From Paramoeba atlantica (taxonomy: Eukaryota > Protista > Discosea), in NCBI GenBank assembly GCA_977017575.1, contig CDRNVI010000093.1:1-64000 (forward strand): a DNA stretch of 64,000 nt, given 5' to 3'. The notes under the pieces are model-generated. The model made no database searches and had not been told where the DNA came from. It worked only from the letters and a program-made list of their open reading frames with translations. This document shows positions 1 through 64,000 of this stretch, piece by piece. Every line of letters starts with the position of its first letter. Position 1 is the stretch's first letter. The position numbers and the translations under genes were made by a program.

Positions 1-2
1 GA

Positions 3-751
3 GACGAAACAGCGATGTTCGTAAACGGGGAGGTGCAAGGATATACTCTTGTCTAAATTGGGAGTCCTCAACCAAAGGTTGTCGACACAAATCCGAAGGA
101 AACGGTGACTGCTTTTTTGGCCGCCATCTATGATTTCGGGTCTGACGAGGTATGTCCCCTTAACCCGACTGTAATTTTCGAGCATAACGCGAAGTCGCGG
201 GAAAATTCCACGATTTACAAGGAAATGGTGAAGCATGCCCAGAGGTCAAGGAGGACATTTATCCTCGCATGCTGAAGAGCTATTTACCCTTTTCACAGGA
301 AAGGTCTTCGACAGCAATAATCACAGATGATTGCTCAGGACATCGCACTGACGACATTCCTGAAAATTCCGACCCTCATACAATTCCTGGGGGTTGCACG
401 AAGGCAATACAAATTCATGACCGTGTATTTAATCGCTTGTTTAAGCGACAATACAATGAATTGCTCAGCGAATGGCGTCTTCACAACAACAAAGAAAAAG
501 TAAGCCGATATCTTGTCCTCGAATGGATAGAAGCACACACGCTAGTGTGGAAAACTCATCGCGAAGCAATACTAAAAGCCGCCCGCACATACATCAAGCG
601 ACCTGCCACCGAAAATCCTTGGGTAGAGCATCCAAATACACAGCCTCAATCTCAACTACATTCCCCGGAAGATCATGGAGCGTTGCTAAACTCCCATGAA
701 GACACATGTGAATCCAAGAGTACGTGTGAAACCAAGAAACCGGAACATATA
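3..751 (+). pseudogene. pogo/Tigger-like (DDE_1) transposase remnant, catalytic core and C-terminus; 5' part lies outside the window
   Basis: Frame 3 from nt 3 reads DETAMF... (one TAA) ...FILA, then shifts into ORF 269-757: LKSYL...TDDCSGH...IPGGCTKAIQIHD...FKRQYNELLSEW. This matches the pogo DET / DxxxxH / PxGCTxxLQPLD motifs, with DD30D spacing. Confidence 0.8.
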
Positions 752-2513
752 CAGTAACTCAAAAAAGTGTTCAAATGTTTCGACATTTTTTAATGTTTTT
801 ATTTTTTACCAAAGAGAATCAGAGGATAATGCTGTGGTATATGGTAGTAGTGTAGGCTGGGGTAGTGCTTATATCCCCACGTACTTTGAGTTCATCAACG
901 ATCTTACTACGAAAAACTATGAAAGATATAATGTCAGTCCAACATATGAACACTTTTTTGACTTTTTTTCGGACACGTTTTTTTTTAGGAAAACGTTCTA
1001 CTGCTTCACCCTTAATGGACCAAAATGGTTTAGACTTAATACTTAGTAAGTCCCCCCTTCGCCCTGATGACTGCCCTCAAACGACGGGGCATGCTTTGGA
1101 CAAGAGGGAGGCATGCACTTGGAGGAACTTTCGCCCATGCTTTTTGGGCCCGTTCCCATAACTCGATCATTCCTGCGGGTGGGTCGGGGTAATCTGCCGT
1201 TGCCTTTTTCAGTTCAACCCATAGGTTTTCTATGGGGTTTAAGTCGGGAGACTGAGGGGGCCAGTCAAGCACACACAGCTCCTGCGAATTTAAAAAATCC
1301 CGAGCCTTCTTACTCGTGTGCTTCGGATCGTTATCCTGTTGGAAGACGATCCGATCCTTCGTGACACTCAGCTTTTGTAGGGAAGGGGGCAAATTTCCCC
1401 GTCTGATGTCCGCCGTCTCATCACTAGCGGCGCCACAAAAGACGCAGTTGCCGCCAGCAAAAGGTTGAGAGACGAAGGTATTGCGGATGTTTGCCCGGAA
1501 ACCATTCGGGTTTCCCTTCGTAAGCGTGGTATGAAGGGAAAGAAGAGGGTCAAGAAGCCCTACCTTACGAAACGTCACAAGGCTCTACGTCTTGCTTTTG
1601 CAAGAAAGTACGAGCATTGGACGCACGCCGACTGGGGCCGTGTACTTTTCACGGATGAAACGAAGATCTGCCGTTTCGAGTCGAATGGTAGCCGGTGGGT
1701 TTGGGTAGACTTTGGGGAGGAACTGTCTGAGCGAAACACACAAGGTACGCTCAAGTATGGTGGTGGCTCCATCATGATATGGGGTTGCATGATGGAGCAC
1801 GGTGCGGGAACCATTGAGCTGGTTCACGGGAATATGAACGCCGAGCAGTACGTTCAAATACTGCAACAAAATTTGCCCCCTTCCCTACAAAAGCTGAGTG
1901 TCACGAAGGATCGGATCGTCTTCCAACAGGATAACGATTCGAAGCACACGAGTAAGAAGGCTCGGGATTTTTTAAATTCGCAGGAGCTGTGTGTGCTTGA
2001 CTGGCCCCCTCAGTCTCCCGACTTAAACCCCATAGAAAACCTATGGGTTGAACTGAAAAAGGCAACGGCAGATTACCCCGACCCACCCGCAGGAATGATC
2101 GAGTTATGGGAACGGGCCCAAAAAGCATGGGCGAAAGTTCCTCCAAGTGCATGCCTCCCTCTTGTCCAAAGCATGCCCCGTCGTTTGAGGGCAGTCATCA
2201 GGGCGAAGGGGGGACTTACTAAGTATTAAGTCTAAACCATTTTGGTCCATTAAGGGTGAAGCAGTAGAACGTTTTCCTATAAAAAAACGTGTCCGAAAAA
2301 AAGTCAAAAAAGTGTTCATATGTTGGACTGACATTATATCTTTCATAGTTTTTCGTAGTAAGATCGTTGATGAACTCAAAGTACGTGGGGATATAAGCAC
2401 TACCCCAGCCTACACTACTACCATATACTACAGCATTATCCTCTGATTCTCTTTGGTAAAAAATAAAAACATTAAAAAATGTCGAAACATTTGAACACTT
2501 TTTTGAGTTACTG
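752..2513 (+). mobile_element. Tc1-family DD34E element rearranged into a fold-back with 645-bp inverted arms (752-1396 / 1869-2513)
   Basis: Ends are CAGTAACTCAAAAAAGTG...CACTTTTTTGAGTTACTG, flanked by TA at 750-751 and 2514-2515. I saw only 3 substitutions between the arms. Confidence 0.95.
1399..2229 (+). pseudogene. Tc1 transposase lacking the N-terminal HTH (5'-truncated)
   Basis: FTDETK, WGC, QQDNDSKH and WPPQSPDLNPIENLW motifs (D-34-E). The frame is open from 1399 (PSDVRRL...) but starts at the inverted-arm junction and has no native start codon. Confidence 0.92.
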
Positions 2514-2515
2514 TA

Positions 2516-3250
2516 TGTGCCAGATTCTCCGAGCTCTATTGTAGACCTGGACACAGAGTGGCGAAAGTATCGGCGACCGAAATGTTGTCTTCCAACACAT
2601 GCTGTAGATCAAATATGCGAAAATGTCATGAGGACGTATCGCATGTTACCCGATGCCGACAAAAACATACTGTTTCTTGATACAGGCAAAACACGGCTCT
2701 TACTTGGTCAAGGTCGCCAGCCCAAGAAATACATTACATCAGTGCGCCGTGTGGTTTCTATTTTACTGTTTAATGGTTACTACGTCCTTGTAGATTATCA
2801 CCGTTGTGATATGACTGCTTACAATAGTTACCAAACGTATTCCCCTCATGCTCGTGGGGATTTCCTCAATAGTTTCGCTTCACACCTTCGGCAGATTGTA
2901 GGGACATCTGCAATCATAAAACGCATATAAAAATATTAATATTATAATATTATATTATAATATAACGCATTAAATATGCCTCCGTTCCACAGCAGTCACC
3001 CATGTCCAACGAATGTGCCCTCCACGTCATTAACAAATTATGTACTCTACAACACCACCTGGGACACCAACTGCGAGTTCAAGGGACCAGACACGTCTCC
3101 TCTCCGCTCAGGACCGAGTCGGCACAAGGAACAGCGCCTCCCCTATTCCAACCGAACCTAGTATTACAGCTCCGCCATGCGACTCAAGACCCCGACCACA
3201 AAGTAACACCGCAGATGAGTCGCAACACAGGAACACAGAGCAAGGATTGA
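2516..3250 (+). pseudogene. Degenerate Ulp1/C48-like cysteine protease domain
   Basis: CLPTHAVDQIC...SILLFNGYYVLVD...MTAYNSY joins KYASVPQQSPMSNECALHVINKL once the 2927-2970 insert is removed. The PQQ..xxC motif is present; the expected His and Asp positions read Tyr and Asn. Confidence 0.6.
2920..2970. other. 37-bp pure A/T insertion flanked by a 7-bp direct repeat (AACGCAT)
   Basis: AACGCAT occurs at 2920-2926 and 2964-2970. Deleting 44 bp restores the frame IIKRI-KYASVPQQ. Confidence 0.8.
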
Positions 3251-4044
3251 ACAACGGAGAGGAAACTAGGGGAACCCCCTCAACATCAGCACTCAGGCCT
3301 TCTCCAGCCCCACAGGAGGAACAGAGACTGGAAGGGCAGTCACGAACGAAAATTCGCAGGCCGCACCAAGGACGGGAGCATTTAGGTCCCAGCGTGTACC
3401 GGAAGGTGGTAGACACCAAAGCAGTGGGGAACAGCCAATGCTCCGCACCCAGAGGCCCACGCAAAACCCACGCCGCCCCCGAGCCCAGACAGAAACCCCA
3501 ACCTTGACCGAGCAGGAAGAAACAGCTGCTAGCCTCATGAGTAAGCTACGCACTATCGAAGGAGGTCGGGTTATGATCCACTTCACCACCGAACAATGGC
3601 ACCTTACCGAACAACGAGCGTTAGACCGGTGCCATAAGTTTATATGCCCCGCCCGGAACTCAGAGGAGGCCCTCGAACAGGCAAAGCTGCTGTCAGGCTG
3701 CATCGCAGTTACCGCCCATGAAGTAGCCTGCCACATTGACGCCGTTGGTGCATTTCGGATCCGGTCACACAGGGTTTCGGCAGGGCGCAAATCAAGGCCA
3801 ACCGCAGTCGAACGGTCTGCTGCAACCCTAGCAGGTCACGTCCGACAACTCAAGAGGTCCCTACGATATACACACGGTCGAGGCGCGCGAAACGAGCTGA
3901 AGGCGAAAATCAAAGAGGCAGGAAAACTGCATAAAACGTATCTAGAAGAGAGTTCACTACAGCGTCTCGAGATGGCGCAACGATAGGCCGCGACTCGATT
4001 CCAGAGAAACCCATGGACTGCCTCGGGGGAATGCCTGGACAACC

Positions 4045-5130
4045 ATGAAAAAGCAGCGGAGCAACGTAAGAAGCAAGGACCGGACTGCCCTATTGGAGAA
4101 ATCGAAAGATTTCTTTAAAAAAAATCTCGAAATCGAAAGCCACTTTAAGGAGTCGATGAGCAAGCCCCACACGGAGCATCACCTGCCCCCACGAGACTTC
4201 TTTGGACCAGCAACCGAGACAGAGATGCAATGGGAAGAAATCAATGGTGCCTCGATTGCCATAGCGGTATCCTCGAAACGTCCTTCAGCTGCTCCAGGAG
4301 CCGACACCATTAGTAACGCTATTCTGAAACGATGTGTCGCCCTACACCCCTTCTTGGCCCAAGTTTTCAACGGACTCCTGAAGTTTAGCGTCTGCCCCGA
4401 ATCATGGAAACAAGCTATAACACTTCTCATTCACAAAGGGGGTCCCTCGCGCGCGCTGGAAAACTGGAGGCCCATCGGTCTGACTAGCTTCCTGGGGAAG
4501 CTATTCCACTCTATCATAAGTCATCGGGTATTAGCCCACGTTACTTCTTCTGGTGTAATCGACACTACCATACAGAAAGGTTTCCTTCCGCGGGTGAACG
4601 GTACCGAACATACGCAGTCACTCTGCGAACTCCTGGAATTCCAACGCCGACACAAGCGACAATACTGTCTAGGGCAGTTTGGCTTGAAGAATGCTTTTGG
4701 CGCCCTTCCGCATAGCGTCCTATTCGACGCACTACAGTGGGCCCGAATCTCGCCCCGTATCGTGGCGTATATTCGTGCGTTGTACGACGGAGCACCTCTG
4801 CAAGTAAAATGCGCTGAAGGACTCACAAACCACATCCCAGTGCAGCGTGGCGTATTACAAGGAGACACGCTTTCACCGGTGCTGTTCCTGATTGCAATGG
4901 AGGTGGTCTTACGATTCCTTAGATCGAGTTTTCCAAAGTATGAAATCGTCTGGAATGATTCAGAAACCTTCCTGAAGGCCTTCGCGGATGATCTGACAAT
5001 GCTCACGAACACCCCTGAAGAAATGCAGAACGCGACGAATGTGCTTGTGAGGGTACTCTCAATGATGGGGGTGTCTAAACGTCAAGAAGTGCCGCCTTCA
5101 GCGTATGGCCGTAAAAGATGGGGGTTATAA
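4045..5130 (+). pseudogene. Reverse transcriptase domain of the non-LTR element
   Basis: Non-LTR RT motifs are present. The first catalytic Asp appears mutated (QFGLKNAFG versus the usual xDLKNAFG), and there is a frameshift near 5070. Confidence 0.92.
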
Positions 5131-5386
5131 GACGCACCGACCGAGGATCATGGCCTCTAGCGAACCAATACCTTATATATGTGACCGCGGCAGCACCTTC
5201 CTCGGTATGACTCTTGCACCTGGCGCGCAACAAGGAAAGGTTCTCTTCAAGACGCTACGGACAAAACTCCGCACATGGCTCCACAATATCACCCATAGCG
5301 CCTTCGATACCCCAGCCCGCCTCTGGATCTATAACCACGCTATCACATCTCGGCTACGTTATGCCTTTACCATCAACCCCGTACTC

Positions 5387-5552
5387 GTAAGATAAAACGT
5401 AAGATAAAAGTTATGAACAATTAAGAGTGCTTAATGAAAAAGTGGATAAAAAGAGGGAAGATTCACCTAAGAGGAAGGTGTCTTCACGAAAAACAAAATA
5501 GTAGTTTTATCAGCCGATGTAAATCGGCCTTTTTGGATTTGGATTGGATTGG
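5387..5552 (+). mobile_element. 166-bp 5'-truncated retroposon 3' end with a 12-bp TSD
   Basis: AACCCCGTACTC occurs at 5375-5386 and 5553-5564. The insert ends in a GCCGAT-GTAA-ATCGGC stem-loop and a (TTGGA)n-like tail. Removing it rejoins FTINPVL-SFSHVLRL in frame. Confidence 0.8.
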
Positions 5553-6081
5553 AACCCCGTACTCTCATTCAGCCACGTCTTAAGGCTCCAAAAGATGGCC
5601 ACCAACCATATTCGGAAATGGCTTAAAATGGCTAAAACCGCAACAAGTGAACTTATTTACTCGGAGAGTGGTTGGAATCTAACCAGCATGTCGAAGCTAT
5701 GGCTTCAGTGCACAGCCATAGCTCTAACACAAATGGAAAAATCCAGAGACCCAGCTGTACAGCACGCACTACGACAGCGCATCCAAAATGAACAAAAGAA
5801 GCGCTCGTCAGGCCAAATCAGGCCGCTTACCCAGCTATACGAGGTGCGCGACGACCCAGCAGCCCTTCAACGCACCATCAACACCCAACATGAGCGCCAC
5901 CTGCTAGAGGCCGTGCAGCGACGCACATCCGTGGCCTGCCAATGGTTCCAATTGGCCTCAGAAAGTGACCTGGCGAAGGATTTCGCATCTGCGCTATGCA
6001 ACATAAAGAGCGAGTCGTTGTCCCGCTTCACAGCTTCAGTTCTCACACAGACGCCTCTTCCTACCCGCGCAGCACTACATA

Positions 6082-7638
6082 CAGGGGTGAAAACCTCGTG
6101 GTGGGGGGGTCTAAAATTCGTAAAAATTATCCAATTTTGGAAAGTAATAGCGCATTCGAGAGCTCTCACAGAGTTGTATGTTTTAGCACTATTTGCGGCC
6201 TGTGACTCAACATGAAACGATGAGACAAAAAAAATCATGATTTTTTTTCTTGCCCAAATTTACGTTTTTTCAGTTTTTAGCTGTTTTTCAGTCAATATTA
6301 GCACTATATGCCCCAGAAACGGATTCGTTCCCGAACCTCACGTGGTGTACTCAGCGACAGGTCCTATTCCTCCCCCGCACGGGTGATACCAAGTCACCGT
6401 ATGCTTCTTGTCTCAGATTATCTTGAGACAGGGTCCTATTCTCGGACAGCCCAAAACTTCGGCGTCCACGAAAATACAGTAAAACGTCTTGTGATACGCT
6501 ATGAGAACACTGGAGACGTGGAAAGCTCTCCTATTTCACGCCCATCTCCTGTCAGTACCCCTGCGCTGCACGAAGCAGCTATCCGCCTCATTGATGAGGG
6601 ATACCGTGACCTCCCGTACGGGATTGAGAACTGGTGTGCACTCCATAGAGTTGTGCTTTCTCTTGGATTTCAGTGTTCAAGACCAACTTTGGTTAACGCC
6701 ATGAAGAGCCATGGTATGATCATGCGAACTTTAAAAAGAAAGCCCGCACTGACCGATGAACACAAGAGGAAACGAGTGCATTTTTGTTCTGAGATGCTCA
6801 CTTGGTCAGATACCCAACTGAGACAAATTGTTTTCTGCGATGAGAAGAAGTTTACTTGCGGTAGGGGACGAAACAAAATTACTTACCTTTGCCGGAAGAC
6901 TGACCCCGCCAAGGAACAGCAGGGAGAGCTAGAACCTTGGTATGGAGGGAACGGCGTCATGGTGTGGATGGGGGTCAGTTTAAATCATGGATTTCATCTA
7001 CACATTTTTCCCTCCCACGACCCTTCCGGCCTAAAAGTAACTGTAACAGGGGATGTTTTCAATGACGCCATGAAGAAGCGCAAAGGACTTTTAAATTATT
7101 TGAGGCGCCACCCATCTGGGGTCGTTGCAATGGATAATTGTCCTGTTCATAATTCTGCGCGAACAACCTTTCGCAACGAAGGTATTAATGTACTCTCTTG
7201 GCCTGCAAAATCCCCCGATTTAAACACCATTGAAAACCTTTGGGGGACCATGGACAGGATCAAAAATGATCTTCGACCCAAGAATCGGGCTGAATTAGTA
7301 TCGGCAATTGAGACAGCGTTCGAAAGATTACAATCAGAACGCAAGCAAGAATGTATTAACACGATGAGCAGTTTCCGCAAGCGTTGTCGCATCGTTATTG
7401 GGCGAAACGGGTCTTCCTGTGGGTATTAAGGGTAATTTTTGACCATTTTTTACAGTTTTTCAAATTTGCAAATCGTGTTTTTGACCCTTCCATCAAAGGG
7501 GGGTACCCCCCTAACCCCCGCAAACTGCCTATCTTAAAACATACAACTCTGCGAGAGCTCTCGAACGCTCTATTATTTTCCAAAATTGGACAAATTTTAC
7601 GAATTTTAGATCCCCCCACCATGGTATTTTCACCCCTG
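6082..7638 (+). mobile_element. Tc1/IS630-like DNA transposon, 1557 bp, with ~105-bp imperfect TIRs and TA TSD
   Basis: CAGGGGTGAAAA...TTTTCACCCCTG, with TA at 6080-6081 and 7639-7640. Excision restores ALH-R-WGLN in the host retroelement. Confidence 0.95.
6308..7429 (+). CDS. Tc1-like transposase, apparently intact, 373 aa, DD32E
   Basis: N-terminal HTH (SYSRTAQNFGVHENTVKRLV), FCDEKKF, VWMGVS, MDNCPVH and WPAKSPDLNTIENLW. Confidence 0.92.
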   Translation: MPQKRIRSRTSRGVLSDRSYSSPARVIPSHRMLLVSDYLETGSYSRTAQNFGVHENTVKRLVIRYENTGDVESSPISRPSPVSTPALHEAAIRLIDEGYRDLPYGIENWCALHRVVLSLGFQCSRPTLVNAMKSHGMIMRTLKRKPALTDEHKRKRVHFCSEMLTWSDTQLRQIVFCDEKKFTCGRGRNKITYLCRKTDPAKEQQGELEPWYGGNGVMVWMGVSLNHGFHLHIFPSHDPSGLKVTVTGDVFNDAMKKRKGLLNYLRRHPSGVVAMDNCPVHNSARTTFRNEGINVLSWPAKSPDLNTIENLWGTMDRIKNDLRPKNRAELVSAIETAFERLQSERKQECINTMSSFRKRCRIVIGRNGSSCGY

Positions 7639-7837
7639 TAGATGGGGCCTAAACACACATGTAAACACGAAGTGTCCCATTTGCAATGAGGAAGTCCAAA
7701 CTATCCGCCACATATTTGCTGGCTGTCGAGTCTCCCTGGAACAAGGAAGATACACCTATCGCCACAATTTGGTGCTCGAGACGCTAGCTGATGCTATATC
7801 CAGCTGCCCGACGACGGCGCAAACCCATTTCGACCTA

Positions 7838-8346
7838 AGGTATAAAGGACAAGGGAGATACTAAGAGCACATCGAAAAGAAAATTTCTAAAACGAAAAAG
7901 ATTTTCATTGAAAATTTTCAAAAGATTGAAGAAAAAATATTAATGAAAAATATCAAAAAGGAAAAATTCGAGAAAGAAAAAGTATCTCCCATTTTTCTTC
8001 TCGGTGACCATTCAAGATGAAATGGGAGAAAAATATCAAAAAGGAAAAATTCGAGAAAGAAAAAGTATCTCCCATTTTTCTTCTCGGTGACCATTCAAGA
8101 TGAAATGGGAGAAAAATATCAAAAAGGAAAAATTCGAGAAAGAAAAAGTATCTCCCATTTTTCTTCTCGGTGACCATTCAAGATGAAATGGGAGATACTT
8201 TTTCTTTCTCGAATCTTTCCTTTTTGATATTTTTCATTAAATTTAATATTTTTTTCTTCAAACTTTTTAAATTTTTCAATGAAAATCGTTTTCGTTTTAG
8301 AAATTTTTTTTTCGATGTGCTCTTAGTATCTCCGTCCTTTATACCT
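7838..8346. mobile_element. Non-autonomous fold-back element with ~155-bp imperfect inverted arms
   Basis: AGGTATAAAGGAC...GTCCTTTATACCT termini. The arms (about 7838-7992 and 8187-8346) align. No TSD was found. Confidence 0.7.
7945..8193. repeat. Three tandem copies of an 83-bp unit
   Basis: The unit GAAAAATATC...GAAATGGGA starts at 7945, 8028 and 8111. Confidence 0.95.
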
Positions 8347-8399
8347 GGGTTATGGTGCTGTCTTTGGATCTTTGTTAAAAAAAAATTCCGGAATTTTTT

Positions 8400-8600
8400 T
8401 TGTCGGGCCAAATTTCGGGTCAAATTTCGGGCGAGATTTTGGACGAAATTTCGGGCCAAATTTCGAGTCGTCCAAAAGGTGCGTTTTTCTTTTCTAAAAC
8501 TATCTATTTGTGGTGCTGCATTTCGTTCTTTTCGAAAAAAACTTTTTCAGGAAAAATGTTTGTCGGGCCAAATTTCGGGCGAAATTTCGGGCCAAATTTT
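8400..8600. repeat. Two clusters of degenerate 12-bp tandem repeats (AAATTTCGGGCC)
   Basis: About 5 copies at 8400-8468 and about 3 at 8562-8600. Confidence 0.8.
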
Positions 8601-8944
8601 ATTATTACTGGGTAGCGAGGGAGTAGTATCTCCCTCAATAATCGTACTTAACTAGACAATTAACTCTTTCACATTGTATCATCTTTCATAATGTTTTTCT
8701 TTTAATTGCTTTGCTACTTAAATGCCTACATGTCAGTCACCCAACCCAGACATCCCCCCTGTCCGCCCTTCACTCCTCAACATCCCATCACCGCATTATT
8801 CTCCAGGGGGCTTCTTTTTCTTCTGTTCCAGAGATTCCTTTTGTTCGCCTTTCTCGAGAAAGACGGGCGCCGCGAAGCGACGCGATTTTTTTTTTAATTG
8901 TATTTTGTCGGGTAAGAAATAGCGTCATTTTCTGCGCCATGAGC

Positions 8945-9004
8945 ACCCCCCCTTTAATATGGACAAAGTCCAAAAATCTGTCCGTATTAAAGGGGGGGTC
9001 ACAG
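8945..9004. mobile_element. Orphan right end of a TA-flanked MITE family related to the 44425 element
   Basis: ...TTAAAGGGGGGGTCACAG followed by TA, with an internal inverted copy CCCCCCCTTTAATATGGACA / TGTCCGTATTAAAGGGGGGG. Confidence 0.55.
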
Positions 9005-9255
9005 TACCTTTTTCTTTCAATTATCTTCCTTTATTTATCTCCTTTTCGATCAGTTATCTTACAAATACATTTTTATGTGTGCCTGATAACTTGAGCGCTC
9101 TGTTACTTGGGCGCTACACTTGTAGTTCTTTTGTCCCATTCCAAAGGTATGACCCCACCCCTATATTGTCCCTTAAATACCCGTCCCGTAATAACACCAC
9201 GCACTGTACCTCAATTATAAGTTTTTTATAAGTTTTTTTATCCTACCCGAACCCA

Positions 9256-9452
9256 TTAGCGCACGCCCCTTCGGTACCTATTTTGTACCGCGGCATGCGC
9301 TATCTGGGCGTTCCCCTTCTGAATGGCTACCCCGATTGCCATGATAAAGTGGCTGAGGCACCCATTCTTTTCCTCGATGGTCTTCCGAGCTACCAGATCT
9401 AGAAACTGGAGAGTCTCGGGGCCAGGGACTCCGTAAGTGGTGAAGGCCAGCG
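9256..9452 (-). mobile_element. 3' fragment of a CRE/SLACS-like RLE retrotransposon
   Basis: Translates as LAFTTYGVPGPETLQFLDLVARK...IMAIGVAIQKGNAQIAHAAVQNRYRRGVR*. It is followed by a tail containing ATAAAAAACTT twice. Confidence 0.8.
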
Positions 9453-9634
9453 AGCACCTAAAATCTAGACACTAGAAAATAGAAATCAATAAACTTTTGG
9501 GTACAATATATGTTTACATTGCCCACATATTTTTTCGCAGTGGGGCACTTCCCGAATAAGTCGAAAAATCACGTTTCATGTCTGAACGACAACATTTTTG
9601 AATCACACGAGGGGTTGAGAGTGAAGCCCAAGAC

Positions 9635-9806
9635 GAGATCACTTGAGATCACGCGAGATCATGCGAGATCACGCGAGATCATGCGAGATCACGCGAAATC
9701 ATGCGAGATCACGTGAGATCACGCGAGATCTCTCGAGAGCGGATTTGGTTCGGGAGGGTGGTTGGACGATCTCAAAACGAGATCACGTGAGATCACGCCA
9801 GATCAT
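9635..9806. repeat. Decamer tandem repeat GAGATCA(C/T)GC
   Basis: 10 units at 9635-9734 and about 3 more at 9779-9806. The C/T alternation gives a partial 20-bp period. Confidence 0.95.
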
Positions 9807-10042
9807 ACCCGCAGCCCCTCACATACATGTACAGATGTAATACCTGGAAAAACAGGGGAAACGGGGGTGTAAGTATGGTTCTTCGTAGTTTTCGAGAAAA
9901 AGAGGTTTGAAAACGTCGGGATAATACAGAACTGAAAATCGTGAACGGGAAAGTTTTACCTTAAATTACATGGGTCATCGGTGCGAAAGATATCCGCGCC
10001 TTATTCATATCAAGGGGTGCATATGTAAACCAATCATTGTGG

Positions 10043-11200
10043 TCACTTTTTCCTAAAAAAAGAAGTTATGCTCTTTATGCCATGGAGATGGGTGGGTTGA
10101 TTCAAACCTCGTTGTGACTTCGTCCATTTCTTTTCACCTAAATTTTGGTATGTTGTAGGTTTTGATGCTGGTCGCTCAAAATGACTGTTGATCATGACCT
10201 GACCGGGGCTCACACTAGTATTTGCATTGTTGGTGTTCGCAACTTTATATTTTTCTCTAATCCATGAAGTACACAGTGGCGCATCAGTAAGGTATTCCTC
10301 ACATAGAATCGATACACAGGACGCCGCGTAAGTATCACGCAAGGAAAATCTTAAAGAGTCTGCAAATTCAGTCAATAATACAATCCTTTCAACTTTGGAT
10401 GAGATCCATTTCAGCGTTTTTTCCTTGCTCAAAGCGTATCCAGTCTCTAGTGGGTCTAAAGGTGATTTCTTCGTATCGCACAAAAGGTTAAGCAACCCGT
10501 AACATCCCGTATTACCAAGCTCTGTATCTATTATGGACCGGAAAATATTAATTGATTTACCCGTTTTGCTTCCAAAATGACAATTCAAGTCATCAAAATT
10601 GTGTAATATCTCATATTTGAGCTCTTGAAATTCGCGAAACGTCTGTGTAAAAGAGAATGATGATTCGGTGCAATCTCGTCTTTCCACAGAACACGTTGCT
10701 GTTTCAAGGTATGAAAGCATCATCCAGGTAACATCGAAGGGGGTAATATTATAATACTTTCCCTTTTTTAGCAAAGTACAGGAAGTTTGTGAGTTTTTGT
10801 TATTTGAGTCGCATTCCATCTCGCACCCCCACGAGGAATGCGGGGACTTAATAAAGTAGTCTGATGTTTCCCTCACTTCGACTATTTCTACTTCCGTGGA
10901 CTGACATGGAGGGTGAAAGTTTAGGATTCCATACAGTCGATCATTCTTACGCATATTTATTGCCTTAGTAGAGTTTTTTACCCTGAAACACTCTAGATGC
11001 AAAGCACCACTTTCAGGCTGGCTTCTTTTAAAACCTGACAAAACGTGACTCGGATCAAGCAGTATATGGTATCTCCCCTCCGTACGAGCATAAAGAGATA
11101 ATAGGGCAACGTCTTCCGTTGTCGAATGATTGTCATTCACGTCTCGAGTCGTCTTATCGGCGTGGGATGTGTCTACAATTATTTGCTTTCTGGATATCAT
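10043..11200 (-). CDS. RNASEH2B: Ribonuclease H2 subunit B
   Basis: KYYNITPFDVTWMMLSYL, SKEKTLKWISSKV, YAASCVSILCEEYL and a C-terminal PIP-box-like GIKSITSFF. Confidence 0.75.
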   Translation of the reverse strand: MISRKQIIVDTSHADKTTRDVNDNHSTTEDVALLSLYARTEGRYHILLDPSHVLSGFKRSQPESGALHLECFRVKNSTKAINMRKNDRLYGILNFHPPCQSTEVEIVEVRETSDYFIKSPHSSWGCEMECDSNNKNSQTSCTLLKKGKYYNITPFDVTWMMLSYLETATCSVERRDCTESSFSFTQTFREFQELKYEILHNFDDLNCHFGSKTGKSINIFRSIIDTELGNTGCYGLLNLLCDTKKSPLDPLETGYALSKEKTLKWISSKVERIVLLTEFADSLRFSLRDTYAASCVSILCEEYLTDAPLCTSWIREKYKVANTNNANTSVSPGQVMINSHFERPASKPTTYQNLGEKKWTKSQRGLNQPTHLHGIKSITSFFRKK

Positions 11201-11743
11201 TTATGAACGTTAGCCTGATGTTAACCTTTTAGAAACTATACCGGTGTTAGAAACTGTCTACTGTGAAACTTATGCAATGAATCCAAAATTTAATGTCGTT
11301 AATATTCGTGGGACAAAAATTAATGTTTTTTATTAAGCATGGTCGTTATTTCGGTTTCCCGGAGTAAAATGTTTTTTTTGTCATTTTTTGAACCCTCTGT
11401 TATCATCCAAGCTCACTTTATCACTGCCAACGGCATTGAACTTGGTAGAAACCTGCAGTCGACTGCGAAAAACTTAGAATCGTTAAAATAAAAACTTAAA
11501 TCGTGAAGACCGCGAGTGCTTTTTCCAGAATACTCGAGGCGAGTGTAAAAACGCTCTCGTATAGGGTCGATCATGCGTTTTTGGAACGGTTCTCCAGTCT
11601 GCTATGAGATAGATTTTTTGGAAATTAACAGCGGATTCGTGAAGATCTGTGGAAGAGCTCAACCGAAAAAAAATATGTTTTTGTAATCCACCGTAGAGCT
11701 ATCAATAGCATAGGAAAAGAGTTACAAAATCCGCAAAGCCCAG

Positions 11744-11836
11744 CTAGCGCACGCCGCTACGGTACCAATTTTGTACCAATTTTGCGGCGTGCGCTATCTG
11801 AGCGTTCCCCTTCTGTATGGCTACTCCCAAAGCCAT
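11744..11836 (-). mobile_element. Very short 3' tail of the same CRE-like family
   Basis: IMALGVAIQKGNAQIAHAA...YRSGVR*, closely similar at nucleotide level to 9256-9345. Confidence 0.75.
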
Positions 11837-11889
11837 GATTTTGTAATCTTTTCCAAATAACGTTTTCCACGGCGACTCGTGGGATTCGC

Positions 11890-12274
11890 GGTGGAATTGA
11901 ACGAAGTTAGCACTTTTTTTCAAAAACAATAAAAACGATCTTTCTTATTATTATTTTTTGTTTCTGTTGCTTGCAAAATATATAGTTTTGAATCTTTGCT
12001 AGTATCTTTGACCTTTTTACGTTCTCAGGTACGGGTGAAATCATGGTCAATCACTTTGATGGTGGGTTTTGTTGTGGGTGTCTTGAAATGAACTGTGTCA
12101 CACGTCTTCCGTTTAGTGAGGTTAAGCCCGCTGGTACGAGTTTTGTTGGATGTGGCATTGTTTTGTGCGGAAATCGTATTGTCTGCATCATTTTGATTTT
12201 CTTTGGAATTCGTTGATATTTAATCACTTTTAGAATTTGTTTTGCAAAGTGTGCAAACTTCGTTCAATCTGACC
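11890..12274. mobile_element. MITE with ~29-bp TIRs and an 8-bp TSD (Merlin-like), copy 1
   Basis: GGTGGAATTGAACGAAGT...ACTTCGTTCAATCTGACC, with TSD GGATTCGC at 11882-11889 and 12275-12282. Confidence 0.9.
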
Positions 12275-12454
12275 GGATTCGCTCTGTATAAAGCCAGAAC
12301 TCCACAATAGGATATAGCATATCCCCAACCCGTCAGCCGCAATCCGAACCCTTTGAAATACCTTTTTATAAATACTTTTTTACATGCAGAGTGAAAAACA
12401 TAATGCTTTTTACGAGACATTAATATCGAAGCCATCACAAAGAATTAGTCTTCT

Positions 12455-15400
12455 TTATGCATCCGTGTGTTCTATTTCAAGTTCTATTTTATCTTTTTCA
12501 ACCCTATCCAAATCGAACATATCACGCGCATCCTCAGGTATTAACAGATCCGTAGAGTGAGGTGATCCGTCCCTCAGGTAGACAATGCTAACAAACTCCC
12601 CAGGAACGGCGTGTCTTCCAAGAGCCGAAAAAAAGGCTTGCAAAGTTTTCTTGTGTCGCAAGGATGAGCCGCCAAAGTACACGAGAACATCATCTGAATG
12701 TAATCCGGCGTCCGATGCGGCTCCGTCGGGTTGTACACTCTCAACCACAATACCTGTAGGGTGAGGAACCTCAGCGAGCTTCAGGCCTAGATCAATATTA
12801 ACGGAAGCAATATCCAGACTGGACAGAGTCGCGCTGAGAAGGGACGCTTCGGAATAGGAAGGAGAAACCGAGTCAAGCCGTGAGAAGTGAGAATCTTTAG
12901 AAACGTACTCCACGGAAGAACGAGAATCGCTTTCTCTTGGGTAAAGTTGATCAAATGGATGTAGTTTATGTCTTGGACATGTTCTTCCCGCACTATTCTT
13001 TTTGTTGCTACATGCAGTGAAACAATGCGCCGCAAGACCCAGGATTAGTATATAATTTCGTACTAGAATCTGTTTGCGGTTTTGAATTTGCTTATACATC
13101 TCTGAAGAGGCAGCAGAAAAATTGTCCCCTACTGCGCTATCGCACGAAAGAATTATCTGCACAATCGCTAACAGAAAACGCTTCCACAGCTTTTGAGAAT
13201 TTTTAATTTTAAATAGTGCACCACTGGAAGCATTCCATGCACAAGGATCGGTTTTAGAATATAACGCTTCGGATTGCACGCTTCTTATGAGCAACCGTTC
13301 CAAATTAGAAGAACCACGAAGGAAAAGCATAGCAGCATTTTTACTGGCGTGAGCATGCGACATTCCAATCATTTCCAGGCACTCCATGCAATTCATACAC
13401 TTGGCCTTCAGTGTGTGGATTAAGATGTAAAATTCTTCCGTTTCCTGCTCGCAGTGTGGCTCCGAATAATGTGTGATCGTTCTTTCATGTATTTGCTGCA
13501 ATTCGTTCTTATAATGATCGCGCAAATTTTCTATTTGAACACATTGAAACTGCATTCTTCGTACTTCGGAGGACGCATCACTCGTCTCTGATTCAAGCTC
13601 AAACGTGGGAACCGGTTTCGGCGAAGCTTCCTTGTTCAACAATTCTGAATCTGCGCTGTAGCTTTTCAGACGTCCTATTCGAGAGACATGAGAATGGTGC
13701 TTTAGGCGCGTCCAATGAAATCGTTGTTGTATCACAGAATTTTTATGGCACAGCCACAAAGCGAGTCTCCTGCTTCGTTCACTTGTTCGACAAGAGCCAA
13801 GCACGTCCTTCCATCGAGCAAAAGCGTTTCTAAGAAGGTACTGACGGTATGGCAAAGAAGGATTGGGAGTATATCCTTTACAAGTTTTTTTTTGATTTAT
13901 CAGATGATCCCATTTGGTCCAAGCGTGTATTAAAACTCGTGACGAAACAGTAGTGCGAACCTGTTCAGAACACGCTATTAATATTTCTTTTTCTGTGCTG
14001 CTTTTCAAGAACAACGCCCACGTGCGCCAATAGACAGCACGCTTCGCGAGCATAATTTGATTAAAGAATTTTTTTTGTAAATCACACATACACTGCTGAT
14101 GTAGCCGCCGTAAAATTGTTTGTTCAAAGCGGGTCACAGTATTGTGGCGACACCGGTGAAATTCGAAGGTCAAGGCCTTCGGAAGACTGTGCATTGTTAG
14201 TCGTCTGGTTCTTTCTTCATAGGGATACGAGTGCCAGCAAGAAAAATGTGAAAAGATGTTCCGCAACAGACCTATTCTCATTTGTTTTACGAGATGTACG
14301 CCGCAAGTAAAGTGGTCAGCACTTTTTTTTCTCCACTTCAGGAGTGCATTTCTTATTATTCGATGATCTTTTAGATTGGACACCCTTAACAATGCCAGCG
14401 CTCTTAACTTTGTGAACTCTTTTCGTAAGGCGTTTATTCGACACCATGACACCTTGCGAAGTTCATTGCAGGCTGATATTTTCCTGCTCAGTATGTACTG
14501 CTCGCCGATATGGACGCCTTGTCTGCCACTATTAATACCCTTTGCGTTAAGCTTTGCAAGATAGGAGATAACTACGCGACCAGCATCACAAATTTGTACT
14601 ACGTACAAAATTCGTTCATAGCTCACATGCTGTATGAGACACACTGCACTTCCCGTATGCTCGCTTAGATATCCCAACGGCCGATGCGTGTCCACGTCAT
14701 AAATATGTATCTTGCCATTTCCGTACCCGCACCAAAGGTGTCTTGATAGTTGGTCATAGTACAAACTAAGGCAAACAGAATTCTCTCCACGAAACCTCTT
14801 TGCAGGACGTCTCATCTGTATATCCCACATCAATAAAACGCCTGAACGGTCACCACTGTAGAGTGTGTCATCCACGAGAGTAAGCACTGTCACTTCTGCC
14901 CGGTGTCCACAGAGGCTGAAAATGGGACTCTGTGGGCTTTTGGGCCAATGAACGTCCCATACATGAATTAAACCATCTGAATCCGCTGAGTAAATCCAGT
15001 TGCGGCTCGAAACTAGACATTGCACAGGGTAATGATGGGCACACATTCTACCAAATGCTAGGATTCTCAGGGAAGCGGCGTTCCACTGTAGAATTCCAAA
15101 GTCGCAACTGGAAGAGTAAACAAAATTCTGTGCAGCCGTAAAACTCGTGACGGCGGATGTGTGTGGTTTGCACTCTAATACAATTTGTAGCATTTGCACA
15201 TTTAATACTATCACATGACCATCGCTCAAGCCCAACCACAAATGTGGAGCGTAGTAAAGCATTGCGAAAACAAACGCCTTTGAATTTCGTTCGAACGAAA
15301 AGACCGATGCTCCGTCGTGAGGGGCACGAACGGTCAACGCTCCGCTCTGATCACCAGTCCAAATCGAGGTATGTGGCGGATCACTGACGGTGAAATCTTC

Positions 15401-15532
15401 TACTCGTGCGGCGCAGCGAATGAAATCCGAAAAAGTGCCACATTGCTGAATTCCTGATGCTGTGCTTCTTGTATTGCCTTCGCGACGATGATTTAGAATC
15501 GCGTGCGTGACACTGCTCAGAAAGTGTGCCAT
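12455..15532 (-). CDS. WD40-repeat protein with a central helical/coiled region and a C-terminal PDZ-like domain
   Basis: GH/WD repeats (HTSAVTS..., GHRAEVTVL...LYSGDRSGVLLMWD). The C-terminus GIVVESVQPDGAASDAGLHSDDVL is PDZ-like. Confidence 0.8.
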   Translation of the reverse strand: MAHFLSSVTHAILNHRREGNTRSTASGIQQCGTFSDFIRCAARVEDFTVSDPPHTSIWTGDQSGALTVRAPHDGASVFSFERNSKAFVFAMLYYAPHLWLGLSDGHVIVLNVQMLQIVLECKPHTSAVTSFTAAQNFVYSSSCDFGILQWNAASLRILAFGRMCAHHYPVQCLVSSRNWIYSADSDGLIHVWDVHWPKSPQSPIFSLCGHRAEVTVLTLVDDTLYSGDRSGVLLMWDIQMRRPAKRFRGENSVCLSLYYDQLSRHLWCGYGNGKIHIYDVDTHRPLGYLSEHTGSAVCLIQHVSYERILYVVQICDAGRVVISYLAKLNAKGINSGRQGVHIGEQYILSRKISACNELRKVSWCRINALRKEFTKLRALALLRVSNLKDHRIIRNALLKWRKKSADHFTCGVHLVKQMRIGLLRNIFSHFSCWHSYPYEERTRRLTMHSLPKALTFEFHRCRHNTVTRFEQTILRRLHQQCMCDLQKKFFNQIMLAKRAVYWRTWALFLKSSTEKEILIACSEQVRTTVSSRVLIHAWTKWDHLINQKKTCKGYTPNPSLPYRQYLLRNAFARWKDVLGSCRTSERSRRLALWLCHKNSVIQQRFHWTRLKHHSHVSRIGRLKSYSADSELLNKEASPKPVPTFELESETSDASSEVRRMQFQCVQIENLRDHYKNELQQIHERTITHYSEPHCEQETEEFYILIHTLKAKCMNCMECLEMIGMSHAHASKNAAMLFLRGSSNLERLLIRSVQSEALYSKTDPCAWNASSGALFKIKNSQKLWKRFLLAIVQIILSCDSAVGDNFSAASSEMYKQIQNRKQILVRNYILILGLAAHCFTACSNKKNSAGRTCPRHKLHPFDQLYPRESDSRSSVEYVSKDSHFSRLDSVSPSYSEASLLSATLSSLDIASVNIDLGLKLAEVPHPTGIVVESVQPDGAASDAGLHSDDVLVYFGGSSLRHKKTLQAFFSALGRHAVPGEFVSIVYLRDGSPHSTDLLIPEDARDMFDLDRVEKDKIELEIEHTDA

Positions 15533-15903
15533 TTATAGTAATCTATTAACACGCCCTTAAAGAGCCCCTATTGTATTTCCTTGGCAAATGAGGCGGAGCG
15601 CGAAACACCAGGAAAGAAAAAGTGCATTGCAAATGAAATTATACTAACCCAAAAAGAGGACAGGTGCAAAAACCATGAACTTACATATTTATACTACCGC
15701 CCCCCGCTGTTTAGTGTTTAGTAGAATTGGTCAAACTTAAACACTAATTAGGGGAGAGGAAAGATCAATGAAAAATACGTGAAAAACAGATATAAAATGA
15801 AACAATGAAGGGGGAGAAAACGGCGCCTCGAATTCTACTAATATTATTAGTACATTTTTTTGTGTTCCCTGTAAACCCCCTATCCCTGTACCCCGCGGCG
15901 GTA

Positions 15904-17050
15904 CTAGTCCTGTACGGCCGCCTGAACGATCTGGGCGTTGCCTTTCTGTATGGCCACCCCTATTGCACTCAGGATGTGAGAAAGGCATCCGTTTTTGTCG
16001 GATGTGTGGGACCTGGCCACTTTGTTGAGAAAATTAAGGGTGTCCGGGCCGGGGACCCCATAGGTGGTGAAGGCCAAGGGATAGAAATCCATCCCCCTGA
16101 CTACGGCCATCTCTTCATGTTACCGGCGCTTGTTGACCTCGGCTAGCCTGAGGGTGTGGGATGGTGCCGGCCTCCTTGTCGTCGGCACACGATCAGCCCA
16201 CAACAGATGTCGCACCAAGGGGGTTTAGCACGGACTGTTGGTAGAGGTGGTCCAGGCAATTCGCCCTCTCTTGACGCAGCCCTCTACGGGCCCTCTCTTA
16301 CGGCAGCCCTCTCTTTACTGCAACCGACTCGGTCCCAGTCGGTAGAGGTGGTCCAGGCAACGCACCACCTCTTTACGCAGCCCGGGGGGGGGGGGCACGG
16401 CAACCGACCGCTGCCTCGAGATAAAACGAGGAAGAGCCACGCCCAGTGGTCCTCAAGGGAGGCCACCATGGCGCATGGCTCCCCAGGAAGGAAAGGCGCG
16501 AAGGTAAGAAAGCCGGGGAGGGAAGTAAACTCACTCAAAGAGTGAGCCGGGGAGGGGTGATGGGGTGGAAGCGCTTCCCCTGCTTCGCCGAGAAAGAGGG
16601 ACAGCTTCGGTCTTAGCGCCGGCCGGCAACGGGCATACAAACAGTAAGACTGTGCCCGTTGCCGGGAAAAGAAAAGATGAACTAAAGGAAAATGTACCAA
16701 CAAGGTACATAAGCTTACGTCTACATAAGCTTAAAATCCGTAACGAATTAGGAGGTTTCTGAAGGCCTCCTTGACCTCCTTGTGTCGGTAGGCCTGGGTT
16801 TTCCCCTTCACCTTTTTGCACCCAAGTGCGTGCACGCAAAACTCATTTCTGAGGGTTGCGCCACAAACGCACCGAAGCTCCGGGCTTCGTGGTCGGGGCG
16901 ACCAGGTACCGGAGGGGGTCCCGCATGTAACACTCTGGTCGGTTGGGCCACAATTCGGAAAAAATACGCGAAAAAGAAATCTTTCCAGCAAAATTGTTCG
17001 TCAAGGTTACGGTCGTCAGCACCAGGTTCACCCACCTTTGAAAATTCATG
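15904..17050 (-). mobile_element. Decayed CRE/SLACS-like RLE retrotransposon, C-terminal region (zinc knuckle and RLE)
   Basis: CVCGATLRNEFCVHALGC...YRHKEVK, RCLDHLY (duplicated), AEVNKRR*HEE and FYPLAFTTYG...IGVAIQKGNA, with stops and frameshifts. Confidence 0.8.
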
Positions 17051-17074
17051 AAATAAATTTTATAAATTTTATAA

Positions 17075-17320
17075 GGAGGGGGCAGAAACAGCTCAGTTAT
17101 TAAGAGACGCACTCGTTTGTGTAACGAAAGGTATGGCCAGCTTCTTTAATGAGACATCTTCTCATTTTCGAAGTCTGACTGACGCTGGACAGTAGTACTT
17201 TTGGTTAAATTTTTGGAAGTGGGCAAACATCTCTCTTCGTCGAGTAAATGGGTGCACCCAGCATCTTGCTACCAACGTTGAAGAGCGCATACGCAATTGG
17301 CAAGACATGCTATCGTTGAG
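17075..17320 (+). pseudogene. Possible pogo/CENP-B-type HTH transposase fragment
   Basis: ...HFRSLTDAGQ*YFWLNFWKWANISLRRVNGCTQHLATNVEERIRNW resembles the GWxxxF..LSLR..T...Q.LP end of the Tc5 HTH. Confidence 0.4.
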
Positions 17321-17325
17321 TGGGA

Positions 17326-17487
17326 TTGAAGGTTACTGTCGTGTGGAAGAGAGAGAGAGAGAGCGGGGTTGAAGGTTACTGTCGTGCAGAAGGGAGAGAG
17401 AGCGATGTTAAAGGTTACTGTCGTGTGGAGGAGAGTGAGAAAGAGAGTGGGGTTGAAGGTTACTGTGATGTGAAGGGGAGAGAGAGG
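17326..17487. repeat. Four degenerate ~40-bp tandem units: GTTGAAGGTTACTGTCGTG + (GA)n
   Basis: Units start near 17326, 17368, 17406 and 17452. Confidence 0.85.
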
Positions 17488-17707
17488 CTGCTCGTAATCT
17501 TCTTCTGCCTCGGAGAATCATGAGGCGGAATAATCTAAAAATATTAAAAACGGAAGTAGACGTAACGAAGTAGTTTTTAAATCTAAATTGCGTGCAATGA
17601 GGTTTTACAGTTAAAGAGTAATTTTTATCTAAATAGTGTATAATCTGACAATAACATTTTTTTTCGACACAAATGGGATAAAAAAAATCGGCGCCGCTTT
17701 TTCTGAT

Positions 17708-17806
17708 TGACAATTATGTAGGAGGGGGGGGGGGAATTCACTTTCTTTTCCCAGAAATGAAAAATAAGTAGGGGGTGGGGGGTGACAATTATGTAGGGGG
17801 GTATAG
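17708..17806. mobile_element. Orphan DNA-transposon end with a duplicated subterminal motif
   Basis: TGACAATTATGTAGG occurs twice, and the segment ends GGGGGGTATAG followed by TA. No partner end was found in the window. Confidence 0.4.
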
Positions 17807-17892
17807 TAAACGAAAACCACATAAAAGAGAATCCACTCTTAGACTACCTAAGTTTTATTCGTTCTACATGAAGTATTCAAGCAACAACTTCT

Positions 17893-18753
17893 CTACAGCA
17901 GGCGACGTTTTTTGGACGTGTTGGTATAAACTGCCAAGGACCACTCTTTCTCTGCTTCTTTCATTTCAAAAGTACCTTGCTTAATCTGATAAGGTCGCAT
18001 TTCTAGGCGTGGGCCAATCTCGGTCAAAAGTATTTCTTTACCCTGTTTTGAAAACGTGTGGTGTCGAAAACTAATGAAATCATTTTCATTTGCAAAAGTC
18101 ATAACCCGGGTACTCGTTTCTTTCGGAACAGGAAATAAATATTGCAATATTTTTTGTATTCGCTGCCCCAATTTCGTCGTGAAATTTTCAAATATGAGAT
18201 GCGGATACTGTTCAGAGACAGGAACCCTTTCTTCAATATCGTGACGCATAATAACGTTGAAAAGAGTTAGGTATAATGTAGGGCCAATAGGTAGGTGACT
18301 CAACATCAACGAGTCGGGAACACCCTGAGTCTCACCAATAATAATGACGTCTGTAAAAGTCTCACCTCGAGCGACTTCCATCATTTCTGACATTGACAAA
18401 TTGCCACGGTTAATTCTTGTGCTGTTGGGAAACAACAGCTTCAGTTCCTTCGAAAATTGTAAAAGTTTTTGTGATGGGTCGTGCGTAGTAGTCAGGAGAA
18501 CGCGAGGGTCTTCCACCCCAGCCAAATCGTACTCGTCTTCTTCTGTGGTATGTGACGCTTTCGTCGCTTCATCCTCCAGTTCAATAGCATTCTTTAAGCT
18601 TCGTCCGGTTCTTTTCAAATCTCCCGGAATGGGCGTATTCGTTTTCAAAGCGTGCCGCAGTCTCTCTTTAGAGGCGTGCACTGATTCAGAAGTATGCTCT
18701 TTTTGCTTTTGGAACAAATATTCTTTTCGTAGCCTGGCAACACTGCGCTGCAT
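17893..18753 (-). CDS. IMP4: U3 snoRNP protein Imp4 (Brix domain)
   Basis: RLRKEYLFQK, DEYDLAGVEDPRVLLTTTHDPS, PHLIFENFTTKLGQR, FRHH and LTEIGPRLEMRPY. Confidence 0.97.
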   Translation of the reverse strand: MQRSVARLRKEYLFQKQKEHTSESVHASKERLRHALKTNTPIPGDLKRTGRSLKNAIELEDEATKASHTTEEDEYDLAGVEDPRVLLTTTHDPSQKLLQFSKELKLLFPNSTRINRGNLSMSEMMEVARGETFTDVIIIGETQGVPDSLMLSHLPIGPTLYLTLFNVIMRHDIEERVPVSEQYPHLIFENFTTKLGQRIQKILQYLFPVPKETSTRVMTFANENDFISFRHHTFSKQGKEILLTEIGPRLEMRPYQIKQGTFEMKEAEKEWSLAVYTNTSKKRRLL

Positions 18754-19053
18754 TATGTTTTTTCAACTAATAAGATGTACTGTCGAGGGAAATGAATACA
18801 GGTTTATTTAAATGCCACCCTACTAGTGGTGAATGAAGGAAGAAAAACAAGCGGGTACATGGATGATTAATAAAAAATCTTTTTTTCGGCTTTCGATCGT
18901 TAAAGCATTACACATTCCACCCCGAATCGTCCAAGTTTATAACATTCCGAGGTCTAAATTTATTACACACTCGTTTTTCGATTTTTCGATTCGCGCAATG
19001 AAAGTGTGTAGTATACACGTTATATTATACATGTATGTATGGTATACACTATA

Positions 19054-20596
19054 CAGGGGGGGTCACGAAAAGAGTGGGGGGTCTAAAATTTGTACCTTGC
19101 GAGCTTTTGACCTAATTCCTTCGGCATTCAACAGATCTCGAAATTTTAAGACTACGTGAGTTATAACCACTTAGGCATATAAGGTTGAGTGATAATGATG
19201 AGTCGGCAAAAAACAGGTTTTTTTGTTTTTTGCATATTTGGATTTTCTCATTATTTCATTATTGATCCCCCGTTTTTTTTCTCAAAGAAGTCTGATTCGG
19301 GACGGGAAGCTCGTCAAAGTATTATTATACGATGCTTTCATATCAGATAATAGATAATCAAGCGCTTTTGGAATTGCAGCTTGTAGTTCCTTACGGTTTG
19401 TGGGGCGGAGAGTAAATTTTATGTGGTGATCCATCATGCTCCACAAATTTTCGATTAAATTTAAATCCGGCGACTTGGCAGGCCAATCAGGAATGCTGAT
19501 ACCCATGTCTCTGCCGACGCGGCGAGCGTGATCCATGATCACTGTTGCCGCTGGTTTACGCTTTAACCAGTTGTAGAAATCATTTCGTTTTGTCATGGCA
19601 GAGAGAAACGTTTCATTAGTGACCGTCTCATTCTCCGCAAACTCATGAAAACAGTGAACCTTGGGAACCCCCCATTCAAGGCTCACCGCAATCCAAATAT
19701 GAACCCCCTTTCCTCCGAAATATTTCTCAACATCTTTTGGTACCTCAAGGGGTTCATCTGACCTTTTGCAAATGTACCAAATATTGCGTGAGTGGTACCC
19801 GCATTTAAAAATCTTTTCATCCGTCCACAGAATACGGGCGTATTGAAAAGGGGTGAACCTCTCCAAACGATTTGCCAACTCCAGGCGGTCGAATTTGTGC
19901 TGAGGCGTGAGATGAGGAACTTTCCTCATTTTTCTGCTTATGTACCCGCTCCTTTTCAGTGATCTTTTCACAGACTAAAGAGAGCATGGGTACTTGGTTT
20001 GATCGATCTGGCGGTGAACCCACCTCCAAGATGGACAGCCAATGGGACTACGTTGATTTTCTTCATCTACAATAGATTCTAACATTATTCGAAACTCTTC
20101 ATTATCAATCGCATTCTTACGTATGTATTTTATACGTTCTAACCCTCCTGTCTCCCGGTGGCGTTTAACCCATCGAGAGAGAGTTGCTTCACTCCATTTC
20201 ATAAGAGCAGCAGTGTCTGTAATCGAACGTCCCTGGTTTTGTACCTCATGGACGCAAATTACACGTGTTTCATAAGTGATTTGTTGCGTCGAGAGGGTGC
20301 GCCTCTGGCGGCGAAGTGTTTTCGGCATAAAAGATGTGTTAGAAAGAGTTAAGTGGTATTTTATTCATAGATTAATGGGCTAAAATGATAAAAAATGATA
20401 AAAATCCGATTTTTTGCAGAATTTTCAGGTAAAAAATTCAGTAAAATTTTATCATGACGTCATATCAGCTTCAGGGGCGGCAACAATGGTGCCAGTAGTC
20501 TTAAAATTTCGAGACCTGTTGAATGCCGAAGGAATTAGGTCAAAAGCTCGCACGGTACAAATTTTAGACCCCCCACCTTTTTCGTGACCCCCCCTG
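19054..20596 (-). mobile_element. Tc1-like DNA transposon, 1543 bp, with 102-bp TIRs and TA TSD
   Basis: CAGGGGGGGTCACGAAAA...TTTTCGTGACCCCCCCTG. TIRs at 19054-19155 and 20495-20596; TA at 19052-19053 and 20597-20598. Confidence 0.95.
19282..20328 (-). pseudogene. Tc1-like transposase with an in-frame TAG (19975-19977) and a 3' frameshift
   Basis: The two listed ORFs are in the same frame. Motifs WTDEKIF, IMDH and WPAKSPDLNLIENLW; the D-E spacing is only 26. Confidence 0.9.
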
Positions 20597-21017
20597 TATA
20601 CAGTGGTTTCAATTGAAATTGCTCCCGCGGAATTTAGAGTTTTTATGTCCGTTTTTGCTCATTTTCGTTGCAAACGAGAGATTTCGTCCCCCTAGTGAAG
20701 CGCTTTGGTACCTTTTTTTCACAGGGAACCCCTAGTGCTCATATGGTGACCCGAAAAACAGCCCAAACCAAGATTTTTGATAAATTATTTATCAAACTGC
20801 CGTATTTAAAATAAGAACCTAGGAAGGAAGTCCAAAACCATGTGTTTTGGACACAGGGGGTACCACAGGGGGGGAGATGTGTACATGTGTATTACACGTA
20901 TACACATGTATATTCCGACGTCAAGCGTTCTCGATACGACCAAAACCTCAATAGCTTCATACTCGCTCACGTGCATGCATCCTTGTAAACATATTTCAAA
21001 CGTTATCACGACTCTTT

Positions 21018-21956
21018 TCAAAGACGACCTGTGGAACACGAAGAATGTAGCGAATCGCGGAGATAAACATTCAGGAGGTTACCACAACCGTAGGCGGCCA
21101 GAACGCGAGCCATACGCTGCGAAACCGAGGGCACATACTTATTTCTCACCACCTCTACCCTCGACGCCCATCCCACCGCCTCCGGACGGTTGTACACATC
21201 AAATGCATGGATATGCATCACCGTGGTGAACAGTTGAATTATCATCGGACATCCCAACGTCGTAAACACATACCTGAAATCCATAATCCCACCACCAGCA
21301 CCCGCAGCAGGTGGTTGCGCATCCCTCCCCTCCCCTCTCCTTTGCAGCAACGCTGGCAAGGTAAAACTACAATACATGGTCAGCAAGTCCCGCGTCCCGA
21401 ACATGACCAGCGAGGTCATGGGAAACCCGCTGGCATGGGGGACACCAAACATGGGAGCGTAGCGGTAGTCCCGCCACATCGAGATCGGGGCATTCACCGC
21501 ACATGTCGTGAGGGCTTTATACCCCCCAGGGGACGCACCGCGTGTGTCCCAGTAGGACTGGGTGAGATTGGCCGCCATGTAGGTCCCGGCATAGACCGCT
21601 ACCATCTCCTTATACCCCCGGAGCCTCCAGAACCGTGTGGGGTGACGTCGCAGGAAGGAGAGCTTGGAGCGCAGACGCTGGGCGACGGGGGAGTGGCAGT
21701 GGCGGCTGACGCCCTCGACCACGGTGGTGTCGAGCACGGTGACGGGGAGGGAGATGACCGCACCGGTGACCACGGCGCTGAGGAGATCGCCCAGGAGATG
21801 GGGGAGGGTGTAGGGGGGGGTGATGGGGGTGGGCGTAGAAATATCAGCAAGGGATGTCATGGACGAGAGGGGAGGAAGGGATAGGGTAGTAAATGAGATA
21901 GAGGAAAAATGGAAAAGTGAACGAGCGTAACAAAGTGTGGTGGGTTTGTAGGGCAT
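21018..21956 (-). CDS. Conserved uncharacterised multi-pass membrane protein (carrier/sideroflexin-like family); likely start at Met 21860
   Basis: LLGDLLSAVVTGAVISLPVTVLD, VYAGTYMAAN, FGTRDLLTMYCSF and QLFTTVMH, plus several hydrophobic helices. The segment upstream of the second Met is a pyrimidine tract. Confidence 0.65.
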   Translation of the reverse strand: MPYKPTTLCYARSLFHFSSISFTTLSLPPLSSMTSLADISTPTPITPPYTLPHLLGDLLSAVVTGAVISLPVTVLDTTVVEGVSRHCHSPVAQRLRSKLSFLRRHPTRFWRLRGYKEMVAVYAGTYMAANLTQSYWDTRGASPGGYKALTTCAVNAPISMWRDYRYAPMFGVPHASGFPMTSLVMFGTRDLLTMYCSFTLPALLQRRGEGRDAQPPAAGAGGGIMDFRYVFTTLGCPMIIQLFTTVMHIHAFDVYNRPEAVGWASRVEVVRNKYVPSVSQRMARVLAAYGCGNLLNVYLRDSLHSSCSTGRL

Positions 21957-22194
21957 CGAGTTGCTGAGAAGGGGGTAGTAGGGTGTACAATTGCGTGCAG
22001 ATCATTGAGGAGTTACAGTGTATGTATGAGAAGTGGCGTAGTCTCTGTTGGTTTGTAGGTTCCTGCGTAACCTCATTTTGAACCCTGCCCGCGACCGTTC
22101 AAGAGGGTAGACTTTCAATACAAAGGTGACTGAAGAACTAATATCTTTATTCTGTACATTGAAGAGATAAAACGGAAAGTGGTTTTAAAAAGTT

Positions 22195-23517
22195 CTAGTA
22201 CTCTTCGTATTCTTCATAGCCACTTTGTCCTTCCAGGGGTTGTGTTCTCCTTCCATTCACAATTTCGTGGAGCAATGACTGAGCTACATCACGTGGATAC
22301 AGCGAATATTTCTCGGTGAATTTTTGTGGTCCCTCGTCGTAAACGTTAGCTCGAGAAATGTTTACGTTCTGAAACTTTGACAACCATGGAGGCACTTTTT
22401 CCGTTCTATTCGATTTTGAGGGGGGTCCTATTTCGACTATTACCGCACCTGTAGATACCTCCGGTTTATCAGATAGGACGTCTATTCTGGTTCCCGTTGC
22501 TGGCATATTCCAATTCAGAGGACAAATTTCGACTTGTAGGGTCGCAGCTCCGTGTCCAGTCAGTTCCGCTATACGTTCATTTTGGGATACATTTGTGTGA
22601 TCAACAATATTCTTAAGCACATCTCGACGCGTCTGCTCACGTTTCATTTCATCATTCTCTTCTTCTGTACGAATTAGTTTATAATCGTGATGGTGACGCC
22701 GGCTCTCAGGTAAATAAAAGGGTCCCCTGCTTAGAATTTCAGCCAGCAGTCGCATAACTGCATTTTCACGGGCAAGATCGCAAACATCTAGTGAACATTT
22801 CGTACTGGGGCTTGCATGCATTGTCTCCATATATTTTTGTTCGGGTCTTTTTTCTGTACGCTGTGAATCAACAGAGAAATCGTTGCTCTCTTCATTACCA
22901 AACGGAATAACAAATGGTGGTGTTATAAGGGGTAAGTCTTGATCCTCAGAGGTAGGACATTGGGGACATAAGAATGCATTGGACTCCGCGTCTCTGTCTA
23001 AGTGAAGTAACTCGTGCTCCGGTATTTCTATCCCACAAAGTTGACACCCCCACGTAGTCTTTCGAATAGTTTGAACGACCGGATGCGTCATTGTAGACGG
23101 TGTCAAAAGCCCCGTAAAGGGGGAGACAGGTAAGGACTCCGATTGCGAAGCCATTAGTATGCTATGGAGCCGAGTACAAACGGTGCGGAAAATATTTTTG
23201 TAGTTCAAACACCAAAGAGAGGATTCTCTATCTGTAGGAATATTTCCTGCAATACGATCCACATAGGAGCCGTGCATGACATGAAGCGCTGTCAGCACCA
23301 CATCGTTGTCATCCGTGCAGGGTTCAAGGCAGAGATAACGGGCAATCTGGGATACGTGCCCAATACCACGCATGTGTTCACACAGCACATAGCCCACGAG
23401 ATACTCTTCGGTAGAGTACCAGGCCCGTAGTGAGATGTGGAGCAGAAGGCGCGCTAATGCCGCTCCAGATTCCTCCTGTGGAATATAGGGGTTACTTTCC
23501 CAACTCTCCTCATACAT
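22195..23517 (-). CDS. TFA1: TFIIE alpha-subunit homologue (winged helix + C2C2 zinc ribbon)
   Basis: AALARLLLHISLRAWYSTEEYLV, WCLNYKNIFRTVCTRL and CQLC...DAESNAFLCPQC align by eye with human TFIIE-alpha [37 protein letters not shown] and CPVC...DPMTGTFRCTFC. Confidence 0.7.
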   Translation of the reverse strand: MYEESWESNPYIPQEESGAALARLLLHISLRAWYSTEEYLVGYVLCEHMRGIGHVSQIARYLCLEPCTDDNDVVLTALHVMHGSYVDRIAGNIPTDRESSLWCLNYKNIFRTVCTRLHSILMASQSESLPVSPFTGLLTPSTMTHPVVQTIRKTTWGCQLCGIEIPEHELLHLDRDAESNAFLCPQCPTSEDQDLPLITPPFVIPFGNEESNDFSVDSQRTEKRPEQKYMETMHASPSTKCSLDVCDLARENAVMRLLAEILSRGPFYLPESRRHHHDYKLIRTEEENDEMKREQTRRDVLKNIVDHTNVSQNERIAELTGHGAATLQVEICPLNWNMPATGTRIDVLSDKPEVSTGAVIVEIGPPSKSNRTEKVPPWLSKFQNVNISRANVYDEGPQKFTEKYSLYPRDVAQSLLHEIVNGRRTQPLEGQSGYEEYEEY

Positions 23518-24020
23518 GTCAACAAAGACAAATCAGTACTCCATCCATGCAATCATGGTTGGTTCGCTCAAAAAAACCACAAAGAAAATAGGCAATTTGA
23601 AAAAAACATGAATAATAAAATACACGGCGAAAGGCAATATAGTTGGCTATTTGCATCAAGGAATTTGCAAAGCAAAAAGGGCAACGACCGCATGAATAAA
23701 TGTCTGCAGAGTTTGATGAGTACGTTGTCTTTGTATCTAAGTGTTCATAGGTAACACTCAGTAATTGCTAGATCGTCCTACTAAAAGTTTTCAGCTCGGT
23801 TTAGTCAACAGTTGAACAAATTAAAGTGGTCTAGATGTTACAAACTGCTATTCAACAACTATTTCTATGTACTACAAGCTATTTTTTAGGTGTCCTCTTC
23901 TTCGAAAAGCTAAAATACTTTTACTTGCTAAACATAAATCTACTCTCCTCCATGGACATCAATATTCGTATTTTATGAACCCTATCCAGAATTATACACA
24001 CTTACAGATTCTTCTTCTGT

Positions 24021-24821
24021 TTAGATGCCTTTCCTTTTTGCGCTGCTCGATGATTTTCCTTTTTTGGCATTATTGGTACCCACCTTTCTTCCTTTTATTT
24101 GTTTCTTATCAGTCTGTGCCGTCTTTTTCATTTCTTGCATGACTACAGCACTTTTCGTACCTTCTGCGGAATTCTTCGCGACTTTTTTCGAGACTACCAC
24201 TTTTTTCGACACAGCAGCTTTCTTTTTTAGGGGAGCCTTTTTCACTACACCTTTTTTCCCACCTTTTGCAGCCGCAGTCTTCTTTACTCCTTTTTTATTG
24301 TCAACCCCTTTTTTCTTACCCCCCGGGGCGTTAGCCACCTTAGGTCGTTTAGGAACAGCCGACGGAGCCTCCGCAGGCTTCTCCTGTCGCATCTTCTTCT
24401 GTGCCGGCAGCACGGGGGCCTTAGCCGGCCAGTTCCCCTCGGAGCTGTCCTCGGCTCTTCCACGTTTACGGTTCGCGCTGGTGCTTGGCTTGGACTCCGG
24501 GAACAGCGTGCGCTCTACACTGGGTGTCATGGGGGCGCGTGTGAGCCCTCGTGTGGGAGCAGGTGACATCGGGGTTGCTTTCGGGGAAGGGCCCTCTTTA
24601 GTCTTACTACCGTTGTCGGCAGCACAGCGGAAAGGGCTGCTGAGTACGGCTTCCAGTGCACGCTTGCCGAACGAGAGTAAAGGCGAGGCGGGAGTGGGGT
24701 CTTGACTACTTTTCTTGCCTCCAGAGAGGGAGGTGGACTGAGTGTTCTTGTTGCTGGAATGACCAAAGATGCCGAAGGGTAGGGAGTTCCACATGGGTTG
24801 CGAAGTAGCGACCGAGGGCAT
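24021..24821 (-). CDS. Basic low-complexity protein with a histone-H1-like K/A/V-rich C-terminus
   Basis: KKGVKKTAAAKGGKKGVVKKAPLKKKAAVSKK. A pyrimidine tract and AG lie 5 nt before the ATG. Confidence 0.6.
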   Translation of the reverse strand: MPSVATSQPMWNSLPFGIFGHSSNKNTQSTSLSGGKKSSQDPTPASPLLSFGKRALEAVLSSPFRCAADNGSKTKEGPSPKATPMSPAPTRGLTRAPMTPSVERTLFPESKPSTSANRKRGRAEDSSEGNWPAKAPVLPAQKKMRQEKPAEAPSAVPKRPKVANAPGGKKKGVDNKKGVKKTAAAKGGKKGVVKKAPLKKKAAVSKKVVVSKKVAKNSAEGTKSAVVMQEMKKTAQTDKKQIKGRKVGTNNAKKGKSSSSAKRKGI

Positions 24822-24826
24822 GTTTA

Positions 24827-24855
24827 CTTGTGAAAAGGAAAGAAAAGTGAGATGG
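24827..24855 (-). promoter_or_regulatory. Putative SL trans-splice acceptor (polypyrimidine tract + AG)
   Basis: The minus strand reads CCATCTCACTTTTCTTTCCTTTTCACAAG-TAAAC-ATG. A similar TTTTCACAG lies upstream of 63320. Confidence 0.6.
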
Positions 24856-25045
24856 TTTGGGAAAACTAAATGTCGTCATTGAGTGTTGATCAGTACCAAT
24901 ATCTACTATTAATCTACTACCTAATTCGTTTCGCGTAATATGCGAACTTTACACCGTACAGCTTACAAACTACACATGAGCATGCTTCCACAGATGGAGA
25001 AAACATCAAAAAATCTCAAAGCAAATCTAACCTTATGTCTCAGAA

Positions 25046-25327
25046 TTATTTCGTTTCTTCAGGCGTGATTTCTGAAAGCGGCTCTGTCACATGTTTACCA
25101 TTGAGGTGTTGTTTCCTCCACCACAATACGGAGTTTTGTACAAGAGGAAAATTTGCAGGTTTGTCCCACATTCGGCCGTGCATGGTTCCAATGGCCAAGA
25201 TTTGAAAACGAGAAACTCGGTTGCATTTGACGCAATGATCCATACGACTCGCAATTGTTCGTTTATACGAATTACTCACTGTCCATTCGTATGCATAATT
25301 ACATCGCACGCATGCAAAAATAGCCAT
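25046..25327 (-). CDS. Small C2C2 zinc-binding protein, probably a kinetoplastid mitoribosomal large-subunit protein
   Basis: MAIFACVRCNYAYEW..SNSY...DHCVKC...LWWRK with C-x2-C-x22-C-x2-C. The resemblance to a trypanosome mitoribosomal protein is from memory and was not checked by search. Confidence 0.55.
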   Translation of the reverse strand: MAIFACVRCNYAYEWTVSNSYKRTIASRMDHCVKCNRVSRFQILAIGTMHGRMWDKPANFPLVQNSVLWWRKQHLNGKHVTEPLSEITPEETK

Positions 25328-25479
25328 GCATAAAATTTGTTTATAAATTTTGTGTACTGTAAACAACAAAATTACATTTACAACAAAACATGTTTAACGA
25401 GCATTCATAAAACGTTTATGAGCAGAATAGCGGTAAAAAACTACCCAATAATAGAATCTTACTATTCTTGATCTTAATT

Positions 25480-27750
25480 TCACCGCTTCTGTTTAAATTT
25501 TAGCAATTCCTTTGCAAGATTGCCTACCAATTCACTGGGATCTCGAATAAGTGTCTCAATATAGTCAAAAGTCAGCTCTCGTTTTGCACATTCCAAAGTT
25601 ATGCTTTGATGGTCGTCTCCTTTGGGAACAAAAATATAAAGCAATGTTTTTAATAAAATAACTTTTAGCTCGGTATTGCTTTCGCGTAATAAACAATCAG
25701 TAATGACCCTCAGGAAACTCTTAATTAAGTCTTGCAGCTGCTCAGTGCCCTCTGCTCGTTCAGGTGTAGACGCCTCTTGCCAATCTTCAATATAGAAGCT
25801 CGCGTTTCGCAGTAATTGGTAGAAAGTCTCTCTGTGTGCAAACGAATTCGACCTACATCTTTTTCTCCTCAGCTTTGTGCTTAGTAATTGATCTCGAATG
25901 ATAGGTGCTAAATTTTCGGACTGAAATTCTTTTTGCATAAGTGCGAGATAGTTCACCAATATTCGAAGACATATGAGATCTCTTAAAGGGTTTTCATTCT
26001 CCTGGTTATCCAGTACTGTAGTCACCGTCTCAAGGATTAAAGAATGCAGGGAACTATCTTCACTATGCAATAAAAGCATTCCATGTCTCAAAAGATCTAG
26101 GAGCGGATATTGAGAAGATATGGGAGTTGACTGTATTATTTGGCATAGCTCAACCAGAGTATTACCAGAAGCCTCATTGGAGGCCGAAAGCTGCATCACT
26201 AGTTTGTCGGCGCCTGGTACATTCATATTGAGTAATTTTTTCCGAATACCTTCGAAATTCGTATCAACGTAGGTTGTTAGTACGAAGAAACTAGGTTCTA
26301 AAAGTGTTGTAGACGCTCCTTTTTTATTTGATTCCTCTGCTTTCTCGTCCGTAAGTTTTCCATGCTCATTTCCTGTATATTGGGAATGCTGTGTTATCCA
26401 TTGCACAACCTCGTTCAGGTCGTTCTGCGTGAGCCCCATATTGCTGTGTCGATGAATAAATTCTAAGGCGACTTCGTAAGGATTTTCTCCAATATTGTAT
26501 GGTAATTTCAAAATCACACCATTCACTTCAACATCAAAAACATAGTCGTACAATTTTCCATCATATGGTATCTTAGTTGAGGCGTATGTCACAGAATGCG
26601 ATTCTGACTGGGGCTGACCCATTTGGTAGGAGGTAGTGTTATCTGAGTTATCCATTGATGGGGTTCCTGTTATGCATGCGTGATCGTCGAAATGTGTAGG
26701 GGATACTGTCTGACTGAGCTGGATAGGATTCTCACACGCCATGCTAGTAGTACAGTTAGTGGTCGGCAATACATTCAGATTATTCTGCATGTCAATTGGC
26801 TCTCCGGGCGTGATATCTCGACTCCACACTCGGGCGTAACCGTCCGCACACCCTGTAATCACTGTATGATCATCAAGTGCGCACACACACCAGACAGTTT
26901 TGGGATGTTCAAAAGAATGTGTGCAAGTTGTGCCCTTCCAAATTCGCAGTGTACGATCTTCCGAGGCAGAGCAAATCTCCCCGGTATTTGGTAAAACACA
27001 GATGTCATAAACAAAACTTTGATGTCCGTGCAAAGTATACAACACGTCGCCTTTAATGGTAACAACAATAATTTTAGCGTCATTACCACAGGAAGCGAAC
27101 CCAATTTTAGGTATTTCACATAGTCCTTGAACGCTGTCCGTGTGATGAGTGTAAACTCGACGTTTCTCCCCTCCCATATCCCATCCAATTATGGTTTTAT
27201 CACCAGATCCAGTGAGAATACAGCTCATGTTCGCTCCATAGTTCTGTGCCTCCGGAAGGTATGCGACACACAACACACTGCTTGTGTGACCCTTCAGCGT
27301 CGCGCGAATAGAACCATCTAAATTCCACATTATCGCGGTTCCATCCCAACTTCCAGTAACAATTGCATCGCCTAAAGCAGCTAAACATGATACTGCGCCC
27401 GTGTGCCCATCAAGCAATACTTCGAGCTGTTCGCTTTCTGGTTCATATCCAATAACTGTTTCGTCATGAGAGGCACTAAACCAAAGAGCTTTTTTGGTCT
27501 CCGCACTGACTTCAGCAGCAAAATATTTCCAGGTACCTTTAAAGCATATCACCGTGGAGACATAATGGGTATGAAGCACGTGGCTGTGTGCCAGGAGGCA
27601 CTGCCCGCCTTCACTCATTGTCGTCCACATGCGTACAGTATTATCACGCGAAGCGGTAAGAAACGCGCCTGTAGCGTACGGGTGCGAAGTGACACCACGA
27701 ACGTCTGCATCGTGTTTTGCTTCTGTAACCAAGAAAAAATTTGTAGACAT
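25480..27750 (-). CDS. DOA1: Phospholipase A2-activating protein / Doa1-Ufd3 (WD40-PFU-PUL)
   Basis: Seven WD40 repeats, a PFU domain (YDGKLYDYVFDV...LPYNIGENPYEVA..FI) and a PUL domain (YPLLDLLR). Confidence 0.95.
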   Translation of the reverse strand: MSTNFFLVTEAKHDADVRGVTSHPYATGAFLTASRDNTVRMWTTMSEGGQCLLAHSHVLHTHYVSTVICFKGTWKYFAAEVSAETKKALWFSASHDETVIGYEPESEQLEVLLDGHTGAVSCLAALGDAIVTGSWDGTAIMWNLDGSIRATLKGHTSSVLCVAYLPEAQNYGANMSCILTGSGDKTIIGWDMGGEKRRVYTHHTDSVQGLCEIPKIGFASCGNDAKIIVVTIKGDVLYTLHGHQSFVYDICVLPNTGEICSASEDRTLRIWKGTTCTHSFEHPKTVWCVCALDDHTVITGCADGYARVWSRDITPGEPIDMQNNLNVLPTTNCTTSMACENPIQLSQTVSPTHFDDHACITGTPSMDNSDNTTSYQMGQPQSESHSVTYASTKIPYDGKLYDYVFDVEVNGVILKLPYNIGENPYEVALEFIHRHSNMGLTQNDLNEVVQWITQHSQYTGNEHGKLTDEKAEESNKKGASTTLLEPSFFVLTTYVDTNFEGIRKKLLNMNVPGADKLVMQLSASNEASGNTLVELCQIIQSTPISSQYPLLDLLRHGMLLLHSEDSSLHSLILETVTTVLDNQENENPLRDLICLRILVNYLALMQKEFQSENLAPIIRDQLLSTKLRRKRCRSNSFAHRETFYQLLRNASFYIEDWQEASTPERAEGTEQLQDLIKSFLRVITDCLLRESNTELKVILLKTLLYIFVPKGDDHQSITLECAKRELTFDYIETLIRDPSELVGNLAKELLKFKQKR

Positions 27751-28109
27751 TTTGGAGCAATCATTTATATATATTTTGGAATTGCTGTTAAAAGTTGATA
27801 AAACTCGTAAAAAACTTACTTCGTCTTTCAGTCAGATTTAACATCATTTTCTCAGATTGTTTTCTAACGCACAATCCTGAAAAAAATAGTGCCTACTTGT
27901 TTTTTCTTTAATTTTCTTTAAGTAACAACATAGGTGAAGTTCAAGTCTCTTTCACTTCGTGTTTCAAGTCTCTTTCACTTCATCCGATGCTCATCCGGAA
28001 AATAAAACAGCGATCTTACCTCTGGGCAGGAGTGACTCGTCCAGCAACCCACTCGGAAGTGGGATGCTTCCCACTTGGAACGTCCAGTGAATAATGCGTT
28101 CCGCTGGAG

Positions 28110-28403
28110 TTAGGACGCAAATTTAATCAATGAATGCCCCTCGATTGCATCAAAATACAAGATACTGTCCAAGGATGGGGTATAGGCTTTAGGGGGGGGG
28201 GCAAGCTCCTGAATAATAGAGATGCACGGCATCTCAGTGCCTTTGCTTTCATAAATATCTCGAGCATCCATTGAGAAGAGTACAGGGTCAAGTGCGGTGG
28301 TCATCGCTCGAGGAACCATGCAACAAATCATTTTATACGCGGCAACATCTGGACTTCGGGTGACTACTTTCGAAGCTCGTAAAGTTTCGAAAAATAAGGA
28401 CAC
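28110..28403 (-). CDS. Short hypothetical ORF (may be a remnant; the frame stays open about 44 codons past the TAA)
   Basis: It is on the cluster strand and fills a gap between genes, but no motif was recognised. Confidence 0.25.
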   Translation of the reverse strand: MSLFFETLRASKVVTRSPDVAAYKMICCMVPRAMTTALDPVLFSMDARDIYESKGTEMPCISIIQELAPPPKAYTPSLDSILYFDAIEGHSLIKFAS

Positions 28404-28470
28404 TATATCCCGTACACTATATCCAGTACATTCCTAAATCATTTCGAAGAAACTTGGCTTAAGCTATGAC

Positions 28471-29349
28471 CTACGGTCGCAGAATTAGACCTCGAATGGC
28501 GCAAAACTGTAGTTGCTCCTTTCGGGTCAATTTCCTGAAGAGTATTCTAGAAGCTATAGTCCAGTAGCCCAAGAAAACCTGATGTGGAAGCGCTCTTGTA
28601 GTAACTCCCTGCTTAATTTCACGTTTCTGTTGTTCTTCCATTAACTGATTCGCCAATTTTCTTACGCTCGTTAGATTTTCTTTTCCGTATCGCTCAGCAG
28701 GCACATGAGATAATGACTTTCTTTTCTGTAATCTTCTATGTTTTATAGCACGAAGAACTGGAAAATGAGTAGCCAAGAACTTAGAAAGGGATGGCACAAC
28801 CTTTCCGTGCTTTGCAATCATGAAAGAAGGATCAGTATGAAAAATACAATGTCTAACGCCATAGCGAATGTTTCTCGCAAGCGTCTTATAGTTTTCTTTA
28901 ACGGTTGCATTCTCATTTTTCCACAAGGCGTACCCGTACCACATATATAGTTTTCCTCGGTTTGATGCTTTCGGTTCCTTACAGTCGCTGATCATTTTGC
29001 GTAAGTAACCTGCTCGAAGAGAAATATAGAGGACATAGCCCGTCAAATTTCGCCAATTTTTTAAATGAAAATAGTTCTTTGATTTCTTTTGTCTTTTGAA
29101 CTCCTCTTTTCCATGATGTGTTAACTCTTGAGCTTTCTTCTGATATTCCTGTAGGAGAGAATCTGGAAGTGCTTCAAATTCGTTATGAAGCGTTCTGCGG
29201 TATTCAGAAAATGAAACTGATTTCTCTCGAAACATCAAGCGTTCTTTAATGTATATCGCGCGAGCAGAATAAGTGCGTGGTTTTTTCATGCTACTACAAA
29301 AGTATTTTATACGATGAATAAAATTCTGAAACGGTAACCAGAAAAACAT
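28471..29349 (-). CDS. Basic protein with two degenerate HMG-box-like segments (kinetoplast-associated-protein-like)
   Basis: KKPRTYSARAIYIKE...EFEALPDSLLQEYQKKA and NLTGYVLYISL...LWKNENATVKENYKTLA, with a possible mitochondrial leader. Confidence 0.55.
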   Translation of the reverse strand: MFFWLPFQNFIHRIKYFCSSMKKPRTYSARAIYIKERLMFREKSVSFSEYRRTLHNEFEALPDSLLQEYQKKAQELTHHGKEEFKRQKKSKNYFHLKNWRNLTGYVLYISLRAGYLRKMISDCKEPKASNRGKLYMWYGYALWKNENATVKENYKTLARNIRYGVRHCIFHTDPSFMIAKHGKVVPSLSKFLATHFPVLRAIKHRRLQKRKSLSHVPAERYGKENLTSVRKLANQLMEEQQKREIKQGVTTRALPHQVFLGYWTIASRILFRKLTRKEQLQFCAIRGLILRP

Positions 29350-29481
29350 TCTGTTTCTCTTTTTCGCGAATTCAATAATTTTATTTGTTGGTTTTCGGAC
29401 AATATGACAATCTTGGGCAAGAAATCAAGTAAGTGTGGAGTCCATGTTCTGTGGTGCACATTTTCTGCCATTACTACAGCT

Positions 29482-31428
29482 CTAGTCAAAAGAAATAATG
29501 TTGTCCACCATTTCTGCCAAATCCATACCAATGTCATCGAATTCGTTGCTGCCTAATGAGGCCTCAGATTCGATTTCGCTGGTCATAGCTGTATGTGCAT
29601 AGCTATCAAGTTTTCGATCCTCACGCACTTGCTCCTGCTTGGTTGACATCCTACGAGATATAATTTGAGGAACGAATGGGGCTGTTTCTGGTGAAAGGAG
29701 GGAAACGTCGGACTCTAGTGACAAGGGTGAAAAATTTTCCGTCTCTGCACTAATCCAGTTTGCCTTGCTTTTTTCTTCTTCAGTAGGATGGCGATATTGA
29801 CATCTTTGCGTACCTGCATAGGCACACTTGCCATTTAGCCAATGGACACACACATCATCTGCTACCTGAGCGTATTTACACTTGCTTCCGTATTTGCATG
29901 ACCCGAATTGTGTGACGCAAGGATGGATGCCCGACGTTATTGAATCGCATAGTGTATTACTAGTGAAATTCTGTTTACAGGACTGCCTCACGATTTGTTG
30001 CTCTTGTATCCAGGATAGCAAGGAAGCTTCTGCATCATGAGCAAACGGACAACTTTCGGACAAGGCGAAGCACTTTCCTTTTAGCCATCTTAAACATATA
30101 TTGTTTGGAACATCACGAAATGTACATGCATCGCCAAATTTGCAGCCGCCACATTGAGTAATACAAGGATGAGTCTGTTCATCCTGACCGATGGACCCAC
30201 TTATTTCATCTATTTCTAAATTAGATAGAGTCCCATTTGCAACAATTTGTTCATGCTCGTAAGCAGGGTTGGGATCTGTGTCCTGTCGAATAAAATCATT
30301 TGAAATGGCCGCGTAGTCCACATCATCGGTACTTATTGGATTCAGCGATGACTGCTTATCGAGAGTGTGCAAGAATGAGCACTCACCCATCTGTGTACTT
30401 CGACATCTTCCGTTCAGCCAGTGTACACAAACCTCACCGCTGACTTCTCGGTATTTGCACTTGTTCCCAAACTTACATGCTCCGCATTGTACAACACATG
30501 GATGCAGCAATGTAGATGCCGTATTTCCTACCGTACGTGTAGATGGGTTATCGGTTTGATTCTGAATCGAAGTATCTTGATCACCAGACACAGTAGAACA
30601 ACTTAAATCGTTGGGTACAGTATCTAGTATGCATGCATTTTCCGCCGTGTGTCGATAAGGACATGTTCTTCCATTTTCACTTCGGCATTTACCATTTAGC
30701 CAGAAAACACAAACGTCCCCTGGGATGCCCCTATATTTGCACTTTTCACCAAATTTACACTCGCCACACTGTACAATGCATGGATGAGGTGCAAGACATT
30801 TGGCCGCATCGGGGGTTGAAATAGAAGGTCCCAATCGTGGTGAATTTTCGTCTGACACAATGTACAAGGCCCCATAAGCATCGCACCTTGTGGTTACAGC
30901 TTCTTCGGGGAAAAGTGATAGCAATTCAGTATTGTGCACAGAGTGGAGATTGCGACACAGTGAACCAAACGCACAGCCTCCGTGTAAATAGTTCAAGCAT
31001 ATATTTCCTGGCATTGTGGCGTACTTACATGTATCCCCATATTTACAAACTCCATACTGTACGATACATGGGTGAACTCGTACAGGTTTCTGCGGAATAT
31101 TTCCAGATGTAGAAACGACATTGGAAGTGAAAATATGTCTTTCAGCCGCATGATCTACATCGATGTGACTTTGGGCACTGATCAACCTATCCTGGTTCAG
31201 TGTATCGCCCTGTTTTTCTGATTCAGTCGTATTCATAAGGTAATCAGTTGCTGCCTCCAAATTGTAATTACATCGCCGCAAAGCTGTCTTTGCCTCCTTC
31301 AAAGCATATCCGAGCTCGTTAAGTCGCTTTACCAATGTCTCATGCTTGGAGGGCATGTTATTAACACAAGAAAATAGCTGATAAGAAGGTCCCAAAGGAC
31401 ACATCAAAGAACCAAATATATTGAACAT
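29482..31428 (-). CDS. UBA-domain protein with five tandem HPC-CCC + CCCH zinc-finger modules
   Basis: N-terminal LNELGYALKEAKTALRRCNYNLEAATDYL (UBA), followed by five HPC.xQ.G.CK[FY]G..C...C..[WY]L.G.C...C...H repeats. Confidence 0.85.
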   Translation of the reverse strand: MFNIFGSLMCPLGPSYQLFSCVNNMPSKHETLVKRLNELGYALKEAKTALRRCNYNLEAATDYLMNTTESEKQGDTLNQDRLISAQSHIDVDHAAERHIFTSNVVSTSGNIPQKPVRVHPCIVQYGVCKYGDTCKYATMPGNICLNYLHGGCAFGSLCRNLHSVHNTELLSLFPEEAVTTRCDAYGALYIVSDENSPRLGPSISTPDAAKCLAPHPCIVQCGECKFGEKCKYRGIPGDVCVFWLNGKCRSENGRTCPYRHTAENACILDTVPNDLSCSTVSGDQDTSIQNQTDNPSTRTVGNTASTLLHPCVVQCGACKFGNKCKYREVSGEVCVHWLNGRCRSTQMGECSFLHTLDKQSSLNPISTDDVDYAAISNDFIRQDTDPNPAYEHEQIVANGTLSNLEIDEISGSIGQDEQTHPCITQCGGCKFGDACTFRDVPNNICLRWLKGKCFALSESCPFAHDAEASLLSWIQEQQIVRQSCKQNFTSNTLCDSITSGIHPCVTQFGSCKYGSKCKYAQVADDVCVHWLNGKCAYAGTQRCQYRHPTEEEKSKANWISAETENFSPLSLESDVSLLSPETAPFVPQIISRRMSTKQEQVREDRKLDSYAHTAMTSEIESEASLGSNEFDDIGMDLAEMVDNIISFD

Positions 31429-31790
31429 TTACGTGTAAGAGATGAGCACGACGGAAGGTCATGAATCCGTCTTGTATACAGCGTAGAGAACTACTGTTCC
31501 CCCTCCTTAAGAGTGCGCCAATTTCGGACATTGGTCTTTCAAATAGGGGGTTCGATTAAGAAAGTTTTCTCCATGAACCAAAAAACGAGCCCATAATATT
31601 TTTGTTGGCTAATGAACGCTAAAGTTAAATAGGGAGATGCCAAAAGTGCAGGTGCGGCGGCTTCCCACAGGAAAAACGTTATCTCCACCTTTGTATGCGC
31701 CTGTACGCTCTCATGCCATAAGGGAGATACCGTTTTTCTTGTGGGAAACTGCGGCACTTGCACTTTTGGTAATCCGGGCTGCGGTTTAAA

Positions 31791-31938
31791 ATCCAAATAG
31801 GCACTTTAATATCCAAATAGGCACTTTAACATCCAAATAGCACTTTAATACCCAAATAGCACTTTAATATCCAAATAGGCACTTTAATATCCAAATAGTC
31901 ACTTTAATACCCAAATAGCACTTTAATATCCAAATAGG
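31791..31938. repeat. About 7.5 tandem copies of a 19-20-bp unit, ATCCAAATAG(G)CACTTTAAT
   Basis: Units start at 31791, 31811, 31831, 31850, 31869, 31889, 31909 and 31928. Confidence 0.95.
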
Positions 31939-32578
31939 TTTTTTCACTTCAAAATGACATCATGGAAACTGTCGCATCCGAATGCTTGAAGCGCCATTCG
32001 GAAGAGCTGAAACGTTGGGAAACCACTTGGGAAATTGTTTCTGAATGTAGTTCTATAGAAGGTGATTTTGAGGCATCGCCGTCCGAAGAAGACGCTCATC
32101 AAGTTTACGCGTCTTCGCATATTACGAATCCCTTCCTGCATCTACGAAAGATAGAAAGAAAGGCTTAATGTCTATTTCAAATGCGGTTCATAAGCAAGAC
32201 AAATTTTTGAAAAAAATATTTTTCAAAATAAACTCCCAGAAAGGGTAGCCGAAGTCTTGGGGCACATTTTCCACCCCCGTACTCGGGGACGCCCCCCCTG
32301 GAATCAACAGGACGGGACCGCCAAGTTCGGATATTTTCTGAAAAAAAATCGAACTTTGCAAAAAACATGGCTTAAAGTTTTTTTAATCGTTTCGCCTTTT
32401 GTATTTTGAGAGTTTGGGACCTATATACTAGCTTTCTACGCCGTTGTTTTCACAAGATACCCCTTCCAAAAAACGCCCCAAAAAAGGTGTCCTGGAAAAT
32501 CCAGGTAAAACTTAACAGGTTTCAACCCTCTAAATAGGGAGGTAGAGCAATGACAATTAAGTAGGTTGCATTAATAAT

Positions 32579-33829
32579 CTACAGATTCTGCATCTCTCTG
32601 ACACGTTTTCGAAATTCTCTTTTTCGATATTTGAGACTTGTTTTTTCATCTTGCGATTGTTGAGACTCACATCGTCTTGATTTCCTTTTGAGTAAGGCAA
32701 CGTATTCACTCCAAAACCGAGTTTTGCTACAAAGCGGGCAAGGTGCGGCATGCGCTGGAACAAAATAATCATACAAATTTTCTTCGTAAACGTTATTGCT
32801 ATCCTTTTTTACGGGTCGACAAGCTTGAAACCAGTCAGATAGGCACAAAAGATGCGTCGCAAAAGTACATGGATGTACACAGGTCAACATGCAATTGAAA
32901 GGAACAATCGTCGAGCAAAAATAACAGCAAATGTTATCCTTCATTTCGGATGCCATAAGGCATTGAGAAATGCCTTCCGAGGAGATGCAATGTACGTTGG
33001 AAGCTTTCTTCTCGTTATTCTGAGCACTGCGATACAAAAATACTTCTTCCTTAGGTGCCTGCGTTAATCCTTCTATAAGAGAAAAGAAATCTTCTCCATC
33101 ACTCTCTAATATTTTACGCGAACAATTCAGATCTCGGTTGTTTAACTGTTCTTCCACCACGAAATCTGGTGTACCTTGCCTGTCATTACTCAATTCATTC
33201 TGCACGAACTCTTCTGAATGACTTTCATCATCGCTAAGAAAATCGAAACCAGTGATGTGCGCTCGCAATTGTTCAAAAGATCCCTGCGCGATTTTGATCA
33301 ATTTATTGAGTTCTGGCACTGCATAGTAATTACCCCTCTTGATCCGCACTTTATTGGGAGTGGAGCCACGCATATGCATCAAAGTAGAATCGTACCTCTC
33401 CTTTCCGTGGCCAATAAAAAATATCGTCATCGAAAGCTTGTTCCAGGGTGAAAGTTGCAACAATTCGTGCAGAATGGCGAGTTTAGCTTTATACGCCCAA
33501 CGTTGCCCCACATTGCCTTTCATCTCTTGACATTTAGCGCGAAGTAGCCCGCAGGAAAGATGAGGATGCTGCCAATTCCATTCAAACTGAAGTGCAACAT
33601 GTTTGTTAGGAAATCCAAATATACAGAGTTCCATGCGCCAAGGCCTTCCAACCTTTTGCGTACGAAAAGCACCAGCTGTGATCTCCCCATTATGCTGTCG
33701 AAGGCGGCGTTCAGGATTAACGGTATACCCAATATACGTCAAAGTTGACTTTGCGGGATCCGCTGAGGTCAAAAGATAAACTGCGTGGAACTGAGTATCG
33801 AATTGTGACATGGAAGAATAGAAAAGCAC
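32579..33829 (-). CDS. SLX1: Structure-specific endonuclease Slx1 (GIY-YIG + C-terminal zinc finger)
   Basis: VYLLTS...TYIGYTVNPERRLRQHNG, RPWRM, ALQFEWNWQHP and a C-terminal C/H-rich RING-like motif. Confidence 0.95.
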   Translation of the reverse strand: MLFYSSMSQFDTQFHAVYLLTSADPAKSTLTYIGYTVNPERRLRQHNGEITAGAFRTQKVGRPWRMELCIFGFPNKHVALQFEWNWQHPHLSCGLLRAKCQEMKGNVGQRWAYKAKLAILHELLQLSPWNKLSMTIFFIGHGKERYDSTLMHMRGSTPNKVRIKRGNYYAVPELNKLIKIAQGSFEQLRAHITGFDFLSDDESHSEEFVQNELSNDRQGTPDFVVEEQLNNRDLNCSRKILESDGEDFFSLIEGLTQAPKEEVFLYRSAQNNEKKASNVHCISSEGISQCLMASEMKDNICCYFCSTIVPFNCMLTCVHPCTFATHLLCLSDWFQACRPVKKDSNNVYEENLYDYFVPAHAAPCPLCSKTRFWSEYVALLKRKSRRCESQQSQDEKTSLKYRKREFRKRVREMQNL

Positions 33830-34269
33830 ATCGTTCGGTTGGAATCATTGACAGTCTTAAGCGTTCAAGAAAATTTTAGCTCTCACACTTCTCTTTTTCC
33901 AGCATTGGATGAGAATACAAAAAAAGAGCAAGCATTTTATATTCCGAAAACTACTTGAAGTAGTGAATGCCTTTTTTACGTGACCTTATTGTAGGCAGAA
34001 GTAAAGGAAATAAACAAATTTTGTTTCTGTGTTCCATCCAAACCTGTTACCGTAAAAGGGGGTCAAGTACATCAAAAGAGTAGGTAAAAATAGCGAGCCC
34101 ACTTTGAAAAATCTAAGGTATTAAAAACACAAGATCCCTAAAGTCTCTTCTTATTTTATCGGTCCGATACCTTCCTCTCACTTAAATATTGACATAGAAA
34201 TATTTGTACGGTTGCTGAATGAGATACATGTAGCTACTTGACATGTCAAACCGCCTATCGGACGCGGTT

Positions 34270-35544
34270 TTACTTGCTACTGATCAATGACATCATCTTT
34301 TGTGCAGCCTCGTCCAAATCGGAAGCCGGATGAATGCTCAGACCGCTTTCTCGCAACAAATTCTTTCCTTCGTCTGAGTTCGTCCCTGACAGTCGAACGA
34401 CAAGTGGCACCTTACAACTGGATGCATGACACGCTTCAATCACGCCCCGGGCGATAGTGTCACATTTCATTATACCGCCAAAAATGTTTACCAGTACGCC
34501 GCGCACTTTTCGGTCCTGTTGAATGATAGACAACGCACTTGCAACTTGTTGAGTGGAGGCACTTCCGCCCACATCAAGAAAATTAGCTGGGCTTCCGCCA
34601 TAAAGGGATATGACGTCCATTGTTGCCATCGCCAGTCCAGCACCATTTACCAAGCAGCCGACGTTGCCATCTAAGGCCACGTAATTGAGTTTCCATTTTG
34701 CTGCTTCGACTTCTCGAGGATCCTTAGCATCCATATCTTCATGTAGCATGACCTCTGCTTGACGAAAATCTGCATTATCATCAAAATTTATTTTTGCATC
34801 AATACACATGAAAGAGCCATCATTAAGCTGTGCGAATGGGTTAATTTCGACCATAAGAGCATCTTTAGATTTTGCAAAATCGTACAGTTTTACAAGTTCT
34901 TCGGCAGCACCGGGACCCATGCCAAGTGCAAAGGCAAATTCTTTCGTTGCATCAAGCGATATGCCCTTCAGGATATTTACTGGCATTTTATGAATCTTTT
35001 CCGGGGACGAACGCGCAACTTCCTCTATATCCATTCCCCCTTCTGACGATGCAACGAATACAGGCCCACCGGAGGGCCGATCTAGCAAAATGGCTAAGTA
35101 GTACTCTTTCTTAATTTCAGGCAAGCACTCAGCAATATACAGTTTCCGTACTTGCATACCACTCGCTCCCGTCTGTTTCGTAACGAGTGTTCCGCCTAGC
35201 ATTTTTGTGGCTACTTCGATTGCGCTCTCTAAGGTAGTACACATATGCACACCTCCCTCAAATCCACTGGTAAAAGTGCCCTTTCCACGACCCCCGGCAA
35301 GGATTTGAGCTTTCACAACCTTCACCTCCGAAGGAATGTCCTTCCACACTTTTGGAATATCGGCAACTGATTCACACATAACTCCCTTCTCAACGTTACA
35401 GCCTGCCGACCGCAGTAAGTGCTTTGCACTATACTCGTGAACGCTAAAATGGCGGTGATTTTGAGCAAAGTGTATAGAGCTACCTGAACACAGCCGCCTC
35501 ATTCTCCCGGTATGGTAAAAAAGTAGGTTCCGCAAAATTAGCAT
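34270..35544 (-). CDS. LSC2: Succinyl-CoA ligase beta subunit, mitochondrial
   Basis: HEYSAK, KAQILAGGRGKG, LVNGAGLAMATMD, ANFLDVGG and NIFGGI. Confidence 0.97.
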   Translation of the reverse strand: MLILRNLLFYHTGRMRRLCSGSSIHFAQNHRHFSVHEYSAKHLLRSAGCNVEKGVMCESVADIPKVWKDIPSEVKVVKAQILAGGRGKGTFTSGFEGGVHMCTTLESAIEVATKMLGGTLVTKQTGASGMQVRKLYIAECLPEIKKEYYLAILLDRPSGGPVFVASSEGGMDIEEVARSSPEKIHKMPVNILKGISLDATKEFAFALGMGPGAAEELVKLYDFAKSKDALMVEINPFAQLNDGSFMCIDAKINFDDNADFRQAEVMLHEDMDAKDPREVEAAKWKLNYVALDGNVGCLVNGAGLAMATMDVISLYGGSPANFLDVGGSASTQQVASALSIIQQDRKVRGVLVNIFGGIMKCDTIARGVIEACHASSCKVPLVVRLSGTNSDEGKNLLRESGLSIHPASDLDEAAQKMMSLISSK

Positions 35545-35602
35545 TATTAAAATAGAACCTCACACATTACTATAAAGTATAATAATAGTATGTACGATAT
35601 CA

Positions 35603-35785
35603 TCATTTTTGTTCTCGTCCCTTTAGATTTTTATGCGCTAAAGCAGCTCTTCTCGTTTCGGGCGTTTCGTATAAATACGGTAAAATAACGAGGTACGAAC
35701 ATACGTGCAGAGGTAGTACCTTCCTCACGAAAATTTCCTGCCTTTTACAATAATTGTACTCATCTTGAGTCAAGCGGAGTGCCAT
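35603..35785 (-). CDS. Possible small hypothetical protein (60 aa)
   Basis: ATG start, on the cluster strand, and fits between two genes; one hydrophobic stretch. No motif was recognised. Confidence 0.3.
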   Translation of the reverse strand: MALRLTQDEYNYCKRQEIFVRKVLPLHVCSYLVILPYLYETPETRRAALAHKNLKGREQK

Positions 35786-35902
35786 TTAATGCATATCGAC
35801 ATCGCACCATCCCATAAAAAATTCCAAAACGTAAATACCGAAGTAAACGAGATATACAAGGTACATAAACAGAATTATGTTGAAATTATGAAAGATCCAT
35901 CC

Positions 35903-37330
35903 TCATCGCTCCGGCAGGACAAACGACGATTTCACAAGTTTGTCCTCCCCAAAGGATATCCCATGCGCAAGATCCCGCTCGTGGTCCTTATCCGCACTGT
36001 GGCGCAGCGCGTGCATGAGAATCGCTCCCGCTGAGACGACATTCAGGCTCTCCACCAAACAGTGGTCCATGGTAACCGAGACATACTGTGGACGAATCCT
36101 CTTCCAGTGACTACACATCGCACGTAGCCCGTGGTGCTCCCCACCCAGAACCACCAGAGCTCCGTAGTTCTCCAGCGGCTGCGGGGACTCGAACGGTTGC
36201 CGTCGCTGTTGGTTGTACCAATAAAGCGAACGAGCAAACTCGGTAATGGGCGTCGTCTCGGCTGCGGGAAGTGTCACGCAGGGAACCAAGCGCTGTGCAA
36301 TGGCAACGTCTTCGAGGAGTTCAGCGGCTTTGCGCGGATCCTGGGATGGAATTTCAACAAACACGGCGTGGGGGTGGTAATGAGCTCCTTCTGCGGCTCG
36401 TAGCACTTTTTCATTGAGCAGGGAGACACAATCCATAAGGATTACCGTATGAAAGCCAATGGTTACTGCATATTTGAGCAACGCCCCAAGGTTTGATGGT
36501 ATTTGCATACCATGGAGGGCGAGAATGCGACCAGGAGAAGATATGACCTCACGAGAAAATAAGACGTCTCTGCGCATGCGTTTGGGTGCAGGAAAGTGAG
36601 CCGCGAAACTGTCGTTCAGCTTCGCGTGTAACATGCGGTTGATAAGCGGTAGCGGGGAGTGAATTACGTAAGTGGGTTGGGAATTCTCGCGGCACCACCT
36701 GGGAAGATGAATATCCGACGCTGCGAATAGAGCATGCGGGCGAATTCCGTAGTGGGCCCAAACTTTGTATATTCCCTCTTCACCACCAAAGACGCAGTCC
36801 TGAATAGGATGTTCTTCAGTGCATCGTTTCCTCATGGACTCGCGAGTAGCCCTACACGCACGATAGATTGACAATGCTAGGCCATTGCGCGATTCAAGGT
36901 CAGGAGTCCTTCCCTGCTCATTGGGTCTTTCATCGGAGGTCGCTGTTGGAATATCAGCCGCATTGAGATCTAGAAATACAGTTTGCTTTGGTATAGTTTT
37001 GATGCGCTTCTCATCGTCGATTAATGACGGCGTGGATGACGATGAATTCTGGATACTGGGAACAGAGGCATCTTTCGATGTGCGAAGGGATCCCGGTACT
37101 TTCGGGTGTCCAGAACTGTATGGTTTCTCAGCGTAGTCGGATTTTACTCCTTTGTATCTCCCTTCATTGCTTTGATCTGTCGCTTTAGTAGATGTGCTGA
37201 TGGTCGGGTTCGGTTTCGCTTTCTTTCGCAAGAAACGAAGGCATTGCCAAAAATAAACTCTCTCCGATGGTTTTGTTTGTGCAATGCTTCGTCCAAGAAC
37301 TGCTCTTTGAAAACAGTTTGTACAACTCAT
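35903..37330 (-). CDS. SpoU/TrmH-family (SPOUT) RNA 2'-O-methyltransferase, probably mitochondrial
   Basis: LHGMQIPSNLGALLK, NEKVLRAAEGA, LVVLGGEHHGL and VESLNVVSAGAILM. Confidence 0.85.
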   Translation of the reverse strand: MSCTNCFQRAVLGRSIAQTKPSERVYFWQCLRFLRKKAKPNPTISTSTKATDQSNEGRYKGVKSDYAEKPYSSGHPKVPGSLRTSKDASVPSIQNSSSSTPSLIDDEKRIKTIPKQTVFLDLNAADIPTATSDERPNEQGRTPDLESRNGLALSIYRACRATRESMRKRCTEEHPIQDCVFGGEEGIYKVWAHYGIRPHALFAASDIHLPRWCRENSQPTYVIHSPLPLINRMLHAKLNDSFAAHFPAPKRMRRDVLFSREVISSPGRILALHGMQIPSNLGALLKYAVTIGFHTVILMDCVSLLNEKVLRAAEGAHYHPHAVFVEIPSQDPRKAAELLEDVAIAQRLVPCVTLPAAETTPITEFARSLYWYNQQRRQPFESPQPLENYGALVVLGGEHHGLRAMCSHWKRIRPQYVSVTMDHCLVESLNVVSAGAILMHALRHSADKDHERDLAHGISFGEDKLVKSSFVLPER

Positions 37331-37656
37331 GCCCTACAGCAATGACAACGCGGAGGATAACTAAGAGCGCATCAGGGTACTCTGAGTTGGATGTAATATT
37401 GATTGTAGTACGCTCTCTCGTTTGTTACTGCAGCACATTTTTGTAATCTAATTTTGAAACAAAGGATATTTTTTTGAGATTTTCTTATGCAAAGCAATTG
37501 TCTTCGCATATAACAATACACTATGATAACATCAATAAGTAAAGTTAATTTGGATGCTTTACTATACTATTTCGCTTTATGTTATAGACAGAACTATAAA
37601 TTCTAAATACGACAGGATTCAATACTTACACTTTCTTTCGTGAAAACATGACTTTC

Positions 37657-38067
37657 TTAGTCTATTTCCTTCATTTTCGTGTCGGACTTAATAACTTCAT
37701 CCTTACTACGGTGTTGAGCCTTACGCTCCAAAATACGCCTGCGGTCTTTCGTTAGCTTAAGCTTTATTATTTCAACATTAGATGCGTTAATTCCAAGAGG
37801 CACTGACGTACCGTTCGCTTTTTCCCGATTAAGCTTGTCCACGTGAATAACCCATTTCAAACGATACACTTGAGTAATCTTCCCTTCTCGTCCTTTGGAT
37901 TGTCCTCGCTTTACTTTGACCTCGTCATCACGGCGGACAGGCATTGATCGTACTCCATATTTGGCTCGCAGCTCCTTGGACAATGGGGCACTCATACGAA
38001 TACGTCGTTCGTGGCTGGGGGCAGTGAAGTGGGCTTTTCTTTGCTTGCGACGGCTTATGGTGACCAT
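37657..38067 (-). CDS. RPL26: 60S ribosomal protein L26 (uL24)
   Basis: [29 protein letters not shown]...VRRDDEV...NASNV. Confidence 0.98.
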
Positions 38068-38295
38068 TGCTCGTTGAGTATGATATAGCTGGTGTAAAAA
38101 CTAAAGTGTATCACCTAAAGTAGAACTGTAGCTATAACTGTAGCTATCGACGACTGAGTAGACTTATGATTTTTATAGCTGTAAAAAATAATATTGAAGC
38201 AATAAAAGTGGTGAAATCGATAACGAACTAGTCCCGAGGATAAATGTTTATAGCGAAAGAGACGCCCACCCATTAATGCTCGTGAAAACTAAAAG

Positions 38296-40152
38296 CTAGT
38301 TTTCTGTAATTTCATTTTCTGACACACCAGAATCAGAAACAAATGGCTCTATAGTAAATTCCATGTACGTTACGGGATATGAAATATCAAAATTGCTTAG
38401 GACCTCGGGATGTAATACGCCGATACATCCAATGTTCTGCATAGAAGAATCTTTCCGCGTGTTAATTACGATATCAGCCCCTCGTCCAGGTAAAAAGAAA
38501 TCTTGATCGTCTGATTTCATAACATTGAGCTTTGGGACTTCCAACTTTTCCATTATGTGTTCAAGTACCCCACGTAAACAATGAAAAGCACTGCGATCGG
38601 CCGTGCAACATAAAGCCGCGACATGTCTTTTGTTCCGGGCTCCCGTGCGAGCGGTCACATCCTTCAAAACCACGTCAGTGACCTCAAATAACTGTATTGG
38701 AAGTGCATGGTGTAAATTATGTATTAAGAAACGTAATGTTCCTGGAAGTAGAGAAGTCCGACAAATTTGATAATCATGCGTTTTAGGATTTGCGATTTGT
38801 ACCGCCGAGTTGTCCTCTTTGCGGCGCAACATTCGGGATGTCTCATCACGACTGCAGAGACTGGTAGTCAGAATCTCGCTGTAGCCACAGGTAGCGATTT
38901 CGAGACGAAGTAAGTGAGATAGTTTTTCCAGTCTGTTTTGCGTTCCTGAGCTCAAAGTAGGAACAATCGGATCCCGTTGCACAAGTTTATCATATCCAAA
39001 AGCAATCGCAACGTCTTCCATAATGTCACACTCGTGCAGAATATCCGGTCGCTGTATAGGTACTTGCACTTCCAGTAGATCGTCATTTGAACTCGGATCG
39101 GCTTCGATTTGCATTTTACGAAGCAGTGATGCACAGATTGAAGGAGTGAGCTCTTCGTGAAAAAGGCCTATTTGCGTCGCAAGTCTACTTGTGCTGCACG
39201 TCATGCTTCTACTTCCAAGGCTAGGGGTAAGCTCAGATTTTCTCCCGTCTTCGTACTTCAGTTCAACTGGTTCAATGGTAAAGGGATCCTTACAATACAT
39301 TGAAAAGGAGGCTACCAGCAGTTGAAGTAGATTGTCTGTTTTTTTCTTGTCTACTCCTGTGCACTCAATAAAGACATCCCGAGTGGAAAGAGAGATTGCG
39401 CTGTAAGCCGAATTTATTATGGGGGGGAGGGAAAGCACTTCCGGCACGGAATCTCTGACTATCGGGTAATTTGGGAACGGGGAAAGCAGAGATACGTACT
39501 TCGATATAAATTTGTCATCCTTGTAATATTCTGCAAGTCCGTTTTCGGCGCAACTCAATGTGGTGCTCTGCTTCAATGGGACGAACTGGATCACATTTCT
39601 CGGCTGTGCATCGTAGAAAAATGGAGGACGTATTTTGGAGAGGTCATGTGTTCCAACTGAGGCTAAACTTCGTCGACGTGCCAAACTTTGGTGAAGTTTA
39701 TCCTGAAAGTCTATGAAAGATGCTAAGGAAGTGGTCGTAAAATTAAGCTCTCGCAAAATTGCGCACGATATGAACTCCCGAACATGCTTCACAGAACGCA
39801 TAACGTGGACAGTAACCAAGGAAGAAGGGCGGATTAATCGATGACATGGCGTTGGAATGAGACCTAGAAAAACTTTTAGTGCAACAGCCATGCCTTCGAC
39901 ACTTAGGAGGTCATGCCGATTCGCGGGACAATCGATCTTAAAAATGATATCGTTATTTTCAGCAGAGAAGTCGCTCGTGCGAGCAATCTTCTCTCCCATC
40001 TCTTTCGCTTTCATTTCTTCTGGGGTAGTTATCTCATCGAGTTCCACACCGAAGCGAAAGCAGATGTCGGCGAATTCTACGTCAGAAAATGTTTTTCCAA
40101 GAAGCTCAAATAGATATGAGCGGATGCAAGTCAGGGTGGGCATAAAAAGCAA
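38296..40152 (-). CDS. FARSB: Phenylalanyl-tRNA synthetase beta subunit
   Basis: FGVELDE, PANRHDLLSVEG, QDKLHQ, SLPPIINS, RPDILHECDIMEDVAIAFGY and ANPKT. Confidence 0.97.
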   Translation of the reverse strand: MLFMPTLTCIRSYLFELLGKTFSDVEFADICFRFGVELDEITTPEEMKAKEMGEKIARTSDFSAENNDIIFKIDCPANRHDLLSVEGMAVALKVFLGLIPTPCHRLIRPSSLVTVHVMRSVKHVREFISCAILRELNFTTTSLASFIDFQDKLHQSLARRRSLASVGTHDLSKIRPPFFYDAQPRNVIQFVPLKQSTTLSCAENGLAEYYKDDKFISKYVSLLSPFPNYPIVRDSVPEVLSLPPIINSAYSAISLSTRDVFIECTGVDKKKTDNLLQLLVASFSMYCKDPFTIEPVELKYEDGRKSELTPSLGSRSMTCSTSRLATQIGLFHEELTPSICASLLRKMQIEADPSSNDDLLEVQVPIQRPDILHECDIMEDVAIAFGYDKLVQRDPIVPTLSSGTQNRLEKLSHLLRLEIATCGYSEILTTSLCSRDETSRMLRRKEDNSAVQIANPKTHDYQICRTSLLPGTLRFLIHNLHHALPIQLFEVTDVVLKDVTARTGARNKRHVAALCCTADRSAFHCLRGVLEHIMEKLEVPKLNVMKSDDQDFFLPGRGADIVINTRKDSSMQNIGCIGVLHPEVLSNFDISYPVTYMEFTIEPFVSDSGVSENEITEN

Positions 40153-40328
40153 GTACTTCTATAAGATTTTTGTGGATATCTGTCATGTATCATATTCAAG
40201 ATGAAATATGTTTTCTTTTAATTCTGACTAATTAATTCAAGAAATGAGACCAAAATTTATTTGCCAAAAACAATATGGTCAAAATGTGGTCTCCTGCTGT
40301 AGATCATCACAGTAGGGTGTTAGAGCGT

Positions 40329-41471
40329 CTACGATAATATATTACTACTTTGAAGCAGAAAATTTGATCTAGCCTGAGCTATGATGTTTGCCGCACAGTT
40401 GGGTAGCGTGTCAATAGAATTTCCACAACTATCCCCCAGTTTCACGCGCAGCTCTGGGTAGTGAGCAAAGAGGTGAAACAAAAGTTTAAACAAATGTGCT
40501 TTCACGTGCGAGGCAACAGCTCCGTACCTTTGACTGTACTCTAGGTAACGCCGTACAACATCTTCTACTGTATCAATCAAGCACACGTCAAGAGGCAATA
40601 GTTTTTTATACCTACCGTTGTACAAGATTTGACCAGTGGGTTTTAAAAAAAGTCGGGGATCGTACAACAGACCTTCCGCAGACAATATGCCTGCACATCC
40701 GGTCGCGCGTAGACAATGTTCCACATCGTCTCCAGTTAAAATATTACCATTCGCCAGCACGGGAACGTACGGCAATGCCTCTCGAATGGCTCGAATTTGC
40801 TCCCAATCCGCAAGACTTGTCTGTGCTCCTTTCATCTCTCGCGTTCTTCCATGCACGGCCAGCATCCACGCCCCCGCCTCTACCACCATCCGAGCATACG
40901 CGACTGTTTTCTCCACATCCGGGTAAACCCTAATCTTCGCCGTCACCGGAACCCTCAACTCCACCGCAAGCGTGTGAATGATCCTATGAATCAACGCCCA
41001 ATCCTCCATTAGAAAACTCCCATAGTGTCCACGTCGTGCAATCCCTTGAGGACACCCTAAATTCAAGTCCACCGCATCACAGTGGTTCTCAACATACTGT
41101 GCCGCGGACAGTACGGTTGTTGGGGAGTTCCCACAGAACTGAACCACCAGCGGTCGGTCCCCTTCACACGTCGTAAACTCACGTCGGCGGTAGACCTCAC
41201 TGTGGGAAAACTGCGCACTGTGGAACATCGGGGTGTAGCACAGCTCGGCGCCGTAGGACCGGCACAGCATGCGAAACGCTAATGCGCTCTGGTCCACCAT
41301 GGGGGCCAGGACGTAGCGGGGGGACCGGAGTGCGTCGCGGTAGAAAGACCAGCGGCTCGGGTAGTGTTGGCGCGCGAGGGGGGGAAAGGGCTCGTCACGG
41401 GTTGCGTAGGGGTTCTCGGCGCAGTAGGGACAATCGTTGGAGATATCGGAGAGGGAAGTGGGGGGTGCCAT
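40329..41471 (-). CDS. DUS1: tRNA-dihydrouridine(16/17) synthase
   Basis: LAPMVDQS, DRPLVVQFCGN, DLNLGCPQGIARRGHYGSFL, VHGRTRE and ANGNI. Confidence 0.96.
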   Translation of the reverse strand: MAPPTSLSDISNDCPYCAENPYATRDEPFPPLARQHYPSRWSFYRDALRSPRYVLAPMVDQSALAFRMLCRSYGAELCYTPMFHSAQFSHSEVYRRREFTTCEGDRPLVVQFCGNSPTTVLSAAQYVENHCDAVDLNLGCPQGIARRGHYGSFLMEDWALIHRIIHTLAVELRVPVTAKIRVYPDVEKTVAYARMVVEAGAWMLAVHGRTREMKGAQTSLADWEQIRAIREALPYVPVLANGNILTGDDVEHCLRATGCAGILSAEGLLYDPRLFLKPTGQILYNGRYKKLLPLDVCLIDTVEDVVRRYLEYSQRYGAVASHVKAHLFKLLFHLFAHYPELRVKLGDSCGNSIDTLPNCAANIIAQARSNFLLQSSNILS

Positions 41472-41926
41472 CCGGGGGGGAGTTAAAGAAGTGGGTAAGG
41501 GAGGTAGGGTTGTGTTGAAGAGTGCATGTTACGGTAGTGATAAAGACGACGGTGAATATTCATGTGAAGTTCTATATTTTCGTTTCCGAACGTTTTTCTT
41601 TTTTTATCTCGTGCGCATTGCTGGTCATTATTTCTGGTATTTTGGTCTTTTTCAAAAGTTGGCTGGGTCAGAGATTCAGTAAAGTTATTGTGCTATAGCT
41701 TTTTAGAAAGGCATTTTTTATAATACGAATACGAGTAATAAGGGGTGCTATTTTACTAAAAATGCCAAGCACTATTCTTATTCGGCATAAGTGGCACTAA
41801 AGTTTGTATGGGAAACGCTTTTGTTACGGGGCTCATAGAAGTAACTTTACATGCTTGACTTTTTTAAAATAATATGTGACGTTTCCCTTGGACGGCTTTA
41901 AAGAGGTTATGCAAAAAGGAACAGCA

Positions 41927-42796
41927 TTATTCTTTGTTGATCATATTCTCAGATGTCTCAGCAAGCTCTACAGGTGTCGCAGCGGCACGCAACAGTTCTG
42001 CCTCTTCACCCTTGCTTAAATTCAAACCTTCTTGTCTCATTTTCAAAAGTATAATAAGAACCTTTTTTACTTCTTGTTGTGCAATTAAGCGGTCAATCAG
42101 GCGCAAGTAAGTACCGCGTTTGTCGGGCACATTGTGGAATAAGATGGATCCATCGTTATCGTTGGTTATTGCAGGTCTTGTGCGACTTGTTCTCATCATT
42201 TCATTGTATCGCTTGTATATCGACTGAATGTGGTATCGGTCCAAGTTGAGGTTCCGTATATAGGGACGAATAAAGGAGTATTGGCCAAAGAATAGCTTGA
42301 AATCTACCACCAAATCTTTTATTACAGGCATGTTCGGCAGTGGTCCAACAACTGTATGTTTCTGGGCATAAGTAACACAGGCAAGTGAGTTTACACCATT
42401 TATATTCATTGCACAACTACCACATACCCCCTCGCAGCATGAAGCTCGAAAGGCTAGGCTTGGGTCTTGGTGAGCTTTTACCGCGACTAATAGATCGAGT
42501 ACCATAAAGTCATTTGTCTTCTTGAAAGAATAACTGTCAAGTTTCTGAGTGTTGCACGACGGATCAAAGCGCGAGATCTGCAACACGCCGTTTGCATTTT
42601 CTGACATTGGGTTCAGATTATCACTTTCTTCGACATTCGTAATTTCTGCGCTGGTACTGGACTGATGTCTCAAGCCGCTCTGATATAACAGAAAGGTGGA
42701 TCGGTGTCTAGAGGAGGTCACAAGAGAAGATATGCTTGTACTCGCTACAGCTCTCAAAAAGGGTGACATTATAAAAATATTATGTAGCGATTCCAA
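41927..42796 (-). CDS. SDH2N: Succinate dehydrogenase iron-sulfur subunit, N-terminal half (split SDH2N)
   Basis: AFRASCCEGVCGSCAMNINGVNSLAC and PLPNMPVIKDLVVD ([2Fe-2S] domain). The [4Fe-4S]/[3Fe-4S] Cys motifs are absent and replaced by an unrelated helical tail. Confidence 0.93.
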   Translation of the reverse strand: MESLHNIFIMSPFLRAVASTSISSLVTSSRHRSTFLLYQSGLRHQSSTSAEITNVEESDNLNPMSENANGVLQISRFDPSCNTQKLDSYSFKKTNDFMVLDLLVAVKAHQDPSLAFRASCCEGVCGSCAMNINGVNSLACVTYAQKHTVVGPLPNMPVIKDLVVDFKLFFGQYSFIRPYIRNLNLDRYHIQSIYKRYNEMMRTSRTRPAITNDNDGSILFHNVPDKRGTYLRLIDRLIAQQEVKKVLIILLKMRQEGLNLSKGEEAELLRAAATPVELAETSENMINKE

Positions 42797-43027
42797 AAGG
42801 GGTGCGTAATCCCTTTAAAAAACGAATGTGTAGTACCATATTTTTTTAATGAATTAAATTGTAAGCCGCTGCAATTTTGATTAACAGTATAACAGAGCCT
42901 CAAGTTACGTTGTCATATCATAAACTGTATACCAAAACAAAATAGTACTTTCAAAATCGAAAATTAGGCAACCCTTTAAGAAAATTCCTTTTGAAGTCAT
43001 TGTAATATAAAAGGAAATACGAAGCAA

Positions 43028-44410
43028 TTATCGACTTTTCTTTCTACGAGACTTTTTGACGCTTGATTTAATCGAGTTCTCTAATTCCTTGGTATTGGAG
43101 GTTTCTTTTACATAATCGCCGAACGTATCTAATTTTTTTTTGCGAAGGTGAAGTCTTTCCCCTATTGAAAGTTTTTTAGTATCTGGGCTAACTGAGCTTT
43201 GTGCTTCATTTCGCGCTTTTGTGGAGTTTGATGCTCGCCATTTTTTTGTGTTAAAGTCTTTCGTAGAACCTCTGCGTAAGCGCTTATTTGTTGTGCCTTC
43301 CATGTTTTCGCCGAATTCACTTCCGTCCAGCACTTCCTCCTCGGATGACCTCGTTCGCCGAGACCTACTAGCGGCACTTGGCTTAGTTTGCTTATTTTGA
43401 AAGATCAGTTCATTCGTAGAACTGATACTTGTGGTCCGATGTAATCGATCTTTATTGCGCGGTGTGCTAATTAATTCCTCAGCACTTCGAGGGGTCGGTA
43501 ATGAGTGCATATTAAAGTGCTCATTCGTAATCACCCGCTTAAATTCCGAGGGGGTAAACGATAGCCGTACACCATTCGTAGAGGAGGGTGAAAAGTCAGC
43601 ATCCAAGGTAGTAGTGTTCAAGTTTGGACGATCTTCGTTTGACGAACAGCTATGAAGGTAAGAGTTTTCCGAATGATATCCGCTCCTGCCATCATGCGCC
43701 CAAGGTGTTTGCTGCTCCAAAGCATCAGAAAAAGGTGTCATGGGTGTAATGGCAACAGAGTGTGCATGCGTAAAAGTCATTTGACAAGCTCTGTCCTCGG
43801 AATTGCTCTCTGCTGATTTAGTAGAAAGCTCAACTACTTCCCGCGGCGATTCAGTCTGCGAACCACAACTCACAGTTTGTGTGTAATGCGAACTTCTAAT
43901 CCCCAGATCGTTGTAAGAATCCTTTACGAAGGGAACATCGCAACGATTCTCTGGTGATGGTACCTCGTATGTGGTGTAAACTGTTGAGTAGCGGTTTGAT
44001 AGCGTTTTCGACATAGTAGATCTTGACTCTGAGTCGAGAGCTAAATGCTGCCCTTTTAACTGAGCCACATATAGTTGAGAACACAGCAGGCGCAGACGAG
44101 TTAGCTCGGATCGGGATTCACTTAACTGACTAACAGCTGATGCAAGTCTCGCTTGGACTTCCTTGATGTCTTTTTCTCCTTCGAAACGCCCAGCGGATAA
44201 ATCAGAATTGTGCGCTGAAATTTTCGGGAAAGTACTCTCACTCGAAATCACGGTCGGGTTAAAGGTAATCATCGAATGACAAAGAGTAGCATATCTGAGT
44301 TCAAGAATCACATAATATCTATTTCGATTGTTTGTGTTTCGATTAAGTTTCAATAGCTCTAAACAATTTGTATACATTTTCGTATTTACGTATTGTATAC
44401 TAGCATCCAT
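43028..44410 (-). CDS. Hypothetical Ser/Thr-rich protein with a short coiled coil and a basic C-terminus
   Basis: 460-aa ORF on the cluster strand; no domain was recognised. Confidence 0.65.
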   Translation of the reverse strand: MDASIQYVNTKMYTNCLELLKLNRNTNNRNRYYVILELRYATLCHSMITFNPTVISSESTFPKISAHNSDLSAGRFEGEKDIKEVQARLASAVSQLSESRSELTRLRLLCSQLYVAQLKGQHLALDSESRSTMSKTLSNRYSTVYTTYEVPSPENRCDVPFVKDSYNDLGIRSSHYTQTVSCGSQTESPREVVELSTKSAESNSEDRACQMTFTHAHSVAITPMTPFSDALEQQTPWAHDGRSGYHSENSYLHSCSSNEDRPNLNTTTLDADFSPSSTNGVRLSFTPSEFKRVITNEHFNMHSLPTPRSAEELISTPRNKDRLHRTTSISSTNELIFQNKQTKPSAASRSRRTRSSEEEVLDGSEFGENMEGTTNKRLRRGSTKDFNTKKWRASNSTKARNEAQSSVSPDTKKLSIGERLHLRKKKLDTFGDYVKETSNTKELENSIKSSVKKSRRKKSR

Positions 44411-44424
44411 ACATTATTATATTA

Positions 44425-44514
44425 CTGTGACCCCCCCTTTATACTTCGCCTATTTTGAGCAGTAACGAAGTATAAAGGGGGGCCTGACCAGCGAAATATA
44501 AAGGGGGGTCACAG
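44425..44514. mobile_element. 90-bp TA-flanked MITE
   Basis: CTGTGACCCCCCCTTTATA...TATAAAGGGGGGTCACAG, with TA at 44423-44424 and 44515-44516, plus an internal inverted copy CGAAGTATAAAGGGGGG. Confidence 0.85.
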
Positions 44515-44521
44515 TATTTGT

Positions 44522-46237
44522 CTATTTCCGGCTCCTATAGAATATATCTCCATTCAAATATTCTTTTTCTGCGTGTCGAACCATGAAATCCTCGAACACT
44601 TTTTCTATGGACGCAGCTGAGTTCGCGAAAGACTGATAAGCAAACGAACGAGTGCATAGGAACAGAAGAGGAAACGCTGGATCGGGATAGTTTCTTGTTT
44701 CTGAATCACTTCTCCAAGCGTAAGGATGTGGCGTGGGGTGATCTAAATTTTCCGTCTCTTTATCAAACAATATCATTGGGATGTTTGGACTGTGTTCGAA
44801 GGAAACCTGTGCATCGATTGTATTTGAAATCCCATTCAAATCTTCAATGGGAATGGAACACGAGGGTCGGAAAACTGGAAGTAAGAAAGGTAAAATCTCT
44901 CTTTTAGACCACCTACTTCGCAGCTGAAAAAGTGTTTGTAGCATATGCAAGGCACTACCCTTTGGGAGGTGGTCAGGATAGCAATATTGCCACGTCAACG
45001 GAGATTCCGAATTTGTATTTTGTTCGCATTCCGCAACGCTAGGTTCAAGAGTGCGAACTGCAATGCCTCCAAGGATTTCATCTAGTGTATCAAACAAAGT
45101 GAGCACACCACCGGACTTACAATGTTGTGTCGATTCAGAGGAAGGATCTACTCCGGAACCTTGCGCCACACATAAAGCTATATCTGGATGTAAGGAACTC
45201 TTCAATGCTTCTAATAGCTTCTCGTCATTGAGAGGGACAGCTCCATCTTGTAAAATCAACGCCGTCTTATGCTGGATATAGGATCGCAGGCAAAGATGGA
45301 GACCAACCAGAAAGGATGAGCATTTCTTTTCCAGACGTTTTGGTATTATAATGTGCCTTTCATCCACATGTATTCTACGATACATTCCAAATCTCTCCGC
45401 CGCGAATTGCAACACTTTTAGCGGAAAGATTTCATGAAGGGCATCAACGGCGACGTAGAGCGGAACACGGTCTATTCTCCCGTCGAGTTCTTCGTATGGT
45501 GTCTGCATACGTGCCGCCGACAACTGGGCTATCATTGCGTCAATGACTTCATCTAAGACGCGCGGGTGAAGACGTTGCAATGTGGCGGATGAGAATAGTC
45601 GAAGCCCCTCCCTTAGAAGTTCATTCTTAATTTCTTGACTACTTGCGCTTGCTGCTGCATAGTATTTTTCAGGAGTGTATCCACCCCGTTGTACTTCGGG
45701 TCCCTTTGACACTGCCCGGGCAGTTTTGTATGACAAATCTGATGCCAGAGCAGGAAAAGTGCTTTGGTCCTGAGTAAGCTCGTAATACGCGCAATTTTGA
45801 ATCATTGAGTAGATTACTGAGAAGTCGGGTCGTATACGTTCGAGTGATGCGGCAAACGAGCTATTTGGGCTCCACCAAACAGTGAGTGATATATTTTCAC
45901 CAGAATTGTGCAATACTGGTCCGAGCAACAAGGTTGAGCTGTGCTCCGTCTTTGTAATACGGTATGTTCCTTCACTAGTGCACGCTACAGCTGGATTAGG
46001 CTGAGTACGGCTTTTCGCATCTTTTTCAATGTTTGATGTTTCTTCCACATCCCTTGTAATGCCTCTAAGGCTCAAATTTACGACATCCTTAAGTACCTCT
46101 GGCCTATATTGTGGCACTAGTAAATGCAAAGGAATGTCAAATAGAAAGAGTTCTTCAGAATCAACCGAATTACTCTCGGCAGAGTTGTATTCTTGCCTAA
46201 TTTGGCCACTATTGTTTTGACTCCAATTTACTTGCAT
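44522..46237 (-). CDS. DCC1: Sister chromatid cohesion protein Dcc1 (Ctf18-RFC)
   Basis: LSLRG...AVACTSEGTYRITKTEHSSTLLL and the C-terminal LQTLFQLRSRWSKREILPFL. Confidence 0.82.
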   Translation of the reverse strand: MQVNWSQNNSGQIRQEYNSAESNSVDSEELFLFDIPLHLLVPQYRPEVLKDVVNLSLRGITRDVEETSNIEKDAKSRTQPNPAVACTSEGTYRITKTEHSSTLLLGPVLHNSGENISLTVWWSPNSSFAASLERIRPDFSVIYSMIQNCAYYELTQDQSTFPALASDLSYKTARAVSKGPEVQRGGYTPEKYYAAASASSQEIKNELLREGLRLFSSATLQRLHPRVLDEVIDAMIAQLSAARMQTPYEELDGRIDRVPLYVAVDALHEIFPLKVLQFAAERFGMYRRIHVDERHIIIPKRLEKKCSSFLVGLHLCLRSYIQHKTALILQDGAVPLNDEKLLEALKSSLHPDIALCVAQGSGVDPSSESTQHCKSGGVLTLFDTLDEILGGIAVRTLEPSVAECEQNTNSESPLTWQYCYPDHLPKGSALHMLQTLFQLRSRWSKREILPFLLPVFRPSCSIPIEDLNGISNTIDAQVSFEHSPNIPMILFDKETENLDHPTPHPYAWRSDSETRNYPDPAFPLLFLCTRSFAYQSFANSAASIEKVFEDFMVRHAEKEYLNGDIFYRSRK

Positions 46238-46590
46238 TAATTATCCTGCAGGTCGAATTCTACGTGTCTACTTGAATTTTATAGCATGAGATTCAAACTA
46301 CAAAAGAAGTTCTTTTAAAGAAACCTAGGCTGTAAAGACGAGGGAGATACTAAAAGTTGTACCTTTGGTAAACTAACGGAAAAATGGAACGGTCTCTCTC
46401 GGCTTGCAAAGGATTCCAATGTTCCATACATAAAAAAGAAATTAGCGTGCAAAATGTTTCCATTTTTTCGGCTCGTCAAAGCGGATCACAGAACTCCTTA
46501 CAGGTAGTTCTCAAAAGTCTAATGAAAAAAAAAATTAAATCAACGAAAACCCCGTTTGCTCTACCCTTTCTTCTATTCTGATGATATGCT

Positions 46591-49500
46591 TCATGAAGAT
46601 CCACGTTGTCCCATAGATGAATGTAAACGTGCTACATGATACTTGTATCTAGCAACTGAGCTTCTAGAAAGTTTGAGCTCGTGCGTTTGATAGAATAACG
46701 CCATCCAATAATGAGTCAAAGGAGACGTTTGTTCCATAGTAGTATATACAGTTTCGATTACCCGTTGACTCGGGTGAGGTAGTTTTGCCGGGGCTCGTAT
46801 GATGAGTGAAATAAGTGTTTTTAGCACCTCGTTAAGTAAATGCGTTTGAACTTTCGTTTTCGATATCGGGAACAGTTGCTCTAGGTGACTAGATGTTTCT
46901 TCTAACTTGTTGCTTTCAATGAATGTCGTCTTCTGTGTATTTAAGGGAAAAGATAAGACGATTATTCGCTGCATATGATGCAAGGCAATTTCCCAGGGGG
47001 TAACTTTTAGAAGCATTCTCGTGACAAAAATTTGTGTTTTGGGAAGAAATGGTACCTTCTCCTGCCAACAAAGCTGAAGCATTGTCAGGCAGTTTCTCCA
47101 TCGTACGCCAATCTCAGAATATCTCTTCGTCGCAACATAGGCGTCGCAAGCAGACGATTCGTTCTCCCTTTCTATCAGTTCTTTTAACGAATAAGTGATC
47201 TTGAAACCGACTACACATGCCCAATTAAGAAGTGAAATGTACTTGGAAGGTCGCTCCTCTAAATTCGAAAGCCCGACTTCTATGCGCTTATTCTCCAATA
47301 GCGCTAAGGATCTCTGGTTCTTTTCGTCTAAAAGGTATCGACCATGTTGGCATAGTGATTTCCGCAAAATTACAAACGCGGTTTTCAGACGCCTTAGCTT
47401 CCAGCATAACTGAATTCCTAGAATATTTATTTGCAGAATATACTGTGCACGAGCCGCTCTAATTTGCGCTGCCTGAGCTGTCTCCAATCCCTCATTATGA
47501 GATGTAAAGTCCAACTCATTCACTATTTTCAAAACAAATTGCCACATATTATGGCCCTGAGCAAGCGTGAAGCAAAGTGCTAATGTAGGATCATGCGATA
47601 TATGCAGTTTATCACGTGGACGTTGACGTACTCTTTCTTTAATTTCGAGCAAAGGGCAACTTGTAGCTTTTTGTTCATTATAAAAATTATAGAGCCGAAC
47701 ACTTCGTTTCCATTGGCGCGCTTGATGTAGCAGGCATATCGTGGCGCCGATCGTTCTAGGTTGTAATGCAGCCTTTAATCCTAAATTCTGCCATACCTTT
47801 TTCCCATCGTCCAAGATATTGCTACATGCGGTACTCAAGAGGGCCATAGCCTTGTTCCAATTTCCGGGACAAAATCGAGCCAGGCAAGAAAAAATAATAT
47901 CGGCGAAAAGAATCTGAGGTGGAAAGCAGAAAGACTTGTCCTCAGTTCTTGTTGAGAAGACTAATTCAAGTGCACTCGACCAAGAGTCTGCAAATTCCGT
48001 ACCAAATGAATGACTATTTGTGCTTTTGACAACGTTTTTTCCTATCGCTGACGGAAACGTCAAAAAACGAAGTAATCTCTGACAAAATTCGTAGGAGTAC
48101 AAAGCAAGTGTCTCGCTACAGGCATGTGATTGCCCAGGAGAGGTGTTATTTACAATAGCTTCAACGGGCAGTGAATATGAAAGGCGCAATGCCCATCCCA
48201 ACATCCTTATAGCTACATCAGTAGACAACGACGAGTGGTGTAGAGCACGTTTCTGCAGTAATTCTGCTATAAAGGCACGGATAAGAAGAAATAAGTAGCC
48301 CTGCGATGATATTGAATGGGAGTCTGTCGCTCTACTCTGCGTAGACAGAGCGCGAAGCGCTGCTAAAGACGATTTCCAATCCCCCGCGAAACTGGCAAGC
48401 CGTGCCAGTGGATTCCATATTGATACCCCGGATCTTTTTAGAAAGTCTGAGTAGTACATATTAGTAGGCACGTCAAGAAAATTCTCCTGGTATGTCTTGT
48501 TTTGATCCCTACTCAAGGAATGTGTACGGTTGAGTGGCTCCCAACAAAATCGAATAAAAAGCGAGACTGGAATCTTGTATCTTATGAAATCTATGATTAG
48601 AGCCCATGCTTGTTCGTTCGCCATAAGTGCCGGATCCTTCTTGGCTATTAGATGAAGGTTTTCGCTCAAGTGGCTCAAAATATTCCAAAGTTTTTGACTT
48701 ACCGGGCGACGCATAGCGAAGTTCAAGTCGTTTAAGGATTGTAATGTCGCGGGCAGGGATGACCCCCCTTCCAAAATTACGTTGCTGTCGCCTTCATGTG
48801 ACTGAGTTGCGGTTCTTGAGCTCACGAGGCTTTGAAAAAGAAGTTGATAGTGATGCAAGAGTACTGCTACTGGAATCAAAAAATCATCTGAATGCACGAC
48901 AAACTGGTAAAGATAACTTGGTGCCAGTTTAGCCAATGCACTGATAATAATTTTGCGGAGCGCATCGTCGTCTCTGAGTTGTGATCCCATTTCAGGTGGA
49001 GATGTGTTCTCATTACACATCATGAGTACGTACTGCCAGCGTCCAAACTGCACTGCTGTAACTAATAGCATTTCCAAGCAAGACTTTGATATTACTGTGT
49101 AGTCCAAAGCTGAAAATTGTTTTTTCTCTCCTGTTTTTCGATTCCTGATCTCATCAGTCTTTGGCGAAACTGGAGATTTCGCAGATACTAATTTAGGTGA
49201 AGAAAGCAGAGCCTCAAAAAGAACAGTATCCGTGGAGCACATGATAAAGAGGCGAAGGACGGCACTTCGTAGAGGATCGGATACATATGGCTCACTGCGA
49301 ACTTGATGCAAAACAATACGACAGCAATCCATCCAACGAGCCTTTTTTACAGCGACATCAAGACACAGCGTCAACGCCTCTTTCGACAAGCTCGTTTGCC
49401 GAATGTTGTGGTAAAACTTCATACATAGATCAGTCTTTGTATGAAGTGATCGGACCATACCATTTGCAACAATCGAGAGCACAGGAGCGCATGTCGCTTT

Positions 49501-52500
49501 ATATTGAGCAAACAGGTGGAGCGCGCATATCCACTGCACAGGCCTCTCAAGGCTCAAATTTGCGTATGAGTTCTCAGAATTCGATAGTTGTGCGAATGCG
49601 TGAAGACTGTGGAACATGCGTTGAAGGGGGCGTACGTGCACTGCCCACGTCGGCGTAGTACGAGCCACTCCTGCAACACAGACTTCGTAATGAGAAGATT
49701 TTCGGAGACTGTCTCTTAGAAAAGTGACGTAAAAGGTACGTGAAACCTCTCGAGAAGGTGTCCCTCGTGCCAAAGCAAGGGCCATAAGCTTCAGATTAAC
49801 ATACCATGGAGTGTTCGGTGAAGTTAAAGGAAGCAGTAACGTCGAGCTAAGACACTGACGATATCGAGCACAGCATAAAGACACTGCATGGTACCATTGG
49901 TCAACGCTGGGCTGACAGAGCCCGTAAACTAATCCTGAAACCCGAGTACTTTCTGCAGTATATTTTCGCACGAGTCGAAGAACCACTCTTGAGGAATCGG
50001 CTAGACCACGGCGAACCATGTACGTGGCCAATGAGTAGACCTCCCTGCGACATTTAAAACGGGCTAAAGTACGCAGTGCATGCACAAACAAATTTTGACA
50101 ACGATCTCTGAGGCAAGAGCAATTCCTGTCATTGTGGGGGCATGAAAAATACAAACTCAATGAATTTTTTTCGTGTAAATTCTGCAGCTGTGTAACAACT
50201 TCCAGCGTTAAACGCCACGACGCTGAAACTGCTCGAAACATTGCGCTCGGTTTTGTTCTTTGAATGCAGTACAATGCAGCTGCCCAATGTGTTTCTAGAA
50301 TACAGCTCGGCACACCACGCATAGAATTTATAATAGTCCTGCTATAGAAGTTCGTAGAGCAAAGTGTGACCCCCTCCAATTCTCCCAGGGTTGGCGCATT
50401 TATTCCTCTATGATTAGAAAAACGCGTGCACTGTAAAGTAACACTTTCAATCCATCTTTCATCGTAATGAAACGTTGAATCTAAGGACAACGTTAAAAAT
50501 AGCAGCAATTCCTCGCGTTTGTTTTCCTGCAGAAGCCTTTTGTGTGTCACTTGAACGTGATCAACGAAAAGGCACTGGCGAAGGGCGAGAATGAATAGCG
50601 TGCGTAGTATAGTCATAACCGAAATACTCGCAAATGGTTCCTTTTCAAGCATACAATGGATTCGAACAAGGTACGAATGCCTCCAACTCTTTGTCTTCGA
50701 ATGACTCATTGGGGTGTCAAGTAAATGCCTGTAAATGCGCCGTATCTCCGTAGAAATTGAAATGGGAAGATCCATACCTTCCCCCCTTTTCACAACGGAA
50801 AACAGATTAGTGGTTCCCTTAGACGCCTTGATTTTGTGCTTCGTCGTATTGGTAATGTACAGTAGCAGCCGGGAAGTCAGAGCTGGATAGAATTTCATGT
50901 TTCGAAACACTATGTTTACCCATTCCACATAGTTACAGGATACTCTAAGGTAATACTCTGATACGGATTGTAGACGAAGAGACTCTTGGTCAAGGTTTAG
51001 AAGTGCTGGAATTCTTTTCCCTGAAAATAACGTTTTCGTTGACTTAAGATTCAATTTATTTTCGTGTTCTGTAATGAACGCTTCTTTTTCATCCCAGAGC
51101 AAATCAGTGAGGCGCAATATAACGTCAACAGGAAGGCGCACGGGTAGTCGAAATCTTATTTCATCATCTAAAGCTGGATTGATTACCTGCAAAAAGACAG
51201 AAAGATGAGTGCAACTTGACTTTAAGCTAGGTCTAAAGTAAGCTGGATGAAGTAACAATCTTGACAGTTCGTGTCCGTCGCAGTTTCGCGAAAGTTGTAC
51301 GGCTATGGAATAAGGCAATTCGACTTCATTTATTTTGCGAGCATCTCTGATCAACTGGGAATCAAACCGTGCAAAGCTTTCTTTTGAATGACAATGAGTG
51401 TCTGAGTCATGTTTTGGTGTCCACTGCACGCCGCTTCGCGTACAAATGGCGCGAAACGAATGAAGTGCTCTCTCCCAATCCATTACAGTCACATCCTTCA
51501 CTTTTGTGGCTCCTTGAAGCTTATTCCCCAGTATTGAGTTGAGCTGCAAAATAGAACCAATGTCTCCGAATGAAAGTTTATCATTTTCGGCATGCAAATT
51601 CTTTAAAAGCAAAGGGTTGCAAAAACAATCTCGTAGCGTGTTAACTGCTTTAGCATTCTCTTCGAGTAGACCAAAGACTTCTTGTTGCATGATATGAATC
51701 GCCAGAATGAGGGATTCTCCCGCAGGCATTCTCATCGCTGAGTATAACAGGTAATTTCCGTATCTGTATATATTTCGTTTGCGTTCTGCAACGTGTACGC
51801 GATGTACGAACCAAGACAGCGGTGTTAAAAAATAGTCTGTGGTAGCATGCCTCAGAGCCCATGGACGAGAAACGGCAAGCGCAGCAAATATTTTGTAAGT
51901 GGAAGCACTAGAGATCGATGAAACTTCTATGGAATCTTCTGATTCGCGACACAGCCCTCCTGGTGATTCTCTGGCTCTTGCAAATAGTTTGCGTTCCTTT
52001 GGTAGTTTGGGCTTTAATTGATGTTTTTTCAGCGCTGCCGCGTAATGGCTGAGAATTACTTCCCACGGAGGAACAATCCATCTGGAAATTTTCACGTTAT
52101 CACTTTGATTCAATCTACGAATACCAGAATCTACATCAGTACCAATAATTTCAATGAAATTTGGCATTTCCACATGATGAACCAAGACGTCAATAAATTT
52201 TCTTCCGCCGGAGCTTAACGATAGATTCCAAGCTACTTCGGTGTGACCACCGAAATTCGAATTTAAAAAATTTGTTCCCCTGTCTTCGCCTATCTCGCTA
52301 TGAAAAGGAACGTTCTTTGAAGCCTGTTGCAACATAAATGCTTGAAGGAAGTCTCCGACATCCCAATTACACTTTATTTGCAAAGAGGGGAAGTATTTTT
52401 CGATCAGCAAACGGCCAGTAGGACAGTGACGCAGCAAAGCATGCATTTCAATCCTGCTTCGTTCTTGGAATTCAGGAATCGTTACATCATGATGGGAAGT

Positions 52501-55500
52501 CGGATCTCGGTTATCTGCTCCAAGAGGGTCATCACACAGATATTTTGCGTAAGTTCTTATGTAATAATGAGCAGTTGTGCGTGATATAGGAGCGGCACTC
52601 AATAACCATGCCCGAAGGTCGTTCTCCTGCATTGGTCGTACATTTGCCGCCTTGTTCAGAGGAAGACGTTTTCTTTCTGCACGCAACATAATCTTGTTAA
52701 AGTTGGGGTACCTTTGGCCAGTAGTCTTTTCTTCGGATGGAACATACAGTGTGTTTTCTAGGTTTGTAGTCTTGTGATAAAGTCTGTGGCGCAACAACAA
52801 TTCAATGAGGTGTCCGTGTACCCTTGCCCCCTCAAAATTAAGCCAAACATGAATGGCGGCCGTCCAAAGTGGTCCGATAGATAGGAATTTTGACAAGGAA
52901 AAAGGAAATTCGGGTCGTTTGCCTCCAACTACACATTCGTCCACACCTTTCGCTACCGCACTACACCGTATGAGTCGGAACAAAGCAGCGTAGTCTAACC
53001 GTTTCAAAAGAATTGTGTCAAAGGTGTTATCCATAAAAAGGCAAACCGGTGCCGCAATGGTGTCCAGAATCCCCTTGGATGGAATCTTGGGAACAGTATA
53101 CAACAAAGCTGAAGCGTATGGAGATAAATGAAAGGGGGCGCTGCTGTAGGGCCATACCGTCCCATTCTGGCGCCAGCTTTCAACCACGTACACGACAACT
53201 TTCCAAGGAGTTGTGAGCTTCTCTCCTAACCAGCGATTTGTACATACATGAGAAGGAAAATCGGATATTAAGCTCCGGAGTAGCGCTTCAAAAATTGCCA
53301 GAGGTACTTTCCGCATCTTATTGCAACGAATCAAACGAAGCGCCTCCATCCATGAAGGTACCTCAATATATTTTTGTTTCACGAGCGATTTTGATAAGTG
53401 ATGCACATGACTTATAGTACTGTCACTTTGTAAAACTGCAAGAGCGAGATTCCATAAGGTGTTTTCTAAAAGTATGGTAGCCGCATGCAAACGAGCAAGC
53501 GTAGGAACGCTCTTCCTCATGCGTGCCATTTTCCACACAATGTTGGAGCACACACTTTTTAATTGTAGTGACACAACGCGTTTAGACTTCAGTTGACCCA
53601 GACGCCTCAAGCACAAAATACATAATCGCCAAGAGGAAAATGAGTGTCCCGCTCCTACGGATACGTCGTATGCATAGCGTAGCGTAATAGCACACTGCTC
53701 CCATGAGGCTGCACTGGAGAGAACTGATATAAGCTCCGTTTCAGTTGGGCGAAATTTTTCCTTTGTAGGATGTTCGAATTCTTCAAGCTGGCCAGTAGCA
53801 TCTGCTGAGCTCCTTTTGCAGAAGTCACCAATTGTTCGACGTTCATACAAGGCGTGGCGTCTGTATGCAAGTATATCACCCAACAGATTAACAGCGCGCC
53901 ACCAAGAAAGACAATGACTTTTTAGAAGGTAAAGCGCCCAGACTTGAAGGGAACCGTGTGCTGCTGTCTGCAAGCGTCTCGAATTGGTATACATTTCCCA
54001 CGATTTCTCCGGTTTTTTATGCAAAGCACGCATTACATAAGATAATGCGAAGTCGGATACAGCGCAATTATATTTCTGTGATCGTTCGTATAGCGATAGG
54101 ATTGAGTCACTGTTTCGTGTACTGCTTTCCTTGCTATGAGCATTGGTGCCCAGATTACTGTGCTTTGGAGGAGGTAAGTCCATACAGGCACCAAGAGAAG
54201 CAATAATAAACGAAACAAGCTTCGGTTTGTATAGGACAGAAACACTATCCTGACTGAAATGGCAGGCAAGAATTTCTAGCGAAACAAAAGCCTGAATTGC
54301 CACTATCCATTCTGTAGCCTGAATTTTGTTTTTGATTACGAATGTAGGTGTAGATCGACTTTGGGCAACTAGGGGACGCTGCCCGAGTAGCACCTCGTCT
54401 TCACCGTAAGCATTTCTTAACACAGTGTAAGAATATTTTTTCACTTCTTTTGAATCAGTTTTTGGAAACAAGACGGAGAGTGTTCGGCTTGAGAATGCAA
54501 TTTCACGTTTTGCGGTCCGTTCTCCGTCATAAACATATTCCAAAATGCCTTGTGCTAGCCATTCTAGCTTTGATGTTGTCAATAGGGTCTGATGTCGCGC
54601 TTCCTCCGGCTGTCTTCTTAATAAATCCAATACAAGAACTGACAAATCAGGGTAGAATCGGACAAGGGCTTTTGCTGAACCTTCCGTTGAAAAAATGCAA
54701 AAAGTATCGAAAATTCTAGGAATCATTGACAGGAAAGGACTCAATTGATTGCCTTCCTGACGAACATTCGCCGATGTATTAGTTTCTTTTCGCGTGGCCA
54801 ATGTTCTTAACGAATACGATTTTTTATTAGAGCTTAATATATTTTCGATAGAGCAAGAAGGTACGATGTTCGATTCTTCAAGCCTAGAGGATTCAAAGCT
54901 TTTAGGGAACGGTTTAGAAAATTTTAAACATTCCGGCGGAAATAGGGACTTTGTAAAGAGCTTCATCTCATGGTGCAACACATTCTCTTCAGCCGGAACG
55001 TTCCATTGAGAGTATCTATCTCTTTCTGGCATTTGATCTGTCGAATTTTCTAAATCTTGTGCAGGAGTGGCGGTTTCAGACTCTGTGGTATTATTTTCGC
55101 CCCTACACAGAGTACGTCCGTTACTACATTCATTATGAATGTAGTATGAATCATACGGACTTGGGTGCAAGGTAGAAGCATTATCTGTTGGACACCTTTG
55201 GTCTCTAATTTTTTGTTGAAACAATTCTTTTTCATTACGAATACTCAAGAATAGGCCAGATAAAAAAGCGCTCTTTTTTCTCATAAGTGCTTGATCAAGT
55301 AGTAGTCTGCGAGGATACAGTGATTTACTGGTTGAGAGCGTATTTTCTATCATCGTATTTCCGGAAAATTTTTGTTGAGAATGCGGCTTTCCAAAGAAAT
55401 ATCGTATCGAAAAATCTTTGTGCGTTTCTTCACAAATCGTAGCTAATTCTTCTAACAAAGGTAGATCCTTAGATTCGGGCGAAATTATCGTAGACGGCGA

Positions 55501-55998
55501 ATCCGATAGGCTAGGGTCCTGCAATAAATACGATGGTTGCTCCAAAAGTTTCTTTGTATCTTCCTCAACGTAGCATTCGTCATGTACATATTCGTTCACA
55601 AGAGGGCTTTCGAAGGAAAGCTCAATAAAAGTGTCATAATTTGACTTCATTGAATATCGGGAAGGAAAACGAGTAGAGTGTGCTGTACTCTTTTTCATTT
55701 GAAGCGAATCAGGCGTCGCATTGAGGTATGCATCTATTTTGGTTCGAGATGTAGGGCTAGAATTTGTCTCCACGGTGTCATCTAAATTTCTTCGATCATG
55801 TGCGGAATAAATTTTTTTTGAATCACCTTGAAAGCTGAAATTCGGAGCGCTCTTATGAAAAAGAAATGCGGAGGTCTGCCGCAAAAAGTGCATTCTAGAA
55901 ATGCTCCTATTCATTGCGTCCAAGAAGGAAACCTTACCAAATGATGAATATTTTGGAGTGCACAATTGATTTCCATCGTGGAAGGTGTGGTCAAGCAA
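46591..55998 (-). CDS. 3135-aa helical-repeat (PPR-like) protein, possibly mitochondrial
   Basis: One 9.4-kb ORF with more than 20 W-x-x-[AC/hydrophobic]-L-type motifs (e.g. DWERALHSF, NWNKAMALL, SWSSALELV) and an Arg/Ser-rich leader from the second Met. Confidence 0.75.
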   Translation of the reverse strand: MLDHTFHDGNQLCTPKYSSFGKVSFLDAMNRSISRMHFLRQTSAFLFHKSAPNFSFQGDSKKIYSAHDRRNLDDTVETNSSPTSRTKIDAYLNATPDSLQMKKSTAHSTRFPSRYSMKSNYDTFIELSFESPLVNEYVHDECYVEEDTKKLLEQPSYLLQDPSLSDSPSTIISPESKDLPLLEELATICEETHKDFSIRYFFGKPHSQQKFSGNTMIENTLSTSKSLYPRRLLLDQALMRKKSAFLSGLFLSIRNEKELFQQKIRDQRCPTDNASTLHPSPYDSYYIHNECSNGRTLCRGENNTTESETATPAQDLENSTDQMPERDRYSQWNVPAEENVLHHEMKLFTKSLFPPECLKFSKPFPKSFESSRLEESNIVPSCSIENILSSNKKSYSLRTLATRKETNTSANVRQEGNQLSPFLSMIPRIFDTFCIFSTEGSAKALVRFYPDLSVLVLDLLRRQPEEARHQTLLTTSKLEWLAQGILEYVYDGERTAKREIAFSSRTLSVLFPKTDSKEVKKYSYTVLRNAYGEDEVLLGQRPLVAQSRSTPTFVIKNKIQATEWIVAIQAFVSLEILACHFSQDSVSVLYKPKLVSFIIASLGACMDLPPPKHSNLGTNAHSKESSTRNSDSILSLYERSQKYNCAVSDFALSYVMRALHKKPEKSWEMYTNSRRLQTAAHGSLQVWALYLLKSHCLSWWRAVNLLGDILAYRRHALYERRTIGDFCKRSSADATGQLEEFEHPTKEKFRPTETELISVLSSAASWEQCAITLRYAYDVSVGAGHSFSSWRLCILCLRRLGQLKSKRVVSLQLKSVCSNIVWKMARMRKSVPTLARLHAATILLENTLWNLALAVLQSDSTISHVHHLSKSLVKQKYIEVPSWMEALRLIRCNKMRKVPLAIFEALLRSLISDFPSHVCTNRWLGEKLTTPWKVVVYVVESWRQNGTVWPYSSAPFHLSPYASALLYTVPKIPSKGILDTIAAPVCLFMDNTFDTILLKRLDYAALFRLIRCSAVAKGVDECVVGGKRPEFPFSLSKFLSIGPLWTAAIHVWLNFEGARVHGHLIELLLRHRLYHKTTNLENTLYVPSEEKTTGQRYPNFNKIMLRAERKRLPLNKAANVRPMQENDLRAWLLSAAPISRTTAHYYIRTYAKYLCDDPLGADNRDPTSHHDVTIPEFQERSRIEMHALLRHCPTGRLLIEKYFPSLQIKCNWDVGDFLQAFMLQQASKNVPFHSEIGEDRGTNFLNSNFGGHTEVAWNLSLSSGGRKFIDVLVHHVEMPNFIEIIGTDVDSGIRRLNQSDNVKISRWIVPPWEVILSHYAAALKKHQLKPKLPKERKLFARARESPGGLCRESEDSIEVSSISSASTYKIFAALAVSRPWALRHATTDYFLTPLSWFVHRVHVAERKRNIYRYGNYLLYSAMRMPAGESLILAIHIMQQEVFGLLEENAKAVNTLRDCFCNPLLLKNLHAENDKLSFGDIGSILQLNSILGNKLQGATKVKDVTVMDWERALHSFRAICTRSGVQWTPKHDSDTHCHSKESFARFDSQLIRDARKINEVELPYSIAVQLSRNCDGHELSRLLLHPAYFRPSLKSSCTHLSVFLQVINPALDDEIRFRLPVRLPVDVILRLTDLLWDEKEAFITEHENKLNLKSTKTLFSGKRIPALLNLDQESLRLQSVSEYYLRVSCNYVEWVNIVFRNMKFYPALTSRLLLYITNTTKHKIKASKGTTNLFSVVKRGEGMDLPISISTEIRRIYRHLLDTPMSHSKTKSWRHSYLVRIHCMLEKEPFASISVMTILRTLFILALRQCLFVDHVQVTHKRLLQENKREELLLFLTLSLDSTFHYDERWIESVTLQCTRFSNHRGINAPTLGELEGVTLCSTNFYSRTIINSMRGVPSCILETHWAAALYCIQRTKPSAMFRAVSASWRLTLEVVTQLQNLHEKNSLSLYFSCPHNDRNCSCLRDRCQNLFVHALRTLARFKCRREVYSLATYMVRRGLADSSRVVLRLVRKYTAESTRVSGLVYGLCQPSVDQWYHAVSLCCARYRQCLSSTLLLPLTSPNTPWYVNLKLMALALARGTPSREVSRTFYVTFLRDSLRKSSHYEVCVAGVARTTPTWAVHVRPLQRMFHSLHAFAQLSNSENSYANLSLERPVQWICALHLFAQYKATCAPVLSIVANGMVRSLHTKTDLCMKFYHNIRQTSLSKEALTLCLDVAVKKARWMDCCRIVLHQVRSEPYVSDPLRSAVLRLFIMCSTDTVLFEALLSSPKLVSAKSPVSPKTDEIRNRKTGEKKQFSALDYTVISKSCLEMLLVTAVQFGRWQYVLMMCNENTSPPEMGSQLRDDDALRKIIISALAKLAPSYLYQFVVHSDDFLIPVAVLLHHYQLLFQSLVSSRTATQSHEGDSNVILEGGSSLPATLQSLNDLNFAMRRPVSQKLWNILSHLSENLHLIAKKDPALMANEQAWALIIDFIRYKIPVSLFIRFCWEPLNRTHSLSRDQNKTYQENFLDVPTNMYYSDFLKRSGVSIWNPLARLASFAGDWKSSLAALRALSTQSRATDSHSISSQGYLFLLIRAFIAELLQKRALHHSSLSTDVAIRMLGWALRLSYSLPVEAIVNNTSPGQSHACSETLALYSYEFCQRLLRFLTFPSAIGKNVVKSTNSHSFGTEFADSWSSALELVFSTRTEDKSFCFPPQILFADIIFSCLARFCPGNWNKAMALLSTACSNILDDGKKVWQNLGLKAALQPRTIGATICLLHQARQWKRSVRLYNFYNEQKATSCPLLEIKERVRQRPRDKLHISHDPTLALCFTLAQGHNMWQFVLKIVNELDFTSHNEGLETAQAAQIRAARAQYILQINILGIQLCWKLRRLKTAFVILRKSLCQHGRYLLDEKNQRSLALLENKRIEVGLSNLEERPSKYISLLNWACVVGFKITYSLKELIERENESSACDAYVATKRYSEIGVRWRNCLTMLQLCWQEKVPFLPKTQIFVTRMLLKVTPWEIALHHMQRIIVLSFPLNTQKTTFIESNKLEETSSHLEQLFPISKTKVQTHLLNEVLKTLISLIIRAPAKLPHPSQRVIETVYTTMEQTSPLTHYWMALFYQTHELKLSRSSVARYKYHVARLHSSMGQRGSS

Positions 55999-56299
55999 AT
56001 GTCAGCTGGTTTCATTACCATACTTTTCAACTGTACGTGAAACTCTGTTTGTATCACCATGAATTTCGGAGCGAGCTACTGCTGAATAGAATCTCCGGTG
56101 TTAAGAATCGACAATCTCCATCTTCGGTGTTAGGAAATCGCAAGGTTTTCTGAAAATCAACATATCGAAGAAAAACAAATAAGAGTAATGTAAAAGTTTG
56201 CAACACAAGCTAGTATACTTCACAACTTACCTTTTTAGATACAGTGTAGCATTGACTAATGAAAGCTTTTGTGAGGCAGCAAATGACACTGATGTGGTA

Positions 56300-57742
56300 T
56301 TATTCAAGCTGAGAAAAAAAGTCGTCATTCTTCTTGGACTGCTTAGAGGTTTTTGCTGTCTCACAAGATATACGCACCGCACCAGTAGATCTGTCGTAAG
56401 ATTCATCTTCTATAGGTTCATGTTTGTGTGTTCCATAAATTTCGTTTGCAGGAAACGTGGTCGAATCTTCTCCCACTTGATTTCCAGACTCACATACAGT
56501 GTCTGCAGAATCAGTGAGCGTGGTTTGGAGAAATCTTGAAACATCTACGAAGTTTATATCCTCGTCACACGCCATGACACAGATTTCAGATGAGTAACTC
56601 AGCGCGAAGCAGTGAATACCTCCACCCGAGTCTGCTTCATGAATAGTTTCCGTTGAAATCTCCATATATGGTTGTAACCCTAAGCAACACAGTTTCGCTT
56701 CTTCAGTGCCCACAAGGGCCCGACTGCGTTGCAAGCGGGTAGCCTTAGGTGCTACTTCCTTGATTACGTGAAGACAACTCAGTCCACTACCACAGCACTT
56801 TCTTCTGCGCGGTTCATCGACGCTAGTCGTGAGATCAGATACAGACCATGAACACAGACATCCATTTGACAACGCACAGTGTACAAGACTGTCTACCCCA
56901 CCGGCTCCGATGTCCCAATCCATTGCAACAATGTCCGCCTGACGTGATTTGAGCGCCTGGGTGAACCCAAGTGCTTTCCCTGCGCGTCGCAAATCGAACA
57001 GCCCTACGGTTCCATCCCCGGAGCTAGAGGCCATGATATACTGCAGACTCGGTCCTTTCTGCGTTACCACGTTTCGCGTATCCCCAAGAAAGAGCAAGTC
57101 ACTGATGTAGTCTGTGTGTCCATCCTCTTCAAAACGGAGAGAGGGAGATTTTGGGTTCCGTACGTCATAGGCGCAAATCACCCCGTATGTGTCACCCGCG
57201 ACGAGCGTCCCACGCAACGCGGTGTTGGAATATACCGTAGAGGTGTTCTTTAAGAAAGGGTAGCTATCTATTCCATTTCCGCTATCTATGAGCATTAATC
57301 GCTCCACAGGTCCCGCGTGCCATTTGCGTAAGGTTTTCCAGGTCTCGTGCTCATGCTCGAGATCGTAACATCGTAGTCGACGATCGGCTCCGGCGGTGTA
57401 CATTTGTGTCCCATTTTTGTCAAAGCGTATCGATCGAACGGATCGGGTGTGACGTCCAATTTTGTAGTACAGCTTCCATTCTTTGTTCACTCTATTGAAC
57501 ATAAGAACCTCGCCGTTTATAAGGCCACAAGCAACCGATTCATGTTGTGGGTGGAATTCTAGGTCCAGACAAGGGCACGAGAGGGGAATCCTCGTTAAGT
57601 CCTGATCCGCCTTCATTTCGAATGAATTTTTTAAGGGTTCGGTGAACGGATAACCGGTGAGAATAATAATAATAATAAAAATAAAAAAAGTATGTGCAAT
57701 GAAGAAAGAGCTTTTCAGCTCCAGCTCGACACTAGATCCCAA
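56300..57742 (-). CDS. WD40 protein, WDR55/Jip5-like; the true start is probably MKADQDL
   Basis: DLEFHPQHESVACGLINGEV, HTRSVRSIRF, HTDYISDL and SSGDGTVGLFDLRR. Confidence 0.75.
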   Translation of the reverse strand: MGSSVELELKSSFFIAHTFFIFIIIIILTGYPFTEPLKNSFEMKADQDLTRIPLSCPCLDLEFHPQHESVACGLINGEVLMFNRVNKEWKLYYKIGRHTRSVRSIRFDKNGTQMYTAGADRRLRCYDLEHEHETWKTLRKWHAGPVERLMLIDSGNGIDSYPFLKNTSTVYSNTALRGTLVAGDTYGVICAYDVRNPKSPSLRFEEDGHTDYISDLLFLGDTRNVVTQKGPSLQYIMASSSGDGTVGLFDLRRAGKALGFTQALKSRQADIVAMDWDIGAGGVDSLVHCALSNGCLCSWSVSDLTTSVDEPRRRKCCGSGLSCLHVIKEVAPKATRLQRSRALVGTEEAKLCCLGLQPYMEISTETIHEADSGGGIHCFALSYSSEICVMACDEDINFVDVSRFLQTTLTDSADTVCESGNQVGEDSTTFPANEIYGTHKHEPIEDESYDRSTGAVRISCETAKTSKQSKKNDDFFSQLE

Positions 57743-58411
57743 GCAAAATAGGTATACACGTATCTACACGGTATCGAAAACCTTGTGCATAACATTTTTC
57801 TTGTGAAAACGAACGGGATTGAATATGTTGTAAATAGTGTATTGATCACTGTAACAAGGGCGCTACCTTTCACATCAGTGAAAAAAAGTGAAAAAAGTAT
57901 AATTTCCTGCTTGATCTTTCTTATGGTGAAAAACAGAAAGAAACTAGTGAGTAAATCCAGTTCAAGTGAATATACATGTATACTGTACAAAAAATGCAGC
58001 TATGTAGTTGTACATATTCCAAGCAATCATTGTAGCGCGGTGTAGTTGAATACAAGTTCATAGTGTAGCCAAAACATTTAGTGAAGAAATATAGAGTGGT
58101 GCAAGATGAATTCGTGATGTGACTTTAAAAGTATCCTTAATATTCAAACAGTGTTCGAAAAATAGGAGTCACGTAATGAAATTTCAATAAAAATAAATAG
58201 ACTCGTTTGTTTGTTTAATATATTCTCTATTGTTTGCTTTAATATATTCTAATTAAGTTGAGTCTATTTGAATGACATAAATCGTTTTATTCAAACATGT
58301 GTAAAAAATATCGGTTATGGGTTACCTTCTCTGGGATGATACGTGCACATCAAATTGAAAGCTTTTTGTGGTACATACATGGGCGTGTTCACTCCACGTT
58401 TCTGCAGTAGA

Positions 58412-59314
58412 TTAACAATAGTGTGGTGTGGCGATAACCACCATGGTATCAAACCTTTCTGGCATTTGTTCCTTTCTGTCTGAAAAACTTGAGACGTTTG
58501 ATTTTACTCCGCCTTTGTCTTGCGTCGCTCGAGCGCCCTCTTCAGTTCCAGGAGGGCGATTTCGAATTGTTTTCGGCAGAGTATAACTCGTCATTCGAGC
58601 CTCGTTTTTCCGGGTTAGACAGCCAAGGTTAATACGATGACGACGATTGATAATGGCTGTAAATCTCCAACATATACGCTTCTTACTTTGCTCTCCATCA
58701 GGAAGAGCATCCTGCAGCGCCTCTAGTACTGCGGCATTTCCTTTTTCTGCAATTTCTGCTTCAGTCCTTGCCGACATCAGGCCATCACTGGTTGTCACTT
58801 CTTTGTATTTCTTCTCCAGTTTTTCTTGGATTGTCCGGAAAACACGCTCGGTCCGCGGACTTAATGGGATCGATTTGGTTTCTTCATTTTGCAATTGCCC
58901 AGAACATTCCTTCGACTGTGCGCCTGATCCTACATTCTCACATGATTCATCAGTACCCTGTGGTAGCGAGAGAAAAAGCGGGGGTGGTGGTTCCACTTCA
59001 AAATAGGGGTCAAGATTTGGAGACGTCAATGTGAAGTGGCAAGTATCACTGAAAAGGCCAGAATTCACTCCAAGACTTTCCTGGAAACTAATTTCCTCAC
59101 TTTGGGTGGGTCGATCTCGACGTAAGGGGACGTGGGCGAGTGTAGCATGCACGGAGGCATCACTTTCTCGAGTAAGATAGGCCGCGATGGTGGCAAAAGG
59201 ATGGGTACGATTCAGCGGTGGATCGGCGGGTTCGACATCAGTCGGACCAAGACGTGGATCGTCAGGCAAGGAATCACAAAAGTCACGCGCGCTTTGATTT
59301 TCGGAGTGGTTCAT
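58412..59314 (-). CDS. Hypothetical protein
   Basis: 300-aa ORF on the cluster strand; no domain was recognised. Confidence 0.6.
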   Translation of the reverse strand: MNHSENQSARDFCDSLPDDPRLGPTDVEPADPPLNRTHPFATIAAYLTRESDASVHATLAHVPLRRDRPTQSEEISFQESLGVNSGLFSDTCHFTLTSPNLDPYFEVEPPPPLFLSLPQGTDESCENVGSGAQSKECSGQLQNEETKSIPLSPRTERVFRTIQEKLEKKYKEVTTSDGLMSARTEAEIAEKGNAAVLEALQDALPDGEQSKKRICWRFTAIINRRHRINLGCLTRKNEARMTSYTLPKTIRNRPPGTEEGARATQDKGGVKSNVSSFSDRKEQMPERFDTMVVIATPHYC

Positions 59315-59947
59315 TTTTGAGGTGTCACTTGACAGCAGCCAAGCATGTGGAGTAAAACTCTACGACCAAAAGTACTCGTGAAAAGAAAGTGGATTACAAA
59401 GTTCCTTCATCCGTTCTCCGAACGCTATATATTTTTCTTTTTTAGTTGCTTCGTTAAACGCGGTGGTTGATTTCAACTTAGAAGTCACTCATGCTACGGA
59501 CTTCGCGTTGAAAACTACCTCCGTGTCTAACGAAGCGACTAAAAAGGAAAACTTGGCTTCGAAATCGCAAGAAACCGAAGGGATTTCTAATCATTTGAGC
59601 CAACAACATAGCCTATTTGTGGGCAAAAATGGTGTCCTTTTTGCGTACTTTCGCTTTCAGAGCACTAATTCCGAGAATTGGTCCGAGAATTAGAACTTGG
59701 TCACCTCCGGGTGAGAGGGGGAATGTACGCCAAGACTCCGGCTACGCCTTTTTTTCGAAAAAAAATAGTGCGGTATGCCCCCTCCTCTAGAACCCCCCTG
59801 GACACCCCAAGGCTCCGAATTTGTTTTGTCAAATTTGGACCACCGGAGCCCCTTTTATAATTTTTCTTTTATTATTACTGTGTTCTTCTTTTTTTTTTAC
59901 TGTTTTTGTTCGTTGTTTTCAATAATCGAGGGCGGTAGTAACCAACG

Positions 59948-60336
59948 GGTGGAATTGAACGAAGTTTGCACACTTTTTCAAAAACAAATTAAAACGATCT
60001 TATTATTATTTGCTTCTGTTGCTTGCAAAAGATATAGTTTAGAATCTTTGCTTGTATCCTTGACCTTTTTACGTTCTCAGGTACGGGTGAAATCATGGTC
60101 AATCACTTTGATGGTGGGTTTTGTTGTGAGTGTCTTGAAATGAACTGTGTCACACGTCTTCCGTTTATTGAGGTTAAGTGAGGTTAAGCCCTCTGGTACG
60201 AGTTTTGTTGGATGTGGCATTGTTTTGTGCGGAAATCGTCTTGTCTGCATCATTTTGATTTTCTTTGGAATTCGTTGATATTTGGTCACTTTTAGAATTT
60301 TTTTTACAAAGTGTGCAAACTTCGTTCAATCTGACC
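59948..60336. mobile_element. MITE with ~29-bp TIRs and an 8-bp TSD (Merlin-like), copy 2
   Basis: Same element and orientation as 11890-12274, with TSD AACCAACG at 59940-59947 and 60337-60344. Confidence 0.9.
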
Positions 60337-60416
60337 AACCAACGCAATAAAGAACAAGTAGAGTCAATTAAGTAATGGTGAACCTAAGATAAAGCTAGAA
60401 AAATATGTTGTTGTTT

Positions 60417-61937
60417 TTAAAGTGTGAAAATGTCGTCACTGTAGTTTCTGTGTAGAGAATCAGTCGACTGTGGAGTCTCATCATTAGGAAGCGGTGAATA
60501 CAAACCTCTCGGGTGAGGCCGAAAATTGCGTCCCACGTAGGCATAAAATAAGAAGTTACAAACCTCGTTCACGACTGAGGCCATCCAAAGGTTCTGGTAA
60601 GCCAAAATGTTCTCCAGAAAACTGACCCCAATGCGTGTGGTATAAATGTAACCTACGATAAGAAGATAATGGGTACGAAACTGACGTAGACGATGGAGAT
60701 TCAAACGTGATTTCTCCTCGTCATCCGTTTCGACAAGTGTGTTAATCGACCAGACTGTAGGAAGAAGCACAGCGCAGCAACATACTACATCCAACAAAGG
60801 GAGAATATCCCACCAGAAGCCCCAGGCCACGCTTCCTTCACTCGTTTCTTGTATGACAATTGCTGCTATATTGATCAGAAGCTGCAAAGGAAGAACAAAC
60901 ATTAGGACGTTTTTATCTCGATCGTTGAGGCATGGCTTCAGAAAACTCCACCCGGTACCGAGCAGCATGATAACTGTAAACATTACGAGACCCTTCAAAG
61001 TAAGAAAGACATAGTAAAAAACGGTCCAGGCATTGATTAAGTCTGATGCAGCCCGGGTGGCGTAACGCATTGAGGTGAAGAAAGCACTGAGCGTCTTTAA
61101 GACTATCAGCGCCGTCATAAAACGATGAATTTTGTGTACCCATTGTTTGTGGAGTGAACAGTCTCGGATCCACAGAACGGTAAGGAGAAGGAACAGCGCC
61201 GTAGCCACGTAGTAAACTCGTACGAGAGGCTCGTATCCTATGCCTAGATAGTTACGGCGATCCGTTTTTGGTTCTGTATTGTACATTGAATATCGAAGCA
61301 CGAAGTTCGCTCTAGCTCCATCATTCCAATCAGCGCTCGAGTCAGTGCCTTCCTTGTTCGGTTGTTTACAATTGTAAAAAAAAAGAGCGTATAGGTTCGG
61401 TTCTGAGATGAAAAATCGAACTTTGTAAGTTGTGGCGTCAACAGAGAACTCTGCGGCCCCTATCGGAGCCAAGTGAGAAAAGGACTTACCTAAAAGCAAG
61501 TCAACAGACAGCGCCACATGAGGGGCTCGATGCTGTAACCAGTCTTCTAGGGGCATGGTACGGCGTCGGTTCGGCTGGTCCACGTGTGGTACCACCAGCG
61601 GGTCGTCAATGAAGCACTTCCCGCGTATCGGTTCTTCGAAAGTGCCGTAGTTGCGTTCCATACGAGCATATGACGCACTCGGCACGGCGTCTAAAGTAAA
61701 TCCCACGGGCTCTCTCGTTTCATGAAGGTGTGCATCTTTGAGAGAGAAGCCCTCGATTTCAAGCTCGAAAACACCTGAATTAGAATATCCAAAGGTACCA
61801 AAATCAATCACTCGCCTTGGGTCATCCGTGATGCGAATCTCTGTGGAAGCGGCCACAGTAGAAAGCCAAGACAAGTAGAAGTTGTTGTGTAGCAGCGCAC
61901 AGCAAAGAATGAGTATTCTTCCAAGTGGAAATAGCAT
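60417..61937 (-). CDS. GPR107/GPR108 (lung seven-TM receptor / GOST family) protein
   Basis: Signal peptide, lumenal domain (YALFFYNC), VHKIHRFMTALIVLK, LLGTGWSFLKPCL, DVVCCCAVLLP..WSI and LRQFRTHY. Confidence 0.9.
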   Translation of the reverse strand: MLFPLGRILILCCALLHNNFYLSWLSTVAASTEIRITDDPRRVIDFGTFGYSNSGVFELEIEGFSLKDAHLHETREPVGFTLDAVPSASYARMERNYGTFEEPIRGKCFIDDPLVVPHVDQPNRRRTMPLEDWLQHRAPHVALSVDLLLGKSFSHLAPIGAAEFSVDATTYKVRFFISEPNLYALFFYNCKQPNKEGTDSSADWNDGARANFVLRYSMYNTEPKTDRRNYLGIGYEPLVRVYYVATALFLLLTVLWIRDCSLHKQWVHKIHRFMTALIVLKTLSAFFTSMRYATRAASDLINAWTVFYYVFLTLKGLVMFTVIMLLGTGWSFLKPCLNDRDKNVLMFVLPLQLLINIAAIVIQETSEGSVAWGFWWDILPLLDVVCCCAVLLPTVWSINTLVETDDEEKSRLNLHRLRQFRTHYLLIVGYIYTTRIGVSFLENILAYQNLWMASVVNEVCNFLFYAYVGRNFRPHPRGLYSPLPNDETPQSTDSLHRNYSDDIFTL

Positions 61938-62040
61938 AAATCAAAATGAATCTCTTGGGGAAATGCCTATAAAGATATTTTAAGAAAAAGATTATAAAAT
62001 GCTGAGTCACAACATATGGTGTATAAAGAGGAGAGTAGTA

Positions 62041-62373
62041 CTCCTCTTCTCATTAATTTCTATAAATACCATTCCTAATTTTTCAGAAAAAAAATCTTAG
62101 TTTTTCAAAAAAATATGCTTTTGAAAAAAAAAACAGGAAAAGCTAGGATAGAGGGGAGAACACCGCAGAAAAATTTGACCCTCACTTCCGACAAGGGCCT
62201 TGGATCTCACGTTCCGCGATAGCTTATCGCAGAAAAATAGTGTTTTTCCATCAGGCAGGATCATTAATCAGGACTTTTTGCCTAACCATTCTCATTAATT
62301 TCTATAAATAAAAAAACAAATATAAATTTTCTGTTTTGTTATAATTAATATTTATAGAAATTAAAGAGAGGAG
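62041..62373. mobile_element. 333-bp TA-flanked MITE (Tc1/mariner type)
   Basis: CTCCTCTTCTCATTAATTTCTATAAATA...TATTTATAGAAATTAAAGAGAGGAG, with TA at 62039-62040 and 62374-62375. An internal copy of the subterminal motif lies near 62289. Confidence 0.7.
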
Positions 62374-62444
62374 TATTCCTATAGTACAAAAAATACTGTG
62401 TTATGCAACCCATTTGTATAAAAAACTACTCAGTCATGTCCTCC

Positions 62445-63320
62445 TTATTCAAAGGAGGTCGCGTACCCTACAGGATTTATTACCGCTGTTTCGCGTAGGG
62501 AATACAGCGTTCTTGCCCTCCGATTCTTCTCCTCTGCGTCATAACACTGAGGAAACACCCGCGAGACATTGATACATTGATTACAACGGGCGCCCGTAAA
62601 AGGCTTAGCACAAAATTCGCAGTGGTCCCCGGTCCACCCATTCTTGCACTCATACACACAATGTCCCTCCTCCATGCTGTAGAACCCATGGCGGGCAGTG
62701 GGGCCCACATCCCCTTGTGGGAGAGCACATGTAAATCGTTCCGCATGTCGCACAATCTTGCCTTCACGGGAGGTCAAATGGTTCACGAAGGAGAGGTTGC
62801 GGCAGTAGGGGAACTCCTGGAGGCGTTCCGTGCACTGATTACATCGAGGACCTGCAAACGGGGCAGGGCACCGCTCACAGCACTCTCCTTCCCACATAAA
62901 CGTACAGCGCCGGCACAGGCATCGTTGGGAGGTGGCATTCCAATAGACCTCCTCTGCACGATCCCCGCAGGTCACGGCGTGGTTACACGGGGGATGGTGG
63001 TCGGTGCCTTGTGCTGCTCTGGAGTGAGCCTCGTACAGATACTTCCCGTCCCCGCAGTAGGGGAACACTCCGCGGACGCCATCAGAGGATGACGTGGTGA
63101 GCTCAGGATTCAAGAGTAAGGCGTGAGGGTACGACCCGTCGCGGTCGTCAATCACACACATGTCACACTGAGGACCGCCAAAGGGGAAAGGGCATAGGTC
63201 GCAGTTGTCTCCAAGGAGCATATTTCGTCCGCAGACTCTGCCCACGTTAACGTTGTTCGGAGTTGTGATGTACGCGGTGACGGAGGGGAGTAGGAGAAGG
63301 AGCGGCACAGCGTGTATCAT
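62445..63320 (-). CDS. Secreted/surface Cys-rich protein with laminin/EGF-like repeats
   Basis: Signal peptide MIHAVPLLLLLPSVTA and three C..C..PF.G..C..C modules. Confidence 0.8.
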   Translation of the reverse strand: MIHAVPLLLLLPSVTAYITTPNNVNVGRVCGRNMLLGDNCDLCPFPFGGPQCDMCVIDDRDGSYPHALLLNPELTTSSSDGVRGVFPYCGDGKYLYEAHSRAAQGTDHHPPCNHAVTCGDRAEEVYWNATSQRCLCRRCTFMWEGECCERCPAPFAGPRCNQCTERLQEFPYCRNLSFVNHLTSREGKIVRHAERFTCALPQGDVGPTARHGFYSMEEGHCVYECKNGWTGDHCEFCAKPFTGARCNQCINVSRVFPQCYDAEEKNRRARTLYSLRETAVINPVGYATSFE

Positions 63321-63594
63321 GGCAGGGGTAAATTGTGAAAATAATACTGTGAAAATTGATAGTAAAAAGGGTAGGAGGATTTAAAGATACAGTCGTAGTA
63401 CAAGACTCCAGATTCGGTGCACGTCTTTCCTCTTACATTTTTTCACTAACGGCTACTAGTACGTTCCTAGAACTGAATTCGAGTCTCAAAAACTGTTTTT
63501 TAACCTAATCGCACTACTTTGTAGTCTAGTGAAGTAATCTATCATACAGAGACTCCATTCGGGGCTTTTTCCCTTCCGCCCTTGGTTAAGCTTT

Positions 63595-64000
63595 CTACTC
63601 CGTGACATTCGCACCATACCCTACTGGGTGCAACACCGCCGTTCCTCGAAACAAATGCAGCCGCTTCGCACGAAAATTTTCCTCATTCGTGGCGTAACAC
63701 ATCGGAAACGAGCGGTCACCCTCTATACACTCATCACAATTCCTCCCCGTAAACGGTTTCGGACAGTACTCACACCGGTTCCCCGTCCACCCCTGCGTAC
63801 ACTCCGCCGTACACTGCCCCAGCTCCCAATTATAAAACACCCGTCTCGGCTCCCCATTCGCCTCCCACGCCGTCGCGCCACAATCCAGCCTCCCCCACCT
63901 CGAATCCCACACCCGTTTCACCGTCCCCCACACCCCCGTCTCCCTACACCCCGGGTACACCTGACTCGGGTCCATACACTCGTTACACCTCTCCCCTTTA
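63595..64000 (-). CDS. Tandem paralogue of the Cys-rich protein; 5' part lies beyond the window
   Basis: The frame is open to the window edge (KGERCNECMDP...). It contains CTQGWTGNRCEYCPKPFTGRNCDEC and the C-terminal TAVLHPVGY shared with 62445-63320. Confidence 0.8.
   Translation of the reverse strand, partial: KGERCNECMDPSQVYPGCRETGVWGTVKRVWDSRWGRLDCGATAWEANGEPRRVFYNWELGQCTAECTQGWTGNRCEYCPKPFTGRNCDECIEGDRSFPMCYATNEENFRAKRLHLFRGTAVLHPVGYGANVTE

Follow-up and report, generated by a model that had tools for sequence, protein, structure and literature searches.

The Ulp1 C-terminal catalytic domain is known from DNA transposons such as Ginger1 and Mutator-like elements (KI-MULE), as a fusion partner or companion of a DDE transposase (PMC2836005), and the retroelements NeSL and Utopia-1_TSP possess an N-terminal Ulp1-like protease (PMC4640811). 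Our literature search found no paper linking Ulp1 with pogo or Tigger. Here we analyze a window of 64,000 nucleotides of Paramoeba atlantica (contig CDRNVI010000093.1, positions 1 to 64,000), in which a sequence-only reading had seen a possible chimera of a pogo transposase, an Ulp1 protease, a reverse transcriptase (RT) and a zinc knuckle. We show that mobile DNA has accumulated at this locus in the ordinary way and that a hybrid mobile element is ruled out; no part of it is mobile as a unit and a DDE-Ulp1-RT protein is not encoded. Window 1-9006 represents a dead pogo-type DNA transposon that targets TA and is bounded by terminal inverted repeats (TIRs); its single ORF combines DDE_1 (DD30D) with a C-terminal Ulp1/SENP-type domain (Peptidase_C48).

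The host family shares with pogo/Tigger elements of the IS630-Tc1-mariner group the TA duplication, short TIRs, a single ORF and a DDD triad with 30-residue spacing, as well as DDE_1 matches among homologs and HTH_Tnp_Tc5 in some of them, but adds the C-terminal Ulp1/C48 domain. Ginger1 and KI-MULE have Gypsy-integrase-like or MuDR-type transposases and other target duplications, whereas the present family is of the DDE_1/pogo type and uses TA. Full-length relatives of the RT resemble the NeSL/Utopia/R2 RLE group in their N-terminal zinc fingers, RT, CCHC and a putative PD...E...K motif. Unlike NeSL, this RT family has no Ulp1 domain N-terminal to the RT, and the copy in the window lacks both the endonuclease and the N-terminal half.

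Results

Intact relatives define the host transposon. The genome holds at least three open frames of the pogo-Ulp1 lineage: L006 (C4), with DDE and Ulp1 in one 743-aa ORF, TIRs of about 27 bp and a TA duplication, and two frames of 747 and 773 aa that contain the Ulp1 part. A single uninterrupted ORF encodes both domains in L006, P0126 and P0158. The last of these (715 aa) comes from an unrelated public sample, exceeds the Pfam cut-offs for DDE_1 (49.6 bits) and Peptidase_C48 (23.0 bits) and is part of a TIR element of 2.6 kb with TA on either side. The 743-aa protein itself has no Pfam match, the family being very diverged. DDE_1 is matched by 18 of its 23 HMMER homologs (best 2.4e-17). P0002, which is 73% identical, reaches 29.8 bits where the cut-off is 22, and an ESM Atlas search returned DDE_1 clusters (top score 0.96). 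Residues D245, D366 and D397 (L006 numbering) are invariant or nearly so over the 23 homologs, and 30 residues separate D366 from D397. As to an N-terminal HTH domain of the CENP-B/psq type, residues 1-150 of L006 gave no Pfam match; HTH_Tnp_Tc5, HTH_Tnp_1 or BrkDBD appear in a few homologs only. Overall, the family shows the features of the pogo superfamily, i.e. a DDE_1-type catalytic domain, the DDD triad, TIRs and TA.

The Ulp1-like domain has no direct Pfam match. Its family profile matches yeast Ulp1 (1euv) at 6.2e-5, and the alignment pairs the H, D, Q and C residues; in L006, the motifs NGHFILV, FDSY and VPQQ...NECG correspond to the catalytic residues of 1euv. As modeled, the domain has the Ulp1 fold: the predicted structure (pLDDT 89.8, pTM 0.88) retrieved only Ulp/SENP/NEDP1 or other CE-clan proteases among the best 50 Foldseek matches in the PDB (probability 1.00, TM ~0.6). 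Of the catalytic motifs, the window copy preserves those of Gln and Cys (VPQQSP, 2984-3001; NECALH, 3008-3025). It is predicted to be inactive because the catalytic His is replaced by Tyr (NGYYVLV, 2772-2792) and the Asp by Asn (AYNSY, 2817-2831).

The features of the locus are collected in Table 1. The contig start cuts the transposase segment, so that the window opens inside the transposon; an allele on a second contig (C53) extends further upstream, to about residue 173 of the transposase. All three triad aspartates are kept in the window copy (3-5, ~326-331 and 419-421), which matches DDE_1 below the Pfam cut-off (E=0.032) and carries two frameshifts (~191-263 and ~646-690). Directly after its right TIR stands TA (9005-9006). 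A left TIR was not found in the allele searched. The earlier reading had noted the absence of a TIR between the pogo and Ulp1 parts, which holds because both belong to one ORF of one transposon. The right TIR of the transposon lies outside the span 3-7837 covered by that reading.

Table 1. Elements and fragments identified in the first 9 kb of the window
Feature	Position	Strand	Evidence and remarks
pogo-type transposase segment	1-751	+	tblastn of L006 ORF, 65-74% identity; residues 245-474 of the 743-aa relative
Tc1-like fold-back element in transposase	752-2512	.	CAG...CTG ends; TA at 750-751 and 2513-2514
Linker and Ulp1-like (C48) domain, first part	2515-2926	+	
44-bp AT-rich insert	2927-2970	.	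7-bp direct repeat AACGCAT on both sides; absent from C52 and C8 paralogs
Ulp1-like domain, last part	2971-3050	+	transposon sequence ends at 3050
Pro/Ser/Thr-rich stretch	3051-3344	+	only here and at allele
Non-LTR retrotransposon fragment (pre-RT, RT, thumb, CCHC knuckle)	3345-7837	+	RVT_1; tblastn and blastx against relatives
166-bp retroposon-type fragment, GGATT-repeat tail	5387-5552	+	within RT fragment
Tc1-like element in RT fragment	6082-7638	+	TA at 6080-6081 and 7639-7640; Pfam DDE_3 5.7e-9, HTH_Tnp_Tc3_2
Fold-back, 84-nt inverted arms and three 83-bp tandem units	7841-8343	.	only this locus and allele
~170-bp dispersed short repeat, one partial and one complete copy	8350-8637	+	>35 genomic copies
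3' UTR and right TIR (8979-9004)	8638-9004	+	93% identity to C52:79349-79722; TIR matches L006 TIR

The real seam of the locus lies not between pogo and Ulp1, where it had been sought, but between Ulp1 and RT, exactly at 3050/3051; what had been read as a frameshift near 3040 is this junction. Two paralogs, C52 and C8, which are 90-96% identical to the window copy and carry Ulp1 domain, tail and TIR without RT, no longer match the window from this point and proceed without a break to the tail of the transposase and the 3' UTR. Similarity to the window returns at ~8638 to ~9009, TIR included. Window 3051 to ~8637 is DNA foreign to the transposon. It begins 17 codons past the catalytic-Cys motif and stands in place of ~490 bp of C-terminal tail and 3' UTR. 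The stretch 3051-3990 matches only the window itself and the allele on C53, which carries the same join but departs from the window in the Tc1 insert and in 2 bp (TG). In three runs, all from one study that is probably the source of the assembly, independent Logan contigs (2463, 2654 and 132 nt) span the join. A loose end of an X4 contig at 3050 goes on as C52-type sequence. For 3051-3344 we detected no homology to either the transposon or the RT element; this stretch probably represents a rapidly evolving linker within the ORF of the RT element.

The RT fragment is recognized by RVT_1 (7.1e-21, 3946-5127) and zf-RVT (1.3e-4, 7640-7861), with FADD at 4981-4992 and the CCHC knuckle at 7673-7726. 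It is damaged by an in-frame stop at 3984 (TAG) and frameshifts at ~4115-4132 and ~5075-5094; the stop and the first of these frameshifts account for the frameshift previously placed near 3990. Aligned to a full-length relative of 1490 aa, the fragment covers residues ~450-1358 and is thus 5'-truncated and devoid of the endonuclease; the RLE domain is absent and the copy ends at 7837. The full-length members L042 and L045 measure 4.9 kb and have a 5' end and a 3' end of their own. The 1490-aa ORF comprises four N-terminal zinc fingers (CxHxCx5CxHxCCK), RT, CCHC (CPxC...H....C in the relatives) and, after it, a putative RLE motif, RPD...ELT...K (PD...E...K), as a motif reading. Pfam assigns only RVT_1 and zf-RVT and no protease to this protein, and blastp against the DDE/Ulp1 transposase gave nothing significant (best E 0.023). 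Its best PDB matches are R2 proteins (1e-29), with LINE-1 ORF2p at 1e-28, and named matches include a Caenorhabditis NeSL-like protein.

Both the transposon and the RT fragment (at 5387-5564 and 6082-7638) are interrupted. Four inserts had been proposed from the sequence, and all of them are real: relatives are continuous across every insert site, the Tc1-like inserts are flanked by TA and the interrupted frames rejoin once each insert is removed. The proposed order of DDE, Ulp1-like domain, RT and zinc knuckle on the + strand was likewise confirmed. The insert at 752-2512 contains DDE_3 (1.7e-16) and HTH_Tnp_Tc3_2 and is polymorphic; the near-identical allele reads through its site (C53:92486-92488, frame RNRNI-C-VPDS). 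The retroposon-type fragment is bounded by a 12-bp target duplication, AACCCCGTACTC (5375-5386 = 5553-5564), and its repeat family has copies of 93-97% identity elsewhere. The ~170-bp short repeat contains 12-bp AAATTTCGGGCC units and stops exactly where the transposon homology restarts.

Discussion

The locus is very probably a dead pogo-Ulp1 transposon that was later broken by an unrelated non-LTR fragment in the same orientation, lying within a block of foreign DNA. An element within an element had been the fallback option of the sequence-only reading, and it turned out to be the correct one. A non-LTR fragment would have entered the transposon copy, 5'-truncated as by target-primed reverse transcription, of which 5' truncation is the usual result. 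Its endonuclease end may have been lost later. Afterwards, the RT fragment would have been struck by the retroposon-type fragment and one Tc1-like element, and the transposon by the polymorphic Tc1-like fold-back and the 44-bp insert. What the data show directly is where the parts begin and end, how they are nested, which domains they carry and that the junction is unique. We infer this order of events, and also the arrival of the RT fragment by retrotransposition, which is not directly seen because neither a target-site duplication nor a poly(A)/3' tail survives at the locus. Since ~490 bp of the transposon and the 3' end of the RT are gone, a deletion or rearrangement must have taken place too, at least once. 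The same nesting could also have come about if deletion or ectopic recombination between neighboring insertions brought in the RT fragment. The missing ~490 bp, the lost RT 3' end, the lack of a target duplication and the filling of 7841-8637 with a fold-back and short repeats would agree with such a course. However, truncation inside the ORF is typical of target-primed reverse transcription, and the two transposon flanks come from one copy, in correct order and orientation. We regard recombination as an unlikely route, but one deserving serious consideration.

The remaining explanations fare far worse. A true chimera, in which pogo transposase, Ulp1, RT and zinc knuckle move or moved as one unit, could appeal to the single strand, the single order and the lack of a TIR or tail between the parts inside 3-7837. 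It had been stated in advance that pogo copies ending in a TIR before the Ulp1 region, retroelement 5' ends without DDE and a junction unique to the locus would speak against it. What we find is that the pogo-type copies do end in a TIR, albeit after the Ulp1 domain, that full-length RT copies have independent ends and neither DDE nor Ulp1, and that the junction occurs at this single locus and its own allele, while C52 and C8 are continuous past 3050. Moreover, the transposon's right TIR and 3' UTR lie downstream of the RT block and the RT is truncated at both ends. The single chimeric element is hence refuted, with hardly any probability left to it. The idea that Ulp1 belongs to a NeSL/Utopia-like Ulp1-RT-RLE retroelement that inserted next to or within a plain pogo could draw on the N-terminal Ulp1-like protease of NeSL and Utopia-1_TSP (PMC4640811), on PF02902 in a Caenorhabditis relative of the RT and on a UCH domain in other relatives. 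Against this, DDE and Ulp1 share one ORF in three elements, C52 and C8 have the Ulp1 domain without RT, and the 1490-aa relative carries no Pfam protease and only insignificant similarity to the Ulp1 part. This origin of the protease is exceedingly improbable. An assembly artefact might be suspected as well, given that the window starts at a contig end within the transposon and the region is repeat-dense, so that 3050/3051 could be a mis-join of repeats. Yet a second contig has the join while differing in the Tc1 insert and the TG dinucleotide, and the Logan contigs from three runs (one study) cross it, which leaves a mis-join with next to no likelihood.

A genuine DNA-transposon/retrotransposon hybrid would be remarkable, and the nesting explanation clears a false lead: for collinear domains on the same strand without visible termini, a 5'-truncated retroelement in a transposon ORF suffices. 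The novelty, a mild one, lies in the host pogo-Ulp1 fusion and not in the supposed chimera. It seems somewhat more probable than not that the combination of a pogo-type (DDE_1) transposase with an Ulp1/C48 domain predicted to be catalytically intact represents an undescribed, still-coding lineage whose protease acts in transposition. Such a protease would be predicted, for example, to strip SUMO or a similar modifier from repair or chromatin proteins of the host, or from the transposase itself. The pogo-type element with an Ulp1/SENP-like domain adds a superfamily to the DNA transposons with proteases for ubiquitin-like modifiers, of which Mutator and Ginger1 are known. This repeated recruitment across superfamilies suggests that transposition and SUMO/ubiquitin-type signaling are functionally linked.

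With respect to its architecture, the locus shows no essential difference from nested transposable element clusters, in which successive insertions likewise hit earlier ones and every insertion has a target duplication of its own. The reverse nesting was also observed: at L010, a pogo-Ulp1 element lies within an RT ORF, both on one strand.

Results

Translation of the + strand of the window from stop to stop reproduced the peptide joins of the sequence-only reading, which had described four removable inserts with rejoining frames, and related proteins align unbroken over each of the four sites. Contig C53 (81021-93237, minus strand) is 99.6-100% identical to window positions 1-14000 without the stretch 751-2515 and therefore serves as an allele, unless it was duplicated very recently. 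At its site insert 1 is missing and the frame is unbroken (RNRNI-C-VPDS). Compared with the window flanks (750-751 and 2513-2516) minus one TA, the empty allele (C53:92486-92488) has one extra TG unit, which is either a microsatellite-type difference between the haplotypes or a small change at insertion.

Coordinates of nested inserts, transposon end and repeats in the window
Feature	Position	Structure	Identity and distribution
Insert 1	752-2512	CAG...CTG ends, TA on both sides	Tc1-type transposase (DDE_3 1.7e-16, HTH_Tnp_Tc3_2)
Insert 2	2927-2970	44 bp, AT-rich, between two AACGCAT copies	Absent from C52 and C8 paralogs
Insert 3	5387-5552 plus second copy of 12-bp duplication		Repeat family, copies elsewhere 93-97% identical
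Insert 4	6082-7638	TA duplication	Second Tc1-like element
Fold-back	7841-8343 (503 bp)	84-nt arms 94% complementary, three exact 83-bp tandem units	This locus and its allele only
Dispersed short repeat	8350-8637	Unit of about 170 bp, present once in part and once in full, ending exactly at 8637	
Right TIR of transposon	8979-9004	TA at 9005-9006	

Two paralogs of the transposon, on contigs C52 (78153-79720) and C8, share 90-96% identity with the window copy and are collinear with 544-751 plus 2516-3050. Past 3050 they run into the C-terminal tail of the transposase, a stop codon and a 3' UTR; similarity to the window (93%) returns at about 8638-9009, up to the TIR and TA. At 3050/3051 the window reads ...TGTACTCTAC / AACACCACCT..., whereas C52 reads ...TGTGCTCTAC / TTTTTTTAGG.... 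It follows from this continuity and the renewed match that positions 3051 to about 8637 are foreign to the transposon and that about 490 bp of it (C52:78851-79340) are absent from the window. Logan contigs of three runs, belonging to one study from which the assembly itself probably stems, cross 3050/3051, so that the join is real DNA; one Logan contig end at 3050 goes on as C52-type sequence. The assembly comprises 45.7 Mb in 248 contigs. The window starts contig C93 and takes up 64 kb of it; sequence upstream of this contig start is present on C53. A search of the C53 allele for the left TIR did not find it and gave only the oppositely oriented end of another element (C53:98670-98831).

The first 620 bp of the window have distant copies at several loci (66% identity). 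At one of these, L006 on contig C4, a single ORF of 743 aa comprises an N-terminal region, the DDD core, the Ulp1 domain and about 80 more residues. About 560 bp of 3' UTR come after it, and TIRs of about 27 bp (CTGTGACCCCCCCCTTTAATATGGACA), each next to a TA, form the ends of the element. A six-frame search of the genome with the Ulp1 part yielded 80 matches, including two open frames, 747 and 773 aa long, that are 48-50% identical. Beyond this genome, DDE_1 and Peptidase_C48 are both present in P0158 (715 aa), the product of a complete 2.6-kb element that has 35-bp TIRs, is flanked by TA and was found in two Logan samples (L052:28-2629, SRR16362373; L053:1-2602, SRR16347384); P0126 (784 aa) likewise aligns end to end. 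Judged by these sequences, DDE and Ulp1 form a single gene within a single transposon.

Both domains are divergent. Pfam gave a weak DDE_1 match on the window copy (E=0.032), no Peptidase_C48 match on the window pieces or the intact ORF, and no match of any kind on the 743-aa relative, for which phmmer also found nothing in the PDB. A word-based homolog search returned two close matches only; an exhaustive HMMER search returned 67 relatives. DDE_1 was matched by 18 of 23 aligned homologs (best 2.4e-17), and D245, D366 and D397 vary little or not at all in the homolog alignment, with 30 residues separating the last two. A profile of 13 family sequences retrieved yeast Ulp1 (1euv, 6.2e-5), then SENP5, SENP1, Ulp2 and SENP8, and its His, Asp, Gln and Cys positions align with the catalytic positions of Ulp1; the Pfam cut-off for Peptidase_C48 was passed by two relatives (P0158, 23.0 bits; P0168, 31.6 bits). 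The AlphaFold model of the Ulp1-like domain reached a pLDDT of 89.8 when built with the 13-sequence alignment, compared with 37 for a single-sequence prediction of the C-terminal part, and its top 50 PDB matches were all Ulp/SENP/NEDP1 or other CE-clan proteases. An ESM Atlas feature search was consistent with the assignment. The window copy has Tyr in place of the catalytic His and Asn in place of the Asp, two residues that are intact in the C52 paralog, and is thus inactive.

The foreign block contains a retroelement fragment (RVT_1 7.1e-21, FADD motif at 4981-4992, zf-RVT on the knuckle). At the DNA level, 3990-5386 and 5565-6081 have the allele as their sole high-identity match and about 35 relatives at 65-71%. 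The full-length relatives L042 (C3) and L045 (C1) are 4.9-kb units with common 5' and 3' ends in different flanks. The ORF of these units (1490 aa) encodes four CxHxCx5CxHxCCK fingers, a Pro/Ser/Thr-rich linker, the RT, a CCHC knuckle and an RPD...ELT...K motif, which we read here as a putative restriction-like endonuclease. It resembles R2 proteins (1e-29) and LINE-1 ORF2p (1e-28) in the PDB, had no protease match and was not significantly similar to the transposase (blastp E 0.023 at best). The window copy aligns only to residues ~450-1358, lacking the N-terminal 30% and the endonuclease, which was not found anywhere in the window, and is damaged by a stop codon in frame at 3984 and by two frameshifts, one near 4115-4132 and the other near 5075-5094. 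No homology was detectable for the stretch 3051-3344, the composition of which resembles the Pro/Ser/Thr-rich linker of the RT relatives. Between 7838 and 8640, comparison with the 3' ends of the RT relatives gave short-repeat matches and nothing else. The roughly 170-bp repeat in this part has >35 copies of 74-92% identity with 12-bp AAATTTCGGGCC units and the terminus ...GTATCTCCCTCAAT, and may be a SINE- or MITE-like element.

Discussion

The sequence-only reading had offered two possibilities, a single chimeric element of transposase, Ulp1-like protease, RT and knuckle, or one element inserted in another in the same orientation. A DDE-Ulp1-RT chimera is not real: pogo-type copies end in a TIR that follows the Ulp1 domain, RT copies have DDE-free 5' ends, and the junction is unique to this locus. 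That no TIR separates the pogo part from the Ulp1 part had been seen correctly, and is explained by both belonging to one ORF of one transposon. The same-strand order of the transposon and RT parts is a one-in-two coincidence. At L010:1-3382, an internally deleted pogo-Ulp1 element lies on the same strand within the RT ORF of a different retroelement, a mirror image of the nesting in the window, and arrays of this collinear kind thus arise readily in this genome. We infer a sequence of insertion events at the locus. The transposon has lost about 490 bp and the RT its 3' end, which shows that at least one deletion or rearrangement occurred with or after insertion; no target duplication of the RT fragment survives at the locus.

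No part of this locus can function. The transposase carries frameshifts and an interruption, with its left end missing or displaced, the protease is devoid of two catalytic residues, and the RT is truncated and broken. In the sole candidate RNA run nothing matched the stretch, which is no proof of silence. If they behave like pogo elements, intact pogo-Ulp1 members should use the DDD core for excision and for integration at TA. The obvious hypothesis for the Ulp1 domain is that it would act during transposition by freeing proteins of the host or of the element from SUMO-like modifiers, as has been proposed for Mutator and Ginger1 (PMC2836005). Ulp1 is common to these two transposons (PMC2836005) and the pogo-Ulp1 element, and is also carried by NeSL and Utopia-1_TSP (PMC4640811); the background given in the sequence-only reading was right. 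We found no paper linking Ulp1 with pogo or Tigger, and the fusion is a new variation on the known theme of Ulp1-carrying elements.

The RT family probably sits among protease-prone RLE elements, itself without Ulp1, as judged from its relatives: in a large protein database, Peptidase_C48 is present in a Caenorhabditis relative, and distant metagenome relatives (P0028, P0034, P0043, P0048, P0067, P0075) have at their N-terminus a UCH domain (PF00443) where NeSL has Ulp1. In this UCH domain, RLE-type non-LTR elements seem to have taken up a second kind of protease for ubiquitin-like modifiers. In L042 (2357-4630), the N-terminal 760 residues of the ORF hold the four finger motifs in tandem with Pro-rich spacers, none of them matched by Pfam.

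All full-length RT copies start with AGATACAGTTTCTGTACCTTGTTG, preceded by ...ATAA (L042:2045-2068, L045:1962-1985, L044:3086-3109, L043:1896-1919). This motif, which is similar to the 3' part of a kinetoplastid spliced leader, is absent from the window; the 24-mer occurs at 810 dispersed positions in the genome, compared with 0 for the reversed control. The RNAs of these elements may undergo trans-splicing and only then be reverse transcribed, or leader-like sites may be the target of the elements.

Upstream of the allele on C53, about 600 bp separate a PIF/Harbinger-like DDE_Tnp_4 fragment (L023:7879-8559, minus strand, E 3.5e-4) from a divergent Ulp1-like ORF (L023:9146-9538, minus strand) that keeps H, D, Q and C and is 34% identical to the pogo-linked domain. 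Ulp1-like domains may travel with other element types too, or this pair may be another pogo-Ulp1 remnant.
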